Below, piece after piece: positions 1 through 64,000 of a stretch of 64,000 nucleotides of DNA. A program made the position numbers and the translations under genes. The stretch spans positions 256,001 to 320,000 of the forward strand of contig CBDCTJ010000007.1 in the NCBI GenBank assembly GCA_965222115.1. The letters run 5' to 3'. Position 1 is the first letter of the stretch. Every line of letters starts with the position of its first letter. Under the pieces are notes generated by a model. That model made no database searches. It had not been told where the DNA came from and saw only the letters and a list, made by a program, of their open reading frames with translations. This DNA is from Planctomycetota bacterium. GTDB taxonomy: Bacteria; Planctomycetota; PLA2; JAEUHO01.

Positions 1-795
1 CGTGGACCCCACCAAGACGACGTGACTCAACGCTTCGTGCGGTCGAATGGCTCGCAAGATTTGTTCCCAGTTCCAGTAGGTGCGCATGCTCGCGCGAGTC
101 TTAAGTGATGCGGCATTACGAACGGCCCCACCCAGATCGCTACCGAGCGATAGGGGCGTGCCCGTTGGATTCTCGTCGTTTCTTGGTCCATCAAACACGA
201 CGGGGTTGCTCGAGATTTGCACCGTCTTGTTTGAGGGCGACACAAAGAGCAGGAGCTCCTTAATCTGCTTGGGAATGTCGTCAGCCAGTATCTTCGACAG
301 TTCCTGGGGACGCTCCCAAAGCCAGTTTTTCGACGCAAGCAGCGACCCAAGCAACAACATGGCCAGCGATCCCAACAAGAAGAACGGGACCGCGCGACCG
401 ACATGAGGGGGACCGTGCAATAGAAAATGCGCCAGTTGCTCGGCAAACACAACGCCGCTCGCAGCGATACCTGCCTGCAAGAGAAAGCGGCAGGACTTGT
501 CCACCCAGTTCCGCGAATCCGGATTGGAGTGGTGGAGTCGATAGTAGACAACCACGCATGCAATCAACGCCAGCAGTGCGATGACCGCGAATACCGCCGA
601 ACCCCAATTGCCGATATCAAGATTGCTGCTGACGATCTCAACTAGCGAAATGCCCAGCCAGTGACCTCCGAGAAGCGCCAGAATCGACACAAGGAAAGGG
701 CGCCAAGGAAACCCACGCTTGTGGGCATGCTGCGCGTCAATTGTCGCGCCATCGTTGCCGGTCGTAACTGCTTCGCTTGGGATGTCTACGCTCAT
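1..795 (-). CDS. Membrane protein with ~4 N-terminal TM helices followed by a CARF-like domain (Cam1/Cam2-like type III effector candidate); 3'-truncated by the window edge
   Basis: Hand translation from ATG 795 (upstream AAAGGAG RBS) is open for 265 codons to base 1. It shows four hydrophobic segments, then ELLLFVSP...YWNWEQILRAIRPHEALSHVVLVGS, resembling the start of the Rossmann-like CARF fold in TM-CARF proteins. It lies directly downstream of the array on the cas strand. Confidence 0.65.
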   Translation of the reverse strand, partial: MSVDIPSEAVTTGNDGATIDAQHAHKRGFPWRPFLVSILALLGGHWLGISLVEIVSSNLDIGNWGSAVFAVIALLALIACVVVYYRLHHSNPDSRNWVDKSCRFLLQAGIAASGVVFAEQLAHFLLHGPPHVGRAVPFFLLGSLAMLLLGSLLASKNWLWERPQELSKILADDIPKQIKELLLFVSPSNKTVQISSNPVVFDGPRNDENPTGTPLSLGSDLGGAVRNAASLKTRASMRTYWNWEQILRAIRPHEALSHVVLVGST

Positions 796-948
796 GGTCC
801 TTTGCTCCTTTGGAAATACTGAGACATGGGATCTCGCACGATTCAATCTTAATTTGTATCTAGTCGCACGATAGTCAATGCCGTCCGCCACTTTCAAGCA
901 CACGGCGCAGTCTGCCGGTCATTCGAACTGCACAAGCCGAAACTAAAT

Positions 949-3900
949 TTGCAGCGCCCTGAACGCTCATTGATGAACGACGACGACGGCGACGACGACG
1001 GTCTTGATCGCGCCCGTAGGCGCTCATTGATGAACCGTTTCGAGTGTCAGTCGAAGGATCTCCAGAAGGTGTCCTGATCGCGTTCGCAGACGCTCATTGA
1101 TGAACATCTCCCTCACCGAGATTCTCGGCCCCGCCGAACTCGTCTTGATCGCGTCCGTAGACGCTCATTGATGAACTGTCGCGAACTCCGCGCGCTCAAC
1201 CGCGCAGGGCAGTCTTGATCGCGTCCGTAGACGCTCATTGATGAACCAGATCCTCTCGGAGACGCCGCGGAATCGGAAGTGGTGTCTTGATCGCGTCCGT
1301 AGACGCTCATTGATGAACGAAGATCCTTTCGAAGGGGCTTGAGGTCGAGCGTGTGTCTTGATCGCGTCCGTAGACGCTCATTGATGAACCTGGGCTGAGC
1401 ACACTCGCCCAGTTATCTACGAGTCTTGATCGCGCCCGTAGGCGCTCATTGATAAGCGTACCTCCGACCGATATCGATCGCTGATGGCACGTCTTGATCG
1501 CGTCCATAGACGCTCATTGATGAACGCGTCGCACTTCAGTGACGCTCTCCTCGGAGCTGCCTTTTCTTGATCGCATCCAGAAACGCTCATTGATGAACCC
1601 TACACTGTGGTGGACGCCACCGAGCTGCCTAGTCTTGATCGCGTCCGTAGACGCTCATTTAAGAACCAACTTGCGCGAGGCCTACTTGCGCGAGGCCGAC
1701 GTCCTGATCGCGCCCGTAGGCGCTCATTGATGAACCTGCCGACTCCAACGCCAAAGTGGAAGAGCTCGGGTCTAGATCGCGTCCGTAGACGCTCATTGAT
1801 GAACGTGCAGATCTCTCGGAACAAGGATGGCATGACCGTCTTGATCGCGTCCGTAGACGCTCATTGATGAACCAGTGGCGACCACGCACCGTGTGCATAT
1901 TGCACACCGTCTTGATCGCGCCCGTAGGCGCTCATTGATGAGCTAGCGCGCTGCCCAAGCGTGGGGCAGTAGACAAGGTCTTGATCGCGCCCGGAAACGC
2001 TCGTTGATGACAAAGTACCCTCTCCACTCCGTGACCATCGAGAAGTCGTGATCGCGTCAGTAGACGCTCATTGTTGAACTCGCCTGGTGGCAGGCGCGGG
2101 CCGTGCGACGCGAGTCTTGATCGCGTCGGTAGACACTCATTGATGAACACACCCCCATGAAGCGTCTGCTTCTTCTCGTGGCCGTCTTGATCGCGTCCGT
2201 AGACGCTCATTGATGAACTCGAGTACAACAGCTCGACGTACCAGTCGAGACGAAGTCTTGATCGCGTCCGTAGACGCTCATTGATGAACGGGCTGGAAGC
2301 GCTGGCGAGCACCGGTACAGGTGTCTTGATCGCGTCCGTAGACGCTCATTGATGAACTTAGATCCGCTAGTCGAGGTCATAGAAGACTCGTCTTGATCGC
2401 GTCCGTAGACGCTCATTGATGAACTCGCCGAGGATCGCCCGCCCGTCACGCCGCCTACGAGTCTTGATCGCGTCCGTAGACGCTCATTGATGAACGCGCT
2501 CAACGCCACGACCTCGGCGGCGGCTGTGCTGTCTTGATCGCGTCCGTAGACGCTCATTGATGAACGTGAGCTCGGTCTGGACCTCGGAACTTCGGTTCCG
2601 TCTTGATCGCGTCCGTAGACGCTCATTGATGAACATGTCGCTCTCTGGAGCAACGAGCGCGTGATCGACGTCTTGATCGCGTCCGTAGACGCTCATTGAT
2701 GAACCATTGTTGGTTGACTCCCAACTATCTTGTTCTCTGTCTTGATCGCGTCCGTAGACGCTCATTGATGAACTGGCTCCGCGCTGGGTCGAGGTTCCGA
2801 CGGTGCCTGGTCTTGATCGCGTCCGTAGACGCTCATTGATGAACCGCAATGTTGAAGATAAGCGAGGAGCACGTCGACAGTCTTGATCGCGTCCGTAGAC
2901 GCTCATTGATGAACGTGTAAGCGCCCTTGGAAAGGTCGTTGACACGACCGCTGTCTTGATCGCGTCCGTAGACGCTCATTGATGAACCCAAGAGCAGAAG
3001 GCAGCTCGTGAGGAGTACAACCGTCTTGATCGCGTCCGTAGACGCTCATTGATGAACTCACGCTCGAGTACACACCGGCAACCGTCGCCATGTCTTGATC
3101 GCGTCCGTAGACGCTCATTGATGAACTGACTCACTTGCCATGAGTCACGGATCTGACAAGTCTTGATCGCGTCCGTAGACGCTCATTGATGAACTCTTTG
3201 AAGTGGATCATCGGTGTCGGCTGGGCCAAGTCTTGATCGCGTCCGTAGACGCTCATTGATGAACGCTACGTCATTCGCCCCCTGAGTGAAGGGGTTCAAG
3301 TCTTGATCGCGTCCGTAGACGCTCATTGATGAACGAATCACTGGAGACGGATACCCCAAACGTGTTTCGTCTTGATCGCGTCCGTAGACGCTCATTGATG
3401 AACCCAGAGCAACGACTGGCAACGGTCGTGGGGTGCGGTGTCTTGATCGCGTCCGTAGACGCTCATTGATGAACCTGGGGGACGCGACCCGGCTGCGTTT
3501 GATAGAGGCGTCTTGATCGCGTCCGTAGACGCTCATTGATGAACCCGTCCCTGCGGACGACGACGCGACGACCTCACGCGCGATCCCCTCGGCACCGACA
3601 CGAGCATTGATGAACCCGTCCCTGCGGACGACGACGCGACCCCGGAATCGTCTTGATCGCGTCCGTAGACGCTCATTGATGAACGAAGGCGCTCGACGGG
3701 AGAAGGTCAAGCTGACGTCTTGATCGCGTCCGTAGACGCTCATTGATGAACGGCAAGGCATTTGATGTCGCGCTTTTTCAAAAGCGTCTTGATCGCGTCC
3801 GTAGACGCTCATTGATGAACCGCCACCATTCGGTTCTGCGTCGGATGGCTTTGCGTCTTGATCGCGTCCGTAGACGCTCATTGATGAACAAACAAATGGG

Positions 3901-4517
3901 CAGCCTCGGCTGCGCGGTACGCGTCTTGATCGCGTCCGTAGACGCTCATTGATGAACGACAACACCGGACATATAGACTCTCTCCGTCAGTCGGTCTTGA
4001 TCGCGTCCGTAGACGCTCATTGATGAACGGCCTTAATTAAAGTGGGCGTTGACGTCCGCTGGTAGTCTTGATCGCGTCCGTAGACGCTCATTGATGAACG
4101 ACGCATGCGTTCGCGTCTGCGAGGTGCGCGTCGGTCTTGATCGCGTCCGTAGACGCTCATTGATGAACTTCGTTGCCGGTCGCCATGGTGCTCGCACACC
4201 GCGTCTTGATCGCGTCCGTAGACGCTCATTGATGAACTTGGTCCAGAACCAGCGTGTCGACCAGGCATGGAAGGTCTTGATCGCGTCCGTAGACGCTCAT
4301 TGATGAACGTGGTGATTGCTGTTCAACTATCACCACCAGAGCCGTCTTGATCGCGTCCGTAGACGCTCATTGATGAACGTAAGAGAACATATCAACGAAC
4401 GTAAATTCGAAGTCTTGATCGCGTCCGTAGACGCTCATTGATGAACAATGTGGGGGCACGCTTTACCAGGGTTCGGAAGCCTGTCTTGATCGCGTCCGTA
4501 GACGCTCATTGATGAAC
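949..4517 (-). CRISPR. CRISPR array, ~51 repeats / ~50 spacers; repeat GTTCATCAATGAGCGTCTACGGACGCGATCAAGAC (minus-strand sense, 35 bp)
   Basis: The plus-strand unit GTCTTGATCGCGTCCGTAGACGCTCATTGATGAAC recurs about every 70 bp with ~32-38 nt unique spacers and an internal GCGTC-TACG-GACGC hairpin. Degenerate repeats cluster at the left end (trailer), and the ATCAAGAC 3' end is typical of type III handles. Count done by eye. Confidence 0.98.
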
Positions 4518-4887
4518 CCCTCAGGGTTCGGTCGAATCTTGCAATTAGCTGTCAGAGAACGAGTTACAACGAATTGGTGTTCCATTGGGGACTCTCAAGG
4601 TGCGTAGATTCCACCACGCGCCTCGTTTCAGCGCTCTTTGCGCCCCATCGCTTTCCGCGCCGGCCGTCAACTTATTGGCTCTGACACGCTTCCTGAAATG
4701 GGGATCTGATTCGACCTTTCGGTCGTCTCGCGGAGCAGGCCGTACCCACGCGGGGCCACAGTCGCCTGCATCTCCTTCATTCTCCGAAATTCAGCCAATC
4801 CTGTCAAGCAGCACCCGGCTGGAGACAGCACCGAATCGTCGGAGAGGCCACGTGGATGGCCTGTGGACGCGAGTTCAGATTGAGACT
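4518..4887 (-). promoter_or_regulatory. CRISPR leader region
   Basis: Non-coding interval between the cas2 stop and the first perfect repeat, at the end opposite the degenerate repeats; more AT-rich next to the repeat. Confidence 0.7.
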
Positions 4888-5160
4888 CTACAAATAGCGC
4901 ACGCCTCCCGTTGTCACCTTGGTTCGTCGCCAACAGAGCGCGCGCCGCGAAGCGCGCACGTCCATTGGAATGAGGTCAAAGTCGTCGTCAGTGTCGAGGA
5001 GGGCGCCGATGTCTACCAGAAAGTCGTCCAGTTCTTCCCGCGAGACGCGCACTTCAAAGACCGATCGCTGCACACGGCGACCGTAGCGCGAGAGCACGCG
5101 AGCCACGCGGCGCCGAACGCTCGCCGAAGAGATGTCATAGGCGGCGACGTAGTTGCTCAT
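4888..5160 (-). CDS. cas2: CRISPR-associated endonuclease Cas2
   Basis: 90 aa; YVAAYDI...RRRVARVLSRYGRRVQRSVFE signature; start overlaps the cas1-fusion stop. Confidence 0.96.
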   Translation of the reverse strand: MSNYVAAYDISSASVRRRVARVLSRYGRRVQRSVFEVRVSREELDDFLVDIGALLDTDDDFDLIPMDVRASRRALCWRRTKVTTGGVRYL

Positions 5161-7901
5161 GGGTGTCGAAATCCGGGCGCGGGCCGCGTTGGATCGACGA
5201 GATAACGACGCATGGCGCGCGCCAACGCGCGAATGCGTCCATGGTAGGTGAGCGGGTCCTCCCCCTTCCGCAGCACCGTGGGAATGTGAAAGCCCTCGTG
5301 AATGGCAATTCGAAGACGCCTGGCAAGTCGCGGCGACACCGAGACACGAAACGGCCCGAGCCGTGTCTTACGAAAGTCTGAACTCCGTGCAACACGCATC
5401 ACGTCGAGCACACAGCGGTCCATCAAGTGTCGAAATGGCTCCTGAAGATCCGACACCAGTGCATCGTGACCACTGCGCGGGCGATGAAGCACGCCGAGTT
5501 CCGGAAGCAACCCCGCCGACACCACATGCACACGAATCACACGATGAAGGGCCGTCTGCGCGATATTGAGCAGAACATTGACGGGGTCGTTGGCACGCGG
5601 AGCTCGACGCCCTGGAAATGACCATCCCGATGGAAGCCACGACGGAAACAGCTCGTACCACAGCGCCGCGGCGGCGCCTTCCACACCCACGAGCACTTCC
5701 GCCGAGATCGCCGATTCCGCTCGACGAATGTGGGCACGCATCTGTTCCTGGGCATGAGGGTGCTTGCGCGGGCAGCCAAGGGCCCCAATCAGTGCCGCGT
5801 GATTGGCAATTTTGGAGGCGATCAGTTCGCGGGCTGCGGGCAGAGTTCGTTCCGCCTGGCGAACGCAATCGACCTGTGCGGCCACGACGTCAAAGGAGCG
5901 CCTGCCGCCCTCGCCAACCAAGGCCGCCACGTCCCGACCACCCTTGCCGGTCATGGAGAGTGGAATGCGTCGGCGGATCAAGTAGCGAATCGCACGACGG
6001 GAAAGTGACGGATGGCCCAGAACAACGAGGTCGTCGATGTGACTTGTTCCGCACGCGCGCTCTTCGCCGTTCTCGGTGCGCAAGACAAGATTGCCGCGCA
6101 CGGCGTCGATTTCGACGATATCCGATCCCACAATGCCGGTGTCGCCCGTGGGATCTGCCGCCGTCAACGACACCTCACCGGGCAGTCGCCAATCGGGATG
6201 GGCGCGGGAACGCTCGGTACGCGCTTCCCAACCAATGCGACCAAGTGACGTGGGCGCGGGATCGCCGCGCACGTTCCATTGCTTTTGATACTCAAAGGTG
6301 AAGCCAAGAAACTCGAGCGAGGGTCCGATTTCGTGGACGCTTGACTTGGACTCGTTGAGTGCGAGTGCCAGCGCGCGGGCTTCGTCCTTGGCCGCTTGGT
6401 ACATGACCTGCGCTTCTTCTTCCGTCTTCGTAAGCACAACAAAGTCATCGGCATAGCGAATTAGCAAGGCGCCACGGGCCAACATGGCTTCGTCAAATGC
6501 GTCCAGCACGACGTTGGCAAGGAGTGGAGACAGAGGTGCCCCTGTGGGAAGGCCTACCTTTAGCGGCGCCATGGCGCTGCGCACCCAGTTCATAATGAGA
6601 CTTGCCGTGCTCGGAGACCTGAGAAACGCTCGCAGGCGCAACTCACACAAGTCGTGCGGCACATTGTTATAGAAGTCGGCAAAGTCCGACTTCACGGCCC
6701 AGGCGTAGCCGGACTCCTGCGCGCGATGAATACGGGAAAGCGCGTCCACACGCCCGAGGCCGGGGCGAAAGGCAATTGAAGCATCCTCCAGGAGGCATTC
6801 AATCCCGGGAAGGAGGGTGGCGTTAAGAAGACGTTGCAGGGCCATGTCGCGTTTCTTCGGAATACGCAACGACCGGACCTTGCCTGGCTTGGTTTCTACG
6901 TCGATGCGCATCGGTGCCGCGGGTGAATACGTGCCTTGCGCAACTTCCTGCGTGGCCTCCGTGAGTTCACCACTCGGAAGCGCATGCCGTTCGGCCTCGC
7001 GCGAAACTGCGTAGGACGTAAACGCGAGCCGCTCAAGCGACACGGCACGGGTACACGCGTAGGGCTCGGGTCCAAGTTCGGCAATGCGGTAGCGGCCCAG
7101 TCCAAATCGCGTGCCGTTTCCGGCTCCGGCATATTGCCCCAGCACCAGTGCCATGCGGTCGTTGGGTTCCACATCTTGCAACACGACCCGACCCACTGCA
7201 CCGCCTAGCGTCTTGCGCCGCTCCATGGGCCCGTATCCGAGATCGAGCCACACGAGATCCGACGACGTGAGCGTGCCGGTCCGTCGATACGGGGTCGGGT
7301 GCTTCTCAATGAGATTGAGCATCTCCATGCGACGATGCACGCGGCCCAGGAAGGGACCGGGTTCAAAACAGTCCCCATCAAGCCATCGATGCCGTGGGCG
7401 TGTTCGCCCGGCCGTGCGTCGCATGCGCAGGGGTGTCTCGAAGTCAAGTGTAAACGTTCGATGTGCGTCGAGTTTGAATCGTTCTGCTGCAACGCGCTCA
7501 TCGGGTAGCTCAACAAGGGGCGACTCAAAATCCCAGAGTTCGCGTGCGATCAAGTCTTCGACGCGTGTCACGATGAAGTTGCCTCGGAGACGAGTGCCCT
7601 TTGTGCGGCGGGCCGTGCCCATGGCCTGCAGTCCCTGCACGACGCGGGCAAGTTCATCGGCGGCGGCACGCCCATCGCGCGCAATCATGGTGTAGCCAAA
7701 GGCAAAGTTCGCGTCGCGCTCAATCGACGAACGACACTGCTCCGGCGCGTCGAGCAAGAACCCCTCGGGAAACTGATCCGGTTGGTCGAGGGCGAATCCG
7801 TAGGCCGCCGCCGTGAGTGCATAGAGCGCCCCTGCTTGATGGCCCGGCAGCGCGACGTGATCTGTTGCGCGAATCAGAATGCGGACGCGGCAGAGATGCA
7901 C
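5157..7901 (-). CDS. cas1: Cas6-reverse transcriptase-Cas1 triple fusion (~914 aa)
   Basis: Likely GTG start at 7901 with a GAGGAG RBS 7 nt upstream. Cas6 G-rich loop GQYAGAGNGTRFGLGRY. RT motifs SIAFRPG, SDFADFY, GLPTGAPLSPLLAN, RYADDF. Cas1 motifs GVEG, RRAPRANDPVN, GVLH, SDLQEPFR. Confidence 0.93.
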   Translation of the reverse strand: MHLCRVRILIRATDHVALPGHQAGALYALTAAAYGFALDQPDQFPEGFLLDAPEQCRSSIERDANFAFGYTMIARDGRAAADELARVVQGLQAMGTARRTKGTRLRGNFIVTRVEDLIARELWDFESPLVELPDERVAAERFKLDAHRTFTLDFETPLRMRRTAGRTRPRHRWLDGDCFEPGPFLGRVHRRMEMLNLIEKHPTPYRRTGTLTSSDLVWLDLGYGPMERRKTLGGAVGRVVLQDVEPNDRMALVLGQYAGAGNGTRFGLGRYRIAELGPEPYACTRAVSLERLAFTSYAVSREAERHALPSGELTEATQEVAQGTYSPAAPMRIDVETKPGKVRSLRIPKKRDMALQRLLNATLLPGIECLLEDASIAFRPGLGRVDALSRIHRAQESGYAWAVKSDFADFYNNVPHDLCELRLRAFLRSPSTASLIMNWVRSAMAPLKVGLPTGAPLSPLLANVVLDAFDEAMLARGALLIRYADDFVVLTKTEEEAQVMYQAAKDEARALALALNESKSSVHEIGPSLEFLGFTFEYQKQWNVRGDPAPTSLGRIGWEARTERSRAHPDWRLPGEVSLTAADPTGDTGIVGSDIVEIDAVRGNLVLRTENGEERACGTSHIDDLVVLGHPSLSRRAIRYLIRRRIPLSMTGKGGRDVAALVGEGGRRSFDVVAAQVDCVRQAERTLPAARELIASKIANHAALIGALGCPRKHPHAQEQMRAHIRRAESAISAEVLVGVEGAAAALWYELFPSWLPSGWSFPGRRAPRANDPVNVLLNIAQTALHRVIRVHVVSAGLLPELGVLHRPRSGHDALVSDLQEPFRHLMDRCVLDVMRVARSSDFRKTRLGPFRVSVSPRLARRLRIAIHEGFHIPTVLRKGEDPLTYHGRIRALARAMRRYLVDPTRPAPGFRHP

Positions 7902-7918
7902 CTGGATTCTCCTCGTTG

Positions 7919-8863
7919 CTAACTCACGTTCGTTGGTTGTGCCTGGGCTTGGAGCCACGTGTCGATGTGCGCCCGCAGCGACGACAATTCCACCGCCATG
8001 ACGCCAGCATCGCGAAGTCGTCGCACCATGCCACCCCACCTGCGCCGCTCTCGAATGAGGCAAGGAATGGCGACGAGCCACATCTCCGGCAGATCGAAAG
8101 ACCCCGGCATGCGTACGCGGTGGAGAATGGAAAGCGCGCGCTTGCATTGCTTCTCATCAATGCGTCTCGCGCTTCCGCTCTTGGCCTCGATGCGGAGCAG
8201 CGAGACCTTAGAAGGTGGCAGATCAATGCGGGCCACGACATCAAACTCAATCTGCCGCAGGAGCCGTCGCACGCGCCGACTCTGACTACGTCCATGCACA
8301 CGATGGTGCGTGGAAACGGCTAGATTCTTAATCGTGGCTACCGATACATTTCGCATGCGAGCCATGTCGTGCAGCGCGCGCTCAATGGCCACGGTCAACC
8401 AATCGCCGAGGACAAAGTTCAGCGCCTCACCACGCACGATTTCGTAGTCAACGTGCACCAGCCGCTTGCCTTGGTAGGCGGCCTGGATGGAGCCTCGCTT
8501 GATAGCGCCCGCGTCAACGAGTCGATGGGTGAATTCCAAAAGAACGTCAGCGCGCACGGCGTCCGGCACCTCCCGACGTCGTCGCGTCGTTGCCTGACGT
8601 ATGCGTGTCTGTCCGCGTGCCTCGCACGTTCGAAGCCGCGAAAGGATGGGATCCAGTTCACGGGCGTGCTCGGCCAGATAATCGGCGAGGGCGATGAAGT
8701 CTTGGGAGAAGGAATGCGCATGGTGCGCATTGAGATTGAACGAGCGCATAAACCGACGTAGCTGCGCCGCGCGCAGCGCGTCGTCCAGTTCGTCGTCCCG
8801 CCATACGCGCCTGCCTGAAGGCGGGGACGCTAGCTGCCATGATCGGGCGGGACTCATAGTCAC
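7919..8863 (-). CDS. PD-(D/E)xK nuclease-domain protein resembling the Card1/Can2 (DUF1887-like) nuclease domain, without a recognisable CARF domain
   Basis: NFVLGDWL...EFDVV...IEAKSG motif arrangement; start overlaps the csx1 stop and the gene sits within the cas operon. Confidence 0.6.
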   Translation of the reverse strand: MTMSPARSWQLASPPSGRRVWRDDELDDALRAAQLRRFMRSFNLNAHHAHSFSQDFIALADYLAEHARELDPILSRLRTCEARGQTRIRQATTRRRREVPDAVRADVLLEFTHRLVDAGAIKRGSIQAAYQGKRLVHVDYEIVRGEALNFVLGDWLTVAIERALHDMARMRNVSVATIKNLAVSTHHRVHGRSQSRRVRRLLRQIEFDVVARIDLPPSKVSLLRIEAKSGSARRIDEKQCKRALSILHRVRMPGSFDLPEMWLVAIPCLIRERRRWGGMVRRLRDAGVMAVELSSLRAHIDTWLQAQAQPTNVS

Positions 8864-18694: not shown

Positions 18695-19333
18695 ATGGCA
18701 AAACTTGTTGGCACCAGCGGACCGGTCGAAGGCAAGACGTTTGAAATCGACAAGGGCGCAACCTTTGGGCGCGAGGCGCACAATACCTACCCGTTGCAGG
18801 GCGTACGGGGGTGTTCGCGCGACCATGCCAAGGTGTGGCAAGTAGGTGCACGCCAATACTCCATCGCCGACGTGGGCAGCACCAACGGCACGCTTGTAAA
18901 CAACGAGCGCGTCTCGCGCGCCAACCTCAAAGAGGGCGACGTGATTCAAATCGGTGAGGCCTCGTTTCGCTTTGAACTCGGCGAGGCGGAAAAGCCCAAG
19001 CCCAAAGTGGTTGACGCGGCCGAGAAGGCGCGACGAGAACAGGCGGCAGCCGCCCTTCGTGGCGACCCATCGAGCGCGAGTAGTGCAGGATCACAATCGC
19101 CCGAACCTTCGCTGCAAGTCAAACAGCGCATCTTGCAATACAACAAAAAGTCCAAGGGCGGATCGCAACTCGGATGGGACATGTCGCAAACGGCAGGTCC
19201 CGTTCGTTACATCATGATGGGTGTAGCGGTTGCGCTGTGCGTCGCGCTCTTCTTTCTCATGAAGAACCTTGCGACAGGCGACGGCGAGCCCACGCGTAGG
19301 AACACCGAGGACTCCTCATTCGAGGGCGACTAA
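18695..19333 (+). CDS. FHA-domain protein with C-terminal TM helix
   Basis: FGR...SRDHA...DVGSTNGTLVN...LKEGDVIQIG; hydrophobic segment near the C-terminus. Confidence 0.85.
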   Translation: MAKLVGTSGPVEGKTFEIDKGATFGREAHNTYPLQGVRGCSRDHAKVWQVGARQYSIADVGSTNGTLVNNERVSRANLKEGDVIQIGEASFRFELGEAEKPKPKVVDAAEKARREQAAAALRGDPSSASSAGSQSPEPSLQVKQRILQYNKKSKGGSQLGWDMSQTAGPVRYIMMGVAVALCVALFFLMKNLATGDGEPTRRNTEDSSFEGD

Positions 19334-19394
19334 CTCTCCACCCTCCAATAAATAAAATTGAGCCCTTCAACAAAGATGGGTCACGCGAACACGG

Positions 19395-20378
19395 TTAGGC
19401 GAATCGTCGAATCAGCTCGGCCAATGCCGACGCCGCATCGTCCCAACTCCATGCCGGTGGCGATACGTCGACGGGCGGAGTTTGGGAAACTGCCGTCAAA
19501 GCCTCAGTCCATGTGAGGGGCGAGGCGCCGCGCGGTTCGGGTACGAGGACCAGTCCCCGCGCCCCGCGGGTGAGTAACTCGCGGTGCGCAGGAATGTCAC
19601 TGGCGATCACGGGCAGTCCCATCGCTAACGCTTCAATAACCGGCAAGTGCGATCCTTCATAGGCGCTTGGTGCCAATAGCCACATACTTGATTCGTACGC
19701 CTCTCGAACCGCTTCGTCGGATGTATCACCGGTTACGTGCCGCAAGGGCAACTTTGCATGGGTGGCGACCCACAAAGATGCTGCGCAACGCTTTCGCGGT
19801 TCGTCACGCCCCACCATGAGCAATCCCGTGCGCGGTATGTCGCGACGCGTTGCGGGCGATAACGACGTAGCGTTATAGATGGTGTGGATGTTCGGTTCGG
19901 CAACACCATGCGCCTCAATCAACTCGCGCTTGACGACATCCGAAACGGTGACGATTGCGCGCGCACGGCGCAAGACGCGTCCGTACACCGTGCGCGCATA
20001 CATCCTGCGATGCCACCGGGCGTAGCCATGCCGATGGCGCAGGTCATGCACGGTAACAATTGTTGGCGGGTTGGCCGTGACGGGGCCGTGGTCCGTAAGC
20101 GCCGCGAGCCAAGTCATCGAGCGACCCTTGGCACGTATCAGTCTGTGCACATGGCGCCAACCACGCCATCCTGCCTCGGGTGCCAAGGGTTCGCGATAAT
20201 GAAAGACGTTATCGGCAACGATCTGTTGAGCTTCATAGCCCGGATCTTGAGACCAATGCACATGAAACGTGGCATGCGGAAGACGTAGCGGAAGCCGTTG
20301 CAACAACTCAACCGTTCGACGTTTCGCGCCCGACATGGCGGATCCGAACGGTGTGGCATCGACAAATACGTGTGGCAA
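19395..20378 (-). CDS. Glycosyltransferase family 4
   Basis: TVHDL, PSAYEGSHLPVIEALAMGLPVIASDIP; start uncertain (TTG 20378). Confidence 0.85.
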   Translation of the reverse strand: MPHVFVDATPFGSAMSGAKRRTVELLQRLPLRLPHATFHVHWSQDPGYEAQQIVADNVFHYREPLAPEAGWRGWRHVHRLIRAKGRSMTWLAALTDHGPVTANPPTIVTVHDLRHRHGYARWHRRMYARTVYGRVLRRARAIVTVSDVVKRELIEAHGVAEPNIHTIYNATSLSPATRRDIPRTGLLMVGRDEPRKRCAASLWVATHAKLPLRHVTGDTSDEAVREAYESSMWLLAPSAYEGSHLPVIEALAMGLPVIASDIPAHRELLTRGARGLVLVPEPRGASPLTWTEALTAVSQTPPVDVSPPAWSWDDAASALAELIRRFA

Positions 20379-20617
20379 TGGACAAGAGTCCCTAAGGATG
20401 CGGGCGTGAAAGCCCAGATCGTTGCGAATAGACCGAAAACGCCCGCGAAAACGCCCGGACGAACAAGCCGCGACCGACGGAGGAACGCGTTCCTGCGCTA
20501 ATTTCTTAGACGTCGATAAGACGATCCGCGGACCCATCCACCGTCGCGACGCTTGGCGCCGTCCGATGGGAAGCAGGATGACCCGCATAACCCTGAGCGC
20601 CAAATGGAGTCCAACAC

Positions 20618-20710
20618 ATGGCTAAGGTTCTTCGCATGGCGATCGCACTCGCCGCCTTCGTTTGTCTCACGGCCTGCACGAGTGGCGGCTGCTCAAGCTG
20701 CGGCGGCTAG
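20618..20710 (+). CDS. 30-aa micro-lipoprotein MAKVLRMAIALAAFVCLTACTSGGCSSCGG
   Basis: GGAG RBS, signal peptide with LTAC lipobox; same-length paralog at 22520-22612. Confidence 0.6.
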   Translation: MAKVLRMAIALAAFVCLTACTSGGCSSCGG

Positions 20711-20808
20711 CCCTCAGCGAACTCCGATAGAAACCAATCGAAGACGGGCCCCGACGACTGTGCGTCGCGGGGCCCGCGTTTCGTTTTGTGCTCCGGCGAC
20801 AAGCCGGA

Positions 20809-21414
20809 CTACGGCGTGGCTTGGAACAGCGCCACCGTGGAAGCCACGAACGGCCGGGCCGCGCCCGACACGTTTGAGGCACCGCGTGCGAGCGTATAGA
20901 ACGTATGCGTACCCGCAGCAACCGGAAACACGCGCATGACGGTGTAAGGCTGGTAATACTGATCCGTGCCGACGCCTTGGCTTCGACCCAGGATAACTGT
21001 CCCATCCGATGTGAGCGGCAACGATACGTTTTGATCAGACACGCCCATGAAGATCGTTCGATCATCTTCAAAGAACAGGCAGTGCCCCGTAGAGATGACC
21101 ACGACGTTTCCGGCCGTCGGCGCGTCAATCGTAACGCTATCGACTTCTTTGACGCCAGTCTCGAGATTCGCAAAGTCTACGGACGCGTTGTTCTCGATCA
21201 GTTCAACACGAGATGCATCATCAATTCGTGCATCATTGTCATTGATCGCAGCGGCATGTGCCGCAAAGTTGGCGTTGACTTCTGCTGCCACAGCGGTCGT
21301 GCCTGCAACAAAGGTGTTGGGCGTTGCCACCGAACTAGCCATCGCGACTGCGACACCAAATAGTGCCAGCGGTAGTACGCTCATACCCAGTACGAATGGT
21401 GTGTTGTGTTTCAT
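20809..21414 (-). CDS. Exported hypothetical protein (paralog of 21500-22099), PNTF..GT.A.AAEVNANF N-terminal motif plus beta-rich C-terminal domain
   Basis: AAAGGAG RBS, signal peptide, ~39-aa block nearly identical to the neighbouring gene. Confidence 0.75.
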   Translation of the reverse strand: MKHNTPFVLGMSVLPLALFGVAVAMASSVATPNTFVAGTTAVAAEVNANFAAHAAAINDNDARIDDASRVELIENNASVDFANLETGVKEVDSVTIDAPTAGNVVVISTGHCLFFEDDRTIFMGVSDQNVSLPLTSDGTVILGRSQGVGTDQYYQPYTVMRVFPVAAGTHTFYTLARGASNVSGAARPFVASTVALFQATP

Positions 21415-21499
21415 GAGAAGAGCTCCTTTCGAGCGGTACATGAGTTGATCTGGCAGTTCCACGACACCAACTCTTAGTAGATTCACATTGAGATGCGCG

Positions 21500-22099
21500 C
21501 TATGGGTTTGAGATAAACAACGCCTGCAAGCGCGCGACAATGAACGTAGCGTCGCCGGTATCAATTCCAACGATCCCCTGTACGGTCGCGTCAAACGTAT
21601 GCGACCCCGCGACTACGGGCACGACAGCGGAGACCATCGTGGAGTCCACGAACGCGTCCGTACCGACGCCCTGTGTACGCCCCATAAGCGCACCGGCCAA
21701 CGAACTAGCGCCATCGGTCAGCTCAAATTGAAGAGCCTTACTGTCGCCCGCGAAGGTGGCCCGCACATGCATAAGCACAAGGACGGACCCTGCCGTGGGC
21801 GCGTTAATCGTGACGCTACCCAGGTCATGGACCGAAGTGTCTCCGTCGGAAACGGTGACACTAGGACTCGTCGCCAAACCTTGTTCCAGGTGCGCAGCGT
21901 TATCAATTCGCGCATCATTGTCGTTGATCGCAGCGGCATGTGCCGCAAAGTTGGCGTTGACTTCCGCGGCAACGGCGGTCGTTCCCGAAACAAACGTATT
22001 GGGTGTGGCGACCGAGCTCGCAAAGGCAGCGCAGAGTCCGAATAGCGCCAAGGGAAGCGTAGCCATACCGGCGATATAGGTTTTCTTGGAACTCATCAT
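21500..22099 (-). CDS. Exported hypothetical protein (paralog of 20809-21414)
   Basis: AAAGGAG RBS, signal peptide, SSVATPNTFVSGTTAVAAEVNANFAAHAAAINDNDARID. Confidence 0.75.
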   Translation of the reverse strand: MMSSKKTYIAGMATLPLALFGLCAAFASSVATPNTFVSGTTAVAAEVNANFAAHAAAINDNDARIDNAAHLEQGLATSPSVTVSDGDTSVHDLGSVTINAPTAGSVLVLMHVRATFAGDSKALQFELTDGASSLAGALMGRTQGVGTDAFVDSTMVSAVVPVVAGSHTFDATVQGIVGIDTGDATFIVARLQALFISNP

Positions 22100-22134
22100 A
22101 ATACTCCTTTGTTGTTCGTGAATCAGTCGGTTGG

Positions 22135-22293
22135 CTACTGCCAGTCGTCTGCGTCCCAGGTCATGGCATCCCAAACAGGACCGCCGCCACCGCCTCCGCC
22201 GCTTCCACCACCACCGCCTCCACAGCCGACAAGCGGCAACGCAAACAAACAGACGGCGATACCAAGCACGAACGATCGAAGTGCGGTTCTCAT
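22135..22293 (-). CDS. 52-aa Gly-rich lipoprotein ending WDAMTWDADDWQ
   Basis: AAGGAG RBS; MRTALRSFVLGIAVCLFALPLVG-C lipobox, poly-Gly linker, periodic Trp tail; first gene of a 3-gene minus-strand run. Confidence 0.75.
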   Translation of the reverse strand: MRTALRSFVLGIAVCLFALPLVGCGGGGGGSGGGGGGGPVWDAMTWDADDWQ

Positions 22294-22519
22294 GACAACT
22301 CCTTGAGTCGGGATCAGTGTGTTCCCCCGTGTAGTCGCCCTGCGCGGCGAGAATTAACCCCAAAAAGTCGAGACGCGCTGTTCACACACAAAAGACATCG
22401 CGGTTATGCGCTTCTTGTCGTAGAAAACACACAGCGAAGGAGTCCGACTGAGTGCTTGGCGCCATTCGGAAGAAAGCGGAGTGCCTTCTCGAAACTCATG
22501 CGCCATTGGAGTACAAGTC

Positions 22520-22612
22520 ATGACGAAGATTCTTCGTGTTGCCATCGCCCTTGCCGTCTTCGCTTCTCTTACAGGTTGTGCATTGATCGGTTGCCCGCGC
22601 TGCGGCATCTAG
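22520..22612 (+). CDS. 30-aa micro-lipoprotein MTKILRVAIALAVFASLTGCALIGCPRCGI
   Basis: GGAG RBS, LTGC lipobox, CxxC; paralog of 20618-20710. Confidence 0.6.
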   Translation: MTKILRVAIALAVFASLTGCALIGCPRCGI

Positions 22613-22707
22613 CACGGACGGTTCGTGATGCGCGCGTCGCGTGACACGTAATTGGGTTACGTGTGTTTGCTTGACGCGGCACAGCCGCCCGTATTAGCGA
22701 ATACAGG

Positions 22708-23760
22708 CTAGGGAATTCCGCGGATGGCGCGTGCAAGCGTTCCAAACGCACGCGCCGCCGCTTCGGGTGTGGGTACCGTTCGTACGTGGTCGTAGCCACG
22801 TTGAATCCATGTGGCACGTCGCTCGTGACTATCAAGCATGCCGTCGATGGCGCGCGCAAGCGCCACGGCGTCGTCGGACGGAACCAACCACGCGCCCTCA
22901 CCCACCACTTCGGGAATCGAACCGGCGGTGGATGCAATCACCGGCGTTCCACTCCGCATGGCCTCAAGCGGCGGGTACCCAAAGCCCTCCGACCGACTTG
23001 GATAGATAAGTACTGTGGCACCGCGATAGAGCGACGCCAGCGCCGTATCGCTAAGGTCCGAAACGGTACGTACGCCCGCCGGTAATGGCCATCGCGTAGA
23101 ACCCACGAGTACGAGTTCATGTTGGGCATGTACGCAGCGTCGCCATGCGTCCAAAGCAATGTCGAGACCTTTCTTGCGGTGACCCGAGGCACCATCGCCT
23201 AACCCCACCATCAACACATACGGTCGCGAGGGCGGTTCATCGTGATCTCGCGTCGGTAGCGGACGAAACCCGTTGGCAATGACATGTGTCTTGTCGGCGG
23301 CCGCGGGATGCACGGTCAACACATCGTCGCGCGTGGCGTGGCTGGGCGTCACGATCATGGCGGCGTCGCGCACGTTTCGCGCGAGCGCACGTTGAAATCG
23401 AAGCGTCTTCGTGCGGCCTTCAAGTGCGCCATGTTGCACGAACGGAACTTCGTGAACCCATGCGATGACCGGCACGTTGAGCGCGGGCATGGCCGACCAC
23501 GGAGAGATAAACACGCTCACGTCGCTGCCATTCACGAGAGAAGGCAACTGCTTGCGGAAGTCGCGCGCGCGCTTGAGACCAGGCGGTCCCACAGTGAGTT
23601 CCCCAAACGCGCTCATGTCGCCGCTGGGAGTCTCGGGAGCGAACAAGTGGAGCGTTTCATTCGGAACGCCCTCTCGCCAGCCCACAATGAGCGATTGGAC
23701 GGCGCGTGCAACACCGCGGCGCGCACCCCACACAAGTGGCGTGATGTCGATACCAATCAC
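22708..23760 (-). CDS. Glycosyltransferase family 4
   Basis: MIGIDITP...[28 protein letters not shown]. Confidence 0.92.
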
Positions 23761-24869
23761 GCTACGACCTCACGCGGTCCCACGAGCGCGCGGTAGCAAC
23801 CGAGCGTTGCGCGGGCTGTCGCCCGCCATGTGAACCGCGCGGCTTGTGCGCGAGCGGTATCGGCCGTTCGTTTCGCATGTTCACCGCTGTGGCCCCACAG
23901 TTCGTGGAGCCCGTCCGCGATCTCGTCCACGTTATGAGGATCTACGCACGTCCCCGCGTTGCCAATCACGTCGGCACATGGGGTACCGCGGCCAACCAAG
24001 ACGGGCTTACCCGCTGCAAGCGCTTCGAGTACCGGCAAGCCAAATCCCTCGCCCAACGACGGATACGCCACAACGCGTGCGCCTGCCATCCACGCGGCCA
24101 GCGCTGCGTCGCCTGCGTGTCCCACCAAGGTGATTCGCGCGTCGGCGTTCGCGCGCGCAACAACCGCATCACACAACCACCCTTTCCCACCGGCCACGAT
24201 CAGTTCAGCCTCCGGAACGCGCCCCGCGAATCGATCAAACGCTTCAAACAGACGCGCGTGGTTTTTTCGGGGCTCAAGCGTGCCCACCGACAGCACGTAC
24301 GGCACGGCACGCTTCATCGGCGAAACCGCGGGCAAGGTTCTCGCCGCCAATGGCGTTACAAACACGCGATCCGGTGACACGTCGAAATACATGCAGAGAT
24401 CGTCGCGCGTGTGTGTCGAAGGCACAACGATCGCGTCGGCCTCGGCGGCAACACGCTTCGTAAATGCGGTGAGGTTGGCGCGCATGATCTCGGTGTAACA
24501 GTCGGGCAGGCGCATGAACAATACATCATGAATGGTGGCCACAAGCTTGGCACGCCGCACCGGCAACCATGCATAGTCGGTCAAATGAAAGACATCGGCG
24601 CGCCCTGAAAACGACTCGGCGCCAAAGCCAAGGGGTCTCAACGCGCGCACAGCGGTGGTAGGCAACGCCCAATCGTGAAGCGTGGCACCCGCCGGCACGT
24701 CGTGGCTCGTACGTGCCCCGCGATGTCGAACGCGGTGCGCGTATAGATGCAACGAATCGCCTGTTGTTTGTGTCAGCTCACGCGCCATAGCGCGCGCAAG
24801 TTCTCGTGTATAGATCGCGATGCCGCTCTGCCCAACAACGGCCGCTCGATAGTCAATTGCAATGCGGAT
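23757..24869 (-). CDS. Glycosyltransferase family 4 (start uncertain: ATC 24869 or ATG 24788)
   Basis: TIHD, VGTLEPRKN, YPSLGEGFGLPVLEA; a conserved-looking RIAID...GIAIYTREL lies upstream of the first ATG. Confidence 0.9.
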   Translation of the reverse strand: MRIAIDYRAAVVGQSGIAIYTRELARAMARELTQTTGDSLHLYAHRVRHRGARTSHDVPAGATLHDWALPTTAVRALRPLGFGAESFSGRADVFHLTDYAWLPVRRAKLVATIHDVLFMRLPDCYTEIMRANLTAFTKRVAAEADAIVVPSTHTRDDLCMYFDVSPDRVFVTPLAARTLPAVSPMKRAVPYVLSVGTLEPRKNHARLFEAFDRFAGRVPEAELIVAGGKGWLCDAVVARANADARITLVGHAGDAALAAWMAGARVVAYPSLGEGFGLPVLEALAAGKPVLVGRGTPCADVIGNAGTCVDPHNVDEIADGLHELWGHSGEHAKRTADTARAQAARFTWRATARATLGCYRALVGPREVVA

Positions 24870-24940
24870 GGCAACTGACTCCTACGACTTCACGGCACAA
24901 GGACCACGCTCATGCAGGCACGGACGCGCACCGTCGTAGG

Positions 24941-25954
24941 TCAACGATAGAGCAAGATGAGCGGCTGGTCGTCACCAGAAAGCGCCAGTCCCTCTTTCAA
25001 GCAAGTCGCCATCTCGACTGGCGACGCAACCAAACGACGCAGTGCCTCGTGCCGTGCCTGTTTGGACGACAGACGCAGGGCGGCCTGTGCAAACGCCTCA
25101 ACCGTGTCGCAGCCCTCCGACGTCATGCGGGCACCTTCGGGCAAGAAACTCGCCGCAAGATTGAACGCCTTGCAACGCATGGTGTGGCGCTGGGCTTCGG
25201 TGGCCTCGTCCCAGGCCGCCTTGACACGCGCCAAACGCGAGGACGCTTTCGACATGAGCGTGCGTTGTTTGGCCGGCATCCGCTCATAGGACTCGCGCAT
25301 GGTTGCTCGCAACGTCTCCCGCTCACGGTCGGTGAGGGTCTCGGATTCGTTGCGGGCTAGGCCGGACACGAACCACGCCAAGGTGATGTAGTTGTCGGCA
25401 TGGGCGCGAGACAAAAGGGGACGCTTACCCGGCCATGCCTGCGCGGCACGATAGTTGAGAATCTTGCGCAGGACAACACTGGCCGGGAGCTTGGGTGCGT
25501 GGGTCATGCGATCTTCGATGGCTTTTCGAAACGCGGCGATCTTGGTGCGCGCTTCCTTTAGCTTTCCCTTGAGGGCCAACTCACGAATGGACTGCATGGG
25601 CCGGATGGGGGCGAGCAGTTTTTCACGATTGAATGTGCCGCTCTGCGTGAACTCATTCTCCAAGGCGTCGCGCAGCGCCTGCTCGTCGTCTGCGCGCAGC
25701 GAGAACTCAAACGCAGTCTCAATCAGATCCACATAGTCGTGTAGGTGCCCGCGCACGAGGGCGGGTGTGCCACGCACCAATGTGTCGCCCGCTTTGCCCA
25801 CGCGAAACGTGGGGTCAAACATCTTCTCCTTCAGCGGCACAGGAACGCCGCCGCTAACATCCGCCGCAGCGGGCCCCGAGAGTCCGGCGACGACCATGAC
25901 GCCAATCACGGCGAGTAGAAGAGTGCGATACGGACTGGTGGCGACCCATTTCAT
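24941..25954 (-). CDS. Exported hypothetical protein
   Basis: 337-aa ORF with signal peptide ending PAAA; helical composition. Confidence 0.65.
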
Positions 25955-26063
25955 GCCGCCATTATCGCACCAGGGGGGGTCGCGTGTGTCCGGAAGCGGG
26001 TCCTATCTCACCGTGCCGCGTAAGATCGCAACCAAGCGGGTGTCACAACCCAGGAGGTCTCCC

Positions 26064-27779
26064 ATGACAAGCACGAGCAAGTCCGCGCCCACGGCGACTT
26101 CGCCAGGAAAAGATTGGTCGGCTGGTTACAACGGACCGGTGGCCGCCCCCCGCGGATCCACATTGTCCGCTGCCAACTGGCAACTTGAGGCCGTCACCCG
26201 CATGCTGCTCAACAACCTCGATCCCGAGGTGGCCGAGGCGCCCGAGTCGCTTGTGGTCTACGGCGGCAGCGGTCGCGCTGCGCGATCGTGGGACTGCGTA
26301 CACGCAATCCTGAAGACGTTGCGCAGTATGAAGCCCGATGAAACCCTGCTGGTGCAAAGCGGCAAGCCCGTCGGCGTGTTTCGCACCCATGAAAACGCAC
26401 CGCGCGTCTTGCTCGCCAACAGCCAACTCGTTCCCAAGTGGGCCACCCGCGATGAACACGCACGCATGGAAGCCATGGGGCTTTCCATGTTCGGTCAGAT
26501 GACCGCGGGCTCGTGGATTTACATCGGCAGTCAGGGCATCCTGCAGGGCACCTACGAAACGTTTGCTGCTTGTGGCCGTGCCCACTTCAACGGCACGCTC
26601 AACGGCCAGTTGCTTGTATCGGGCGGCCTCGGCGGCATGGGTGGCGCGCAACCGCTTGCCGCCACCATGGCGGGCGCCACGTTTCTCGGCGCCGATGTCG
26701 ATGGATCGCGCATCGATAAGCGTCTCGAAACCAGATACATCGATGAGCGCATAGACGACATTGACGAGGCGATTGACGCCGCGTGCCGCTATGCAAACGA
26801 GGGCACACCCATCAGTATCGGCGTGTGTTGCAACATTGTGGATTTGCTGGCGCGATTGATTGAACGCGACATTACCCCCGGCGTGCTCACCGACCAAACC
26901 AGTGCCCACGACCCCCTACACGGCTACTTGCCAGAAGGGCTGACCATGGCATCGGGCGCAGCGCTACGCGTCGATGATCCCAAGACGTACGAGCAAAAGA
27001 GTCTGGCCACGATGAAACGCCATATTGAGCAGATGCTCACGCTTCAAGAACGCGGAGCGATCACGTTTGATTACGGCAACAACCTGCGGGGCCACGCCAC
27101 GGAGGGCGGCGCCACCAACGCGTTTGAGATCGAGGGCTTTGTGCCTGCCTATATCCGACCGCTCTTTTGCTTAGGGAAGGGACCGTTTCGTTGGGTCGCG
27201 CTCTCGGGCGATCCCGAGGACATCTACCGCACCGATGATTTGGTGCTCGAGCTCTTCGGCGAAGACATTTACCTCGCGCAATGGATCAAAATGGCGCGCG
27301 AGAAAGTGCAGTTCCAGGGATTGCCCGCTCGCATTTGCTGGCTTGGATACGGCGAGCGCGCGAAATTTGGCCTTGCACTCAATGACTTGGTCGCGAAGGG
27401 CGAGTTGAAAGCCCCCATTGTGATTGGCCGCGATCACTTGGATGCCGGTTCGGTGGCAAGTCCCTACCGCGAAACGGAAGGCATGAGAGATGGCTCCGAC
27501 GCAATCGCCGATTGGCCGCTCCTCAATGCGCTCGTCAATACAGCGTGCGGTGCCACGTGGGTGTCGCTTCACCACGGCGGCGGCGTCGGCATGGGCAACT
27601 CGATTCACGCCGGTCAAGTCATCGTGGCCGACGGCACACCCGAAGCGGCAAAGCGTCTTGAACGCGTGCTCACGGCCGACCCGGGCCTGGGCGTGATTCG
27701 ACATGTGGATGCGGGCTACGACGCAGCATCGTGTTTCGCGCGCAACAACGGCATTGCCAACCCGATGGGTGAGGGGTGA
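26064..27779 (+). CDS. hutU: Urocanate hydratase
   Basis: [60 protein letters not shown]; AGGAGG RBS. Confidence 0.97.
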
Positions 27780-29074
27780 TTCGCGCCGACCTATTGATCG
27801 TCGGCGCGTCGGAAGTCGTCACGTGCCACGACGAGGCATCGGGCCCGAAGGTCGGCGCGCGCGCCATGAATGACGTGGGCGCCATTCCAAACGGCGCCAT
27901 CGCGATTCGTGGCAGCAAGATTGTTGCACTGGGACCCGAAACGGAACTCAAACGTAGCGTTGATGCGATCAAACGCGTGCACGTGCGCGGCCGATCCATT
28001 GTGCCGGGACTGATTGAAGCCCACACGCACCCCGTGTTTGCTCGGCCGCGTGACGGTGAATTTGCCGCCCGCTGTCGCGGCGCCGACTACGAAGAGATTC
28101 TCAAAGCGGGCGGGGGCATTCACGCGTCGGCCGAAGCGTTGCGCGCAACATCGGAAGACACTTTGGTCGCCGGGTTACTCCCGCGACTTGACGCCATGCT
28201 GCGCCACGGCATCGTGGCCGCGGAAGCCAAGTCGGGGTACGGACTCACGACGGAGAGCGAACTCAAGAGCCTGCGTGCCATCAAGCGTGCCAATCGCCAG
28301 CATCCCCTAACGCTCATCCCAACGTTTCTCGGGGCCCACGTCGTGCCCAAAGCCTCGCCGCGCCGCCGGTACGTGGATGAGATCGTAAATGACATGATCC
28401 CTCGTGTGGTCCGGGGGCGCCTCGCGAAATTTTGTGACGTCTTTGTGGAGCGAAGTGCGTTTCGCAAGGTGGAGGCCGAGCGCATTTTGAACGCGGCCCA
28501 ACGCAGAGGGCTCAAGTTGAAACTCCACGTGGATCAGTTCCGAGACAGCGGCGGTGCCCTATTGGCCGCACGACTGGGCGCCGTATCGGCCGATCACTGC
28601 GACGGCACCGGTCCCCGCGGGATTCGCGCCATGGCCAAGGCGGGCGTCATTCCCGTATTACTCCCCGCGGCGCATCTCTTCACGTGTAGTCGCAAAGAAG
28701 ACGCTCCGCGCGCCGACGCACGCCGCATGATCGACGCGGGGTGCGCGGTGGCCCTCTCGACCGACTTCAATCCTGGCACCAGCCCAACGGAGAACCTCCC
28801 CTTGGTGGCGGCCCTTGGCTGCGCACAGCTCGGCATGACACCGGAAGAATCACTAAGCGCTGTAACGCGCAATGCCGCGGCCGCCAGTGACGTATCGTCG
28901 CGTTTCGGATCCTTGGCCAAGGGACGGTACGCCGACTTTGTGGTGCTTGATGCGCCTTCCTACGTGCACATGAGTTACCGCATGGGTGCCCACATTGTTC
29001 GGGATGTCTACATCAAGGGCACCCGCGTGGTGGATCGCGGTCGCGTAAAGACGCAAAAGAATGGCGCGCCGTGA
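27776..29074 (+). CDS. hutI: Imidazolonepropionase
   Basis: HTH motif, [34 protein letters not shown]. Confidence 0.95.
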
Positions 29075-29159
29075 CGGCTGCGTATAGACGCAACCGCGAC
29101 ACGCCGCAACGACGCTTCTACCATGCCTGGCACGTTCGTGGTTCATAGGAGACAACGCT

Positions 29160-31238
29160 ATGCCTCATCATCAACACATGACGTCACGACCGATCGCCTT
29201 CAAGACGGGCCTTTGGGCGCTTCTGCTCGTGCTTGGGTGTGCTTCACTCAGTAGTGCACGCGAACCCACCGACACGGCGGCGCGGATCGATGGGCGGGTG
29301 GAGATCATGCCCAACGGGGATGGACACGCCATACTCACGATGGACGTCAACCACGCGCCTTATACACAACTCAAACGCGCCTACCCCAATCCACAACAAC
29401 TGATGCGTGACTTCACGGCCGGGCGCAGCAACTGGGAAATCGCTCCCGGCGCTACAGCCGAATACGACGACCGCGCCTCAGCGGTGCACCTCAAAATGAC
29501 GGAGCGCGGCGGCATCGTAAACCGTGGCAACGGTCGCTGGACGCTTGAAATCGACCCGGCCTCGGACTTTGTCGCGCAAACAGCCAACGACGGCCGCATC
29601 ACAATGCACTTCTACGAAGTCGGTAGCTGGGGGCCAGGTGTGAACTACCGCGGCCCGGTGCGCTACCAACTGCCTGAGGGCGCCAAAGATGCTCTGTGGA
29701 ACGAGCGTTCGCGCGAACTCACCTACACGCTGCCGCGCGACTTGGGCAGCGGCCCCGCTTCCCTCTCGGTCGATCTCCAGACCAAGCAACGCATCATGTC
29801 GGCGGTGTACAAAGTCTATGGTTTTGGCGCCGACTTTTCGGGCATGTGGATTGCCAAGGGCGTCATCGAGAACACGGGCAAGAGCCTCATCAAAGATCTT
29901 AAAGTGCGCTACAAGCTTGGGGAGTACAGCGAGTGGAGTACGTGGCAACGCTTCCCCGAACTGGTTCCGAGCCAAATGGTGCGCTGCAACTACTACCCCG
30001 TGCTCAAGTCTCAAATCGCGCGGTTGACCTCCAATACGCCGGCCGACGTTCGCATGGAGTGGTCGTACCGCGACATCGACGGGCAGCAGCATGAGGACTC
30101 TTCGGGCGAGCGCATCACGATTTTGGGTGGGCATGAGTTCGTGTTTAGCAACTTGACACAGGGCGAGAGCACCGGTACGTGGCACGAGTCGTTCAACAAC
30201 GCGCCCCTCGTCGCGGCGTGGGCCAGCCGGGATGACATGGTCGTCAAGCAGTTTGCGGCCATGGCAAACAAAATGGCCGGTGGCGTTGGCGCCAGCAGCT
30301 CAAACGACAACGCCGTCAAGGTACTCCGCACGCTGTACGACATCATGCGCGTCAATGATTTCACGTATCAACACCCGCCGGGCATGGTCGACAAATCATT
30401 GAGCTTTGACGTGCAGATGATTCAAAACGTCAAGTTCCCGCGCGACGTCATCCGCGATCGATCGGGAACGTGCATTGATCTCGCCATTCTCTATGCGTCG
30501 ATGGCCAACGCCGTAGGCCTCAAACCGTTCTTGGCGTTCATTCCGGGACACTGCTTTCCCGTGATCGAGCTCCCGGGCGGCCAACGCATTGGTGTTGAAG
30601 TCACCGGCATCGGCGGCGGCCTCAAGCACGGAAGCGACTCGTTCGCCGAGGTGGTAGACACCGGTATCAAGACGCTTGCCAAGTGGCAACAGGATGGACG
30701 CATCTACGTCATTGACGTTCAGGAAATGTGGACGCGGGGCATCGCCAATCCCGAGCTTCCGCGGCTTCCCCCCAATATACTCAATGACTGGAAAATTAAG
30801 GCCGAGCTGCCTCGCCGTCCGGATCAACCGAAGCAACCTGACCCGCAGCAACCGAGGAATGCGCCTCCCTTCGTAGGCATTTGGGGCGGCAACGTCACGG
30901 AAGCGCTCGATACAGGCGGGAGCATCACGTATCCCGTCGTGATTCAGATTCAACGGGGACAAAACGGCGGCTACACCCTACAGGCCGTTTCACAGGCGCG
31001 CGTACCAACCGCCAATGGTCCGATGAATGTTCGCATTGAACAGACCTATGCGGGTCAGTTGCGTGGGTCGCAACTCGTTTTCAAAGGCACGTCAAAGGTC
31101 GCTACGGCCAATGGACAGAAAAAGCAGATGCCGCCCGACAACGGTGTGGCCCAGATCGTCAACGGCACGCTTCAGGGACGCGCCGGAAACGACAACGACG
31201 GCTATGAAAACTTCCAATTCCAACGCCAGCGCCGATAA
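29160..31238 (+). CDS. Secreted protein with transglutaminase-like (Cys-His-Glu) domain
   Basis: Signal peptide; QNVKFPRDVI...GTCIDLAILYAS...PGHCFP...VEVT. Confidence 0.65.
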   Translation: MPHHQHMTSRPIAFKTGLWALLLVLGCASLSSAREPTDTAARIDGRVEIMPNGDGHAILTMDVNHAPYTQLKRAYPNPQQLMRDFTAGRSNWEIAPGATAEYDDRASAVHLKMTERGGIVNRGNGRWTLEIDPASDFVAQTANDGRITMHFYEVGSWGPGVNYRGPVRYQLPEGAKDALWNERSRELTYTLPRDLGSGPASLSVDLQTKQRIMSAVYKVYGFGADFSGMWIAKGVIENTGKSLIKDLKVRYKLGEYSEWSTWQRFPELVPSQMVRCNYYPVLKSQIARLTSNTPADVRMEWSYRDIDGQQHEDSSGERITILGGHEFVFSNLTQGESTGTWHESFNNAPLVAAWASRDDMVVKQFAAMANKMAGGVGASSSNDNAVKVLRTLYDIMRVNDFTYQHPPGMVDKSLSFDVQMIQNVKFPRDVIRDRSGTCIDLAILYASMANAVGLKPFLAFIPGHCFPVIELPGGQRIGVEVTGIGGGLKHGSDSFAEVVDTGIKTLAKWQQDGRIYVIDVQEMWTRGIANPELPRLPPNILNDWKIKAELPRRPDQPKQPDPQQPRNAPPFVGIWGGNVTEALDTGGSITYPVVIQIQRGQNGGYTLQAVSQARVPTANGPMNVRIEQTYAGQLRGSQLVFKGTSKVATANGQKKQMPPDNGVAQIVNGTLQGRAGNDNDGYENFQFQRQRR

Positions 31239-31268
31239 CGTCCTCTCCCTTTCCGCGAGGACAGCTGC

Positions 31269-32195
31269 GTGACCCGACTGATTGAGTGCGTGCCCAATAT
31301 TTCCAACGGTCGCGATCCCGATGTGGTCGCGGCCGTGGCCGAAGCCTTCGCGTCGGCAGGCGCCACACTGCTTGGAAGCGATTCCGATCCCGATCACAAC
31401 CGCAGCGTGATTACGATTGCCGGCACGCCGGATCAGGTCATCGAGGGCGCCGTACAAGGTGTGGGCGCGGCGCGGGATCGCATTGATCTCACCGATCACG
31501 AAGGCGCCCACCCGCGCATGGGCGCCACGGACGTGGTTCCGTTTATCCCGCTCGGCGACGCCACCATGGACGACGCGGTTGCATGTGCAACGTCGGCCGC
31601 CAAACGTATTTGGAAGATGTGCGCCATCCCTACCTACCTCTATGGCAAAGCGGCCTCCACGCCCAAACGACGCAATCTCGCTCGCGTGCGCAAGGGACAG
31701 TTTGAGGGCATTCGCGACACGATCGCCACCGACCCGGCTCGCCTTCCTGACTTTGGCGAAGCCGCCGTGCATCCCACAGCGGGCATTACGGCAGTGGGCG
31801 CGCGATTCTTCCTGATTGCCTACAATGTAAATCTTCAAACAACGAACTTGAAGATCGCCAAAGACATTGCCACCTCCATTCGTGAAAAAAACGATGGCAT
31901 GCCCGGTGTAAAGGCTATGGGGTTTGACCTGCCCGAAAAGAAGCAAGTACAGGTGTCCATGAACTTGGTGGACTACCGCAAGACGTCGCCCATCCAGGCC
32001 TTTGACGAAATCGCGAAACGCGCCGCGGCGGCAGGTGTAGCCATTACCGAAAGCGAAGTCGTAGGGCTAATTCCCAAGGCCGCATGCCCCGACAACTTTG
32101 TGACACGCGTACGCGCCCTGCACTTTGATCCCGATCAACAAATCATCGAACGCAGGCTCGCCGCGGCATCGTCGGGTTCGGGAGCAGGCGCATGA
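31269..32195 (+). CDS. ftcD: Glutamate formiminotransferase
   Basis: LIECVPNISNGRD, DPDHNRSV, HPRMGATDVVPF, GARFFLIAYNVNL, QVSMNL. Confidence 0.93.
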   Translation: MTRLIECVPNISNGRDPDVVAAVAEAFASAGATLLGSDSDPDHNRSVITIAGTPDQVIEGAVQGVGAARDRIDLTDHEGAHPRMGATDVVPFIPLGDATMDDAVACATSAAKRIWKMCAIPTYLYGKAASTPKRRNLARVRKGQFEGIRDTIATDPARLPDFGEAAVHPTAGITAVGARFFLIAYNVNLQTTNLKIAKDIATSIREKNDGMPGVKAMGFDLPEKKQVQVSMNLVDYRKTSPIQAFDEIAKRAAAAGVAITESEVVGLIPKAACPDNFVTRVRALHFDPDQQIIERRLAAASSGSGAGA

Positions 32196-32830
32196 GCACA
32201 CACGATTTTCATTCGCCCACGGTGGACGAGTTTCTGAGCAAACTCGCCAGCGCGTCGCCTACGCCCGGTGGCGGATCGGGTGCCGCAGTGGCCGGTGCGA
32301 TGGGCGCTTCGTTGGTGCGCATGCTGGCCGAGCTCACCAAAGGCCGCAAGAAGTACGCCGCACACCAAGAACTCATGGAAGCCATCGCCGACCAGGCCGA
32401 AAACGAACGCAAAGCGTTAATGACATTGGCAGAGAAAGACGCCAGCGCCTACGACGCCGTGGGCGCCGCCTTCAAAATGCCCAAGGAGACCGACGAAGAG
32501 AAGCAGGCGCGAGGCACCGCAATCCAGTCGGCCATGCAAGGCGCGTGCGACGTACCGTTAGAAGTGATGCAGCATTGCTTGGAAGTGATCGGGCTTGCCA
32601 AGAACGCCGTACTCTCCGGCAACAAGAACGCACTATCCGATGGTGCCGCCGGCGCCGAGCTCGCGAGAGCGGCCATGAAGATTGCAGGCTACAACGTCAA
32701 GATCAATCTCGGATCGATCAAAGACGAAGCCTACGTCAAGCAGGCGCGTACGCGTTTGGATGAGATGATGTACATGGGCACGGCTGCCGCCAACACGATC
32801 GACTCCCATGTAAACGATCAGTGGAAGTGA
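32192..32830 (+). CDS. Formiminotetrahydrofolate cyclodeaminase (FTCD C-terminal domain)
   Basis: LASASPTPGGGS, GNKNALSD, NVKINL. Confidence 0.9.
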   Translation: MSTHDFHSPTVDEFLSKLASASPTPGGGSGAAVAGAMGASLVRMLAELTKGRKKYAAHQELMEAIADQAENERKALMTLAEKDASAYDAVGAAFKMPKETDEEKQARGTAIQSAMQGACDVPLEVMQHCLEVIGLAKNAVLSGNKNALSDGAAGAELARAAMKIAGYNVKINLGSIKDEAYVKQARTRLDEMMYMGTAAANTIDSHVNDQWK

Positions 32831-33765
32831 GCCCAACCACGTCGCAACTCACCCACTCGCCCCCGCCCGCCCTACGCATTACGGGTCTTGAAAAACACTA
32901 CAGTCGCGTGCGCGCACTCGACGGCATCGATGTCACCGTGCCCAAGGGCGCCATATACGGATTCATAGGTCCGAATGGCGCGGGTAAAACAACAACCATC
33001 CGCATCCTTGCTGGACTCATACGACCCACGCGCGGCGATGTCACGCTCCAGGGCCATGACCTCGCCGCCGATCGCGTGCAAGCAGCACGGGGCCTGCGCA
33101 CACTTGTTGAAGTACCTGCGTTTTATCCGTCCCTTACCGGCCAGCAGAATCTTGGCGTGTTCGCCAAACTCGCCCGCGCTCCCAAGGGCGACGTGGACCG
33201 CCTATTGGAAGCGGTTGGACTCACGCATGCGGCGAAACGAGCCGTGGGCGGGTATTCACTCGGTATGCGGCAACGTCTTGGCATTGCGCAGGCACTGGTG
33301 GGCCATCCCACACTCGTTGTGCTCGACGAACCCATGAACGGCCTCGACCCCGCGGCGATTCATCTCGTGCGCACGTTGATTCAAAAGGAACGAAGCGAGC
33401 GCGGCGTGACGTTCTTTCTGTCCAGCCACCTACTGCACGACGTGGAGACGCTTTGCGACCACGTGGGTGTGCTTCATCGCGGTCGCATGGTTACCGAAAG
33501 TGATATGGCCACGATGCTTGAAGCGCCGGTCGAGGGCTATCGGCTCGAGACATCGGACAATGCGAAGGCTGCTAAGCAGTTGCGTGAATTCACACCAACG
33601 CTTGCACCCGACGAATCCTTCATCGATGTGCTGACCGACGCGCGTGGCATCATCGAAGTGCAACAAGCGCTTCTATATGCGAACATCGACGTGCGATCGC
33701 TCGCTCCTCTACGAAAGGACTTGGAGCGTTTGTTTATCGACATGACCGAGGGAGTCATGGGATGA
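32827..33765 (+). CDS. ABC transporter ATP-binding protein
   Basis: GPNGAGKTT, YSLGMRQR, LDEP, SSH. Confidence 0.95.
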   Translation: MSPTTSQLTHSPPPALRITGLEKHYSRVRALDGIDVTVPKGAIYGFIGPNGAGKTTTIRILAGLIRPTRGDVTLQGHDLAADRVQAARGLRTLVEVPAFYPSLTGQQNLGVFAKLARAPKGDVDRLLEAVGLTHAAKRAVGGYSLGMRQRLGIAQALVGHPTLVVLDEPMNGLDPAAIHLVRTLIQKERSERGVTFFLSSHLLHDVETLCDHVGVLHRGRMVTESDMATMLEAPVEGYRLETSDNAKAAKQLREFTPTLAPDESFIDVLTDARGIIEVQQALLYANIDVRSLAPLRKDLERLFIDMTEGVMG

Positions 33766-34967
33766 GCCTATCCAAACAAGCGCTCAACCCTCAAACGATG
33801 ATGCGCGTCGTACTCTGGGGACTGGCCGCAGCGATTGCGCTGTATGGCATTGTGCGCGCCTCCGGTCGCGATGCAGCAACGCTCCCGCTATGGGTCTCGG
33901 CCTTTTTCGTATACGGATTTCTCGTAGCCATCCCCGCGTCTCGACGCGCGATTGGTCATGCAAGGTGGTGGTTGCCGCTCGCCAGCTTTCTCGTATTCGG
34001 TGGCCTCGCCCACGCCCTGGCGCATGGACTTGACGCATGGCTACCGAATCGCGGCGCGGATGAGCCGGGCGCTCGCGCTATGCTCTACATTGCGCTGCTT
34101 GTGTTGGCCGTCATCTACCTTTTCAGGCGAGGCGCGGGGAGTCGAATCGCGCGATTGATCGGGGTGGAGTGGCACAAACTGCGATACGGCACGCTACTTC
34201 GCATGGGCCTACTGATTGCCGTGGTGGCCACCTACATTGCCGGCCTTACCTACACGCCCTATGAAGGCGCCTCCGGTTGGGCCACGGCAACACATAGTCT
34301 TGGCGCCGGGCATTGGGTAGCCGACATCATGGCGCTTGTTCTTGGCGCCACCATGCTGGCGGGCGAAGTCGGCGGCGGTACGATGAAAATGATCCTGCCC
34401 CACGCCTATGAACGCGGCGAGTGGATTGCCGCCAAGGGCTTCCTGGTGATTGCGTTCTCATTCGTGCTGGTGGGACTCGTGGCACTCACCGCGGTGCTCC
34501 ACGCCGAGAACGTGCAGGGTCTCGGCGACGTAACGAAAATCGTTCCCGCGGGCTTCGGTGAAGAGAACGACACAGTAGAGATCTTTCAAACCGCAGACAC
34601 AATGCGCAGTCACTTTACCGACACGATCGTTTCGGCCGGCGTGAGTACCGCAGCGACGGGGCTGATTGCACTCTTCTTTTCCAGCCTCTTTGGCAGTGTC
34701 GTGCCCGCCCTATCAGCATCGTTTCTCACACTGATTGCGCTGCGTGTGGGCGGCACGCTTCTCGGCTTCTCAACGGCAATTGCCGACAACCTTTATCCGC
34801 GTATCCCGGATGAGCTACGTCGCCTTACGGGCCAACTCGGTCGTGGTTTTAGTGAGCGTTGGGACGAACACTTGTTGGGGCATGGCATCGCACTGGCCGT
34901 CTTTGTGGGTGCGTTGGCGTGGCTCACCGCTGCGCGGTGGTTTACGGAACGAGATCTTCACGGATAG
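33762..34967 (+). CDS. ABC-2 type permease
   Basis: Multi-TM, EWHKL, AGEVGGGTMK...R...AAK motif; overlaps the ATPase stop. Confidence 0.85.
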   Translation: MSLSKQALNPQTMMRVVLWGLAAAIALYGIVRASGRDAATLPLWVSAFFVYGFLVAIPASRRAIGHARWWLPLASFLVFGGLAHALAHGLDAWLPNRGADEPGARAMLYIALLVLAVIYLFRRGAGSRIARLIGVEWHKLRYGTLLRMGLLIAVVATYIAGLTYTPYEGASGWATATHSLGAGHWVADIMALVLGATMLAGEVGGGTMKMILPHAYERGEWIAAKGFLVIAFSFVLVGLVALTAVLHAENVQGLGDVTKIVPAGFGEENDTVEIFQTADTMRSHFTDTIVSAGVSTAATGLIALFFSSLFGSVVPALSASFLTLIALRVGGTLLGFSTAIADNLYPRIPDELRRLTGQLGRGFSERWDEHLLGHGIALAVFVGALAWLTAARWFTERDLHG

Positions 34968-34973
34968 TCCTGA

Positions 34974-35792
34974 CTAACAGCGTCTGTGCTTGATGGCTTT
35001 TCGCAGCGCCGCGTCGGGTTCGAATGGGTAGGAACGATTTCGAAGCAAAACATCGTCGGGGTACCGCACAACCAGTTCGAAGCCGGGTAGTGCCTTGAGC
35101 AAGTCCTCGAGCGACGGCTGCCCTTCGTACAGTTCGACATCAATACATTCTGTATAGAGAAAACGAGTTGTTGCGAGTGTCTTTTGTGCGCCTTGAATCA
35201 CATCGAGTTCCGCACCCTGCACGTCCATCCAAATGAAATCGACGTCACGTACATTGTGTTGGTCAGCCCATCCGTCGAGGGTGCACGTAGCGACCTCGAT
35301 GGTGTTCTCAAACGTAATCCAGTCGTACAGTTCTTTGTGTCGCTTGGGCACCTTGATGGAACCTGACAGATCGCACCCGTCGGACAATTCAACGCGGCCT
35401 CCGTCTGTCGGCGTGCCGCCACTCTGATAAAAGCGCACCGTGCCCGCGCGATCGCTCAGGGCAACTTCAAACAGGGACACGCGCGGATCGTCGCCCACGG
35501 TCCTTCGAAAACCCGCAATAGCACGAGGCTCCGGTTCAAAGCAGTAGATGGTCGCTTGCGGGAAGAGCGAAAGAAAGCGACGGGTATCCGTGCCGTAGTG
35601 GCAGCCAATTTCTAAAATCAATGAATCGTCGCGACCCACACAAAACTGAAGCAGTCGTTCGGAGATCGCCTTGACTTGCTTGCGCCTTTGTCTGCGTTGG
35701 AACCATCGTCGCATCGTGCCCATTCCGGGACGATTCACCGGATCGTCGATCCGCCGCTCGGAGGTACGCTCCTCAACCGTGTCGTCCGTCAT
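34974..35792 (-). CDS. FkbM-family methyltransferase
   Basis: LEIGCHYG, FEP, TLD, FIWMDVQGAELDV; start uncertain. Confidence 0.88.
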   Translation of the reverse strand: MTDDTVEERTSERRIDDPVNRPGMGTMRRWFQRRQRRKQVKAISERLLQFCVGRDDSLILEIGCHYGTDTRRFLSLFPQATIYCFEPEPRAIAGFRRTVGDDPRVSLFEVALSDRAGTVRFYQSGGTPTDGGRVELSDGCDLSGSIKVPKRHKELYDWITFENTIEVATCTLDGWADQHNVRDVDFIWMDVQGAELDVIQGAQKTLATTRFLYTECIDVELYEGQPSLEDLLKALPGFELVVRYPDDVLLRNRSYPFEPDAALRKAIKHRRC

Positions 35793-35884
35793 GGCCTCAT
35801 TCTTATACGAATCCTGTAACAAGTCCTCGGTTCGTTGCATCCAATCAACTGGCGGACCGCATACCCGCCACCAAGGAGGCATCG

Positions 35885-36355
35885 ATGACAACTTTACGCA
35901 ACGCCGCGCTACCGTTGGCAGTCATTCTTATGACCACCATCATCCTTACCGCATGCCAGCGAACGCGCTGCTGCGCCCGATCCTGCAACACAGCGCGACA
36001 ATTGGCACCGCAAGCGCCTCCCTCTCAACTCGCGCCCCCGATGACTGTCCAACCGGCACCCCCGATCTACGTCTCACCGCCAGCGCTAGCAACCGAGCCG
36101 GCGCCGCCTCCATCCATAATCAACACCCAAGCGCTCTATGCATCTCGCTGCGCCCAGTGCCATGGCGCCAGAGGCGAGGGCGGCGAAAAGGTCCCCGCCC
36201 TGATTGGCCCCGGCGCGTTGGCCAAGGCCCCCACCCTCCAAGCACTCGCAACCTACATCCAACAGACCATGCCCCCCGAAGGCATGGGCCCCCGCCTCAC
36301 CCACGCCGAAGCCCACGCACTCGCTTCCTTCGCGTGGAAGGCGAATGGGCGCTAG
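35885..36355 (+). CDS. c-type cytochrome lipoprotein
   Basis: LTAC lipobox, Pro-rich linker, CAQCHG heme motif, YIQQTMP axial Met. Confidence 0.85.
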   Translation: MTTLRNAALPLAVILMTTIILTACQRTRCCARSCNTARQLAPQAPPSQLAPPMTVQPAPPIYVSPPALATEPAPPPSIINTQALYASRCAQCHGARGEGGEKVPALIGPGALAKAPTLQALATYIQQTMPPEGMGPRLTHAEAHALASFAWKANGR

Positions 36356-36446
36356 CGCGCACGCGCTCAGAGGCGTTTCATGCGGTGCTTAATCGCACGT
36401 TCTATGCATTACCGCGCATAGCCGGTGGTGGCGCTAATATGCCCCC

Positions 36447-37949
36447 ATGCGCGTCTGCTGCTTATCGCTGTTGCTCGTGGTGTTGGGCGGGCCGTCGGTG
36501 TATGGCGGGCCGGCGCAGCATAAGGGCTACCGCTATGAGATGGGGGGGGTCATTGAGGGGCTCACGACATACGACGTGAATGGGGACGGGCGTCAGGATG
36601 TCGTGATGATTGTTCGGACCGAAAGTGAACCCCAGCCGAAGATTGTGATGCTGGAAACGCCCGCAGCGCCAGCAAAGAAGACGTACTTTCCTGCAAGTGC
36701 GCGTACGTCGATTGCTTGTGCGGGTAAAGCAGCGCGGGCTGGCGTAGTAGCGGTCGGCGCGTTTCGGGAACCGGGGAAGACGGTGTTTCGTTTCTTGGGA
36801 CCCGATGGCGTGTTTGATGTCGGCGTGGATGGCAAACCGATGCCCATGCGTGAGGGTGACGCATTGCCATTGGCCTTTGGGCGCAGTGGCAAAGAGTCGC
36901 TACACTTTGCGAAGTACAACGGACCGAAGGGTGAGCTTGCAGCACCCGATCTGACGAACGCAACCATGCGTGTCATTCCCGGCACCGGTGCAGCTGCGAC
37001 ACCGAAGAAGAGCCACGTCGCGGTGCGTGGCACCAACCTGGCCACGCGCAGTACCGGATTTAAGACCGAACTCGACCTGCCGCGACCATCGTGGCTGCGG
37101 GGTCACGCGAACGACGCACTGTTTTATGAACCGGAGAGGCACACGCTTCGCGCAGCCTCGTCGCCTACGCCTTTGATGGCACTTCCTTTTATGAAGCCGC
37201 CGAAGACGCTGGCCAATGAAGAGCTGCATACCGCGCGCGTTCAATTTGCCGATGTGAATGGTGACAAAGTAAGCGATGTCTTGGTGACATTGTTGGTGGG
37301 GCGCCGCGATCGATTGGGGTCGCTGCGAACGATTCTCTTTCACTATGACGGCGCAACAGTGGTGGCGTCGGGCAAGAACAACTCGCTTCGGCTGCCAGGC
37401 GAGCCGCGTTGCCGCATTGATACAGAATCCGTCGCCCTGCACCCGCGCTTCGTGGATCTCAATGGCGACGGCGCGCTCGACTATGTATGCGATTCCGTTC
37501 GCGGAACGAAGGCGGATTTGTTTTTACAAGTGATGGGCAAGGACCCGACCATCACCATCACTGGCTTTCTTTTTGATCCCAAGAAGGGGACGTTCTCGAA
37601 CACGCCCTACTTCACGATCAAACGTGTGTATCCCTCGTCACAAGCCTTGAGTAATCGTTTCGGGCAGAGCGCATGGTTTGACGGCGACTTTGATGGCGAT
37701 GGGCACAAGGACCTGCTTGATCTTGGCAATCTCTCAAGCGTCGTCGTGCTGAAGGGCGGGCGCGCAACATCGGGCAATCACGGGGATCCCGCCACGTTCG
37801 ACACCGAGCTGGTGCCCACCATTCCCGTCAAGGACGGACTGCGACCCCATGCCACAATCCTCGATCTCAATGGCGATGGCAAAGACGATGCCATTCTGCG
37901 AAGCGACTCGGTACTCTATCTATTGGTCAGTCAAGCGGAGTCTAAGTAG
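36447..37949 (+). CDS. Secreted FG-GAP/VCBS repeat protein
   Basis: Multiple DxNGDGxxD motifs, signal peptide. Confidence 0.85.
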   Translation: MRVCCLSLLLVVLGGPSVYGGPAQHKGYRYEMGGVIEGLTTYDVNGDGRQDVVMIVRTESEPQPKIVMLETPAAPAKKTYFPASARTSIACAGKAARAGVVAVGAFREPGKTVFRFLGPDGVFDVGVDGKPMPMREGDALPLAFGRSGKESLHFAKYNGPKGELAAPDLTNATMRVIPGTGAAATPKKSHVAVRGTNLATRSTGFKTELDLPRPSWLRGHANDALFYEPERHTLRAASSPTPLMALPFMKPPKTLANEELHTARVQFADVNGDKVSDVLVTLLVGRRDRLGSLRTILFHYDGATVVASGKNNSLRLPGEPRCRIDTESVALHPRFVDLNGDGALDYVCDSVRGTKADLFLQVMGKDPTITITGFLFDPKKGTFSNTPYFTIKRVYPSSQALSNRFGQSAWFDGDFDGDGHKDLLDLGNLSSVVVLKGGRATSGNHGDPATFDTELVPTIPVKDGLRPHATILDLNGDGKDDAILRSDSVLYLLVSQAESK

Positions 37950-39472
37950 TGCGCGGGCTCACATGGCTGCTTGTCACGACTCTCTTCACGCTCTTGTGCG
38001 CGGGGGCGCCCGGCGTAGCGGCAAAGGAGGCGCCTCGCTGGATTGAACTCAACAGCCCCGATGTCGTGATGGGCGAGCGGCGCATCGATGTCGATGGAGA
38101 CGGGGTGTGCGACCTTGTGCTCCTGGCCAAGAACAATGTGTTCGTATGGAAGGGCGTCAAGGGCGCGTTACCATCGCCGACCGCCACCTTGACGCCGGCA
38201 TGGCCACGTCAAACCAAGCCCCGCGGGTTTATTGACTTTCTTAAGCGCGACAAGTCGTATGTGTTGGTTCAGGCCACTCGAAATACAGTTCAAAGCGTTT
38301 CATGGCAAGGCAATGTGCTCGACAAAGATCATGCGTTGCGTGCGAAGATCACGTGGGATGTGGGCGATGGCGATAACCTTTGCTTGGGTCCGCTTTGCGA
38401 TAATCACGGCGGTCATCTTGAGCCCCAAGGAAACGCCTATCGCTACGTGAGATCCGGCGCGGCGGTCATCGTGAGCGCTCTGGAACCGTATCGACGTACA
38501 GTAATGGGTGGCCAGTTTCTCGGTGAACCAAGCAAAGCCACCATTCGGTATCCGGCGCCCTTCTTTGGCGCGCCACCGCGTAAGGCAGGCGATTCCACAC
38601 CACCATCAAAGAAGCAGGACAAACACGTCGCACCCACATGCCTTTGGCTTCAGAGTGGCGACGCGGTGATCGCCCAAACCGACACAAGGCGCACAACATT
38701 TGACGCGCGTGCCTTGCTCCGCGGCAGCGATGTGAGTTCACTGACCGACCTGGAGCTGGTGGATCTCAACGGCGATGGTCGGCCGGAACTCTTCCATCAA
38801 CATCTCACCAACCGCTCAGGTGAGTATCGCTTCTTTGAGCTACCGACGGTTGCGGCGTCCAACAAGTCCAACCACGCTGGACCGTCGCTGGGTCGAAGCG
38901 TGAGCAAGCTCTCGCTTACAGGTTCGCAAGTGCAACCCACGTTTAGCGATCTCAATGGGGATGGCTTGATCGACTTTGCGGTCACAACCATCGCCATCGA
39001 CGGTCGCAATACGCTTCGTGCGCTCGGCGTAGGCGTCGTCACGTCCGAAACCCGAGCGTATTTGCATCGGGGTGGGGACGCACCCGCGGGCAGCTACCCA
39101 GATACGCCCGATGCGATTCAGAAGTCCGACATTCAGGTTGGCATCCAGTTCACCTATGCGGGGAACATTCAGGTAAATCGCAGTTTCACCATTGTGGTGG
39201 ACGGCGACTTTGATGGCGACGGATTGAACGACCTCCTCATTCGTCAGTCGGGCGACTCCTGCATGGTGTATTTGAGCGACAGGGACGCACTCTGGAAACG
39301 CGGGAAGCCACTCGCCGTAAGCATTCCTCCTGTGGGCAATCACCCCGACGTGGACGGCTACGCGGCGGACCTCACGGGTGACGGACGGGACGAGTTGCTC
39401 CTGATTTACCGCGCGCCTCCCAATGGCCGCGACCGCACGTTCGTAGTTTCTTTGGATGCGTATCTGAAGTAG
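37949..39472 (+). CDS. Secreted FG-GAP/VCBS repeat protein
   Basis: DVDGDG, DLNGDG, DFDGDG, DLTGDG repeats; similar architecture to the upstream gene. Confidence 0.85.
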   Translation: MRGLTWLLVTTLFTLLCAGAPGVAAKEAPRWIELNSPDVVMGERRIDVDGDGVCDLVLLAKNNVFVWKGVKGALPSPTATLTPAWPRQTKPRGFIDFLKRDKSYVLVQATRNTVQSVSWQGNVLDKDHALRAKITWDVGDGDNLCLGPLCDNHGGHLEPQGNAYRYVRSGAAVIVSALEPYRRTVMGGQFLGEPSKATIRYPAPFFGAPPRKAGDSTPPSKKQDKHVAPTCLWLQSGDAVIAQTDTRRTTFDARALLRGSDVSSLTDLELVDLNGDGRPELFHQHLTNRSGEYRFFELPTVAASNKSNHAGPSLGRSVSKLSLTGSQVQPTFSDLNGDGLIDFAVTTIAIDGRNTLRALGVGVVTSETRAYLHRGGDAPAGSYPDTPDAIQKSDIQVGIQFTYAGNIQVNRSFTIVVDGDFDGDGLNDLLIRQSGDSCMVYLSDRDALWKRGKPLAVSIPPVGNHPDVDGYAADLTGDGRDELLLIYRAPPNGRDRTFVVSLDAYLK

Positions 39473-39542
39473 CGACGCGACGCACCAGTGTGGCTCGGTA
39501 GACTAACCGCACGGTGAATCCCTTTGGAGCGTCCAAACACCT

Positions 39543-40655
39543 ATGCAATCCCCCATGCGACCTCCCCACGAACGCGGCATGGCCCTCATGGTCGTGCTGC
39601 TCCTGACCATGGTGTTGGTGCCGTTCGCGGCGCAGTTTGCTTACCAAATCAACTTGGAAGCGATTACGGCGCGAAACGTCAAGGACGAGTTGATGATCGA
39701 CTTGGCCGTTGAAGGCCAATACCAAATCATGCTCGGTCGCCTGCGCCACGATGGCCGCGGCAATGAAACCGACAGCCTCGATGAGGATTGGAATAACGAG
39801 GAAGCGCTCGAACGCACCGATGAAGAGACCCAAGTCAAACTGCGCACCACGATTTGGGACGAGCAGGGAAAGTTTCCATTGGTCGCCCTTGTGCAAGGCA
39901 ATGCTGAACGCCGCGCCATCTGGAAAACGCGCCTTGCGGAGCTAATCCGCATCTATCGCCAAGACACCGACTGGGACGCGAGCGCGATCGCCGACGACTT
40001 GGCTGAAGAGATCTTTCGCTACATCTCCGGTTCGGGCAATCGCAATGGCGTGCCCATGCCCGCCACCATCAACGACGCCAAGATGCTGATCTTGGATGAA
40101 CTCACGTTTGTGCATCAGGCCATTCGTGAACACAAGATGCTTGAGGACGTGCAAAAGGAAGAAGAGACCGCGCCCGGGCTGCACCGCTATCTGACGATTT
40201 TCGGCAATGGGAAAATCAATCTCAACACGGCCGACCGGGTGGTCCTCCGCGCCATGTTCCCGCAGAATCCTGAGATCGCTGACGACATTATTGAACGCCG
40301 CGAAGGCACGCCGGAGGACGAGGAGGGCGAACTCACAAGCGAGGAAGATGAAGACGAAGAGGCGGGCGGCAATCCTTTTACGAATCCCAATCAAGTCAAT
40401 GAACTAGAAAGTGTGACGCAGGAGGTGCTCAAAGCCAACAACGTCGTGTTGGCCAACGACTTTGTGGTCAAGTCCGACATTTTCTCTATGCGCATTCGAG
40501 GCACCACCAAAAACACCGCTCGCGCGGAGCTCGCTGTGGTCGAGCGCGTGCCCGGCAAAGACCCGAAGGGCCCCATTCAGGGGTTCCGCCACTTGTTGTT
40601 CCAGGAACGCATCGACGCACTCGTTGAATTGCAGACGCAGGACGACGGCTATTAG
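39543..40655 (+). CDS. gspK: Type II secretion pseudopilin GspK-like protein
   Basis: ERGMALMVVLLL prepilin site, DSLDEDW, IWDEQGKF, GKINLNTA, PF, S.IFS. Confidence 0.85.
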   Translation: MQSPMRPPHERGMALMVVLLLTMVLVPFAAQFAYQINLEAITARNVKDELMIDLAVEGQYQIMLGRLRHDGRGNETDSLDEDWNNEEALERTDEETQVKLRTTIWDEQGKFPLVALVQGNAERRAIWKTRLAELIRIYRQDTDWDASAIADDLAEEIFRYISGSGNRNGVPMPATINDAKMLILDELTFVHQAIREHKMLEDVQKEEETAPGLHRYLTIFGNGKINLNTADRVVLRAMFPQNPEIADDIIERREGTPEDEEGELTSEEDEDEEAGGNPFTNPNQVNELESVTQEVLKANNVVLANDFVVKSDIFSMRIRGTTKNTARAELAVVERVPGKDPKGPIQGFRHLLFQERIDALVELQTQDDGY

Positions 40656-40661
40656 CCGTTG

Positions 40662-41693
40662 TTAGCTTAGCGCATCCGCTACGCGAGCCATTACTGCGTC
40701 GACGCAGGCCGAGAACCGAATCTCGGTGCTAAGCACATACACACCAGGCGGAATCACAGCTTGTTTAACGGCGTCCTTCTTGGTCATCACCACGCCGTCG
40801 ATTGTACCGCTCGCCACGTCGGCCAAAAGCCGATCAAGTTCTTCTTGAGGAATCGTGCGATGATCGCCAACCGTGATCATGGACTGAACGACGGCGCCCA
40901 ATGATGCCACGGTTTGCCGCACATGATCGGGGTTGCCTACGCCACACGCGATGACTACCCGCTTGCCTATGAGTCGGTCCGCAGACTCGTCGCCATCCGC
41001 GGTCTCAAGACGCACGACGTGTAGTTCCGAGCGGGCCAGGATCGTACTTTCTTCAAGCGATGGCCGAATTTCCGACGTTCGGCGATCGAGCGTCGCCGCG
41101 TCAATGCCTTCACACTTGCTAAGCACAACGACATGGGCACGCGCTAGCGCCGTCCTCGGCTCCCGAAGTCGTCCTCGTGGCAGCAAGTAACCATAGCCAA
41201 ATGGATTGCCTGCTTCCAAGAGCACCATGTCCAGATCACGGTGCAGGGCGCGATGTTGAAACCCATCGTCCAGCAACAACACCGTGAGGTCTGGATGTTT
41301 GTCGAGCAACGCCGCACCCACGTTGAAACGCCGCGGACCCTGCGCTTGAACGATTCGTGAGCCAAACCGCGCCTCGAGCTCCAGCCCCTCATCATTGAGT
41401 CCGTCGCCCGCTGCGCCATACCCGCGCGCCAACACGCCCACACGTTCCCCGCGCTCAAGCAACGCATCACATAACCATGCAATCATGGGCGACTTGCCCG
41501 TCCCCCCCACCGCAAGATTGCCAACGCTTATGACGGGTACGCGCAGTCGCTTCGGTCGCAGAATCCCCAGGCGATACAACGCGCTGCGCGAACCGTTACC
41601 AAGCCAGTAGCCCCACGACATCATCCGCAAAAACGCACGGGCGGGCAGCGTGCGCCACCCGCCCATTCCAGCTTGAAGATCGCGGAGTTTCAC
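40662..41693 (-). CDS. lpxK: Tetraacyldisaccharide 4'-kinase
   Basis: PVISVGNLAVGGTGKSP, RGYG, LLDDGFQH, LLPRGRLRE. Confidence 0.95.
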   Translation of the reverse strand: MKLRDLQAGMGGWRTLPARAFLRMMSWGYWLGNGSRSALYRLGILRPKRLRVPVISVGNLAVGGTGKSPMIAWLCDALLERGERVGVLARGYGAAGDGLNDEGLELEARFGSRIVQAQGPRRFNVGAALLDKHPDLTVLLLDDGFQHRALHRDLDMVLLEAGNPFGYGYLLPRGRLREPRTALARAHVVVLSKCEGIDAATLDRRTSEIRPSLEESTILARSELHVVRLETADGDESADRLIGKRVVIACGVGNPDHVRQTVASLGAVVQSMITVGDHRTIPQEELDRLLADVASGTIDGVVMTKKDAVKQAVIPPGVYVLSTEIRFSACVDAVMARVADALS

Positions 41694-41746
41694 CGCCGAA
41701 GTCTACGACAACCGCGCGGATGCCGTCGGTTCATGATTAAACCGGG

Positions 41747-42466
41747 TTAGCGCGGAAGTCGGATGCGGGTGCCAACCGGCAAGTTGTTGGGATCCTGAAT
41801 CAGATTGAAGTTGGCCGCCCAAATGTCGGGCCACTTTTCAAAGTTACTGTAGGCGCGCTTCGCGATGCGCTTCAAGCTATCACCTTGTTGAATCACGTAG
41901 TCGGATCCGGGAACCGCAGGCGCACCACCACCCGAGCTGGCGTTGTTGCTGGGAGGTACGGCCGCGCCACCGCTACCACCCTTCATGGGCGGGATCTTAA
42001 TGACCGTGCCGGCACGAAGCGCTTCGGGACGAAGGCCAGGATTGAGTGCAATGATCTCGGGATAGCGACGATAGCTGCCGAGCAACTTTTCAGAAATCTC
42101 GCCGAGCGTTTCGCCACTGGCAACGGTATGGGAGCGCTCTTGTTGTGGCGCGACCTCTTCCGGCGCTGGAACAGGTGTCTCGATTTCTTCGGGAAGAGGA
42201 TCGGGACCCGGGATGTGCTCCGGCGGAAGCGGATCGGTGATGGGCTTATCAAGTGGATCCGCCGGGTGATCATCAAGTTCCATGTATGGCTTAGACGGCG
42301 TATCAAACGAGTCTTCGGCGTTTACGAACGGCCCAGCCTGATTGAGCGACGCACTTGTGTCCATGTCGTCATCGGGGTTGGACGTCAACGCGCTTATCGC
42401 GACGACCAAAATCATGACGATGATGACGACGATCACGAGGACCGACAGCTTCTCGAAGTTGCCCAT
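41747..42466 (-). CDS. Membrane-anchored protein with two LysM domains
   Basis: N-terminal TM, HTVASGETLGEIS and YVIQQGDSLKRIA; GGAGG RBS. Confidence 0.9.
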   Translation of the reverse strand: MGNFEKLSVLVIVVIIVMILVVAISALTSNPDDDMDTSASLNQAGPFVNAEDSFDTPSKPYMELDDHPADPLDKPITDPLPPEHIPGPDPLPEEIETPVPAPEEVAPQQERSHTVASGETLGEISEKLLGSYRRYPEIIALNPGLRPEALRAGTVIKIPPMKGGSGGAAVPPSNNASSGGGAPAVPGSDYVIQQGDSLKRIAKRAYSNFEKWPDIWAANFNLIQDPNNLPVGTRIRLPR

Positions 42467-42936
42467 GAGGTCCCTCCAGTCAAATGGCCCGTTGCACAAC
42501 AGCGCGTGGGCACCCAAACCCTCGAAAAATTGCTCTGGGCCAAGAGCGAACAACACAACGCGATGACCAACCGCTGCGGTCGATCCATGGCGTCAATTGC
42601 GTGGCGTCGCGTGCGTGGCATGTGTCGCCGAAACGACGCCCTCGCTATGGCCTCACTAGGGGAGAATAGTCCGAGTTCACCCTCAAGCAACGATACAATC
42701 TACAACAGGTGGTAGATTTTACCTTTTTGATGCACTACATAGGTGTGATAGGGCGAATGAAGCCCCCACCACCATAACGTCATGAATGTGTCACGAATGA
42801 TCGACTATTGGATGGCGCACCTTGGCTCGATTCGCTGCGGCATACGTGAGCCGGCAGCGTTTATGGGTGCGGGGCGGCTAAGCATGCGCTGTCGATTCGT
42901 GGATGATGGGGAGTGACGTCACGCTAAGGAGCACGC

Positions 42937-45444
42937 ATGTCCCTACGCCACCACCTTCTCCTGCTTTCGGTCGCGTTCGCCTTAGCCCTCACGCCCATTG
43001 CGTATGGCGAAGATTCCCCGGCACCCGCGAAGTCCAAAGAGACGCCGAGCAACGATGCCCCCTCGAAAGACGAACCGAGCAAAGACAAGCCCAGCAAGGA
43101 AGAGCCGTCCAAAGACAAGCCGGCCGAGGGTGAGAAACCGAAGCCCGAAAGCGACGACCCGGCCAAACCGAAGGACGAGCCGAACAACGACAAGGAACGA
43201 GATGCGGACCAGCCGCGCCGGGGCAACCCCGATCCCGATGATGATACCGAAGTGGAGCTGCCCCCGGACGTGGAAGAGTCGGGGCATGCACCGGGCACCG
43301 ATCCGAAGGATCTTGAAGCCGAGCGCAACCGCAAAGTACACGTCATTCCCGGGCCGGCGGGCACCGTTCGAGTCGAGGCCGCCTCATTCAAAATGGGCAC
43401 CTCGGGTCTCAAACTCAAGAAGCTACTTGAAGGCCGTCCCCAAACGGTGATTGAGATGCTCATTCATGAGAAGCCGCGGCATGTCGCTACGGTGTCCAAC
43501 TACTACATTCAGCAACACGAAGTGACCAACGCGCAATACCTGAAGTTTCTTCAGGATTCAAGCCTGACCTACAACACCTCGGAAGGCATTCTTCGCATTG
43601 ACGACATTGCGGCCCATTTGCTGGCGCTTACCGACGAAGCGCGCAAACACCGAACCGCCTCGGCATGGCGCCAACTCTATTTCACCAACAAAGACACACT
43701 TTGGGCGGCCATGAAGGCAATCAAAGTCGATAAGAAGGTCACGCGGCTTGACCAGCTAATTGCCAAGCACCCCGACGGCACCATCGACGAAGATAAGACG
43801 GCGAAGAACTTTCGATACGAGCCCTTGCCACGCAACGTCGAACTCAAATTCTATTCGAAACGCCCACCGCGTCACTGGAAGACGTGGGAACCCGATGAAG
43901 GCCGCCTGAATCACCCGCTACGGTTTATCAGCTACAATGACTTTGAGCGCTTTGCCGAGTGGGCGGGCGGGCACCCGCCGACCGAAGCGGAATGGGAGTA
44001 TGGTGCGCTAGGCGGGAAAGACTATCTCTTCCCGTGGGGCAACGTGTGGTACGTAGACGCGAGCCACTGCAACTGGGGCTCAAAGATCATCAACAAGCGT
44101 TTTCAGGTAGATTCATCGCCGGTGGACGACATCGATCCGAAGAACGATAAAGACTCAGCCAAGTTCGGCATGTCGTGGTGTGGTCTCTACCACATGGCAG
44201 GAAACGTTGCCGAATTTACATCGTCATGGTTTTACGCCTACCCCGGCGACAAGATCGTAAACCGATTTATGAATGACACGATCAAGGTCATTCGCGGAGG
44301 CACCGCCGCTGACCAGGAGTGGTTGGTGTTGCGCGGTGCGTGTCGCAACTGGGTCGGCGCGGGCTCCGAAGCACGCCCCTACCCCGACAATGCCTTTCGT
44401 TGGGTGGGCGGTCGATTGGCGTTTTATGACGAGCCGGGCCGCGATGCGATTGGCCCAATTCTCCGTCGCGCGAGCGGCGGTGGGCGGATCAGCAAGAAAG
44501 ACCTAAACATCAAGGGCTTCGCAGGCGCCGTAACACGTAACTGGGTTCAAGCCGGCGCCAAGGCCGAAAACCACGTCTACATCAAGGGGCGCGCACGAAG
44601 CATCGTCTTCATTCCCGTCACGTCGTATATCCGTGAAGAGGGCATGCAGTTCATGGAGGAGGCCTATAAGAAGCCACAGCGCTACCGGACGGACAAGGGC
44701 ATCGCCAAGAACAACATCTCCGAACGACCGCAGTGGATTCTGGGCGTATTGCATACCGACGTTTCGATAAAAGACGTTCAAGTTCGAAAGCCCGAAAGTC
44801 AACTCACCGAGGCCGAGAAGAAGAAGAAGGAGCGACGCAAACGGCGCGGTCGATTGAAGAAGGAGTTGTTCGCGACGATCCCCGGCACCTTGGCGCCCGG
44901 CACATACATCGTGAGCCTTTGGCACGGACGAGTTGCGCTCACCGACGCCACCATGAGCTTTAAGTGCTTTATTCCCAAGCCTGCGGGCCAAAAGGAAGCT
45001 CAGTACAAGGTCATCAAATTGCGAAAGCCGGAGGAGTTCAAGGCGACGACCCTTGGATTCGATCCCGACGCGGACGAGGCAAACATCAGTTTTCACTACC
45101 CCATCGGAGGTCGCAAGGATAAGAGCCATATGCACTTGGCCGTTGAGTTCCGATTGATCTTTCCATCCGATGAACTCGCCACGAAGGGCGGCGATTGGCA
45201 AACGCACGACGGCGCATGGGACGATGGATCCGATAAAAAGGACAAGAAGTCCGACACGAAGAAGAACGCGTCGAAGAATGCTTCAGAGGACGATGCCTCA
45301 AAAAACAAGGGCGCAACCAAGAAGAAAGAGGCCGCCAAGCCTGATTCAGGTAAGGACACAAAAGACGCGCCAGCAAAAGACGACGAAAGCGACGCCGAGC
45401 CAAAGAAGACCGAAGAGCCCGACGAGGCTCCTGCGAGTAAGTAG
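42937..45444 (+). CDS. Secreted SUMF1/FGE-sulfatase domain protein with low-complexity termini
   Basis: FKMG, HEVTNAQY, HP, PTEAEWEY, FPWG, GLYHMAGNVAE, VIRGG. Confidence 0.85.
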   Translation: MSLRHHLLLLSVAFALALTPIAYGEDSPAPAKSKETPSNDAPSKDEPSKDKPSKEEPSKDKPAEGEKPKPESDDPAKPKDEPNNDKERDADQPRRGNPDPDDDTEVELPPDVEESGHAPGTDPKDLEAERNRKVHVIPGPAGTVRVEAASFKMGTSGLKLKKLLEGRPQTVIEMLIHEKPRHVATVSNYYIQQHEVTNAQYLKFLQDSSLTYNTSEGILRIDDIAAHLLALTDEARKHRTASAWRQLYFTNKDTLWAAMKAIKVDKKVTRLDQLIAKHPDGTIDEDKTAKNFRYEPLPRNVELKFYSKRPPRHWKTWEPDEGRLNHPLRFISYNDFERFAEWAGGHPPTEAEWEYGALGGKDYLFPWGNVWYVDASHCNWGSKIINKRFQVDSSPVDDIDPKNDKDSAKFGMSWCGLYHMAGNVAEFTSSWFYAYPGDKIVNRFMNDTIKVIRGGTAADQEWLVLRGACRNWVGAGSEARPYPDNAFRWVGGRLAFYDEPGRDAIGPILRRASGGGRISKKDLNIKGFAGAVTRNWVQAGAKAENHVYIKGRARSIVFIPVTSYIREEGMQFMEEAYKKPQRYRTDKGIAKNNISERPQWILGVLHTDVSIKDVQVRKPESQLTEAEKKKKERRKRRGRLKKELFATIPGTLAPGTYIVSLWHGRVALTDATMSFKCFIPKPAGQKEAQYKVIKLRKPEEFKATTLGFDPDADEANISFHYPIGGRKDKSHMHLAVEFRLIFPSDELATKGGDWQTHDGAWDDGSDKKDKKSDTKKNASKNASEDDASKNKGATKKKEAAKPDSGKDTKDAPAKDDESDAEPKKTEEPDEAPASK

Positions 45445-45470
45445 ATTCGCGAGGCTCCTGCGAGCGGGCC

Positions 45471-45540
45471 AAAAAAAGAAAGAAGCCAAAAAAGAAAGAG
45501 GGAGGAAGCGTACGTTCTTGCGAGCGCAACGCTCCCCCCC
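45471..45540 (-). terminator. Intrinsic terminator (minus-strand sense)
   Basis: On the minus strand GGGGGGGAGCGT...ACGCTTCCTCCC forms a 12-bp stem with G-U pairs, followed by a long U-rich tract. Confidence 0.6.
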
Positions 45541-45555
45541 ACAAGACTCGGCGTT

Positions 45556-45740
45556 GGGGCTTTTGGGCTACGGAAAAAGGGGTTGTTCTTGGTCGAACAG
45601 GGTGCCGAGTCTCGCAGGTGTAGGGCGCAAGGCCCGTGCCGGAGCCTACGGGCATCACATCGCCTCCGGACGGATTCCGTAACATCTTGAAGAATAGGAA
45701 CTTAAGAACGATCGGGTGCCCTCCATCCGTCGACAGCCCC
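45556..45740 (-). ncRNA. Candidate 185-nt rod-shaped structured RNA (6S/SsrS-like); strand uncertain
   Basis: End-to-end complementarity (GGGGCT/AGCCCC, ACGGA/TCCGT, GTTCTT/AAGAAC, GCCCGT/ACGGGC) in an intergenic gap, upstream of a minus-strand terminator. Confidence 0.4.
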
Positions 45741-45795
45741 ACACGTCGGCCAGCCGGTATTGAGCGGAAGCGCGCACCGTGAAATCTAGCTAAAT

Positions 45796-47598
45796 TTGGT
45801 GGCGCCGATCAAGGATGGGCGCTTGCGTCCCCCGACCGGCTACCAACGAGTACTCAAGTACTTCCGCGCCTATCGATCGCTTCTGATCGTTGGCGTGCTC
45901 TTCGTGATTGCCAGTCGCGCATTGATGGGCTATGCGCCCCGGATCTTGCGCAACGCACTCAATACGCTCGAACGCGGCGGCGAGACACAGGCTTCGCTAG
46001 TATCCAGTGCGACCTCACAAGCGTGGACGTTCTTTGCCGTTACGGTGGCCGCAGGTCTCTGCACGCTCTGCATGCGATGGTTTCTAGTGGGTACGTCGCG
46101 CAAAGTCGAGCGCGACCTCAAACGTGACCTCTTCATGCACGTGGGACGCCTGCCCTCAAGCTTTTTTGATCGAACGCGCACGGGTGACTTGATCGCGCGT
46201 CTCACAAGCGATGTCGAAGCCGTTCGATTTAGCCTCGGCCCGGGGCTGATGTACGTGGGTGGCACCGCCGTATTGTTTCCGGTCGTCCTGACGAACATGA
46301 TGCAGTTGTCATCGACGTTGGCGCTCTTTGTGTTGATTCCATTGGCGCTGATCGCCGTACTGGTGCGCGCGCTGGGACCGGGCATCATGCGTCGCACCCG
46401 CGCGGTGCAACAGCGCATCGGCGACTTGAGTGCACGCGCGCAAGAAAGCTTCTCCGGTGCCCGCGTTGTACGCGCGTACGCCACCGAAGACGTTGAAGAA
46501 TCGTCATTCCAGGCACTCAACGAACAGCTCGTCACCGAAACGCTTGGCTTGGCACGCTTTCGCGCATTCATGCAAGCGGGCCTCTATGTATTGGGCGGAC
46601 TCGGCCAAGTTGTGATTTTGTGGTACGGCGGCTCGCTGGTCATGAATGCCGATTTGGCACGTGGCGACTTGGTTGCGTTCTTGGCTTACGTGGGCCTCCT
46701 GATTTGGCCCATGATAAGCATTGGATGGGTGGTATCGGCGTTTCAGCGATCCGCCGCTGCGATGGAACGCATCAATGAAGTCATGAACACGCCGGTGGAA
46801 TCGGCGTTTCACGGCTCGGCGGCGCGCCCGCCCATGCCACTGCGCGGCGCCATCGAAGTGCGAGATCTCACGTTCACCTATCCGCAGGCAACGCAACCCG
46901 CGTTGACCAATGTTTCGTTGCGCGTAAACGCTGGGGAGACGCTTGGGCTGGTCGGGCCGGTAGGTTGCGGCAAGAGCACATTGCTTGCTCTTTTTTCGCG
47001 GCAGTACGAGCCGCCACCGAACACGATGTTCTTGGACGGCGTCGATATTACGCGCATTCCACTCGACACGCTGCGTCGTGCGTTCGCCGCGGTGCCGCAG
47101 GACGCATTCTTGTTTTCAACGTCGCTACGGGCCAACTTGGCGTACGCGTCGGAAGACGAGCTGGCACCGGAACGTGCCATGCGTGCGGTTGCATTGGCGG
47201 GCCTTGCGAATGATCTCGAAACGTTTCCTCGCGGCCTCGATACGGTGGTCGGTGAACGCGGACTCACACTGAGCGGTGGACAGAAACAACGCGTATCCCT
47301 CGCGCGCGCACTGCTGCGCGACTCCACCATTTTGTTGCTCGACGATTGCCTATCGGCGGTTGACACCAAGACCGAAGATCAAATTCTGGAATCGCTAACC
47401 AAGGAACTGCATCGCAAGACAGCCGTCATTGTGGCGCATCGACTGAGTACCGTCGCAACCGCGAATCACATTGTTGTGCTCGATCAGGGAGTGATTCGCG
47501 AGCAAGGAACGCACGAAGAACTTGTCGCCGCGAAGGGGTGGTACGCCGAGACGTATGCGCAGCAGCGCTTGGCTGAAGAGTTGGGAGGACTGGCATGA
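45796..47598 (+). CDS. ABC exporter half-transporter (TMD+NBD)
   Basis: GPVGCGKST, LSGGQKQR, LLDD (degenerate Walker B), AHRLST. Confidence 0.93.
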   Translation: MVAPIKDGRLRPPTGYQRVLKYFRAYRSLLIVGVLFVIASRALMGYAPRILRNALNTLERGGETQASLVSSATSQAWTFFAVTVAAGLCTLCMRWFLVGTSRKVERDLKRDLFMHVGRLPSSFFDRTRTGDLIARLTSDVEAVRFSLGPGLMYVGGTAVLFPVVLTNMMQLSSTLALFVLIPLALIAVLVRALGPGIMRRTRAVQQRIGDLSARAQESFSGARVVRAYATEDVEESSFQALNEQLVTETLGLARFRAFMQAGLYVLGGLGQVVILWYGGSLVMNADLARGDLVAFLAYVGLLIWPMISIGWVVSAFQRSAAAMERINEVMNTPVESAFHGSAARPPMPLRGAIEVRDLTFTYPQATQPALTNVSLRVNAGETLGLVGPVGCGKSTLLALFSRQYEPPPNTMFLDGVDITRIPLDTLRRAFAAVPQDAFLFSTSLRANLAYASEDELAPERAMRAVALAGLANDLETFPRGLDTVVGERGLTLSGGQKQRVSLARALLRDSTILLLDDCLSAVDTKTEDQILESLTKELHRKTAVIVAHRLSTVATANHIVVLDQGVIREQGTHEELVAAKGWYAETYAQQRLAEELGGLA

Positions 47599-49376
47599 CC
47601 ACCTCCACGCTTCCCGGCGCGACGATCCATCACGGGTTCCGCGCGGGCCTCACCTTGTTGTGGCGACTCTTGCGGTATGTTGCACGACACAAGGGACTGA
47701 TCGGACTCAGTTTGGCAGCGATGGTGGCATCGGCGGCTGCGGACTTGGTTGTGCCCGAACTCGTGAAGCGCGCCATTGATGGGCCGATTGCAGAAAAGAG
47801 TGCGAATGGGCTGGCGTTTTACGGCTCATTGATCGTAGGGGCGTTACTGATTGCGGCGTTGGTTCGCGCTTCGCGCGAAGTGTTATCGGTCAAAGCCGGC
47901 CGTGTCATTGGCATGAGTCTGCGCATGGACGTGTTCCGCCACATCCAGCGCATGAGCTTACGTTTCTTCGACAAGAACCCGGTAGGCGTCTTGGCCACAC
48001 GCGTAACGGGCGACATTGAAGCCATTGAGCAGTTTTTTGCATCGGGCGTAGCCGCGGTGTTTCACGACATCTTGAAACTCGGCCTCATCGTGGTCGTGAT
48101 GTTCATGATCCACAGCGAACTCGCGACGATGGTCATGATCGTGATTCCTTTAATCCTCGGTGCGGCAGCGCTCTTTGCACGCTTGAGCCGCAAGGCGTTT
48201 CGAAACGTACGCGCTGAGACGTCAGCGACGAACGGATACACAACCGAGGCCATCGCCGGGGTGCGCGTAACGCGCCTTTTTCAACAAGAGCCCGCAAAGC
48301 AACGGGATTACGAACATCACATTGATCGCCTCAAAGATGCGCATCTGGCCACAGTAAGAAACTTCGCCTTCTTCTTCCCCACGGTGAAGTCGCTTGAAGC
48401 ACTGGCCGTTGCACTCGTGGTTCAGACAGGAGCGCAGCAGATGCTTGGCGGTCAGGTTACGTGGGGCCAATTCTTTCAATTCTGGATGTACATCGAGCTG
48501 TTCTTTACGCCAATTCGCAACCTATCTGAAAATCTCAATCTGCTGTTGCAGAGCGTGGCGTCAGCCGAACGCATCTTTGGCGTGCTTGATCATCCAGAAG
48601 AGATCAAGGCGCCCGCAACTTCAGCATCGGCCGATGCGATTCGCGGCGATGTATCGTTCGATGATGTGCACTTTGCATACAACGAGAGTGAGCCGGTTTT
48701 GCGCGGTGTGAGCTTCGAGGCACCCGCTGGCAAGACCGTTGCGTTCGTGGGCCCCACGGGTGCGGGCAAGTCAAGCATGCTCAATTTGGTTTCACGCTTC
48801 TATGACGTATCGCGCGGCGCCGTTCGCGTGGATGGGCGCGACATTCGCGAGTACGAACCGCGCGCACTTCGTCAGAACATCGCAGTCGTCCTGCAGGACG
48901 TGTTTCTCTTTCGTGGCTCGGTGCTTGAGAACATCCGATTGTTCAACCCGTCGATTCCACGCGAGCGCGTGGAGGCGGCGGTCCAAGCCGTACATGCCTC
49001 CGACATGGTCACGCGACTCGAGGGTGGACTCGACGCCATCGTTGAGGAGCGCGGCGGCAACCTCTCGGTGGGCGAACGGCAACTGATTGCATTCGCGCGC
49101 GCCCTTGTGCACGATCCACGCATCTTGGTGTTGGACGAGGCCACGTCGTCGGTCGACACGCAAACCGAGCTGAAGATTCAGCAGGCGCTGGACACACTTC
49201 GGCAAGACCGAACCACGCTGGTCGTCGCGCATCGTCTGTCCACCATCAAGACGGCCGACCAAATCCTGGTGCTTCGCCGTGGCGAGATCGTCGAGCGCGG
49301 TACCCATCAAGAATTGCTCGAGCAGAACGGTCTCTATCGACGAATGTACGAACTGCAAGTGCGCGGAAGCAAGTAG
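47595..49376 (+). CDS. ABC exporter half-transporter (heterodimer partner)
   Basis: GPTGAGKSS, LSVGERQL, LDEATS, AHRLST. Confidence 0.93.
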   Translation: MTTSTLPGATIHHGFRAGLTLLWRLLRYVARHKGLIGLSLAAMVASAAADLVVPELVKRAIDGPIAEKSANGLAFYGSLIVGALLIAALVRASREVLSVKAGRVIGMSLRMDVFRHIQRMSLRFFDKNPVGVLATRVTGDIEAIEQFFASGVAAVFHDILKLGLIVVVMFMIHSELATMVMIVIPLILGAAALFARLSRKAFRNVRAETSATNGYTTEAIAGVRVTRLFQQEPAKQRDYEHHIDRLKDAHLATVRNFAFFFPTVKSLEALAVALVVQTGAQQMLGGQVTWGQFFQFWMYIELFFTPIRNLSENLNLLLQSVASAERIFGVLDHPEEIKAPATSASADAIRGDVSFDDVHFAYNESEPVLRGVSFEAPAGKTVAFVGPTGAGKSSMLNLVSRFYDVSRGAVRVDGRDIREYEPRALRQNIAVVLQDVFLFRGSVLENIRLFNPSIPRERVEAAVQAVHASDMVTRLEGGLDAIVEERGGNLSVGERQLIAFARALVHDPRILVLDEATSSVDTQTELKIQQALDTLRQDRTTLVVAHRLSTIKTADQILVLRRGEIVERGTHQELLEQNGLYRRMYELQVRGSK

Positions 49377-49427
49377 CCCGCCACAAAGGCCCGCGCAATC
49401 ACGGCATGTTCATTGTAATTTACAATT

Positions 49428-49868
49428 ATGAGCACGCCGCTCCACACGCTTGAAGTTCGCTTGGCCCAGGGCCTTCGCCTGGATGCCACAGAAGCGGAGC
49501 TGCCAGAATCGGCCGCAAGGCTACTGCTTGCGATTGATCCCACGCGTGATCTCTCGATGTCTCAACTCGCCCATCGAATCGGACGCGACACCAGCACGGT
49601 AACGCGATTCACCGATCGTGCCATCAAGCTGGATCTCGTGGAACGCCAACCCGGCGCCATCGACGCGCGCAAACGCATCCTTCGGCTTACCGAGTTCGGT
49701 CTCACCAAACGCAACGCCCTTCACCAAGCCGCCGCTACACGCCTGGAACATCTCGTCCACGAAGTCCGCACACAGACCGGCCTCGGAGAGAACAACGTCA
49801 ACTGGTTCCTTCAAGCCCTCACCAACTCCCTCTCCGCACCAAAGAAACCTGGCATTTCTGGCGCATAG
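49428..49868 (+). CDS. MarR-family transcriptional regulator
   Basis: SMSQLAHRIGRDTSTVTR...LVER...DARKRILRLTEFG. Confidence 0.88.
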   Translation: MSTPLHTLEVRLAQGLRLDATEAELPESAARLLLAIDPTRDLSMSQLAHRIGRDTSTVTRFTDRAIKLDLVERQPGAIDARKRILRLTEFGLTKRNALHQAAATRLEHLVHEVRTQTGLGENNVNWFLQALTNSLSAPKKPGISGA

Positions 49869-49980
49869 CCACAGACGCGCCACAGATACCTGGTATTTCT
49901 GGCGCATCCGTTGGCCCCGATCAGCCCCTGACGCCCATTCGCTCCGTCATGCGCCACAGATACCTGGTATTTTTGGCGCA
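49836..49980. repeat. Three ~30-bp REP-like imperfect palindromes (TGCGCCACAGATACCTGGTATTTYTGGCGCA)
   Basis: Copies start at 49836, 49877 and 49951. Confidence 0.9.
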
Positions 49981-49986
49981 CACGCG

Positions 49987-50952
49987 CTACCGATTCCATG
50001 AGATCCGTATGGCAGTACGAGCGGCTTCTGCAGCAATATGCGCGTAGACAATGTCGCTCAGGATGCGCGACTTGTGCTCCCGCACACGCCGCGATGCCGT
50101 AGATCGATGGCAATTGACAATCTGACCGATCACTCGCGAAGTCGCACATGCGATTGTCGCCAAGAGCCCGGCGATCAGTATCGGACGCACCTCTTCATCC
50201 AGAAAATCACTGGTTGCCGCGAGAACCGCTTGCGTGGAGGCAACTGGCGTCCAAGGCGAAACACCGCGAGCGGCCCGTACTTTTCGACGCATCCATAGCA
50301 TGAGGAATTCGGGCGGAGCTGAATAGAGCTTGTCAAGATTGTCTTCGAGCACCTGCGGATACTTCAGTTGCTTTTCCACGAGACCAAATGCCTCGTCTGA
50401 AATGTTGTCTCCAAACGCCTCGACATAGCCTCTCCCCATGGGAATGTGATCCCAGGAGCCGGGAGGGCCGATTGCATCGCTTTGTGATTTCTTAAGCCAC
50501 GGCGGCAGTTTCGAGGCTGCGTAGTGTCGCGCTGTGCCGTGTGGGTATAGGACGGGATTTGTACAGAGGCCTGCCTTAACTGGATTGAAATCCACATACT
50601 TCATGCAATTCTTCCAGTATCGAAACGAATCGATTGGCTTCGCGAAGTACCTGTATTCCCAGCCTGGCCCCTTCCTTCCCAGCTTGCGGTTGACTCGGCG
50701 CGTATAGGCATTGAGGATCCGCATGAGCGGAACATGGAGTCTTCCATCCGGCGCATAGCCGATCATATGGTAGTGCGTGCTGAGCGTTGTGCAGGTGTGG
50801 ATACCGAACTCTCCGCGCCGTATTGAGCAGGCGACCAACATCGTGAAGAATCGATGATCCCACTTGTCGGCAAAGAGCACCTCACCGTGTGCTCCGCGGC
50901 CCGTGATGTGATGTAGCTGACCAGGACGGTCACTTCGAAAACGATGATTCAT
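49987..50952 (-). mobile_element. REP-associated tyrosine (Y1/HUH) transposase, RAYT-like, with C-terminal HTH
   Basis: HHITGRG...LF...D, STHYH (HUH), YTRRVNRK..R.G, RY, YVDFNPVKAG; flanked by palindromic repeats. Confidence 0.88.
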
Positions 50953-51003
50953 GTGAAGCCTCTAGACTTCACTTCGAATAACGACGCGTTAGGTCACACC
51001 TAT

Positions 51004-51148
51004 GCGCCAAGAAAACCTGGTATTTTGGGCGCACAGAACGAAACGCGCCGCAGAAACCAGGTATTTTTGGCGCATGGGAGAGGCGGGGTGGGTTGCAGAC
51101 GCCGACTAGGTGCGGCATGCGCCACAGATACCAGGTATTTTTGGCGCG
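51004..51148. repeat. Three ~30-bp REP-like imperfect palindromes
   Basis: Copies start at 51004, 51045 and 51119; same family as 49836-49980. Confidence 0.9.
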
Positions 51149-51156
51149 CTCAGAGA

Positions 51157-52323
51157 TTAGGCGAAGGCGGAGATGCCGGTGAGTTCGCGGCCGATGATGA
51201 GGGTGTGGATGTCGTGGGTGCCCTCATAGGTTTTGACGCTTTCGAGATTGCACATGTGACGCATGGTTTGGTACTCGTCGGCGACGCCGTTGGCGCCTAG
51301 CATGTCGCGGCCGATGCGCGCAATTTCGAGGGCGTGATGACAGGCGTTGCGCTTGGCGAGACTCACTTGCTGCGGCGTGACTTTGCCGGCGTCCTTTAGG
51401 CGACCGAGTTGTAGGTTGAGCAGTTGCGCCTTGGTGATCTCGTTCACCATTTCGACGAGTTTGGCTTGATAGAGCTGGAAGGACGTGAGCGGTTTACCGA
51501 ACTGTTCACGCGCGCCGCCGTAGTTGAGCACTTCGTCATAGACCGCCATGGCGGCCCCCACCACGCCCCACGCAATGCCGTAGCGTGCCTGATTGAGACA
51601 ACGTAGCGGCCCGGCGAGTCCCTTGGCACCCGGTAGCAGCGCTTCCGGCCCAAGCTTTACGTCCTGCATGATGAGCTCGCTGGTGACCGAAGCGCGCAAG
51701 CTGTGTTTGCCACGTTGTTCGGGCGCGGAGAAGCCCTCGCGATCGGTGGGCACAATGAATCCGCGGATCTCACCGTCGAGTTTGGCCCACACAATCGCAA
51801 CGTCGGCCATCGAACCATTCGTGATCCACATCTTGGCGCCACTGAGGACGTAACCGTCGCCATCTTTGACAGCTTTGGTTTCCATGCCACCGGGATCACT
51901 GCCGTGGTCGGGTTCCGTAAGTCCAAAACAACCTACAATCGTGCCCGCGTGCATACCGGGCAAGTACTTGGCCTTTTGTTCATCCGTGCCGTAACGCCAG
52001 ATGGGAAACATGACCAGCGCACCCTGCACACTTACGAAACTGCGCAATCCCGAATCCCCGCGTTCAAGTTCCTGCATCACAAGGCCATAGGCGACGCTGC
52101 TCAGACCCGGAAAATCGGGGTAGTCGAGGTTGCCACCGAGCGTGCCCAGTTCGGCGATCTCAGGAATGACTTCCTTGGGAAAGTAGCCATCGCGATAGGC
52201 CTTCTCCACCAAAGGCAGATACCGATCCGATACCCACTCACGCACAGCATCACGTACCATGCGTTCTTCTTCGCTAAGCAGCGAGTCAAGATTCATGAAG
52301 TCGGGGGATTGGAATCGCGCCAT
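51157..52323 (-). CDS. Acyl-CoA dehydrogenase (glutaryl-CoA dehydrogenase-like)
   Basis: ELERGDSGLRS, CFGLTEPDHGSDP, KMWITNG, LNQARYGIAWG, TYEGTHDIH. Confidence 0.92.
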   Translation of the reverse strand: MARFQSPDFMNLDSLLSEEERMVRDAVREWVSDRYLPLVEKAYRDGYFPKEVIPEIAELGTLGGNLDYPDFPGLSSVAYGLVMQELERGDSGLRSFVSVQGALVMFPIWRYGTDEQKAKYLPGMHAGTIVGCFGLTEPDHGSDPGGMETKAVKDGDGYVLSGAKMWITNGSMADVAIVWAKLDGEIRGFIVPTDREGFSAPEQRGKHSLRASVTSELIMQDVKLGPEALLPGAKGLAGPLRCLNQARYGIAWGVVGAAMAVYDEVLNYGGAREQFGKPLTSFQLYQAKLVEMVNEITKAQLLNLQLGRLKDAGKVTPQQVSLAKRNACHHALEIARIGRDMLGANGVADEYQTMRHMCNLESVKTYEGTHDIHTLIIGRELTGISAFA

Positions 52324-52419
52324 GGTTCACCTCGTCGCCGGTTGAAACAAGCGGCGCGAAAAGCCTACACCACTGGCTCGTTCTCGGCTCGCCTTGGCGA
52401 TGTGATTCCGACGGCCGGA

Positions 52420-52776
52420 CTATCGCCGACGTCGTCCGCGTCGATTGGGTGCAGTACCAAGCGTGGAAAGCAAGTCTTTCTGTACGAAGTGCATCTCCGT
52501 GACGCCCACGCGCACAACATCGCCATCTCGCAGTCGATAGTGCACGTTGGGTTGCGGCGGAAGGCGCTTACCGTTGAGCCGCGTCCCGTTGGTGGAGGCG
52601 AGGTCCTGCAAGTAGTAGACGCCGGCTTCCTGTGAGATCCTGAAGTGTTGGCGCGAAGTCTTGGGATCTTCCAGCAGAAAGTCGGCGTCTACATCACGTC
52701 CTACAACGCATGCCCCGGTACCGAGCGTGTGGTCGCGCCCAACGCCCACCCCGGTCTTGATGACGAGCCGTGGCAT
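52420..52776 (-). CDS. Small FHA-domain protein
   Basis: VGR, SRQH, DLASTNGT, LRDGDVVRVG. Confidence 0.9.
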   Translation of the reverse strand: MPRLVIKTGVGVGRDHTLGTGACVVGRDVDADFLLEDPKTSRQHFRISQEAGVYYLQDLASTNGTRLNGKRLPPQPNVHYRLRDGDVVRVGVTEMHFVQKDLLSTLGTAPNRRGRRRR

Positions 52777-52876
52777 GTCGTACTCCTTTTTTGCTTGGTG
52801 CTCGCGCCCTGCCCGGGGCTCCTTCGGCTCCTCCTAGCTCGAACAGTCTAGCGAAGTCGTCCGACTCCCGCTTGAG

Positions 52877-55540
52877 TCAACGCCCAGCAGCCTCCACGGC
52901 CGCCTCCCTCTGCAATTTTCGAGTCTCGCGAATGGCCTCAAGCGCCTTTCGGGCCGAATCTCGAACGCGAATGTCGAGCGACGAGAGCAACTTCTTGAGG
53001 TCCGGCACCAAATCGTCGTGACCAAGCGAGGAAGCAAGGCGAATCCCTTCCTGCACGGTCTTTGGAGTACTCATTTCAAGAAGTGTACGCGCCAAGGGAA
53101 TGAGCTCCGGACCTGGCTCTCTTATCACCATGAGCTGACTCAGTCGAATGAGCGCGGGCGCGTGGGCTGGCTGATGCTCGATCTCATATGCCAGGCAGGA
53201 CTGAAAATCTGACACGGCCAAAAGTCTCGCAACGTGGCTCGCTGGATGCAAGGTCATGAGTGCTGAGCGCCGAAGTGAAGCATCCTCACTTGTAATCAGG
53301 GACTTCATTACTTCTTTGGCGACATTTTGACGAACCAGCCGGCGCCCAATGAGATCCGCTATCCCCCGATTGAATACGCGCTTTTCAAACACCGCATCAC
53401 GTACGGCGCCTTCAAGCTGTTCCGTACTTACGTTGGGGTTGTTCGAATTCGAGATATTTTTTGTAAACTCTGGATGACTAGCAAGCCACCGTTGAGGCGG
53501 AAACAATGCGGAGTTGTTCGGCACGTGGTAAGAAATATTCGAGGTTCCCGCTTCATCAAGATGCGAGAGGATAAACTCTGCTGCGATCTTGGGCGTAATC
53601 GGCGATTCCATAACACTCAAATTGCTGCCGACTGGCCTCATTGAAATATTTAGTGCGCGCTGCAGAACGAGATATCTGGACTTCTTCGACAACTTAGACC
53701 AATGCTTCCTAGCGAGCGACAACGACTTGGGAGCGACTACAGTCGTCTTGCCGTGGGTATGGACCTGTCCATCCTGCAGTAGAATGGTCTTTACGGTTTG
53801 ATCGCCCTCCTCGATCAATGCCAGCCATTCCGCCGACAATTCATCGGCAGGAACAGCCTTGAGCGCAAGCAATAGGGGGACGTGAAGTGGATTCGCGTCA
53901 CCGTGCGTCACGTCCTTCATATACGCGCGGATTTGCGTCAGCCATTCGCGCGCGACGACTACTTCCATGTCTCGTTGGCCGATCGATCGTAGGTTGTAGA
54001 GACGAGCCCACTCCCCCAAAGTCGTGTTGCCCACTCTCCGCGCTGCACCCAATCCCGCCATGAACACCCTTACGTCTCGGGGTGCATTTAGCGTTGGTTG
54101 AAAGTAGGAGTCCCCATTCCCCAGGTCGCGATTGTGCGGCGGAATGACGAGCCTGTTCCTTGCGAAGTGACGCTTACCCGAAGCCATCCACGCAGCAAGA
54201 TCGATCGATTCGACCTCTGGAAACTTGCGCACCGCCTCCCAGAGCAGGGAATTCGCCATCTTCTGGCTCTCCTGCCGAAACACGTGCTTGAGATCATCCT
54301 TTGTTACCCCATCAACATAGCGCCGAACTACGCTTACGGTTTCCGCCAACGAGGTGTCATCCCCCGTGCGGCTACTCAATACTCGCTGGAAAGCGACGAG
54401 CACGGGCATCAAGCTGTGCGCACGCATGGACCCGACGTCTACCTCGCAGAATTTGAGTACGTCTTGCCAGGTGGACTGCAACATTTCAATCGCAGTCTTT
54501 CGCGCTAACACCGACGCCTTTGCGGAACTATCATGTGGACCCTGGGCTTTCATGATCGAGTCGACAAATTCTCGAAGGAGAGTGGCTGCGACTTCTTGGT
54601 CTTTGTCCGTTAGGTGCCGTGGCAACTGATTTGCGGCGATGCCCTTTAGATTCTCTTCGCCAGATCGGTACCAGCGCAGCATCTCTTCGCGTTGTTCACT
54701 GCTCTTGAGTTTCGCGATATGCTGAAACGCGACACTTGGCTTCCCGCCAAGCTCTAGAAACTTCCTACTCATCTCCAATGACATGTTCTTTACGAGCTGG
54801 AACGAGTTCAACGCGGGTGAACCCAGACTCTTCAGCCGCTGAAACATGGCCTCATTGCGACCAGGAGAACGCCTCAAGTAGTTCTGCACATCTAACCGCC
54901 AAGGCTGCGCGGGTACGCCAATATCTGACTCGTAAAGCTCTGCCATACCATCCACGTTCATACGACAGAGCAGGCGATACGCATGCTGACGCAACTTGAG
55001 ATCACGATGTTTAAGGAGCCTTCGAAGTGTTACGATCGATGCCTCGCCACCGACCTCAATTAGGCGATACACGCCCGCAAGTCCTTTGCCATCTGCTCTA
55101 TGAGCAAGGGCTCCGGGATCCAGAGGCGCCAAAATCGTAATCATGTCTTCCGTCGTACGTCCGCTCGCGCTTCCGGTGGACGAACGAGACACACCCTTCA
55201 AATAATGCGTCGCCCTCGTGCGCAACGCTTCCGACAATGTCGTATCGCTTACAAGCTCTCGTAACTGCGTCGCACCCTCGTCACTGCGTCCGAGCAACAC
55301 CGTACAGACAGCGAATCGAAAACGGGCTTCGCCGCGGATCTTCGTTGGTGCCGCGTCGTCGTTCATGAGCGCCAGATACGCAACGGCAGCCTCTTTGACC
55401 TTGCCCTCAATCACTTCCTGGACATAGGCTTGGTGAAAGCGCGCCGCGGCGTCGGGTTGCGCGTCTTTGGCTTCGACGAATGAATTCGAGAGTAGTACGA
55501 CAGACATGAGCGCTGCAAGAGACGTGGTTCGAATCAACAT
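52877..55540 (-). CDS. Large exported helical-repeat (TPR/HEAT-like) hypothetical protein
   Basis: 887-aa ORF, signal peptide, TPR-like N-terminus, HEAT-like C-terminus (LVPDLKKLLSSLDIRVRDSARKAL). Confidence 0.7.
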   Translation of the reverse strand: MLIRTTSLAALMSVVLLSNSFVEAKDAQPDAAARFHQAYVQEVIEGKVKEAAVAYLALMNDDAAPTKIRGEARFRFAVCTVLLGRSDEGATQLRELVSDTTLSEALRTRATHYLKGVSRSSTGSASGRTTEDMITILAPLDPGALAHRADGKGLAGVYRLIEVGGEASIVTLRRLLKHRDLKLRQHAYRLLCRMNVDGMAELYESDIGVPAQPWRLDVQNYLRRSPGRNEAMFQRLKSLGSPALNSFQLVKNMSLEMSRKFLELGGKPSVAFQHIAKLKSSEQREEMLRWYRSGEENLKGIAANQLPRHLTDKDQEVAATLLREFVDSIMKAQGPHDSSAKASVLARKTAIEMLQSTWQDVLKFCEVDVGSMRAHSLMPVLVAFQRVLSSRTGDDTSLAETVSVVRRYVDGVTKDDLKHVFRQESQKMANSLLWEAVRKFPEVESIDLAAWMASGKRHFARNRLVIPPHNRDLGNGDSYFQPTLNAPRDVRVFMAGLGAARRVGNTTLGEWARLYNLRSIGQRDMEVVVAREWLTQIRAYMKDVTHGDANPLHVPLLLALKAVPADELSAEWLALIEEGDQTVKTILLQDGQVHTHGKTTVVAPKSLSLARKHWSKLSKKSRYLVLQRALNISMRPVGSNLSVMESPITPKIAAEFILSHLDEAGTSNISYHVPNNSALFPPQRWLASHPEFTKNISNSNNPNVSTEQLEGAVRDAVFEKRVFNRGIADLIGRRLVRQNVAKEVMKSLITSEDASLRRSALMTLHPASHVARLLAVSDFQSCLAYEIEHQPAHAPALIRLSQLMVIREPGPELIPLARTLLEMSTPKTVQEGIRLASSLGHDDLVPDLKKLLSSLDIRVRDSARKALEAIRETRKLQREAAVEAAGR

Positions 55541-55640
55541 AGAAGTTCTCCAACGGTTCGAACACCAAGTGTCGCAACGACTTGACGATGGTTGTCAGCG
55601 ACCGATGAGCGCTGTGTCAGCAAGCGGTCAGCGCGAGACG

Positions 55641-56333
55641 TCATCGTTGAAACCGGTAACCCACGCCCCGCACGGAAATGAGGTGCTTGGGTTCACTCGG
55701 ATTGAGTTCGACCTTCTTGCGTAGTCCCACCATGGCTGTATCCACGACACGCGTGACTACGTTCTCGTCCTTCCATACGTGGCGCAGCAGGTCCGCCCGC
55801 GACATGGCGCGTCCTTCGTGACGGCTCATGATTCGCAACAGATCAAACTCGAGCGGCGTGAGCGTGATCGCCAAACCTTCGCGCGACGCGCGCATGGCGA
55901 CAAAGTCCACCACCAGTGTGCCAATGCGCAACGCTTGATCCTGACTGCGGCCCCGTTCACGATCCCACGCCCTTAGCCGCGCTTCTATTCGCGCTAACAA
56001 CTCGGCGAGTCCAAACGGTTTCACCATGTAGTCGTCGGCACCGAGCCCGAGTCCGCGCACGCGGTCGGCTTCAAGGCCCTTAGCCGTGAGAATAAGCACA
56101 GGCGTTTGCACATGATCGGCGCGGAGCCTTTCGAGCACGTCAAAGCCATCGAGGCCCGGCATCATGAGGTCCAGCACAATCAAATCCGGGTCGCGCGTAA
56201 GTCCCAACGCCAACCCTTGCTGCCCATCGGCGGCACATTCGACGCGATAGCCTTCCGACGTGAGCGCATCCTCCAACCCGCGGCGAATGGCGGCGTCGTC
56301 TTCAATGACCAAAATGGTGTGTGCTCGGGTCAA
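55641..56333 (-). CDS. OmpR-family response regulator
   Basis: ILVIEDD, LDLMMPGLDG, GADDYMVKPF, SVRGVGYRF. Confidence 0.95.
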   Translation of the reverse strand: MTRAHTILVIEDDAAIRRGLEDALTSEGYRVECAADGQQGLALGLTRDPDLIVLDLMMPGLDGFDVLERLRADHVQTPVLILTAKGLEADRVRGLGLGADDYMVKPFGLAELLARIEARLRAWDRERGRSQDQALRIGTLVVDFVAMRASREGLAITLTPLEFDLLRIMSRHEGRAMSRADLLRHVWKDENVVTRVVDTAMVGLRKKVELNPSEPKHLISVRGVGYRFQR

Positions 56334-58006
56334 TGCACCTCTCCCACGCTGCGCGGCAACTCAATCTCAAACTGAGCACCGCGACTGCTGGCCAATAGTC
56401 GAACGCGTCCATGCATCGCTGCTACAAGTTCCTCCACCAAGGCAAGTCCAAGACCCGACCCTCGGACGCCCGCATCCACATGGACCTTGCGTCGCTCGTA
56501 GCGTCGAAACACTCGTTCAGCATCAGTAGAGGGAATCCCCTCACCCTCATCGTCCACAAGCAACGCGACGGAATCGCCTCGATCGCTCCACGTCACGAGA
56601 ATGCGCGTTCCCGTTGCTGTGTATTTCGCCGCATTGTCGAGCAAGTTCGCAAGCACACGCGACAACACCGCGGCATCGGCCACCACGGTGCAGTCACGCG
56701 GCCCGTCTTGTGACACGTCGTCGGCACGATGGGGATAGGCCAGTCGCAGATCCGAGATAGCTCGTGAAACCGCGTCATCTACCCGCACCTCGACCAGCGA
56801 AAGCGGAGCCTGTTCGCCGTCCAGGCGCGATAGATCGAGCAAGTTGCCGAGCAACGCCGTCAATCGCGAAGACTCCTGCTGCAAGGTTGAAACATGACGC
56901 TGCCGCGTGGACGCGTCTGCTGCGTTTTTGGCCAACAAATCCGCGTAGAGCCGCACCGACGTCAACGGCGTTCGGAGATCGTGTGCAATCTCATTGATAA
57001 AACGCGTGCGCTGTTCATCCAATCGGCGACGGCGCTGAAACGACACGAGCAACAGCAGCGGAAGGACCGTCAAGGCGAGCGTAAACAGAATGCCGGGTAA
57101 CAACCACGGTCGAAACCGCGGCGAGTGCCACCATGAGCCGCCATTCGGCGTCGTAAACGATACATAACCCGCAATAGGCGTTGTAAGCACACCGTCCCAA
57201 AGCGCGCCGTTCGCTTTCACGAGTGGCGTCGGCGACCACGTAAGCGCTACAGGGCCTTCGCGATCTTTCGTCGTCGTGGCCATGGGCTGTAACTGGGTCG
57301 CATCGATACAGACGATCATCGGGCGCGCCGCTCCGGCGCTGAGCACAACCGCATCCGACAGTGGCGTGCTTCCCACGGGTGTCTCCCCCGACGAGAATGC
57401 ACGGTGCGCTTCCATTTCCGATAATGCGCGCAACAGCGACAGTACCGGCTTGAGATTTCGCTCTGTCGTTCCAGCGTGTTGCCAGCGAGTCGTCACAAAC
57501 AGCTTCGTCGATACGGCCAAGGGCGCGCGTGCAAGTCGCTCTACATTCGCGTCACGCAATAAAACGGCCAGCTCACGGGTCTCTTCATCTACGTCGCCCG
57601 CAACCACAGGCGGGGTACCGTGCTCGATACGCGCGAGCACCGTGTCGTCTTGAAGCGAGGGGAGCGTCATTCCAGTTGGCAGGCCATCGCCGAATCGCCA
57701 TGTCGCAGGCAGACTTGCCTCGGCACCGACCACAACACCTTCCATGCGTGGGTGTGAAAACGTCACTCGCTGCGTCTCGTCCTCATGCTCGCGGAGCAGA
57801 CGTTCATAGTGGTCGAGGGCGTGCGCGCGTATTGAGGCGGCCTTCCCGCCGGGCGAGAGCCATTCGCGAGCCAACCGTGTGCCGTGCTGGCGATAGTTGT
57901 TGCACTCGGCCGCATGCGTGCGATAGGCCCATACCATCAGTGCCACCAGCACCGCGGTGGGCAGCAAAATCACGGGAATCAGCAGCCACTCGACCTTACT
58001 ACGCAC
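56330..58006 (-). CDS. Sensor histidine kinase
   Basis: Two TMs, AHDLRTPL, NLLDNAAKY, DEGEG, GSGLGL. Confidence 0.95.
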   Translation of the reverse strand: MRSKVEWLLIPVILLPTAVLVALMVWAYRTHAAECNNYRQHGTRLAREWLSPGGKAASIRAHALDHYERLLREHEDETQRVTFSHPRMEGVVVGAEASLPATWRFGDGLPTGMTLPSLQDDTVLARIEHGTPPVVAGDVDEETRELAVLLRDANVERLARAPLAVSTKLFVTTRWQHAGTTERNLKPVLSLLRALSEMEAHRAFSSGETPVGSTPLSDAVVLSAGAARPMIVCIDATQLQPMATTTKDREGPVALTWSPTPLVKANGALWDGVLTTPIAGYVSFTTPNGGSWWHSPRFRPWLLPGILFTLALTVLPLLLLVSFQRRRRLDEQRTRFINEIAHDLRTPLTSVRLYADLLAKNAADASTRQRHVSTLQQESSRLTALLGNLLDLSRLDGEQAPLSLVEVRVDDAVSRAISDLRLAYPHRADDVSQDGPRDCTVVADAAVLSRVLANLLDNAAKYTATGTRILVTWSDRGDSVALLVDDEGEGIPSTDAERVFRRYERRKVHVDAGVRGSGLGLALVEELVAAMHGRVRLLASSRGAQFEIELPRSVGEVH

Positions 58007-58159
58007 GCCCCAAGGGTAGCGCGCGCGCCTTGAGGTGTGTCAGCGCTCGGTCAGGGACTCGACAATAGTCACAAACGACGCGGGGCCCGTCGGGTGTCGT
58101 AGGCTTCGGGTCGGTCGCGCGGATCTCTTCCATCTGTCGACCTGTGACGGGAGTCAATC

Positions 58160-58918
58160 ATGTGCGCAACCAATTCAAAGGGGCCTCAGTGGCATCCTGC
58201 CACCGTGAGTGAATCGATTCGCGAGACCTCAAAAGACACGACGCTGCTTCTGTCCGCAGCGCACGCATTGGACGACAAGGCGTTCTTACCGGGCAACTTC
58301 ATCCAGCTGCGCGACTCGTCCAAGAAACTCGAGTCGGGACGCAACATGTCGGCCGCCTACTCGCTTTCGGGTTGCCCGGTTACCGACGACGGTCACACAA
58401 CGTATCGCGTGACCATCCGGCGCACGGGCGAACGCGGCATGTACTTTCATGACCTTGCGGAGGGCGCAACGATCGACGTCACCAAACCTGCGGGCAAGTT
58501 CGTTCTGGACGTCTCACACGATCAACGGCTGTACTTGCTGGCGGGTGGTTCGGGCGTGGCGCCGTTTCGTTGTTTTGTCGAGTGGTTAGCGCAACAACAA
58601 GATGCTCCCAAAGCAGTACACATCTTCCACTCTGCCAAAGATGTGGATGGTCTCGTGTTTCGTCGTGAGTTCATGATATGGGCCGGCAAGCATTCGTGGC
58701 TTCATTACCACGCAACGTGTACCGGGACATCGAGCGCGCCCCTCGACGATTCCATAGAATCAGGTCGCTGGAATCAGTCTCGCGTAGCGCAGCATCTTGA
58801 CGACCCCGCTTCAGCGGTTGTTTATGCGTGTGGACCGGGCGGTCTTGTAGATAGCGCCATGACGTGGGCTAAGGCGCTTGGTGTTCCGGACGCGCAGCGT
58901 CGCCGGGAACAGTGGTAA
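58160..58918 (+). CDS. FAD/NAD(P)-binding ferredoxin-reductase-like oxidoreductase
   Basis: YSL, PAGKF, LAGGSGVAP, YACGP, C-terminal EQW. Confidence 0.88.
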   Translation: MCATNSKGPQWHPATVSESIRETSKDTTLLLSAAHALDDKAFLPGNFIQLRDSSKKLESGRNMSAAYSLSGCPVTDDGHTTYRVTIRRTGERGMYFHDLAEGATIDVTKPAGKFVLDVSHDQRLYLLAGGSGVAPFRCFVEWLAQQQDAPKAVHIFHSAKDVDGLVFRREFMIWAGKHSWLHYHATCTGTSSAPLDDSIESGRWNQSRVAQHLDDPASAVVYACGPGGLVDSAMTWAKALGVPDAQRRREQW

Positions 58919-58954
58919 CAACTCGTGTCAGTGGTCAGCGAAGAGGACCCGGAA

Positions 58955-59839
58955 ATGAATCGAACTCTACATCGCTTGAGTATGGCCGCGCTGCTGCTCG
59001 CCATTGGGCTGAGCGTGTTTGCCGTGTACCCAATGAGCTACGCGGGTGATCCGCAGGATGAGCGCCGCGAGATCCTCGGACTCATCAGTCCCCGCGCCGG
59101 TGAGACCATTTGCGACTTGGGTTGTGGCGAAGGCACGTGGACCTTTGAACTGGCTCGCGCGGTTGGCATGCATGGACGAGTGTTCGCCGTAGACATCGAC
59201 CGTCGTCGACTCGACAAGTTGCGCGTAAAGCAGGAAAAAGAAGGACTTGAGAACATCAAGGTCATCCAGTCGCAACCCGATAACCCGATGTTGCCCAAAA
59301 ACGAAATGGACGCGGTCTTCCTCAACGATGTAATCGACGTGGTGGAACGCCGGGCACTGGCCGGCTTCCTGGCCGGGATTCGCGCATCACTGAAACCCAG
59401 TGGCCGCTTGATCATTCGTGATCCCAACGGCGATCCCGCACGCGTCATTGCCGAGTGTTACCGCGCAGGCTTTAGTTTGGCGGAGGCCAAGATCCCGCTC
59501 AAGACCGCAACGTCGAAGAGCTTCGCGAATGATTGGTATGCGCTCAAACTGCGTGTTGCGGAGCGCCCGCCCCACGCGTTACTTCCGCGACTCGGGCAAC
59601 CTGCTCGCTACCGAACTCGCTTGCATCTCGCCGAGGAGCTCTTTCGCGACGGACTGTTGTCGCGCGAAGAACTTCGCGGGCGCTGGGAGGCGATCCAAAA
59701 CACGGGCGGCTCGTTTGATCCACTCGTGGATGAAGCACGCGACCTGATTCGCGCGGCGGAATCGCTCGGCGTCGTGGATTCGACGTTCGCTGACGCTATG
59801 CGAAAACGTGTCGACGAGCGGAAAACGGCGACGAAGTAG
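58955..59839 (+). CDS. Class I SAM-dependent methyltransferase with N-terminal signal/TM
   Basis: DLGCGEG, VFAVDI, LKPSGRL. Confidence 0.85.
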   Translation: MNRTLHRLSMAALLLAIGLSVFAVYPMSYAGDPQDERREILGLISPRAGETICDLGCGEGTWTFELARAVGMHGRVFAVDIDRRRLDKLRVKQEKEGLENIKVIQSQPDNPMLPKNEMDAVFLNDVIDVVERRALAGFLAGIRASLKPSGRLIIRDPNGDPARVIAECYRAGFSLAEAKIPLKTATSKSFANDWYALKLRVAERPPHALLPRLGQPARYRTRLHLAEELFRDGLLSREELRGRWEAIQNTGGSFDPLVDEARDLIRAAESLGVVDSTFADAMRKRVDERKTATK

Positions 59840-59938
59840 CGTCAAACGGGGGTCCGCAGTCGGGAGGCAGGCCTTCGAGTTGGCGCTACCCTAGGGGATC
59901 CGCGGCGCGGTCGCGCGCCCCACCATGGAGACCCTCCG

Positions 59939-60976
59939 ATGCTTTCGATTTCCCCACGTCGATTCATGAACGCACGACTTGCTCTCACAGCCCTGCTCGG
60001 AACCACGCTCACTCTTACGACCGGGTGCTTGGAAAGCATGGAGCACATTACGTTGCAACCCGATGGCTCCGGCACCGTCACGCTCACGGTCAACGTCGAC
60101 AATGCCAAGGCCCAACAGCTCAAGGAAATGATGGAAGCATTCAAGAGCATGCAGGGCCAAGGAGGCATGGGCGGCGGCATGGGCGGTATGGGCGGCGCAA
60201 TGCCCGACATGGATGGCATCAATAGCCTCATGAGCGACTTGCATCCGTCTTCGATCATTGCCAAAGTGAAGGGCAAGAAGGGGCTCAAGGTCATCGAGCA
60301 CTCGAGCAAAACTGACAAAGAAAAGGGAAAGACACACCACCGCGTGGTGATTGGTTTCGACAAGCTCCAGAGCTTCTATGGCGCGGGCATCGTTGAGAAC
60401 ATCAAGATGGCACTGAAGAAGAACGAGGATGGGTCATACACGCTCACGCGCTCGGTAGCCATGCCAGGCATGAACGAAGAGCAACTCGCCACCAAGGAAG
60501 GCAAAGAGATGCTCGAAGCCGGCAAAGGCATCACGGGCTTTGCAGGAGACGCGCTCAAGGGATTTCAGTTGTCGTTCGCCTTCGAGGCGCCGGGTAAGAT
60601 CTCCAAGACCAATGGCACGCGCGCGGAATCTGGTAATGGCGCGGGATGGGCGATTGACCTCAAATCAATGTTCGAACCCGCCAACTGGAAACAGGAAGCA
60701 ACGTTTAGCGGCACTGGCCTAAAACTTGAGCCCTTTACACTGACGGCCGAGCAGATCAAGAAGGCCGCCGACGAGGCACGCAAGGCAGCCAAGGCCGCGG
60801 CAGACGAAGCAGCTAAGGCAGCAAAGAAGGCCACCGAGGAAGCCGCGAAAGCGACCGACGAGGCCAAGAAGGCATCCGACGAAGCGGCAAAGGCAGCAGA
60901 AGACGCCAAGAAAGCAGCAAAGGAAGCCGAAGAAGCTGCGAAGAAGCTCAAGGACGCACTCGCGCCGGGTAAGTAG
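59939..60976 (+). CDS. Lipoprotein with Ala/Lys/Glu-rich coiled-coil tail
   Basis: TTGC lipobox, ITLQPDGSGT motif, AAKA repeats. Confidence 0.75.
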   Translation: MLSISPRRFMNARLALTALLGTTLTLTTGCLESMEHITLQPDGSGTVTLTVNVDNAKAQQLKEMMEAFKSMQGQGGMGGGMGGMGGAMPDMDGINSLMSDLHPSSIIAKVKGKKGLKVIEHSSKTDKEKGKTHHRVVIGFDKLQSFYGAGIVENIKMALKKNEDGSYTLTRSVAMPGMNEEQLATKEGKEMLEAGKGITGFAGDALKGFQLSFAFEAPGKISKTNGTRAESGNGAGWAIDLKSMFEPANWKQEATFSGTGLKLEPFTLTAEQIKKAADEARKAAKAAADEAAKAAKKATEEAAKATDEAKKASDEAAKAAEDAKKAAKEAEEAAKKLKDALAPGK

Positions 60977-61004
60977 CGTCCCTACGACGTAGGAGCGAAC
61001 GGCG

Positions 61005-61751
61005 ATGAAATCGCTCTATACAGGGCTAGGACTATGGAACGTCGGTGTCTTACTGGCCTTTGCGGTGCTGCTCATCGTGCAGCATACGCAGGGCTTGATG
61101 GCGCCGCACTCGTTTCAGATCGCCGCGGTCTTTGTCGCCGTGTTTTGCTGCCTCGTCCACTCCCTTTTGGTTGTGCATTTCATCGGCACCATGAAGTGGA
61201 TTCAACAGTCAGGTCCCACCGCCGGTCTTGATGAACACCAAACCAAACCGCTGCGCCGCGCGTGGATTCGGGGCGCGATGTTTCCCGTCCTGGTCATGTG
61301 CATGCTGGTTGCCGTGGCCGTCGCGATTCTCTCGGGCGGCAGTCACATGGGATCCATTTCGCCGTGGATCCCCGCCACACTCGCGGTGCTAGCCATACCC
61401 CTCAATGTGCTCGCCATCCCCCTCGCGCGCAACGAACTCGACCGCACCACAACCCGCATGAACGGGCTGGAACAACAAATGGTGCGGCGCGTGCATGCAG
61501 GTCTCGTGCGTAAAGAAGATGACGACGCGCTCATTCCCGAGTCGGGTCGCGCCGGTGGCAAAGTGCTTGTGTTTCTCGCGCTCAATGTGTGGATTCTCTA
61601 CGCCTACATGCGCTTCGTGTTACGTAAACACGACGTGTCGTGGGTGCCCTATGCCATTGGCTGCGCCGTATTGATGGGCATTGGCATCTACATGCTGCGT
61701 GGGCATCAAGATCCGCCCGGCAACAAGACCACGGGCGCGGGCGTCTCGTAG
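61005..61751 (+). CDS. Multi-pass membrane hypothetical protein
   Basis: About 6 hydrophobic helices; AGGAG RBS. Confidence 0.75.
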   Translation: MKSLYTGLGLWNVGVLLAFAVLLIVQHTQGLMAPHSFQIAAVFVAVFCCLVHSLLVVHFIGTMKWIQQSGPTAGLDEHQTKPLRRAWIRGAMFPVLVMCMLVAVAVAILSGGSHMGSISPWIPATLAVLAIPLNVLAIPLARNELDRTTTRMNGLEQQMVRRVHAGLVRKEDDDALIPESGRAGGKVLVFLALNVWILYAYMRFVLRKHDVSWVPYAIGCAVLMGIGIYMLRGHQDPPGNKTTGAGVS

Positions 61752-62720
61752 CTAGGCGACGGCATCCTTCTTCTTGGGTGGGTAGACCGCAGTCAACGCC
61801 TCGTCAATGGTAGGATACTCAAAGCGAAAGCCGTGAGCGAGCGCACGCTGGGGCGGTGCATTTTGGCCCGCCGTAAGAATCTGCGCCACCTTGCCAAGCA
61901 TCATGCGTAGCGCGAAAGGCGGAACGGGGAAGATGGTGGGCCGCTTGAGTACCTTGCCGAGTGCTTTGGTAAAGACGCGATTGGTGACGGGCGTGGGCGC
62001 CGTGCAGTTGATGGCACGCTCGACGCGCTCGTTCTCCAAACAGAAAACGACAAGACGCACAAGGTCGCGGCGATGAATCCACGACATCATCTGCTTACCC
62101 GAGCCAATGCGACCGCCGGCCCCCAGCTTGAAGATGCGCTCCATTTTGCCAAGCGCCCCACCACCACGTTCAAGGACGATCCCGATGCGTAATCGCACAT
62201 TGCGCACACCGTGAAGGTCTACGCGCTTCGCAGCCGCTTCCCACTCACGGCACATATGCGCGAGGACATCCCGCGGGGCAAACTGCTGCGCATCGAACTC
62301 GTCCTCTGCGCACACATGGTCGGGATCGCGTGCACCGTAAAAGCCAACCGCCGAACCCGACACCAACACCTTGGGACGCACCTCCAGAGCCTCAATCGCA
62401 TCCACCAAGGCGCGCGTGGTTGCGACACGACTGTCGCGCATGAGTTTGAGTGACTCGGGATTCCAACGCTTGCCGAAAATGTTCTCGCCCGCGAGATGTA
62501 TGACGCCCTCGCAGCCTTCAATCGCGCGCTTGACATCGTCGGTCTCAAAGAGATCGGTCTTCGTAATCGTGATCGAGTCGCCCCGCGATGCCGCATCGAG
62601 TTGTTCGGCTGCGCGCTCTTCGTCCCGCACCAGCGCCACCACGTGGTGCCCACGCGCGAGCAACTCGGTCACCAACGGGCGCCCGACGAATCCTGTAGCT
62701 CCGGTCACAGCAACACGCAT
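61752..62720 (-). CDS. TIGR01777-family NAD-dependent epimerase/oxidoreductase
   Basis: VAVTGATGFVG, HLAGE, SGSAVGFYG, CREWE, RIGIVL, GSGKQMMSWIH. Confidence 0.92.
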   Translation of the reverse strand: MRVAVTGATGFVGRPLVTELLARGHHVVALVRDEERAAEQLDAASRGDSITITKTDLFETDDVKRAIEGCEGVIHLAGENIFGKRWNPESLKLMRDSRVATTRALVDAIEALEVRPKVLVSGSAVGFYGARDPDHVCAEDEFDAQQFAPRDVLAHMCREWEAAAKRVDLHGVRNVRLRIGIVLERGGGALGKMERIFKLGAGGRIGSGKQMMSWIHRRDLVRLVVFCLENERVERAINCTAPTPVTNRVFTKALGKVLKRPTIFPVPPFALRMMLGKVAQILTAGQNAPPQRALAHGFRFEYPTIDEALTAVYPPKKKDAVA

Positions 62721-62904
62721 AGCAGTCCTCACGCAAGAGAGTCGCGGGCGTACGATACGGAGTCGGAGCAAGATTCGCAGGTTTTGGCCATAGGGCACGC
62801 CTCTGAATGCCTGGTGGCCCAAACTGTTGAGCAAAATTGCGGTACGGTGCACCGCGGACGCCCACGCCTCACATGCATAGGCAGAGCGAGCAGAATCGAG
62901 TTGA

Positions 62905-63999
62905 CTACTTGATCTGTCCTTGCGCCAGCATCTCGAAGCACATGGCCATCAATGCGGTCGAGTAGACGCGACCTCCCTCGCGGCCCCATACCCCGGCAGG
63001 CGCCCACGATCCTCGTAGGCCGCAGTAGGTTCCGTCCTTCTCTTGCTGTTTGAGGACACCCGTTCTCATTGCGGTTTCCCATTTTTTCCACGTACTCGGG
63101 AAACCTCGCTGAAGCGCCAGGGTGCCAAAGTACCAGTAGATCATGTCAATGGATTCACGGCTTGGATCCCACGCGGGTAGCTTCCGTCGCAAGAGTTGCT
63201 CGCTGAGCTTGAGTATCCTACTCTTCTTCGGGTTTTCACCCCGCGCAAGCCTTAGCATCATTCCCATGGCCGTGGGAGCCTCGGACTCAGGGATGAAATC
63301 CAACGATTCACGTTTGTCATAACGTTTGGGAGACGAACCTCGCGAATCATATCCGACGCGCCCGTAATCGGGATCTGTAACCTTATCAAGCCACGCCTGG
63401 ATGCCTTCACCGGCGTCTTTGTCAAAGCGTTCAGGATCAGCCGTGAGGGCTAAGTCCTCGAAACGCTTGTCGCTGTCGCCAAGATGGCTCCGTAGGTACT
63501 GATCGATTCGAATTGCCGAGTTGTGCGCCAACGCCATCCATGCCGTTACGGATGTGTTGTTCTCTCCCGGACCGGGCGTGTATCCCCAAGCAAAGTACGG
63601 CCTTCTCGCCTTCCGAATGTAACGCATGCCTCGCCGCGCTGATTCGAGCGCACCCCAATCTCCACACATGCCATATGACTCGATCATGGCAAGAGTTGCA
63701 ATCGCGTGATTGTAGTGATTTGGCGCATTCGTGCGACCTGGACCCCAAAAAGCGCCATTATCTTGCTGTGCGCGCCTGGTGAGAAAGCGCAAGCCATCGC
63801 GAACGGTGCGCGAGAAATCATTCCTACCGTATTGTGTATATCCGGCACTAAGAAACGCACGAGTTGCGAGAGCCGTAACGCCAATGACGTAGCGATCATC
63901 ACCCCGGTTACCGCGCGCTCTCTCATTTACCTTACTCTCTACTCCGTGACACCAGCGATGGGAGTCTCCCGGTAGCCATGAACCGTCGTCGCATTGATG
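62905..63999 (-). CDS. Prenyltransferase/squalene-oxidase (QW-type) repeat protein; 5'-truncated by the window edge
   Basis: Frame is open to the edge: HQCDDGSW, QQDNGAF, YNHAIATLA, NTSVTAW, YWYFGTLA, GGRVYSTA. Confidence 0.8.
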   Translation of the reverse strand, partial: HQCDDGSWLPGDSHRWCHGVESKVNERARGNRGDDRYVIGVTALATRAFLSAGYTQYGRNDFSRTVRDGLRFLTRRAQQDNGAFWGPGRTNAPNHYNHAIATLAMIESYGMCGDWGALESARRGMRYIRKARRPYFAWGYTPGPGENNTSVTAWMALAHNSAIRIDQYLRSHLGDSDKRFEDLALTADPERFDKDAGEGIQAWLDKVTDPDYGRVGYDSRGSSPKRYDKRESLDFIPESEAPTAMGMMLRLARGENPKKSRILKLSEQLLRRKLPAWDPSRESIDMIYWYFGTLALQRGFPSTWKKWETAMRTGVLKQQEKDGTYCGLRGSWAPAGVWGREGGRVYSTALMAMCFEMLAQGQIK

Positions 64000-64000
64000 C

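Follow-up and report, generated by a model that had tools for sequence, protein, structure and literature searches.

Among the closest described systems is the Cas6-RT-Cas1-Cas2 complex of Thiomicrospira. According to passages of Wang et al. (2021; PMC8102632), full-site insertion by this complex in vitro is marked by an adjacent 35-bp duplication. The same passages place 12 of 14 full-site events at the leader-repeat junction and 2 elsewhere, and mention many off-target half-site attacks. For E. coli, Nivala, Shipman and Church (2018), as cited in passages of 10.1101/148544 and PMC6698737, are reported to describe Cas1-Cas2 insertions at non-canonical genomic sites in vivo, with duplication of the target. 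Type II-A ectopic acquisition adds a spacer in the array interior, as passages on this process state (McGinn and Marraffini 2016; Achigar et al. 2017, 2021; PMC8047081, 10.1101/2022.05.19.492656). The off-target sites of P. furiosus Cas1-Cas2 share repeat features in the account given in a part of PMC6698737, and the cut sites of types I-E and I-B are described in excerpts as set by the distance from mid-repeat motifs (Goren 2016, Wang R 2016; PMC6698737, PMC4872114). We found no comparable ruler measurements for RT-Cas1 integrases in the literature searched. Passages on the RT-Cas1 type III-B system of Marinomonas mediterranea report spacers from both RNA and DNA, in either orientation (PMC5576922, 10.1101/2023.09.01.555893).

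Work on the off-target activity of CRISPR integrases has thus far relied mainly on in vitro assays and on induced E. coli, and natural products of this activity are seldom recognised. Here, we analysed a window of 64,000 nucleotides from a Planctomycetota bacterium (GCA_965222115.1, contig CBDCTJ010000007.1, positions 256,001 to 320,000), in which one interval of a CRISPR array very probably records one off-target full-site integration, carried out by the Cas6-RT-Cas1/Cas2 of the array itself 24-25 bp leaderward of a true repeat. A Cas6-RT-Cas1 complex has already been seen to integrate off target in vitro with a 35-bp duplication, and the present case is a natural example of that known process. 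It is an unusually clean one: the duplication is exact, the source is defined, and so is the displacement from the true repeat. Judged by the passages, the literature searched gave no report of a natural out-of-register integration inside an array.

The locus shares with Thiomicrospira the Cas6-RT-Cas1 plus Cas2 architecture and the 35-bp repeat. The Thiomicrospira passages describe a plasmid-based assay in which a synthetic dsDNA spacer was supplied and selection applied, whereas the event reported here is natural, chromosomal and in-array, its insert is host-derived, and its duplication consists of a spacer and a repeat edge. The off-target and neo-CRISPR insertions of E. coli are of type I-E in the passages describing them; they follow induction of Cas1-Cas2, lie outside arrays and can seed new ones. 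In contrast, ours belongs to a type III-B RT-Cas1 system, lies in the array but out of register, and shows no further growth at the pseudo-repeat. The type II-A ectopic events, as far as the passages describe them, resemble ours in that the new spacer lies in the array interior and not at the leader; they use a true internal repeat and produce a normal unit, while here the target is offset and a chimeric pseudo-repeat is duplicated. The rulers of P. furiosus and of types I-E and I-B, as given in those excerpts, follow the same logic as the palindrome hypothesis weighed below, but belong to other Cas1 families.

The array adjoins a Cas6-RT-Cas1 adaptation module

The coordinates of the locus are collected in Table 1. 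The repeats of the array carry 0-6 mismatches, being degenerate at low coordinates (the trailer) and perfect at high coordinates (the leader side). The 48 normal spacers measure 32-38 nt (35 nt in 11 of them, 36 nt in 11 and 37 nt in 1). The crRNA would be read from the minus strand, because the array lies on the strand of the cas genes and its repeat has the form GT...hairpin...AC, as in relatives. A palindrome, GAACCC-CTCA-GGGTTC, spans the repeat-leader junction (4514-4529).

Performing Pfam and NCBIfam searches, we matched Cas1, RVT_1 and Cas6 domains in the fusion ORF. From their sequences, this protein and Cas2 appear to form an intact pair of adaptation genes beside the leader. The Pfam/NCBIfam matches, together with the adjoining array of 50 repeats, identify the locus as type III-B with a Cas6-RT-Cas1 adaptation module. 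The integrase belongs to the RT-Cas1 class that is employed for transcript recording.

Table 1. Features of the CRISPR locus in the window (a slash marks the junction; a dot, no strand)
Feature	Position	Strand	Remark
CRISPR array	963..4517	-	50 full 35-nt repeats and a truncated terminal repeat, 963-978
Trailer-side true repeat	3510..3544	-	last 11 nt (3534-3544) within the duplicated target
Target-site duplication, left copy	3534..3569	.	exact repeat of 36 bp; true duplication 34-36 bp
Palindrome CGTCC-CTGC-GGACG in the duplicated target	3546..3559	.	second copy at 3617-3630
Insert, 35 nt (37 with C3569 and C3605)	3570..3604	+	identical to the sense strand of the host's own aconitase gene
Target-site duplication, right copy	3605..3640	.	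3605-3615 is an orphan 11-nt repeat end
Spacer A, 34 nt, proposed target of the event	3616..3649	-	intact in the right copy; first 25 nt recur at 3545-3569
Leader-side true repeat	3650..3684	-	sole proper handle for the whole 105-nt interval
Leader (putative)	4518..4887	-	minus-strand junction ...GAGGG/GTTCAT
cas2	4888..5160	-	PF09827, 1.2e-12
Cas6-RT-Cas1 fusion	5157..8147	-	996 aa, uninterrupted, YADD at residue 565
Type III-B effector module	8860..17884	-	accessory protein, RAMP proteins, Cmr5, Cmr3, Cas10/Cmr2, Cmr1
TM1812/Csx20-type accessory protein	8860-10839	-	in the effector module
RAMP proteins	10661-11920 and 12308-13228	-	assigned as Cmr6 and Cmr4 by gene order

An exact duplication flanks a spacer-sized insert

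The initial annotation had described an exact 36-bp direct duplication around a unique 35-nt insert, and the window sequence bears this out. The two copies are identical at 36 of 36 positions, and not one further nucleotide matches on either side. In plus-strand coordinates, the duplicated block joins the last 11 nt of the 35-nt repeat (CATTGATGAAC) to the first 25 nt of spacer A. Its breakpoints therefore lie inside spacer A and at repeat position 24/25, and the right copy of spacer A is preceded by merely the 11-nt repeat end and not by a whole repeat. A 36-bp exact repeat at 71-bp spacing is not a chance occurrence. In the rest of the array, no other spacer carried at least 9 nt of the repeat, and no pair of spacers shared at least 11 nt. 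Both copies and the insert are free of mutations, so the label "fossil", which had been attached to the structure, finds no support as a statement of age.

Folding also confirmed the stem-loop that had been noted at the same place in the target and in the inverted repeat. In the plus strand of the block, positions 13-26 form a stem of 5 bp capped by a 4-nt loop, and the hairpin in the centroid structure of the reverse-complemented repeat likewise occupies positions 13-26 of its 35.

The insert comes from the host's own aconitase gene

Performing a BLAST search against the genome, we traced the insert to a single site on the host's own chromosome, with identity at 35 of 35 positions, or 37 of 37 when the flanking bases were counted. 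The source locus (G000:C7:2858138-2858174, minus strand) lies on the same contig, 2.6 Mb from the array, in an ORF encoding aconitase (PF00330, 3e-167), and the plus strand of the window carries the sense strand of this gene. The search for a protospacer, which the initial annotation had proposed, thus ended in a host gene. The same annotation had allowed that 3545-3604 might match one contiguous foreign sequence and so might not stem from a separate integration. Only 3569-3605 matches the source contiguously; the adjacent 24 nt (3545-3568) and the bases past 3605 have no match there, so a separate integration is not refuted by this check.

The source gene has a C at both flanks of the matching stretch, as the array does, so each junction is ambiguous by 1 nt. 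The duplication and insert may accordingly measure 36 and 35, 35 and 36, or 34 and 37 nt. A 35-bp duplication, equal to the repeat, with a 36-nt spacer is possible.

We also searched all 52 spacer pieces of the array against the genome. Three had long matches outside the array: the aconitase insert, the newest spacer (36/36) and spacer 3752-3785 (26/34). At the source locus of the newest spacer, nothing was detected by Rfam (E up to 0.1) or ARAGORN, and the locus matching spacer 3752-3785 gave nothing by Rfam. The Marinomonas mediterranea data, in the passages cited above, come from over-expression; here, 3 of 52 pieces are self-derived and persist in a natural array.

A single full-site integration probably accounts for the structure

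The duplication of 34-36 bp agrees with the 35-bp repeat, as a full-site product would, and the insert of 35-37 nt falls within the length range of the normal spacers. The protospacer is separate from the target, since the target flanks are unmatched in the aconitase gene. In these lengths, in the distant source and in the intact adaptation genes nearby, the integrase insertion proposed by the initial annotation is supported, while the rule that it gave for the choice of site is not established. We take the array's own integrase to be the agent, and the following order of events is the one that the structure suggests.

The starting state would be repeat, spacer A, repeat. The integrase would attack at two staggered positions, 34-36 bp from each other, in a window that lies 24-25 bp leaderward of the trailer-side repeat and thus consists of 24-25 bp of spacer A and, in crRNA orientation, the 10-11 bp with which the repeat begins. 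A fragment of 35-37 nt from the host's own aconitase gene or mRNA, RNA and DNA both being conceivable sources, would be joined in. Gap repair would then duplicate the target, giving target, insert, target. This is one event (n = 1), with no pre-insertion allele to compare.

The new spacer has no complete repeat in front of it and would therefore lack the Cas6 site and the 8-nt handle. A guide antisense to the aconitase mRNA is probably never made, leaving a dead guide. Tolerance of an anti-aconitase spacer would be explained by the missing handle. A self-derived and potentially autoimmune spacer could hence persist simply by being without a handle. The integration, as proposed, would also mean that this integrase keeps to its ruler of about 35 bp in a living cell even where the target is no repeat. 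The pre-insertion repeat-spacer-repeat sequence offers a natural substrate for testing what the enzyme reads, be it the palindrome, the GT step or the distance. For annotation, the case warns that what looks like one over-long "spacer" can consist of two spacers and a pseudo-repeat.

Artefact and integrase-independent origins are improbable

Repeat-rich CRISPR arrays are prone to misassembly, and the structure could in principle be artefactual, for instance a chimera that assembly or sequencing made from the array and the aconitase gene. We searched public contigs for the junctions. A 101-nt contig of run X1 contains both new junctions, and the junction-spanning 31-mers have a depth of about 7 in this run. 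Run X2, from another study, has a 209-nt contig that takes in 9 nt of the insert, the orphan repeat end, spacer A and the next repeat; with 9 nt on one side of the junction, it falls short of the 31 nt of our bridging criterion. In run X5 there was no matching contig, and run X3 had only a contig of the aconitase gene. These public data are k=31 contigs that cover the examined stretch in part, and they can neither span the 36-bp duplication nor separate a coexisting pre-insertion allele, which has no 31-mer of its own. Run X1 may be the sample behind the genome assembly and so not independent, and its contig follows an odd path of insert, duplication and insert, which could be a walk around a graph loop or a two-copy variant. 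However, the right-hand junction recurs in the second study, and a graph misjoin requires about 30 common bases, while the array and the aconitase gene share the insert alone. Nor is a precise 36-bp duplication expected from a chimera. We consider an artefact the least probable of the explanations, to the point of near exclusion.

Duplication-insert-duplication structures are a known outcome of template switching, and the same arrangement could have arisen with no integrase at all, if a microhomology-mediated switch during replication had taken about 35 nt of the aconitase gene as template before returning 36 nt upstream. The one shared base (C) at each junction might serve as minimal microhomology, but a single base is as little as there can be, and the flanks are otherwise unrelated. 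The agreement with the repeat size (35) and the spacer size (32-38) would then be accidental, and would have occurred in an array beside an intact integrase. Moreover, scanning the whole genome for exact direct repeats of at least 24 nt at offsets of 55-89 bp, we found no other such structure outside the 2 CRISPR arrays and simple tandem repeats. A template switch is, on these grounds, very improbable, and integration by the Cas6-RT-Cas1/Cas2 of the array is the reading that we retain.

Several further histories were considered and rejected. Canonical acquisition followed by rearrangement would require a 24-nt deletion and a 25-nt insertion 35 nt apart. A diverged repeat within the insert does not apply, as by eye only a GATC-centred stretch is common to insert and repeat and the 37/37 aconitase match explains all of it. 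Repeat-mediated slippage or unequal recombination would duplicate or delete whole repeat-spacer units, break within repeats and bring in no foreign sequence; here, the breakpoints fall inside a spacer and at repeat position 24/25, and the insert stems from a locus 2.6 Mb away. An ectopic acquisition at an internal repeat would leave a normal repeat-spacer unit, and the duplication here consists of 24-25 bp of spacer and 10-11 bp of repeat. A neo-CRISPR array was also set aside: the site lies within an array, there is a single insert, and no such structure occurs elsewhere in the genome.

Two readings of the target site

How the integrase chose this site is a separate question. It had been proposed that the choice was anchored on the palindrome in inverted register, the enzyme centring its ruler on a hairpin mimic in spacer A with the same 12/14/9 register as in the repeat, but in inverted orientation. 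The geometry fits within 0-1 nt. Hairpins occupy positions 13-26 in both the plus-strand target and the reverse-complemented repeat, and if the duplication is taken as 3534-3568 (35 bp), its dot-bracket string is the same as that of the repeat and of a related array, L042 (12/14/9). The inverted target agrees with the repeat at 19 of 35 bases, among them an initial GTC and the CGTCCG of positions 11-16, and both stems have CGTC...GACG. Mid-repeat motifs act as rulers in types I-E and I-B, and off-target sites resemble repeats, in the account of a passage of PMC6698737.

The case is one event, however. A further 16 places in the array outside the repeats carry palindromes at least as good, with a stem of at least 5 bp and a 3-6-nt loop (5 of them with a 6-bp stem and a 4-nt loop), and all were left unhit. 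The agreement of 19/35 ties for ranks 5-9 among 7,102 windows of the array, and about 2,240 35-mers of the genome reach or beat it. The exact register also needs the version 3534-3568, neither cut of which falls at 5'-GT. Those that end at 3569, namely the 36-bp and the 3535-3569 versions, begin with 5'-GT on the minus strand and are cut there at G/GT, but they miss the register by 1 nt. By a rough hand estimate, random placement would come within 1 nt of either register in about 5-10% of cases. That relatives conserve the 9 nt following the hairpin is what Cas6 processing demands and no evidence on the integrase, and cruciform formation was unneeded in the I-E and I-B studies, according to a passage of PMC6698737. 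The fit is thus only suggestive, and we regard this rule as possible but doubtful.

No special part is left to the palindrome if the integrase worked in direct orientation, with a leader-side attack at G/GT, a mistaken ATCAA and a 35-36-bp ruler that sets the second cut. On the minus strand, the true junction ...GAGGG/GTTCAT and the off-target junction ...CCGGG/GTCGCG have GGG/GT in common, and among the 12 related arrays described below, the leader base at -1 is G in 9 and the repeat starts with GT in 11. In crRNA orientation, the repeat starts with GTTCATCAATG and ends with GATCAAGAC, and ATCAA is common to both ends; the copy close to where the true repeat begins may have been taken for the one near its far end. 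Positions -25 and -45 bp are among the insertion sites given in the Fig. 4 legend of PMC8102632, and the former may be comparable with the 24-25 bp leaderward shift seen here. Against this stand the far end of the duplication (...CAATG or ...CAAT), which lacks the AC that ends the repeats in 12 of 12 related arrays, and a hairpin 2 nt out of register (10/14/12 as against 12/14/9). The direct orientation is about as good an account as the inverted palindrome, and it too is held only tentatively.

A broader claim would be that an RT-Cas1 integrase places a ruler of fixed length, 35 bp, around a short palindrome at its centre, whatever the leader, the repeat ends and the orientation, with this locus as the first natural record. 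We think this unlikely. If it were true, a latent site for integration would exist in any spacer where a palindrome of this kind happens to lie at the right distance from a 5'-GT. Spacers that are out of register would then have no handle, and an RT-Cas1 that samples host transcripts could keep silent records of self without autoimmunity.

The event in the context of related arrays

The full repeat had no match in metagenome contigs, and the 45-nt stretch 3605-3649 had no exact match in public genome and metagenome contigs. Allowing up to 3 mismatches, we found the repeat core in none of 28 other genomes of the family. Relatives of the Cas6-RT-Cas1 found by sequence were proteins of planctomycete MAGs, 34-42% identical, and the Thiomicrospira protein is presumably distant as well.

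We surveyed two sets of related arrays. The first comprised 13 loci with Cas6-RT-Cas1 homologues, 8 of them with arrays (110 repeats), and was checked for over-long intervals. The second, drawn from a sample of 400 genomes of the phylum, added 4 new arrays with 41 repeats and was also checked for off-register exact duplications; a fifth array of this sample lay on a contig already examined and was left out. No analogous event was present in these 12 arrays with 151 repeats. The long intervals that did occur, in L043 (the same as L071), L050, L052 and L073, were degenerate or duplicated units at array ends.

Displaced duplication in one interval of the array

Measuring the distances between neighboring repeats of the CRISPR array, we found 48 intervals of 32-38 nt and a single outlier of 105 nt (3545-3649). 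Here, 3605-3640 repeats 3534-3569 exactly (36/36, with zero extension on either side), and the two copies enclose 35 unique bases, the insert (3570-3604). The duplicated block joins the terminal 11 nt of the repeat to the initial 25 nt of a 34-nt spacer located at 3616-3649 (spacer A). The block holds the palindrome CGTCC-CTGC-GGACG at its positions 13-26, and the hairpin of the reverse-complemented repeat occupies positions 13-26 of 35. Every element of this structure, as the initial annotation described it, is present in the sequence. Comparing the array spacers, we saw none other that contains at least 9 nt of repeat sequence and no pair with at least 11 nt in common; the structure is unique within the array.

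The locus encodes a type III-B system whose adaptation module is of the RT-Cas1 type. Repeats at low coordinates have 1-6 mismatches and those from 2184 upward have none, which puts the trailer at the low-coordinate end and the leader at the opposite one. The Cas6-RT-Cas1 fusion matched the Pfam domains Cas1 (1e-46), RVT_1 (4.9e-27) and Cas6 (3.2e-8), with YADD at residue 565, while the 314-aa ORF had no match in Pfam or NCBIfam. On the cas-gene strand the repeat reads GT...hairpin...AC in a 12/14/9 layout, as in the arrays of related Cas6-RT-Cas1 genes, so the crRNA would be the minus-strand transcript. A further palindrome, GAACCC-CTCA-GGGTTC (4514-4529; 6-bp stem, 4-nt loop), straddles the boundary between the first repeat and the leader and could be relevant to leader-side recognition. 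At the trailer end, the repeat is reduced to its last 16 nt (963-978), followed by a 22-nt GACGAC-rich last spacer; 963-1000 is the array's best inverted look-alike of the repeat (23/35 identity), and GACGACGACG from this stretch is present in spacer A too.

Features of the CRISPR locus
Feature	Position	Strand	Remarks
CRISPR array	963-4517	minus (inferred)	50 full 35-nt repeats and a truncated terminal repeat
Leader	4518-4887	minus	placed from the repeat degeneration gradient
cas2	4888-5160	minus	directly beyond the leader
Cas6-RT-Cas1 fusion	5157-8147	minus	996 aa, uninterrupted
314-aa ORF	7919-8863	minus	between Cas6-RT-Cas1 and the TM1812/Csx20-type gene
TM1812/Csx20-type protein		minus	after the 314-aa ORF
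Two RAMP proteins		minus	after the TM1812/Csx20-type gene; taken as Cmr6 and Cmr4 by gene order
Cmr5, Cmr3, Cas10/Cmr2, Cmr1		minus	gene order after the RAMP pair

The insert derives from the host aconitase gene

Searching the window's own genome (G000), we found 3569-3605 (37 nt) at only one further place, on the minus strand of contig C7 (2858138-2858174, 100% identity). BLAST of all 52 spacer pieces against the genome also returned the insert (35/35). The protospacer search proposed in the initial annotation thus led to a 37/37 match in the host's own gene: the site lies inside a 918-codon minus-strand ORF with strong aconitase domains, so the plus strand of the window corresponds to the aconitase sense strand. 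The match ends at the junctions except for one C per side; neither 3545-3568 (24 nt) nor the sequence beginning at 3606 is related to the gene. A single contiguous source for the 60 nt at 3545-3604, which the annotation had named as the alternative, was not found, as 3545-3568 is unmatched at the aconitase gene.

Because one C on each side also matches the source, the duplication and insert may measure 36/35, 35/36 (two ways) or 34/37. Among the 48 spacers, lengths of 35 and 36 nt are common (n = 11 each) and 37 nt is rare (n = 1), so the duplication is most likely 35 or 36 bp; 35 bp would match the repeat length exactly.

Off-target integration as the probable origin of the structure

A repeat-length duplication, a spacer-length insert, a distant source and an intact neighboring integrase combine here, and the structure is very probably an off-target full-site integration by Cas1-Cas2. 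The integration site would have been displaced 24-25 bp leaderward of the true repeat (3510-3544), so that the duplicated target took 24-25 bp from spacer A and 10-11 bp from the repeat. The signature is the same as that of the in vitro full-site product of the Thiomicrospira Cas6-RT-Cas1-Cas2, defined by spacer insertion with duplication of the adjacent 35 bp; there, 12 of 14 full-site events lay at the leader-repeat junction, and many off-target half-site attacks were seen (PMC8102632). Nivala et al. 2018, as quoted in citing papers, report in vivo off-target integration in induced E. coli. With off-target full-site integration already documented in vitro for this enzyme class, together with its 35-bp duplication, the present case is a natural instance of a known event type.

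In theory, a template switch during replication could yield the same duplication-insert-duplication, but using 1 nt of microhomology it would need to match both CRISPR-specific lengths by coincidence, and apart from the two CRISPR arrays and simple tandem repeats the genome holds no similar structure. Canonical acquisition with a later rearrangement would require two separate matched indels, and we rejected it.

The second array (C7:871192-873199, outside the window) is regular, with at least 31 copies of a different repeat ending in ATTGAAAC, spacings of 66-70 nt and no irregular units. Long ACGTGG hexamer tandem arrays lie at several loci near 2.27-2.69 Mb of C7, and a 28-nt tandem repeat at C7:2787384.

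Junctions in public contigs

We found junction sequence in contigs (k = 31) of two public sequencing runs from different studies, X1 and X2. A 101-nt contig of X1 (depth ~7), possibly the sample behind the assembly, contains both new junctions. A 209-nt contig of X2 starts 9 nt within the insert, leaving one flank of the junction shorter than 31 nt. It then crosses the orphan repeat end and spacer A into the next repeat. An assembly chimera is unlikely, since the junction words occur in two studies. For the confirmation by spanning reads suggested initially, these contigs offer junction words in both runs, but 31-mers cannot span the 36-bp duplication, and a coexisting pre-insertion allele is invisible in these contigs. 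In the genome and metagenome contig collections, this repeat or spacer A occurred in no other contig.

Over 3534-3604 the X1 contig reads insert-duplication-insert, reflecting either a walk round a k=31 graph loop or a variant in which the 71-bp unit is present twice. The X2 contig covers 3596-3684 and, beyond the repeat at 3650-3684, enters the spacer whose window position is 4238-4273; either a related strain is missing eight repeat-spacer units, or the graph path runs via the shared repeat.

Choice of the integration site

The integration reading is well supported; how the site was chosen is less certain. The initial annotation proposed that the integrase recognizes the spacer A hairpin in inverted register, which stands as a testable suggestion and a rather doubtful explanation. 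The hairpin geometry does agree within 0-1 nt, being exact (12/14/9) for a duplication at 3534-3568 and off by one if the end is 3569. The inverted target matches the repeat at 19/35; GTC at the cut is among the shared bases, as is CGTCCG at positions 11-16. However, this identity ties at rank 5-9 of 7,102 array windows and is reached by ~2,240 other 35-mers of the genome, and 16 other non-repeat array sites hold equal or better palindromes. The exact-register junction also takes the 5′-GT off the cut, whereas repeats start with GT in 11 of 12 related arrays.

A direct-orientation reading via a G|GT step fits about equally well and is held just as tentatively. The off-target cut is CCGGG|GT versus GAGGG|GT at the true leader junction, leader position -1 is G in 9 of 12 related arrays, and ATCAA at the start of the true repeat recurs at its far end. 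These two readings are inseparable from one event, and chance would place a site within one base of either register in roughly 1 of 10-20 cases (estimated by hand). The remaining probability falls to a rare off-target event that was essentially unguided and happened near the array. The insertion site is a useful substrate for experiments on integrase target choice.

The insert probably forms no guide

From the leader, a full repeat is followed by spacer A, an 11-nt repeat start, the antisense-aconitase insert, a 25-nt piece of spacer A and another full repeat. When Cas6 processes type III crRNAs, an 8-nt handle is cut from a complete repeat and the bases immediately following it serve as the guide, and a type III system is expected to act on a guide antisense to mRNA. 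Only spacer A follows a handle here. The insert comes after the wrong repeat end, so a guide antisense to aconitase mRNA is probably never made; this prediction would offer a simple reason for the survival of a self-derived insertion.

Age, frequency and other self-derived spacers

The event had been labeled a fossil; both duplication copies and the insert are free of substitutions, and age is not demonstrated. Twelve newer spacers lie between it and the leader, and it could date from any time after the acquisition of spacer A. No comparable event was seen in 12 arrays (151 repeats) adjoining related Cas6-RT-Cas1 genes, eight checked for over-long intervals and four more also for off-register duplications. 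Related arrays (loci L043/L071, L050 and L073) terminate in degenerate or duplicated units, with near-identical neighboring spacers, an internally deleted repeat and 70-bp tandem copies, which we attribute to ordinary trailer-end decay instead of off-register integration.

The first 26 nt of the spacer at 3752-3785 are the sense strand of the host's own ion-transport gene (contig C3, 170785-170810, minus; Ion_trans 3.9e-35). Its last 8 nt combine TC with the reverse complement of the 6 nt before, a fold-back shape. Snap-back DNA synthesis, reported in vitro for RT-Cas1/Cas2 of M. mediterranea (10.1101/2023.09.01.555893), offers a parallel, and by this analogy the spacer may be the natural trace left by an RT that snapped back on a host transcript. 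The newest, leader-proximal spacer (4447-4482) matches the host chromosome at 36/36 (C7:1109513-1109548, minus). Its source adjoins a short hairpin, with no long ORF or Pfam-typed gene across it, and Rfam family and tRNA searches of this locus were empty. The last 19-20 nt of this spacer are found again at three other loci; a fourth matches 28 nt with 2 mismatches.
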